Shown: positions 1-13,867, numbered from the stretch's first letter. The stretch: DNA of 13,867 nucleotides from Bacteroidia bacterium (GCA_030429455.1 JAUIFC010000103.1:1-13867), one strand, 5' to 3'. Notes: generated from the letters alone by a model not told the origin. Made by a program: numbers and translations.

Positions 1-915
1 AGGGAAAATTAATCCTTGCTCGTCTGGTAGATAAACTGAAGTTTGTTTGATGCTATCAATGCGTTTTACTTCTTTGAGTTTATGGTTGTAAATAAAGTAT
101 CTTGGTTCTTCTTGAAATGGAGTAACTTCAATAGGAATGAGATTTCCAAATTCTGCAAATCTCACCTTACCATCATCTAAAGTTTGATCTCTGTATTGTA
201 CCGTTTCACTATAAATTCCTGATCCGTCATTGGTGTTATCTTCAACTTTTATGGTTAAATCTCCGCCAACAGTTTCAACAAAAACTTTGTCTACGACAGA
301 AATATGTGGGTGTTTGCCATAACGGTGCATGTCTCTGTCGATATCACGCCAAAGGAATTCGTGTTGAGGTGGTAATTTATACTCGTGGTCACTTCGATTG
401 TCAATGTAAGTGATTTGATTATCTCTGATGAGCCACTTAAAGGTTTTGATATCATCGAGTCTTTCGCTGATTTGAAAAACCATGAACAGAAAATTGCCTA
501 CTCGTCCAAAACGGGCAAAAAAGGTATTTCTATAATATTTGTAGAGGTTTTCAAAATCAGTTTTAAATTGAGGATCGTTTATAAAATCGTGCGCTTGGAC
601 TTGAAAAGTATTGTTCTCAAACTTATAAATGCTGAAAACATCTGTTAAGCTGATATCCTGTCGTAAACCAAAATGCACATTATATCCAAAAATACAGATG
701 TCATCAAATGAAATAATGTCTCTAGGAATACAATTATTTTCTGTTAAAATACGATTGTTAGCAATCAGTTTTGTCTCAAGAGCGCCAAATACGTTTTTCC
801 GTGCTGCATTTAGTTTTCCAATGCGTTCCTGTAGAGTGTTGGTGTGCGTCTTTAAACGTCCACGAATAATTTCGTAAGTATCGGTATTTAATTGAGTGGT
901 GTTGTTTTCTGCCAT
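1..915 (-). CDS. N-terminal 305 aa of a larger conserved hypothetical protein. The ATG is the reverse complement of CAT at 913-915, and the gene runs off the left edge of the window. The fragment is beta-rich and aromatic-rich with no P-loop. Function is unassigned.
   Basis: I reverse-complemented 1-915 by hand and the frame is fully open for 305 codons from the ATG at 915. The translation begins MAENNTTQLNTDTYEIIRGRLKTHTNTLQERIGKLNAARKNVFGALETKLIANNRILTENNCIPRDI. No complete ORF is reported for it in the six-frame track because it has no stop inside the window. The two plus-strand ORFs at 385-648 and 629-877 are antisense to it. Confidence 0.6.
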   Translation of the reverse strand, partial: MAENNTTQLNTDTYEIIRGRLKTHTNTLQERIGKLNAARKNVFGALETKLIANNRILTENNCIPRDIISFDDICIFGYNVHFGLRQDISLTDVFSIYKFENNTFQVQAHDFINDPQFKTDFENLYKYYRNTFFARFGRVGNFLFMVFQISERLDDIKTFKWLIRDNQITYIDNRSDHEYKLPPQHEFLWRDIDRDMHRYGKHPHISVVDKVFVETVGGDLTIKVEDNTNDGSGIYSETVQYRDQTLDDGKVRFAEFGNLIPIEVTPFQEEPRYFIYNHKLKEVKRIDSIKQTSVYLPDEQGLIFP

Positions 916-1140
916 ATTTTTTATCTCACGCGAAGGCGCATAGGCGCAAAAGGGTTATGTATTTCTTAATTCTGTCACTTTGAGTGTTTAACCTGAGGCA
1001 CGAAGCTTAAGCGTTTCGAGAAGTTCGTAAAGTTTTCGACACTAATTTTTCTTTCCTCAATACTCACTAGCAATGACGTATTTACTTAGCAAATCAATAT
1101 TTTCTATTTTAAGTTTTATTTTTTTACTTAAGGAAAATGC

Positions 1141-1186
1141 CAAAAGGCAAAAGGGTGTTTTTCTATTTTTAAATTCAAAAACACCC
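1141..1186 (-). terminator. Rho-independent terminator for the minus-strand pspA-nfeD-flotillin transcript.
   Basis: A perfect 10-bp stem joins GGGTGTTTTT (1153-1162) to AAAAACACCC (1177-1186) around a 14-nt loop. On the minus-strand RNA this hairpin is followed at once by UUUUGCCUUUUG, the complement of 1141-1152. A second 6-bp hairpin (CCCTTC 1195-1200 with GAAGGG 1209-1214) precedes it. The whole element lies about 100 nt downstream of the flotillin stop at 1312. Confidence 0.6.
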
Positions 1187-1311
1187 ATCACTAGCCCTTC
1201 CCTCAATAGAAGGGAAATTGTTTATAATTCCAAGAATAATTAAACACAATAAAATTCATAAGCTATTAAATAAAATTTAAAGTTAATCGAACTAACATGC
1301 ATGTGTTTTTC

Positions 1312-3372
1312 TTACTTTAATTTCTTATCACTTATTCCAAGTCCTTTTGCAAAGTTTAAAAGGTTAGAAATCATATTGCTATCTTCTCCATCGGCTTCTT
1401 TGTTCATTTTGAGTAAAAGATTTGCAATGCTTAGATTTTTTATATCTTCTGAACTGATGCCATAACGATCTGCCATTGCTTTTACTTTATCAATTAAGTT
1501 GCCTTGAACATCGCTATCGGTTAAAATGGCATCTTTAATATCTGTTATATTTTCACTATGGTTTACTAGCCTGTCAAATCCTTTTGAGGTTGTAATCTGA
1601 CCCATAATTTGCTCAAAGAACATGGTTTCTCCACCGACAATATCAATATTTGCAGTTTTCAAGGCTTCGGCTATAACTTTGGCTTGGGCATCTGCAATGT
1701 CTTTTTGAATGTTAACTTTAGCCAATTCAATTTGAAGTTCTTTATTCAACTTTAGCTTAAACTCTTCATGTTCTTTTCCAACACCATCAAGTTTCTTCAT
1801 AGCTTCTGCTTTTTCTTCGATTCCAGCGGCATCGGCAAGAGCTTTCTCTTTTATTACCTCGGCTTCTGCTAGGCCGTCTTTGCGTTTAGCATCTGCTTTT
1901 ACCTCAATGCCTTTGGCTTCTGCAATGGCTTTTTTCTCAATAATTAATGCGTCAACTAATCCTTGTCTTTCGTTGGCATCTGCTTTAGCGTGCATTACTT
2001 GAGCTTCGGAAATTCCAATTGTTGCTTCTTCTTTCGCTTTGGCTTCAGCAATGATTTTTCTTGCTTCTGCTTCTTTAGAGCTGGCCTCTTTTTTTGCAAG
2101 CGCTTCGATGTTTATTTCTTCAGCTTTTTGCTTCATGGCCTCTTTTTGTCCTTCTGCTTCCTTTATGGTTTTTATCAGTTGATCTTGAGCTTCGGCTTCG
2201 GCTCTAGTGATGGCAACTTGTTTCTCTCTTTCAGCCGTTTTGAAGGCTTGGATATCTTTCATGTTTTCTTGCTCTTCGACCACTCCTTTTTCTAGAGCCA
2301 CACGATCTCGTATAACATCTTGAATGTTTTTCTTTTCGACTTCGACCACTTTTTCTTTTTCGATTTGAGCAAGTGTTACGATACGTTCTCTTTCGGTTTC
2401 TTCAAGTGCTCTGTCTTTTTCAACTCGCTCTGTTTCTACAGCATTTGTGCGTTGTTTGTTTTTTTCGGCAACTATGATTTGACGTTGCATATTTTCTTCG
2501 GCCACTTTGACTTTTTCCTCTGTAGAGATTCTGGCAGATTCAGATTTTAAGCGTTCTTCTTCAGCGACTTTTAATATTTCTGCTTCTTCACGTGACTTGA
2601 TGTTGGCGATTTCTCTTTTTTGAGATTCTTCTTTTTCTGCCAACTGTCTATCGAGTTCAAGAATGGCTTCACGGGCTTCTACGTCTTGTTTGCGAATTAC
2701 TTTTTCTTCGTCACGCTTGATCAAGTTTGCCTTTTTATTTTGTTCAGCGGTTAGTTCTGTGATTTTCTTAATCCCTTCTGCATCAAGGATATTCGAAGCG
2801 CTTAAGAAATCAACTGGAGTTTGTTCTAAGTAATCGATAGCGCAATCTTCCAAAGTATAGCCATTAAGATCGGTTCCAATAATGTCGACAATTTCGTCTC
2901 TAAATTCTCTTCGAGCTTCGTAAAGTTCAGTAAATTCAAACTTCTTACCAACCGTTTTTAAAGCTTCAGAGAATTTAGCTTCAAAAAGTTCTTCTAAAGT
3001 TTTTATTTGTGAAGCTCTAGCGCAACCAATGGTTTGTGCTACTTTTTTAATTGCATCGACATCGTTATTTACTCGAACGAAAAAGGCGACTTTGATATCT
3101 GCACGCATGTTGTCGCGACAAATCAGTCCATCTCCTCCCAAACGTTCGATTTCAATTTTTTTAACTGAAATATCCATGATTTCCAGCTTATTAAAAACAG
3201 GAACAACATACATCCCTTGGTCTGTAGCGATTTTGGTCCCTTGAAATCCAGTTTTAACCAAGGCTTGTCCTTGCGGTACTTTTTTGTAAAATAGTGCTAC
3301 AATAATAAACCAAGTAGCGATTAGAAAAAGTACTAAACCTAATCCATAAAGTGCGAATGAAGATAAATCCAT
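1312..3372 (-). CDS. Flotillin / SPFH (band-7) family membrane protein of 686 aa. It resembles YqiK/FloT, with an N-terminal TM helix, an SPFH core and a very long E/A/K-rich coiled-coil.
   Basis: The N-terminus carries a hydrophobic helix (LYGLGLVLFLIATWFIIVALF). It is followed by an SPFH-like segment (VKTGFQGTKIATDQGMYVVPVFNKLEIMDISVKKIEI...). Hundreds of residues of EA/KE-rich heptad-like sequence follow (AEAEAQDQ, KEAEARKIIAEAKAKEEA), as is typical of YqiK-type flotillins. The gene is tightly coupled to the upstream nfeD-like gene through a 5-nt gap. Confidence 0.75.
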   Translation of the reverse strand: MDLSSFALYGLGLVLFLIATWFIIVALFYKKVPQGQALVKTGFQGTKIATDQGMYVVPVFNKLEIMDISVKKIEIERLGGDGLICRDNMRADIKVAFFVRVNNDVDAIKKVAQTIGCARASQIKTLEELFEAKFSEALKTVGKKFEFTELYEARREFRDEIVDIIGTDLNGYTLEDCAIDYLEQTPVDFLSASNILDAEGIKKITELTAEQNKKANLIKRDEEKVIRKQDVEAREAILELDRQLAEKEESQKREIANIKSREEAEILKVAEEERLKSESARISTEEKVKVAEENMQRQIIVAEKNKQRTNAVETERVEKDRALEETERERIVTLAQIEKEKVVEVEKKNIQDVIRDRVALEKGVVEEQENMKDIQAFKTAEREKQVAITRAEAEAQDQLIKTIKEAEGQKEAMKQKAEEINIEALAKKEASSKEAEARKIIAEAKAKEEATIGISEAQVMHAKADANERQGLVDALIIEKKAIAEAKGIEVKADAKRKDGLAEAEVIKEKALADAAGIEEKAEAMKKLDGVGKEHEEFKLKLNKELQIELAKVNIQKDIADAQAKVIAEALKTANIDIVGGETMFFEQIMGQITTSKGFDRLVNHSENITDIKDAILTDSDVQGNLIDKVKAMADRYGISSEDIKNLSIANLLLKMNKEADGEDSNMISNLLNFAKGLGISDKKLK

Positions 3373-3377
3373 AGTGT

Positions 3378-4136
3378 TTAATAGTTGTTTTTATAGGGTT
3401 GAACGTAAAAATATGTTTTTTCTGGACCTTGACGAATGATCAAGAAATTTTCGTTGTATGTTATCGGCTCTCCATTTTCTGATTTGATGTAAATAGAGTA
3501 AGGATTACCTTCAATAACCACTTTTCCACTGCCCATTTTTTTGTCCTTAATGTTAGAAAGACTAGTGCCTTGTCTACCAATAAAGTCAACAGGAGCATCC
3601 CCATCTTTGTTTAATTTTCTAAAAAAAGATTTGAAAGGATTTGAAAAGAATTTGCCTACAAATAAGGCTGGGATAAAACTCAAAGCCATGATAAAAAATC
3701 CAAATTGAGCATCGTGCAAGTGCAAAAATCCTGTGATGCCAACCGAAATAAGCCACCAAAAAAAGACGAGGCAAGTAAAAGTAAACATAAATGGTAAGCC
3801 AACGAAGTTGAAGTAAATTAGAAATACTTGCCACCATTTTAATGGTCTTTGCCTTTTGTTTATGACATCTTCCTTATTTACTTCGGTGTTTAGAGCGTCA
3901 TCTAGAGATGAGGTTTCCATAGCGGCAGAGGTGTCCAAGTCTGCATCAACATCGATATCAACGTCTACATCGACATCGAAGTCCACATCGAAATCTAGAC
4001 CGCTAAACATTGAAAACAGCCAATAAACCATTAATAAAATAACTAAAATGCTGAGGGCAGTATTTACAGGAGAAAAGAAAATATCTAACATGATAGCTTG
4101 ATTTTTTGGTTCGTTAACTAATGTATTGTTATACAA
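3378..4136 (-). CDS. NfeD-like membrane protein of the YqiJ/YuaF type, the usual partner of flotillin. It has an N-terminal TM helix, an acidic DV/DF repeat, further TM helices and a C-terminal soluble beta-rich domain.
   Basis: The gene sits directly upstream of a flotillin gene with a 5-nt gap, which is the canonical NfeD-SPFH pairing. It has hydrophobic stretches (ALSILVILLMVYWLFSMF, then WWQVFLIYFNFVGLPFMFTFTCLVFFWWLISVGITGFL). The C-terminus (GSGKVVIEGNPYSIYIKSENGEPITYNENFLIIRQ) is compatible with an OB-fold-like NfeD domain. Confidence 0.55.
   Translation of the reverse strand: MYNNTLVNEPKNQAIMLDIFFSPVNTALSILVILLMVYWLFSMFSGLDFDVDFDVDVDVDIDVDADLDTSAAMETSSLDDALNTEVNKEDVINKRQRPLKWWQVFLIYFNFVGLPFMFTFTCLVFFWWLISVGITGFLHLHDAQFGFFIMALSFIPALFVGKFFSNPFKSFFRKLNKDGDAPVDFIGRQGTSLSNIKDKKMGSGKVVIEGNPYSIYIKSENGEPITYNENFLIIRQGPEKTYFYVQPYKNNY
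3933..3995 (-). repeat. Imperfect hexanucleotide (GAYRTC)n tract encoding the acidic repeat DFDVDFDVDVDVDIDVDADLD inside the NfeD-like protein.
   Basis: The plus strand reads gtccaagtctgcatcaacatcgatatcaacgtctacatcgacatcgaagtccacatcgaaatc. Translated on the minus strand this gives alternating Asp and hydrophobic residues for 21 aa, placed between the first TM helix and the second TM block. Confidence 0.8.
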
Positions 4137-4324
4137 ATGAACAAAACCTTATTTGAAAATTTTAATCTTTTATTTTTTATTTATCATTTAAATTTCTGTC
4201 GAAAAATACTTTATGAATTAAGCATAAAAGAAGTTAACCAAATGCGACAAAATTAACGGCTACGATTTTATTTAAAATGAAAATACCAGAAAATTCTAAG
4301 AGTTCAAAAGTGTCCATTTTCAAT

Positions 4325-4351
4325 GTATCCCGATAGGAGATATCGGGATAC
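4325..4351. promoter_or_regulatory. Perfect 11-bp inverted repeat with a 5-nt spacer (GTATCCCGATA-GGAGA-TATCGGGATAC). It lies in the 298-nt spacer between pspA and the nfeD-like gene and is a candidate operator or attenuator hairpin.
   Basis: I verified the pairing by hand: positions 4325-4335 pair with 4351-4341 with no mismatch. The element lies about 85 nt downstream of the pspA stop and about 190 nt upstream of the nfeD-like start. No U-tract follows it in the minus-strand sense. Confidence 0.45.
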
Positions 4352-4434
4352 AGGGTTTTAAAAACTTCAATTTCAAGATGACATTTTGGTCTAAATTGGA
4401 ATACAACTTATGTTTTGATGTCATTCGGGTATGC

Positions 4435-5133
4435 TTAGTTGTTGTCTTCAGCAAGTTTTTTCTTAAGAGCAGCTAATTGATCAGATGCCTTTGTGGAAGA
4501 AGTGTCGGCAGCTTTGTTAATTTCTTCTTCGATCGAAGTATTACTTTCTGCGATTTCTCCATAAGCCTCTGCTTTAGCTTCTTCTTGAGCAACTTTGTCT
4601 CTCATTCTTTCGAGCATAGAAACGGTGCTGTTACTGTCTATTTGTGCCATTTGCTTATTAAGGTTGGTTTGGGCTTTACTGACTTTGACTCTCGATTTAA
4701 GCGTTCTCAATTCGTTTTCCCATTGCGAAATGGTACTTTTCAATTTATTAATATTGGCTTCAATCTCTTGGACAGACTTTATAGTCTTGTCGTATTCTGC
4801 TTTGGCCGTTTGTGCATTGGTTTCGTTTTCTTGCTTTTTAAGCAAGGCTTGTTCGGCTAATCGATCTTTATCTGCGTCAGCAATATCAGCTTTTTGTAAG
4901 ATGGCAATAGCTTTATGCTCGTATTGTTTAGCGCTTTCAGAATATTTCTTTTCGTCGTTTTTAGACCTGATGGTCATCGCTTTTACTTGAGCCAAGGCTT
5001 CGATGCTTTTGGCTAAATCTGCCTTTAAATCTCTAATGCCTTGTTCTGTCATTTTTATGGGGTCTTCCATTTTTTCTATAGCAGAATGTGCCTCTGCTTC
5101 ACCTATTTTGAATAATCTTTTGAAAATGTTCAT
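4435..5133 (-). CDS. pspA: PspA/IM30 family protein (phage-shock protein A, in the Vipp1/ESCRT-III superfamily), 232 aa.
   Basis: The N-terminus MNIFKRLFKIGEAEAHSAIEKMEDPIKMTEQGIRDLKADLAKS lines up with the PspA consensus [40 protein letters not shown]. The rest of the protein is all coiled-coil. Confidence 0.85.
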   Translation of the reverse strand: MNIFKRLFKIGEAEAHSAIEKMEDPIKMTEQGIRDLKADLAKSIEALAQVKAMTIRSKNDEKKYSESAKQYEHKAIAILQKADIADADKDRLAEQALLKKQENETNAQTAKAEYDKTIKSVQEIEANINKLKSTISQWENELRTLKSRVKVSKAQTNLNKQMAQIDSNSTVSMLERMRDKVAQEEAKAEAYGEIAESNTSIEEEINKAADTSSTKASDQLAALKKKLAEDNN

Positions 5134-5138
5134 GTGTT

Positions 5139-5531
5139 CTAATATTTTGAAAATTTAATAATTTGTTCTGCGTATTCGCTCATTAACAGACTGAGCGAGT
5201 TGAGGGTAGCTTCCAATTCCTCGATGTCTAAAGTATCTATTTGAAGCGTATCTCTAAAAATGACTTTCTCTCCTGTGTGGTCCAGTACGAAAGCGCCATG
5301 TACGATGTCTCTGTTTTTCTTCAATAGACTTTTAAAAATTTCATGCGAAGGATTTTCGACTTTAAATATGTATTGTTCTACAATTAGGATTGGTGGAGCA
5401 ATACCAAGAACAAGATTTTTAATGCCATGTTCTTCTTTTTGTATGACCAAAATGCCTTCTTTTTCCTTTTCGTGAGTTATGGTGTAGTCTAACTGCACCA
5501 AATATTCTTTGATATTTTCTGTGTAATTCAT
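5139..5531 (-). CDS. Small 130-aa cytoplasmic protein translationally coupled to pspA through a 5-nt gap. It may be a YbjN-like or other PspA-associated partner protein.
   Basis: An intact ORF ends 5 nt before the pspA start. It has mixed alpha/beta character (ILVIQKEEHGIKNLVLGIAPPILIVEQYIF ... EELEATLNSLSLLMSEYAEQI) and no TM segment. The family assignment is a guess. Confidence 0.5.
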   Translation of the reverse strand: MNYTENIKEYLVQLDYTITHEKEKEGILVIQKEEHGIKNLVLGIAPPILIVEQYIFKVENPSHEIFKSLLKKNRDIVHGAFVLDHTGEKVIFRDTLQIDTLDIEELEATLNSLSLLMSEYAEQIIKFSKY

Positions 5532-5691
5532 AGAATAAAATTAAATAAAAATATCTTTTAAACTATCGATAAGACTAATTAATAATAATGTTAATGAATT
5601 TGCCATTTTTTTTGTGTTTTTATTTATTTTTGCTAAAATTGATGGTACAAATATAAGTAATTATTTTTAATTTGCAAATAAAATTAGCAAA
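5532..5691. promoter_or_regulatory. Divergent, AT-rich promoter region. It is shared by the minus-strand psp/flotillin cluster and the plus-strand XRE/S24-like regulator.
   Basis: This is a 160-nt intergenic region between divergent starts at 5531 (minus) and 5692 (plus). A TAATTTG-like element sits about 25 nt upstream of the 5692 ATG. On the minus strand a TAGTTTAA-like element lies upstream of 5531. Both resemble the Bacteroidetes -7 motif TAnnTTTG, but neither matches it exactly. Confidence 0.3.
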
Positions 5692-6366
5692 ATGTCGCAT
5701 TTTGGAACAAATATTAAAAAATTACGTCGGCTTAAATCGATGTCGCAAACAGAATTAGCAGACCTAATAGGCTTAAAACGAGGTGCTTTAGGGGCTTACG
5801 AAGAAGGTAGGAGTGAACCTAAGGTAGAAACAATAATTCATACTGCTAATTATTTTAGCATTTCGATTGATGGTCTTTTGACCAGAGAATTGTCGATAAA
5901 TGAACTTTTAAACTTCAATACAGACCTCACAACGGATGAAAGTCAGCTTAGAACGACCTTTCCTAAAATACCATTCATTACAAAATCGAACTACACAGAT
6001 TATGTAAAGTATTACAACAAGGAGAATTTTGTTTCCAAAATGCCCTATATGGAATGGCCTGTCGAAGAGGCGTCCAAGTCTTATCGGTTTTATGAAATAA
6101 CAGATTTGGAAATGAGTGATAATAAAGGAGGATTGTATCCTAAGGATATCATACTTTTAGAGAAAATTGAAATCAATGACATTTCAACACCTATAAAAGC
6201 TCTAGTTCTTTATGACGAATTAAGATTTAGGAATTTACACATTAGTGCCGAACAAGCAATACTTAAAGCAGAACATCCAGCTATTGAAGATGTTTTAATT
6301 CAAACCTCTGAAATCAAAGAAATATGGGCCTTGGTTGGTGTGTATCAAAAGTTTAGAGATATTTAA
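5692..6366 (+). CDS. XRE-family (Cro/CI-type) HTH transcriptional regulator with a C-terminal LexA/CI-like S24 peptidase-fold domain, 224 aa.
   Basis: The N-terminal sequence IKKLRRLKSMSQTELADLIGLKRGALGAYEEGRSEPKVETIIHTANYFSISIDGLL is a textbook XRE HTH. The C-terminal half parallels the LexA C-domain. EITDLEMSDNKGGLYPKDIILLEK resembles RVSGMSMKDIGIMDGDLLAV, and KEIWALVGVYQKF resembles IEGLAVGVIRN. Confidence 0.7.
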   Translation: MSHFGTNIKKLRRLKSMSQTELADLIGLKRGALGAYEEGRSEPKVETIIHTANYFSISIDGLLTRELSINELLNFNTDLTTDESQLRTTFPKIPFITKSNYTDYVKYYNKENFVSKMPYMEWPVEEASKSYRFYEITDLEMSDNKGGLYPKDIILLEKIEINDISTPIKALVLYDELRFRNLHISAEQAILKAEHPAIEDVLIQTSEIKEIWALVGVYQKFRDI

Positions 6367-6372
6367 TACCAT

Positions 6373-6633
6373 TTATTTGCCATCAAACCATATTCCTTTC
6401 TTACTGATTGTCGATTTTGGGATATCAGAATATTTTGCAAATACATCTTTTTTAGACAATTCTGTGGCTTTAGGTAGTCCTGGAATGGTTTGATTATGAA
6501 AGATATGTTCGCACACAGTATCTATTGCCTCTTGAGCATTGACTGCTGTAACACCAAATATATTGTACTTGCCGAATTGGATTTCAAAGAATTTTAATTC
6601 TGAAGATTCGCTTTTAAATAGTTTCCAGAACAT
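6373..6633 (-). CDS. Hypothetical small protein of 86 aa.
   Basis: An intact ORF (MFWKLFKSESSELKFFEIQFGKYNIFGVTAVNAQEAIDTVCEHIFHNQ...) lies tail-to-tail with the regulator, 3 nt from it. It has its own upstream palindrome and does not overlap a stronger ORF. I see no recognisable motifs. Confidence 0.4.
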   Translation of the reverse strand: MFWKLFKSESSELKFFEIQFGKYNIFGVTAVNAQEAIDTVCEHIFHNQTIPGLPKATELSKKDVFAKYSDIPKSTISKKGIWFDGK

Positions 6634-6654
6634 GGTTAAAAGTAATTTAATCGT

Positions 6655-6680
6655 TAAATATACTTTTTTTAGTATATTTA
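6655..6680. promoter_or_regulatory. 10-bp perfect inverted repeat, TAAATATACT-TTTTTT-AGTATATTTA. It lies in the divergent intergenic region between the 86-aa gene and the secreted TPR-like gene.
   Basis: I hand-checked that 6655-6664 is the reverse complement of 6671-6680. The element is 22 nt upstream of the minus-strand start at 6633 and 31 nt upstream of the ATG at 6711. Confidence 0.3.
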
Positions 6681-6710
6681 TTGAGACGACTTAATTTAAA
6701 TCAAAGCAAT

Positions 6711-6950
6711 ATGAAAAGTTCTGTCTTATTTTCTTTTAGTTTATTTCTAATAGTTGAACTTATTCATGCACAAAATTATAAGGTTACAACTGGAGTTATT
6801 GAATACCAAGCTCAAAACTATGAAGAGGCTATTAACAACCTAGAATCTGCACCTGTAGACCTAAGTCACTTGAAAGAAAAAAAATACCTAAGGCTTTATC
6901 TGCTTTTAGGCGTCGGCAAATGCAGGAATCAGAGTCCTCATCCATCATAG
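6711..6950 (+). CDS. Signal-peptide-bearing N-terminal segment of a TPR-like protein. It probably belongs to the same gene as 6920-7579 and has been interrupted by a frameshift.
   Basis: The ATG at 6711 gives MKSSVLFSFSLFLIVELIHAQNYK, a classic signal peptide. The track ORF begins at an upstream TTG at 6681. The frame ends at TAG 6948-6950 and overlaps the next ORF by 31 nt in a different frame. Confidence 0.45.
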   Translation: MKSSVLFSFSLFLIVELIHAQNYKVTTGVIEYQAQNYEEAINNLESAPVDLSHLKEKKYLRLYLLLGVGKCRNQSPHPS

Positions 6951-7579
6951 GTTCTGCCTATTTGACAAATGCTCAATTAAATTATTCCATTGGGAATAAT
7001 AAGCGAGCACTCCAACTTGTGGAAGAAGGAAAGTCTTTATTTAATGGAAATTCTGAAGATGACAAGATAATTTATCAAAATTTGGATCGAATCGGTTTAA
7101 GCATTTATTCAAGTAACCCAAGTATGTTTCAAAAAGCCATAAAAAATTTCGAAAACAGCATCCAATCTAAGCCTAATGATCTCATTTTGAAATTGTCTTA
7201 TGCTGGACTTTTGGCTAAAAGACCCGAAACAGAATACCAAAATAGATCGCTTGAGCTTTTAAACGATGATTTAAAAATAGAACTAGATAACCTAAATGCA
7301 AATATCAATCTAGGCGCTCATTATGTTAACAAAGCTGTGGAGATTAGCAAAAAAATTTCTGATACTTCTGACTCTGATTCTGATGAATTTTTTCAGCTAG
7401 AAAACCAAGTCATTGAGAATTTAAAAAATGCTTATCCTTACATTAACAAGCTTCATCAGTTACAAACAGAAGAGTTGGAGTGGGTCTGTCAACTCATCAA
7501 TATTGTTGCTTATATGCCAGATAAAGAGGATGAGCTTAATAGATTACAGGAATTGAAAATAGAACTCGAAAAATACTAA
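6920..7579 (+). CDS. TPR/helical-repeat protein, either a separate gene or the C-terminal portion of the secreted protein that starts at 6711. 219 aa.
   Basis: The translation is helical-repeat-like (SAYLTNAQLNYSIGNNKRALQLVEEGKSLF...; LKLSYAGLLAKRPETEYQNRSLELL). It has no signal peptide of its own. In frame it is open back to 6836, upstream of its ATG. Confidence 0.55.
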   Translation: MQESESSSIIGSAYLTNAQLNYSIGNNKRALQLVEEGKSLFNGNSEDDKIIYQNLDRIGLSIYSSNPSMFQKAIKNFENSIQSKPNDLILKLSYAGLLAKRPETEYQNRSLELLNDDLKIELDNLNANINLGAHYVNKAVEISKKISDTSDSDSDEFFQLENQVIENLKNAYPYINKLHQLQTEELEWVCQLINIVAYMPDKEDELNRLQELKIELEKY

Positions 7580-7605
7580 CAATATTCATATATTTAAATT
7601 AAAAA

Positions 7606-8412
7606 ATGAAAACTATTGTTTCCGTCAATTGGTTGCTTGAAAACCTTTCTCATAAAGACATAATTTTACTGGATACCAGCTTGAATATAGACGTAAATAC
7701 ATATCAAACAATACCTACTTCGCGATACTTTGACATAAAACATACTTTTAGTGATAAATCATCAAGATTTCCAAATGCATTACCAACAGAAGAAAATTTT
7801 GAAATTGAATGTCAAAAATTAGGCATTAACACGACATCCAAAATTGTGGTTTTCGATGAAAAAGGAATTTACTCTAGTCCCAGAGTTTGGTGGATGTTTA
7901 AGGGCATGGGACATGAAGATGTATTTGTGCTGAATGGTGGTTTGCCAGAATGGGTAAAGCATGGTTTCAAAACAGAAGTGATAAAATCTCAGAATGGGAA
8001 AGGCGATTTTAAAGCTAAATTTTCTCCAGATTATGTCAAAACATTTGAAGATGTGGCTAAAAATATAACCGAAGAATCTTTTCTACTAGTTGATGCTCGT
8101 TCTAAAGGAAGGTTTGATGGAACTGCTCCCGAACCTAGAAAAACACTTCAAAGTGGACACATAAAAAATTCAAAAAATATTCCATTCACTTCAGTTTTAA
8201 CTCATGGAAAATTTAAATCTAAAGATGAGTTACAGGATATTTTTCAAGACCTAACATCAGATAAAGAAATGGTATTTAGCTGTGGTTCTGGCATTACAGC
8301 CTGTATATTATCACTAGCAAGCGAATTGTCTGGTAAAACATCAAGGACGATTTTTGATGGTTCCTGGTCAGAATGGGCTGAGCGAAATGGACTTTTTACT
8401 GCCCTGGATTAG
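7606..8412 (+). CDS. sseA: Tandem-rhodanese sulfurtransferase (3-mercaptopyruvate / thiosulfate sulfurtransferase), 268 aa.
   Basis: It contains the active-site loop CGSGITA (CG[ST]GVTA type) that is characteristic of MST/SseA. Two rhodanese halves are visible (…IVVFDEKGIYSSPRVWWMFKGMGHEDVFVLNGG… and …FSCGSGITACILSLA…DGSWSEW). Confidence 0.8.
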   Translation: MKTIVSVNWLLENLSHKDIILLDTSLNIDVNTYQTIPTSRYFDIKHTFSDKSSRFPNALPTEENFEIECQKLGINTTSKIVVFDEKGIYSSPRVWWMFKGMGHEDVFVLNGGLPEWVKHGFKTEVIKSQNGKGDFKAKFSPDYVKTFEDVAKNITEESFLLVDARSKGRFDGTAPEPRKTLQSGHIKNSKNIPFTSVLTHGKFKSKDELQDIFQDLTSDKEMVFSCGSGITACILSLASELSGKTSRTIFDGSWSEWAERNGLFTALD

Positions 8413-9290
8413 TTCTTTTGATGTTTATAAATCCTGATCCAATCCACATACATGTGTTGTGGAAAAGTGGAGGATTCGTCAGGTCTGCCAGCAAATGTTC
8501 CCCCAACAGCAATATTAAGAAGTAGAAAAAAGTTTTCATGAAACTCGTTATATTCTTCTGAAGATATATCCAATCTTGCTACTTCGTTTCCATCCACAAA
8601 CCATATCAAATACTCTGGAGACCATTCCAAATCAAAAACATGAAAATCATCTGCAAAAATGCCTTCCTGTAATTTATAGCTTTTGGCAGACATTTGGTTG
8701 TGTTTGCCTTGAGAATCTGCATAATGAGCATTTACCTCAACCGCTGCATCGTCTTTAGAACCGTATAATTCTAAAATATCTATTTCGCCACACATAGGCC
8801 AAGGCGTATCGCCGCCATTTTCGTCTATATTGTCGCCCAGCATCCAAAAGGCAGGCCAGATGCCTTCACTATATGGTAATTTGATTCTAGCTGAAATTTT
8901 TCCGTATTTGAATGAAAACTTACCAGCGGTATTCAATCTGGCAGAACTGTATTGGTCTAATCCATGTTCATTGCTTTCATGAATCGCTTTAATAACCAAT
9001 TGACCATCATCTATATATGCATTTTTAGCACTTGAAGTGTAGCGTTGCCATTCTTCATTAAAACGGCCTGCAGGTTCTTGTTGAAAAGTCCATTTTGTAG
9101 AGTCTATTTCGTCGCCATCAAATTCGTCCGACCAATGCAGTTTCCAGTTTTTATTTTCAGTCTTAGTATTCATAGTAGTATGAGATAAGGATGTAGAATT
9201 AGTTTGCTCTTTCATCAATGGCATTAACGTTAAAAATAATGCTAGTAGTATTCTTTGATATTGAGCTCGAATTATGGTGTGAAATTTCAT
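8409..9290 (-). CDS. Secreted glycoside hydrolase family 16 (laminarinase / beta-1,3(4)-glucanase-like), 293 aa.
   Basis: The catalytic GH16 motif E-I-D-I-L-E appears in GEIDILELYG. The surrounding sequence is typical of GH16 (WPAFWMLG, WSPEYLIWFVDG). An N-terminal hydrophobic signal is present (ILLALFLTLMPLM). The 3' end overlaps sseA by 4 nt in a convergent arrangement. Confidence 0.85.
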   Translation of the reverse strand: MKFHTIIRAQYQRILLALFLTLMPLMKEQTNSTSLSHTTMNTKTENKNWKLHWSDEFDGDEIDSTKWTFQQEPAGRFNEEWQRYTSSAKNAYIDDGQLVIKAIHESNEHGLDQYSSARLNTAGKFSFKYGKISARIKLPYSEGIWPAFWMLGDNIDENGGDTPWPMCGEIDILELYGSKDDAAVEVNAHYADSQGKHNQMSAKSYKLQEGIFADDFHVFDLEWSPEYLIWFVDGNEVARLDISSEEYNEFHENFFLLLNIAVGGTFAGRPDESSTFPQHMYVDWIRIYKHQKN

Positions 9291-9408
9291 TATAAATGAA
9301 TATTTAAATTAGTAATAGTCAAAGATAGAATAAATAATATTTTATATTTTAAGGATTTAAACATAAATATTATTAAGATATTTTTAAATTTATCATCATC
9401 AAAATAAT

Positions 9409-12400
9409 TTGAAGTTGAAGTTAGTAAAACAGAAAAAATTATTCTTTACCGAAGGAAATTCTGACAAAGTTTATGAAGTAGATTTATGTGAAATTGATGA
9501 TTTATTTGTCGTAAATTTTAGATACGGAAGAAGAGGTAATAATTTACGCGAAGGAACAAAAACAGTATTCCCAGTTTCTTACGAAGAAGCAGAGAAAATT
9601 TACAACAAACTGATTGTTAGTAAAGAAAAAAAGGGTTACAAAGATACAATTGAAGTACCTGAAACTGCTGAATTACAGGAAGACGTAAATTCAGTTCAAA
9701 GAGATACTATTTTAAAGTATTTAAATCAAGCTTTGGAAGGGACTTATACTAGAAATTGGAGAGTTTCAAAAATTATCGCTAGAGTAGGAGCGCTTAACTT
9801 TAAAGAAGCAATGCCAACTGTAGCAAAATTCATCCATTCAAAGGATAGTTTTGAACAATACTACAGTATTTTAAATTTGATTTATTTTTCTGATTCTTCA
9901 CATGTTAAGGATGTGTTGGAATTATTTAAAATTTATAAATTCGAGACTATTGTCGGACGTGCTGCTGTTGCCTATGTTATAAAGTTTGGGAACAAAACTC
10001 AAATAGATGCCATAAAGTCGCATTTAGATGGGCTCATAAGCGAGGGCGATATTTCTAATCTAGCCGTAAAATTCATCAATGCCAAACCAAAAGATGCAAC
10101 GCTTCTATATTTTGCCTATTTGGTTTCTGTTATTCAAGGCAGTTACAATAAAGATCTTTACAATATTCTTCAGCATGTTGAATTCAAAGCCAATGTTTTT
10201 AAATCTGTCAGATATATTTATAGGACGGCATATTTGTTAAACGACATCTCAGTTTTTGCTTTGATATCTAAACGAATGGCGATGAGTAAACCAGGGTTTA
10301 CTTCAGAGTTTGTTCATGATGGTAAAGATTGGATTTATGCATCCCAAGAGCTTAAAAAACCAAACTCTAGCGTGGCGTTTTCATCCAAAACAAAGCAATA
10401 TTTCATCAATGATAATTACAAAAAATTATACTTATCAGGTGAGAGAGATAAAAATGGTTTTCTGCAACTCGCAAAAGCCATGTTGTGTTCTTTGGACGAT
10501 AATTATGATGATGCCAAGCAAAGAATAGATTACCATTACGAATACAATGAGCAAACCAAAAGATACAATTACGCAAACAAATATTTTCCAAAATACCACC
10601 AGTTTAAAGGCATCATGTACATTGTTTATGGAAATTCTGAGCGTTTTGCCAATAATAAAGGAATGTGGTTTGATTCCTCTGAGAATCATCAATCCAAGCG
10701 AGAAGAAGTATTTCCTGAACTATGGAATAACAGTCCAAAAGAGGTTATAGAAATACTGGTAAATTCCAAAAGCCAAGTTGCGACTGCATTTGCACTAAAT
10801 ATTTTGAATGAAAAGCCTGAGTTTTACGAACTCCTCACGCCAAGTGATGTCATTTTGTTATTGCAAAAAGAAGATCAACAAATAGTTGAAGTCGTATTGA
10901 ATTATATTAAAACAAAATATAGCATTTCGAAACCTAATGAAGAATTAGTTATTAGCCTGTTTAAATCTAAAAATCAAAAGGCCATAGATTTAGCCATCAA
11001 CTGGTTTAATAAATTCAAACTAGATTATGTCAAAAGCAAGTCATTTACTATAGGTTTAGTCTTGTCAAATGAACTAAGGGCCATAGAGGTTTTAACATCA
11101 AATGTCAATGCTTTTTCAAAGCAAAATTTCGAAATTTCAATTGAAGATGTTTTAGGTTTATTTGAAAATCCACAACTATTTACCCCTCATTTTTTACAAG
11201 CTGTTTCAGAATTAGTAGGAAATACAACTTTTGGAAAACTGATTAAGGGCGTGAAAAATAGTTTTATTATTCAGCTTTCAAAATCAGCGGTAGACAGCAA
11301 CAAGGTTTTTGCTGTAAGTTTTTCAAAAATAGCTTTAGAATCTACTTATGATTTGTTTAAAGATTCATATGCTGATTACATATGTTCTGATAATCCATTT
11401 TTAAGGCAAGCAGGTATTGAGGTTTTATCACAATTTCCAGATTCATTTTTAATTGAAAATAAAGAGGACTTGATCCTGTTTAGTTTTTCTGAATTTCAGG
11501 AAATAAGGAAAGCAATTATTCCAACATTGACTAGACTAATAACTGTTGATAGAGAAATCAAAACGCGGTTGCAAAGGCAATTAATATTTCAACTCACAGA
11601 GGCAGAGACATATGAAGGTCTTCATGAGGATTGTTATGAAACTTTAAAAGAATTATTTGGACGTTCCTTAGCAAATTTATCTAAAGAAGATATTGTTTTT
11701 CTTGTGCTCTCAAAGTATGAATTTGCTCAAAAATTAGGAACTTCTGTATTTGATAAAAGAATAGCACTCAGCAGTCTAGATGTGCAAACCTTAGTGAGTT
11801 TGTCAAAAAGTGATGTCTTGGAAATTCGTAATAAACTTAAGACTTATTTTGAAAATAATGTTGTAAGAATTAGCTACGAATTAGATTCAGCAATACATGT
11901 TTTCAATACGTCTTGGGATGATGTCGTTACATGGGCATGCGACTATTTTGAGCAAAGGATTGACAAAAATAAATGGTCTGCAGAAACATTAATTTACATC
12001 TGCGACCACATAAACGAAACAGTTCAGCAATTTGGTAGACGAATGATCACACAGTATTTTACAAACGAAAAAGGTCTGCCAATACTTTTAAAACTTCAAG
12101 AACATCCAGATAAGGACATGAAATTTTTTGTTTCCAATTATTTAAACAATTACGCGAAAGATAATGTTGAGGTCATTTTAAACCTTGAAGCGTATTTTAC
12201 TTCAATTTTATTTAATATAAATTCTCACAGGTCTTCTAAGACTAGAGTTTATAAATTTTTAGAATCAGAATCTTTAAAGCACAAAGAAGTTGCGTTGTTG
12301 ACGGTAAAAATTTTAAGTTTGATTATGGGATCAAAAACACTAACGGATAGAGATGAAGTTTTAGATATATTTTTAAAGCTAAAAGAAACCTATGAAGATT

Positions 12401-12435
12401 TGAACATTCCATTATCCATAAAAATGATTAGCTAA
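9409..12435 (+). CDS. WGR-domain protein of 1008 aa. The N-terminal WGR domain is followed by about 900 aa of helical/HEAT-like repeat region, making it MolR/YehI-like. A C-terminal DUF4132-type domain is suspected.
   Basis: Residues about 10-80 read LFFTEGNSDKVYEVDLCEIDDLFVVNFRYGRRGNNLREGTKTVFPVSYEEAEKIYNKLIVSKEKKGYKD. This matches the WGR signature (SDKFYEV … RWGRIG … EEA…KL…KGY). The only start available after the upstream in-frame stop at 9385-9387 is TTG 9409. The remainder of the protein is helical repeats. Confidence 0.8.
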   Translation: MKLKLVKQKKLFFTEGNSDKVYEVDLCEIDDLFVVNFRYGRRGNNLREGTKTVFPVSYEEAEKIYNKLIVSKEKKGYKDTIEVPETAELQEDVNSVQRDTILKYLNQALEGTYTRNWRVSKIIARVGALNFKEAMPTVAKFIHSKDSFEQYYSILNLIYFSDSSHVKDVLELFKIYKFETIVGRAAVAYVIKFGNKTQIDAIKSHLDGLISEGDISNLAVKFINAKPKDATLLYFAYLVSVIQGSYNKDLYNILQHVEFKANVFKSVRYIYRTAYLLNDISVFALISKRMAMSKPGFTSEFVHDGKDWIYASQELKKPNSSVAFSSKTKQYFINDNYKKLYLSGERDKNGFLQLAKAMLCSLDDNYDDAKQRIDYHYEYNEQTKRYNYANKYFPKYHQFKGIMYIVYGNSERFANNKGMWFDSSENHQSKREEVFPELWNNSPKEVIEILVNSKSQVATAFALNILNEKPEFYELLTPSDVILLLQKEDQQIVEVVLNYIKTKYSISKPNEELVISLFKSKNQKAIDLAINWFNKFKLDYVKSKSFTIGLVLSNELRAIEVLTSNVNAFSKQNFEISIEDVLGLFENPQLFTPHFLQAVSELVGNTTFGKLIKGVKNSFIIQLSKSAVDSNKVFAVSFSKIALESTYDLFKDSYADYICSDNPFLRQAGIEVLSQFPDSFLIENKEDLILFSFSEFQEIRKAIIPTLTRLITVDREIKTRLQRQLIFQLTEAETYEGLHEDCYETLKELFGRSLANLSKEDIVFLVLSKYEFAQKLGTSVFDKRIALSSLDVQTLVSLSKSDVLEIRNKLKTYFENNVVRISYELDSAIHVFNTSWDDVVTWACDYFEQRIDKNKWSAETLIYICDHINETVQQFGRRMITQYFTNEKGLPILLKLQEHPDKDMKFFVSNYLNNYAKDNVEVILNLEAYFTSILFNINSHRSSKTRVYKFLESESLKHKEVALLTVKILSLIMGSKTLTDRDEVLDIFLKLKETYEDLNIPLSIKMIS

Positions 12436-13867
12436 ATGAAGTTCAATTTTAAATACAGTGGAAGCAGTTCTGTACACAATAGTTCGAATTCTACAGGGCT
12501 TAGTTTTGCACCTGATGTGCTTAGAGAACCTACCTATTTTGTTGGTAGTTTAGATAAAAAGTTGCCATTTAGGGAAGCCATTTCTGCGTTGCATCACGTT
12601 GTTACCGCAGACTTTAATTTTCAACCTAAAGACAATACAGAATATCTGGCATGGTTAAAAAGTCAAGAAGATTTATGGCTGGCCGAAGGAACTTCCAGAC
12701 TCAAAGGTATTGATACAGAAATACATCAATTAAAGGAAAAACTTGAAACCTTAAGGTCTCAAAGAGATACCATTACCCAACCTTACTACAAAGCCCAACG
12801 CAAATATTTTAGATATTTATATTTAAGAGATTATACGGCTTGGCTTGTTTTGGACCCTGTGATTACGGTACATCCAGACCAATTATTTTTTGAATGTTTT
12901 AGCAAAGATGAATCCGTTTACGGCAAGCTGTCTTGCGGATATGATGTGTTTAAAGAGGTTAATGAATTTAAATGCGGAACGACAAACATCGATTATTCAA
13001 AAAAACTTTACAATGAGTTTCAAAAAATAAGAACGTATAAACAAACTGATTTCAAGATAGACCCATCAGGTTTTGATGTTCAAACAAGTGGAGAAGATGC
13101 TTACAAAGAAGTAAAAATCGATTTGCCTGATAGCTGGGTAAGAGGATTTCTTCAAGTCAGTACAGCAATGACTCAAAACAAAGTGAGTTTTGATTTACAT
13201 CCGATAGACATTTTTAACTTTATTTCAGTTTTAAAACGAAATAAAGAAAAGCATGGACCAAGAGCTATTAAATATGTTTTAGAACCAGGTAAACCAATCG
13301 AAGCTATTTTTGAACCTTGGAATATCAAAATAGTATGTTCAAATTCAATATTTAGGGGTGATGAAAAACAAGAAGTCCGCGTTTGGGGAAGGCGAAGAAT
13401 TACATTGTTAGAGCGATTATTACCAATTACTTCTAGATTTACTGTTCATTTATTGGGTACAGGATTGCCTTCATTTTATATTGCTCATTTATCAAATGAC
13501 ATGTATTTTACCTTAGGTTTGTCAGGTTGGACTGCAAACGACTGGACAAAATCTACAAGTCTGGATTTATTAATGTCTAAAGCAAAAGTGCCATCGACAA
13601 CCATGCAAAGAATTTATTTGGAATTGAGAAAAGACTGGTTTAATACACCTGAAAAACTTTCTAATGCCATGTCTATAGAAAGTGCAGATATCCATCAAGC
13701 GTTAAGAACATTTACACAAGCTGGAAAAGTGGTTTACGACCTAAAGAATGAAGTTTATAGAATTCGAGAGTTAAAACGGGATGGTATAGACCTTGAAGAT
13801 TTAAAATTTACAAGTGAAATTGACAAAGAGGCTTATAAACTTATGAGTACAGGTCAGGTGAACATCA
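12436..13867 (+). CDS. Uncharacterised protein of at least 477 aa that runs off the right edge. It is translationally coupled to the WGR gene and is a candidate YehQ-like partner. No SWIM CxCxnCxH motif is visible in the part that is present.
   Basis: The ATG at 12436 immediately follows the TAA stop of the WGR gene at 12433-12435. The frame stays open to the window end. The translation begins MKFNFKYSGSSSVHNSSNSTGLSFAPDVLREPTYFVGSLDKKLPFREAISALHHVV. It is absent from the ORF track only because it has no stop in the window. Confidence 0.65.
   Translation, partial: MKFNFKYSGSSSVHNSSNSTGLSFAPDVLREPTYFVGSLDKKLPFREAISALHHVVTADFNFQPKDNTEYLAWLKSQEDLWLAEGTSRLKGIDTEIHQLKEKLETLRSQRDTITQPYYKAQRKYFRYLYLRDYTAWLVLDPVITVHPDQLFFECFSKDESVYGKLSCGYDVFKEVNEFKCGTTNIDYSKKLYNEFQKIRTYKQTDFKIDPSGFDVQTSGEDAYKEVKIDLPDSWVRGFLQVSTAMTQNKVSFDLHPIDIFNFISVLKRNKEKHGPRAIKYVLEPGKPIEAIFEPWNIKIVCSNSIFRGDEKQEVRVWGRRRITLLERLLPITSRFTVHLLGTGLPSFYIAHLSNDMYFTLGLSGWTANDWTKSTSLDLLMSKAKVPSTTMQRIYLELRKDWFNTPEKLSNAMSIESADIHQALRTFTQAGKVVYDLKNEVYRIRELKRDGIDLEDLKFTSEIDKEAYKLMSTGQVNI

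Follow-up and report, generated by a model that had tools for sequence, protein, structure and literature searches.

The two long genes at the 3' end of the DNA stretch analyzed here (13,867 nucleotides from Bacteroidia bacterium, GCA_030429455.1 JAUIFC010000103.1:1-13867; hereafter the window) almost certainly encode both accessory proteins of a type XIII retron. They belong to a cassette of four parts in conserved order, namely a WGR-HEAT/ARM protein, a SWIM protein, an msr-msd RNA and a retron reverse transcriptase (RT), an arrangement found again in about 30 loci that represent at least six phyla. Type XIII retrons, Mx162 among them, were catalogued in 2020 by Mestre et al. and are defined by a clade-10 RT together with cluster 114 and cluster 216 proteins; members include Retron-Mxa1 (Mx162), Mxa2 (Mx65), Sau1 (Sa163) and Nex2 (Ne144) (PMC7736814). 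Cluster 114 combines a DEDE motif, a winged helix and a C-terminal SWIM finger (CxCx12CxH), while cluster 216 is the upstream protein, with a WGR-like domain and HEAT/ARM repeats (PMC7736814). The locus described here contains a clade 10 / RT_XIII RT, an msr-msd RNA, a cluster-114 protein and a cluster-216 protein. The preliminary description of the window had already placed the pair in a possible conflict system, and the pair does belong to a catalogued candidate defence system.

Results

Organization of the retron cassette

The window is 100% identical to a stretch of a public 79-kb contig, which supplied the downstream genes. The features of the cassette are as follows:

9415..12435, plus strand: WGR and HEAT/ARM-repeat accessory protein gene of the type XIII retron, 1006 aa, TTG start
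9451..9648, plus strand: WGR domain, YGR variant (Pfam PF05406, residues 15-80)
9691..12390, plus strand: HEAT/ARM-like helical solenoid (residues 93-992)
10309-10674, plus strand: beta-rich insert breaking the solenoid (residues 299-420)
12433..12438, plus strand: TAA-ATG junction, the WGR stop (12433-12435) abutting the SWIM start ATG at 12436
12436..13867, plus strand: 5' part (477 of 542 codons) of the gene for the SWIM-family accessory protein, which is of Mestre cluster 114 type
12436..12843, plus strand: N-terminal extension of the SWIM protein (residues 1-136)
12844..13530, plus strand: SWIM protein core, predicted two-domain DNA-clamp (PCNA-like) fold (residues 137-365)
13588..13770, plus strand: winged-helix domain of the SWIM protein (residues ~385-445)
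L001 14666-14899, plus strand, outside the window: msr-msd-type structured RNA with a1/a2 inverted repeats, a long hairpin and covariation
L001 14911-16413, outside the window: retron reverse transcriptase (Pfam RVT_1, PADLOC RT_XIII)

The 1008-aa open reading frame with a TTG start proposed previously (9409..12435, plus strand) is present, and the in-frame TTG at 9409 is an alternative start. The second TTG, at 9415, is the better one, because the gene caller chose it on the identical public contig (1006 aa), it fits the family consensus MKLxKQK, and 13 related loci have a TTG at the equivalent site. The product matches PADLOC WGR_XIII over its full length (E = 1e-264). Its N-terminal WGR domain, also foreseen in the preliminary description, scored 25.1 bits against PF05406, with a curated cut-off of 22, and the AF2 model of residues ~1-72 shows the four beta strands and helix expected for WGR. 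F35, R36 and G38 are invariant across the family. The motif that names the domain reads YGR here instead of WGR. The giant helical-repeat body is likewise borne out as a HEAT/ARM solenoid, a fold supported by the AF2 model, and no catalytic domain was detected in the protein, which is a non-catalytic scaffold and the first of our new leads. More than 1000 homologues, named "WGR domain-containing protein", are found in the database; so large a membership in a single family weakens the earlier statement that bacteria seldom carry WGR.

The tight coupling of the partner gene held up across related loci: the spacing from WGR stop to SWIM start lies between -17 and +14 nt in 26 of 30 loci, so that the juxtaposition is conserved, and an 11-nt overlap of the two genes recurs in several phyla. 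The partner, which had been described as at least 477 aa running out of the window, ends at window-equivalent position 14064 and is 542 aa long. It matches PADLOC SWIM_XIII with E = 1.3e-199 for the part in the window and 2.8e-221 at full length. Its suspected identity as a SWIM zinc-finger protein was confirmed just past the window edge by a Pfam SWIM match at residues 501-534 and by the C-terminal finger C514-x-C516-x12-C529-x-H531. The N-terminal extension is made of short strands and, at residues 68-137, long helices according to secondary structure.

A 260-nt gap containing the structured RNA separates the SWIM gene from the retron RT, which is followed by the housekeeping genes Ham1, ACBP, PSD, CdsA and FtsH. 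The RNA carries a1 at L001 14668-14681, a2 at L001 14884-14897 and an msd hairpin with 46-nt arms at L001 14742-14853. Compensatory changes affect 20 of its 74 pairs among 12 flavobacterial loci, and the folding z-scores are -9.1 as RNA and -9.3 as a DNA strand. A covariance model matched the plus strand in 29 of the 34 loci and, in its best 30 matches, 94% of cells were paired, 64 of 77 pairs covaried and the covariation score was 0.71 against 0.08-0.12 for slid controls; no Rfam family matches this RNA. The RT shows the NAKLH, YVDD and VTG motifs, its top model among 41 retron RT models was PADLOC RT_XIII (E = 1.8e-181), and its best solved relative is the Ec86 retron RT (E = 2e-44).

Gene neighborhood and rejection of a Yeh-like module

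The 34 loci span Bacteroidota, Myxococcota, Verrucomicrobiota, Desulfuromonadaceae, Planctomycetota and one Enterobacterales MAG, and only the WGR, SWIM and RT genes recur across them. The RT adjoins the accessory genes in 33 of these loci, the exception being a contig that ends inside the SWIM gene.

The preliminary description had interpreted the pair as the start of an NTP-dependent module like that of Escherichia coli, with a MolR/YehI-type WGR-DUF4132 protein, a SWIM protein (YehQ), a MoxR ATPase (YehL) and a VWA protein (YehP). The E. coli cluster (YehF/YehH, WGR; YehI, DUF4132; YehL, MoxR; YehM, DUF5682; YehP, VWA; YehQ, SWIM) does share with our locus an N-terminal WGR domain in a giant protein and a SWIM finger in its neighbor, both in large side-by-side proteins of unknown function. 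The likeness of sequence and profile does not extend beyond these two small domains, however. No DUF4132 match was obtained in the giant protein at E values up to 1, whereas the YehI positive control reached 2.1e-47, and the domain was absent from all of the 120 WGR-protein homologues listed. Neither BLASTP (E = 0.077) nor hhalign (probability 0.06%) related the protein to YehI, and the resemblance to YehQ (BLASTP E = 0.86; hhalign probability 4%) is confined to the zinc finger, which is N-terminal in YehQ and C-terminal here. MoxR AAA+ and VWA genes were found neither within 10 kb on either side on the extended contig nor among the recurrent gene clusters of the 34 loci; DUF5682 is also missing from our locus, and the Yeh cluster has neither RT nor RNA. 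Unrelated downstream genes had been named beforehand as evidence against the Yeh-like module; since these genes are a retron RNA and an RT, that interpretation fails on its own terms, and we give it virtually no credence.

A predicted clamp fold in the SWIM protein

Our second lead is that the center of the SWIM protein is predicted to adopt a PCNA-like clamp fold and not a transposase fold. In two independent fold comparisons of the modeled core only sliding clamps ranked at the top, RNase H-like transposases being absent from both lists, and profile searches of the PDB with the SWIM protein gave no transposase match and no sliding-clamp match either. PCNA-like clamps in general consist of two tandem domains with two beta-alpha-beta-beta-beta units apiece, and they close into a ring around duplex DNA. 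Sequence identity to PCNA, 9-1-1 and beta clamps is 7-12%, and in contrast to these clamps the core shares its chain with a coiled-coil N-terminus, a winged helix and a SWIM finger. Confidence in the model is moderate, with a mean pLDDT of 65.5; values drop under 50 over residues 134-143 and 171-233, where the acidic motif D140-x7-D148-x4-E153-x32-D186-x38-E225 lies.

This motif is invariant in 46 SWIM sequences and is largely kept in RT-less homologues of 23-25% identity. Together with the MULE-like placement of the SWIM finger, this DEDE motif underlies the published proposal that such proteins are transposase-derived DDE-type nucleases (PMC7736814), which would make the SWIM protein a toxic effector that cuts DNA. 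Given the fold comparisons and the PDB searches described above, we consider a nuclease of this origin unlikely. A catalytic site within the clamp-like scaffold is nevertheless conceivable, because model confidence is lowest around the acidic motif, and the strongest candidate for such a site, or for one that binds metal, is the invariant cluster. The RNase H-like catalytic fold with an acidic triad that a MULE/IS256-like nuclease would have was not apparent in the modeled core.

SWIM relatives without a reverse transcriptase

Our third lead is that SWIM homologues without an RT pair with other giant helical proteins. In four lineages, such homologues lie beside giant helical proteins, and the annotation shows no RT within 7-9 kb; the partner belongs to the DUF6493 family in three of them and is an unnamed 810-aa protein in Streptomyces. 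The "SWIM zinc finger family protein" of these SWIM + DUF6493/DUF7824/DUF7825 pairs is homologous to our SWIM protein over residues 137-535 (hhalign probability 99%, E = 7e-18; PADLOC SWIM_XIII 5e-58), and its giant neighbor of 790-980 aa is encoded by a gene that overlaps or lies within a few bases of the SWIM gene in three of the four records. The pairs differ from the retron cassette in their reversed gene order and in having no RT, no WGR domain and no N-terminal SWIM extension, and their giant partner has no detectable similarity to the WGR-HEAT protein. The hhalign and tblastn alignments to RT-less homologues start at SWIM residues ~137-140, the extension being missing in the four homologues examined, and many representatives also match the SWIM protein only from ~137 onward.

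The existence of these pairs would fit a two-gene system that works autonomously, with the RT as a neighbor of no functional consequence. Against this stand the adjacency of the RT in 33 of 34 loci, the position of the RNA between the WGR and SWIM genes in four loci (L019-L021 and L024), the specificity of the N-terminal extension for retron-linked SWIM proteins, and the reported co-evolution of RT, RNA and accessory proteins (PMC7736814). We therefore regard autonomy as very improbable.

Discussion

Taken together, the best overall explanation, which we hold to be very probable, is a type XIII retron, in which RT, msDNA and accessory proteins would form one particle. By analogy with other retrons, the RT would prime on the RNA from a conserved G on the immediate 3' side of the a1/a2 stem, for which L001 14692 is a candidate, and reverse transcription of the long msd hairpin would yield a branched, single-stranded msDNA about 125-145 nt in length. 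Both accessory proteins could then assemble with RT and msDNA, contributing modules that appear to serve only nucleic-acid binding or scaffolding (a WGR DNA-end reader, a HEAT solenoid, a PCNA-like core, a winged helix and a SWIM finger). Such a particle may guard against phage, with damage to or modification of the msDNA during infection freeing or switching the accessory pair, which would act on DNA. This resembles the general retron logic outlined in recent papers, where an RT-msDNA complex sequesters an effector until a phage triggers it (PMC12548924, PMC12819146). A defence role of the cassette has about an even chance of being correct, and a DNA-directed output of the accessory pair is a guess. 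The lack of any recognizable toxin or enzyme domain other than the RT in the three proteins counts against this explanation, and our literature search found no experiment on type XIII retron function.

The cassette agrees with the type XIII retrons of Mestre et al. in its RT_XIII family RT with N-terminal extension, in the DEDE motif, winged helix and CxCx12CxH finger of its SWIM protein, in its upstream WGR-like HEAT/ARM protein, and in its a1/a2 stem, long msd hairpin and gene order. It differs in its host, a flavobacterium near Tenacibaculum instead of a myxobacterium, in its AT-rich locus with an RNA of ~38% GC, and in the conserved TTG start of the WGR gene; the structure shown here is that of its putative msDNA template. 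With Ec86/Eco1 (type II-A) and Ec78/Eco7 (type I-A) it shares a homologous RT and the plan of RNA, RT and accessory protein(s). Type I-A has co-opted the Septu PtuAB module, with RT-less accessory relatives there as here, and the effectors of those retrons are recognizable (nucleoside deoxyribosyltransferase-like; ATPase plus HNH nuclease), whereas none is recognizable in our cassette.

Most retrons resemble mobile defence islands more than this system does, and a serious, if less likely, alternative to phage defence is that the retron has been domesticated, is inherited vertically and fulfils a cellular role. In that case the WGR DNA-end reader and the clamp-like protein would equip the msDNA particle for a part in the host's DNA repair, replication or regulation. 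Consistent with this, the SWIM protein keeps 70-79% identity in many genera of Flavobacteriaceae, Tenacibaculum species have common upstream synteny, no homologue occurs in 50,697 phage records, and the plasmid matches are confined to non-mobilizable plasmid records of 74 kb to 2.8 Mb. The flanks of our cassette are housekeeping genes, among which PADLOC matched nothing except a generic HTH, leaving no defence island around it, and the modeled domains resemble those of DNA-damage sensors (WGR and a PCNA/9-1-1-like fold). Mestre et al. also reported a 16S correlation of 0.78, suggested vertical inheritance and proposed useful non-defence cellular functions (PMC7736814). On the other hand, the genes that flank the cassette here are not the ones found beside it in Tenacibaculum, and among close flavobacterial loci (L002-L011) the WGR-HEAT protein (40-49% identity) diverges much faster than the SWIM protein (66-77%) or the RT (63-70%), as expected for a component under conflict. 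To our knowledge, deletions of Myxococcus retrons caused no growth or developmental phenotype, which we also count against a cellular role. In the literature surveyed, all retron types characterized so far are antiphage.

The retron class itself is not new: it includes the first retrons ever found, and those of the Mx162 type have been known for about 40 years. What our analysis adds is the three leads on the clamp fold, the non-catalytic scaffold and the RT-less pairs. On a more speculative and rather doubtful note, type XIII retrons could be DNA-structure surveillance machines and not toxin-antitoxin devices. The SWIM protein may then act as a PCNA/9-1-1-like clamp and the WGR-HEAT protein may read DNA ends from its solenoid scaffold, with the msDNA hairpin, its branched 5' end and its DNA-RNA junction possibly acting as a built-in ligand or decoy. 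The retron RT may have been grafted onto an older RT-less module of clamp-SWIM and giant helical proteins that is extant in several phyla. If this were true, the Mx162-type retrons would gain a mechanism unlike that of any retron studied so far.

A type XIII retron cassette

The locus is a type XIII retron, a flavobacterial addition to an already catalogued class. The window was identical at 13867/13867 bases to part of a 79-kb public contig, and a stretch of this contig (L001; window position = L001 position minus 586) allowed the locus to be followed in the 3' direction, beyond the window end at which the second open reading frame leaves after 477 codons. Downstream of the giant WGR-HEAT protein and its coupled partner, the SWIM protein, lies a gene for a retron reverse transcriptase (RT), and the complete cassette is present together with a covarying template RNA.

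Features of the retron locus
Window 9409-12435, plus strand: WGR-HEAT open reading frame, TTG at the first base, 1008 aa from 9409
Window 12433-12435, plus strand: TAA stop codon of the WGR-HEAT gene, with the ATG of the SWIM frame on the very next base
L001 13022-14650, plus strand: SWIM gene, 542 aa at full length
After L001 14650: gap of 260 nt between the SWIM and RT genes
L001 14655-14662 (window-equivalent 14069-14076, outside the window): TATATTTG box, six bases upstream of a1
L001 14668-14681: a1, 14-nt inverted repeat with a2
L001 14742-14853: hairpin with 46-nt arms
L001 14884-14897: a2, 14-nt inverted repeat with a1
L001 14911-16413, plus strand: RT gene, 500 aa, Pfam RVT_1
L001 10001-16413: whole cassette, WGR-HEAT start to RT end
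3' of the RT gene on L001, opposite strand: Ham1, ACBP, phosphatidylserine decarboxylase, CdsA, FtsH, RsfS and BirA-type genes

All three proteins matched the type XIII profiles of PADLOC from end to end (WGR_XIII, 1e-264; SWIM_XIII, 2.8e-221; RT_XIII, 1.8e-181). The RT carries NAKLH, YVDD and VTG, the signature motifs of retron RTs, and its closest solved relative is the RT of retron Ec86 (E = 2e-44); this alignment begins at residue 135, and the enzyme is therefore extended by about 130 aa at its N-terminus. In the full-length SWIM protein Pfam places a SWIM finger at residues 501-534, as the preliminary description had anticipated for the partner, with the spacing C514-x-C516-x12-C529-x-H531, and the protein carries an acidic motif, D140-x7-D148-x4-E153-x32-D186-x38-E225, that is invariant in 46 homologues. 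The finger and the acidic motif are the features that define the type XIII cluster-114 protein in the catalogue of Mestre et al. (2020; PMC7736814), where Mx162, Mx65, Sa163 and Ne144 were also assigned to this type.

Gene starts and the comparison with the Yeh cluster

The WGR frame does abut a second one (TAA, then ATG), and a WGR domain was recovered by Pfam at residues 15-80 of the giant protein (25.1 bits against a cut-off of 22), both as first described; the description of a 1008-aa product with a TTG start held for the start codon and was amended for its position. An exact-sequence look-up of the 1008-aa product gave no match, whether the first TTG was read as L or as M, while the 1006-aa product of the second TTG (9415) was matched, the family consensus N-terminus is MKLxKQK, and TTG stands at the homologous start codon in 13 loci (window 9415, L002-L012 and L023); the start was therefore placed at 9415. 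The SWIM and RT genes begin with ATG where the WGR-HEAT gene begins with TTG, and in more distant loci the WGR gene also has ATG. The TTG start may keep expression of the scaffold low.

The same preliminary description had assigned the pair to a WGR-SWIM-MoxR-VWA module of the MolR/YehI kind, and the E. coli K-12 Yeh cluster served as the control for this comparison. In Pfam searches YehI scored DUF4132 (2.1e-47), YehF scored WGR and YehQ showed an N-terminal SWIM finger. No DUF4132 match was found in the giant protein, whose comparison with YehI gave a BLASTP E value of 0.077 and an hhalign probability of 0.06%, and the likeness of the partner to YehQ was limited to the zinc finger. Neither a MoxR ATPase nor a VWA gene occurs within 10 kb on either side on the extended contig or recurs among the 34 related loci, and a literature search for papers linking WGR, SWIM, MoxR and VWA returned nothing relevant. 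With no DUF4132, YehI similarity, MoxR or VWA, membership in that system is refuted, which removes a false lead: the locus is unconnected with the MoxR/VWA Yeh cluster. The idea of a functional partnership between the WGR and SWIM proteins was upheld.

Conservation of the cassette

A genome scan with the SWIM protein as query yielded 33 further loci (34 in all), and tblastn with clustering of open reading frames identified only three genes that recur among them: SWIM (34/34), RT (33/34, the contig of the exception stopping inside the SWIM gene) and WGR-HEAT (30/34). Gene order was always WGR, SWIM, RT, all on one strand, in hosts comprising Flavobacteriaceae, Chitinophagaceae, Myxococcota, Verrucomicrobiota, Desulfuromonadaceae, Planctomycetota and one Enterobacterales MAG. 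In 26 of 30 loci the SWIM start lies -17 to +14 nt from the WGR stop, a spacing consistent with coupled translation; the four exceptions (L019-L021 and L024) have the RNA in between.

Among the close flavobacterial loci (L002-L011), the WGR-HEAT protein changes much faster (40-49% identity to the query) than the SWIM protein (66-77%) and the RT (63-70%), and its invariant residues cluster in the WGR head and in the last ~200 residues. The closest relative shares 84% identity in the WGR-HEAT protein and 96% in the SWIM protein, and both representatives appear to come from one 8.9-kb contig. Orthologous cassettes are available from Tenacibaculum and Cellulophaga, and close homologues are carried by Cellulophaga baltica, a species with a large phage collection.

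The retron RNA

The intergenic RNA is bounded by the inverted repeats a1 and a2. Aligned over this RNA, 12 flavobacterial loci showed 81% column identity, and RNAalifold predicted 74 pairs, with compensatory changes in 20 of them. Ten of these loci were used to build a covariance model, which had a plus-strand match in 29 of the 34 loci, other phyla included. In an alignment of the best 30 matches, itself fitted to the model, 94.1% of the cells were paired and 64 of 77 pairs had changed on both sides; the covariation score was 0.713, against 0.08-0.12 when partners were slid by 1-3 columns. The folding z-score was -9.1 for the RNA and -9.3 for the complement of the hairpin when treated as DNA. 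A search of the intergenic RNA against Rfam matched no retron or other family; the similarities of the hairpin to mir-101 and MIR5048 (L001 14760-14835, E ~0.6) are chance matches, since the hairpin is long and near-perfect.

Immediately 3' of the extended a1/a2 stem, the nearly invariant G at L001 14692 is a candidate branching G; if it serves as such, the predicted msDNA would be about 125-145 nt long, with a 2'-5' branch at this G and its 5' end opposite ~L001 14869. The -7 promoter consensus of Bacteroidota is TAnnTTTG. The TATATTTG box fits this consensus and lies in a stretch conserved in the 12 flavobacterial loci, which suggests a putative promoter of their own for the RNA and the RT; a sigma-70 promoter scan was set aside, since promoters in Bacteroidota are of another type.

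Four Chitinophagales/Bacteroidota MAG loci carry the RNA in the WGR-SWIM interval and not in the SWIM-RT interval, and two of them hold it in two tandem full-length copies.

Displaced RNA copies
L019: 9430-9675 and 9715-9960
L020: 9377-9622 and 9715-9960
L021: 5411-5656
L024: 9718-9905

Domains and predicted folds of the accessory proteins

The two accessory proteins contain nothing but nucleic-acid-binding and scaffold modules. Pfam found nothing notable in the WGR-HEAT protein beyond its WGR domain, and sequence and profile searches of the PDB with both proteins returned no meaningful match and no solved relative; a purely scaffold-type WGR-HEAT protein is offered here as a lead. For the SWIM protein, a structure model was taken from a full-length homologue with 96% identity. 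Its quality is moderate (mean pLDDT 65.5): values drop under 50 at residues 134-143 and again at 171-233, and block means reach ~81-96 over residues 250-360. Foldseek comparison of this model gave 50 top matches that were all PCNA except one viral sliding clamp, the PCNA matches having E ~2e-5, a TM score normalised to the target of ~0.5 and alignments spanning nearly the whole PCNA chain, and residues 250-362 of the model form exactly two beta-alpha-beta-beta-beta units. The core of the SWIM protein is thus predicted to be clamp-like. At fold level there is no support for the DDE-transposase origin suggested in print, because neither list from the two independent fold comparisons included a transposase or an RNase H-like protein, though the model is at its least reliable around the acidic motif.

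SWIM relatives lacking an RT

Four unrelated lineages (Diaphorobacter, Chondrinema, Streptomyces and Asticcacaulis) have SWIM homologues with 23-25% identity that cover only residues ~138-540. The gene for each lies immediately 5' of one for a giant helical protein of 790-980 aa, and no RT is annotated within the 7-9 kb flanks. These giant partners carry DUF6493/DUF7824/DUF7825 in three lineages and are an unnamed hypothetical protein in Streptomyces.

Pairs of an RT-less SWIM homologue and a giant protein
L036: 8752-15085
L037: 8800-13083
L038: 6785-10730
L039: 6782-11070

Homology of the RT-less and retron SWIM proteins was confirmed by hhalign over residues 137-535 (probability 99%, E = 7e-18). 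In the same kind of comparison between the WGR-HEAT protein and the DUF6493 partners, taken as single sequences and as a five-sequence profile, probabilities were 0.1-0.2%. As the giant partners have no detectable similarity to WGR-HEAT, an ancient SWIM plus HEAT module is supported on the SWIM side only; the RT-less SWIM protein and its giant helical neighbour may constitute an uncharacterised stand-alone two-gene module. A full-library profile search placed 1393 clusters at 50% identity in the SWIM family, many of which match only from residue ~137 onward. As alignments to the RT-less homologues likewise begin there, residues 1-136 distinguish the RT-linked form among the loci covered, and together with the N-terminal extension of the RT they are a candidate for the SWIM-RT contact.

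Genomic neighbourhood and possible function

A defence island around the locus was considered and rejected, PADLOC giving generic HTH matches only for nine upstream window proteins. One of these matches belongs to a 224-aa HTH_19/HTH_3 (XRE-type) protein (window 5692-6366, plus strand), which weakly resembles generic HTH regulators of defence systems (HTH_VI, RmrA and control proteins; best E = 5e-9); these matches are probably not meaningful, as only the ~70-aa HTH region is covered. Further upstream, four co-oriented genes on the minus strand (window 1312-5531) encode, according to Pfam, a 686-aa Band_7/flotillin-like protein, a 252-aa protein without a match, a PspA/IM30 protein and a CesT-like chaperone-fold protein. 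This run looks like a membrane-stress module unrelated to the retron, and PADLOC found no matches in it. The flanks share no synteny with the related loci except for a distant Ham1 match in three of them.

These surroundings bear on the main rival to a defence function, namely a domesticated, non-defence role of the cassette, which we hold to be possible and rather unlikely. In its favour are housekeeping neighbours free of defence genes, the strong conservation of the SWIM protein across genera, and the vertical inheritance noted by Mestre et al. (PMC7736814). Moreover, the family is absent from phage records, in which tblastn found no homologue, and from mobilizable plasmids: plasmid matches were confined to non-mobilizable records of 74 kb to 2.8 Mb, those in Clostridium butyricum being a full cassette in which an RT accompanies a SWIM homologue of 602 aa and a protein of 978 aa.

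In the preferred reading, that of a retron acting against phages, the steps may be drawn by analogy with characterised retrons as summarised in the abstracts of PMC12548924 and PMC12819146. The RT would make msDNA, RT, msDNA and accessory proteins would form one particle, and a phage-induced change in the msDNA would switch on the WGR-HEAT/SWIM pair. As a guess, the output might be directed at DNA, through the invariant acidic cluster or clamp-like binding. Literature searches returned no experiment on type XIII function, Mx162 effectors or a link between retrons and clamps, and no experimental function or structure for type XIII accessory proteins.

Significance

The earliest retrons to be described, Mx162 and Mx65, belong to type XIII. 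The class is one of the most widespread among retrons: a 2026 metagenome survey ranked it third in abundance and with the groups of broadest phylogenetic spread, and its SWIM protein family holds 1393 clusters at 50% identity. PADLOC alone would label the locus at once; leads worth testing are the clamp-like prediction and the RT-less relatives. Overall, the locus is a compact flavobacterial example of type XIII, with close relatives in cultivable marine genera, and it provides testable leads in a clamp-like SWIM core, a scaffold-type WGR protein, an RNA with a candidate priming G and SWIM relatives that occur without an RT.
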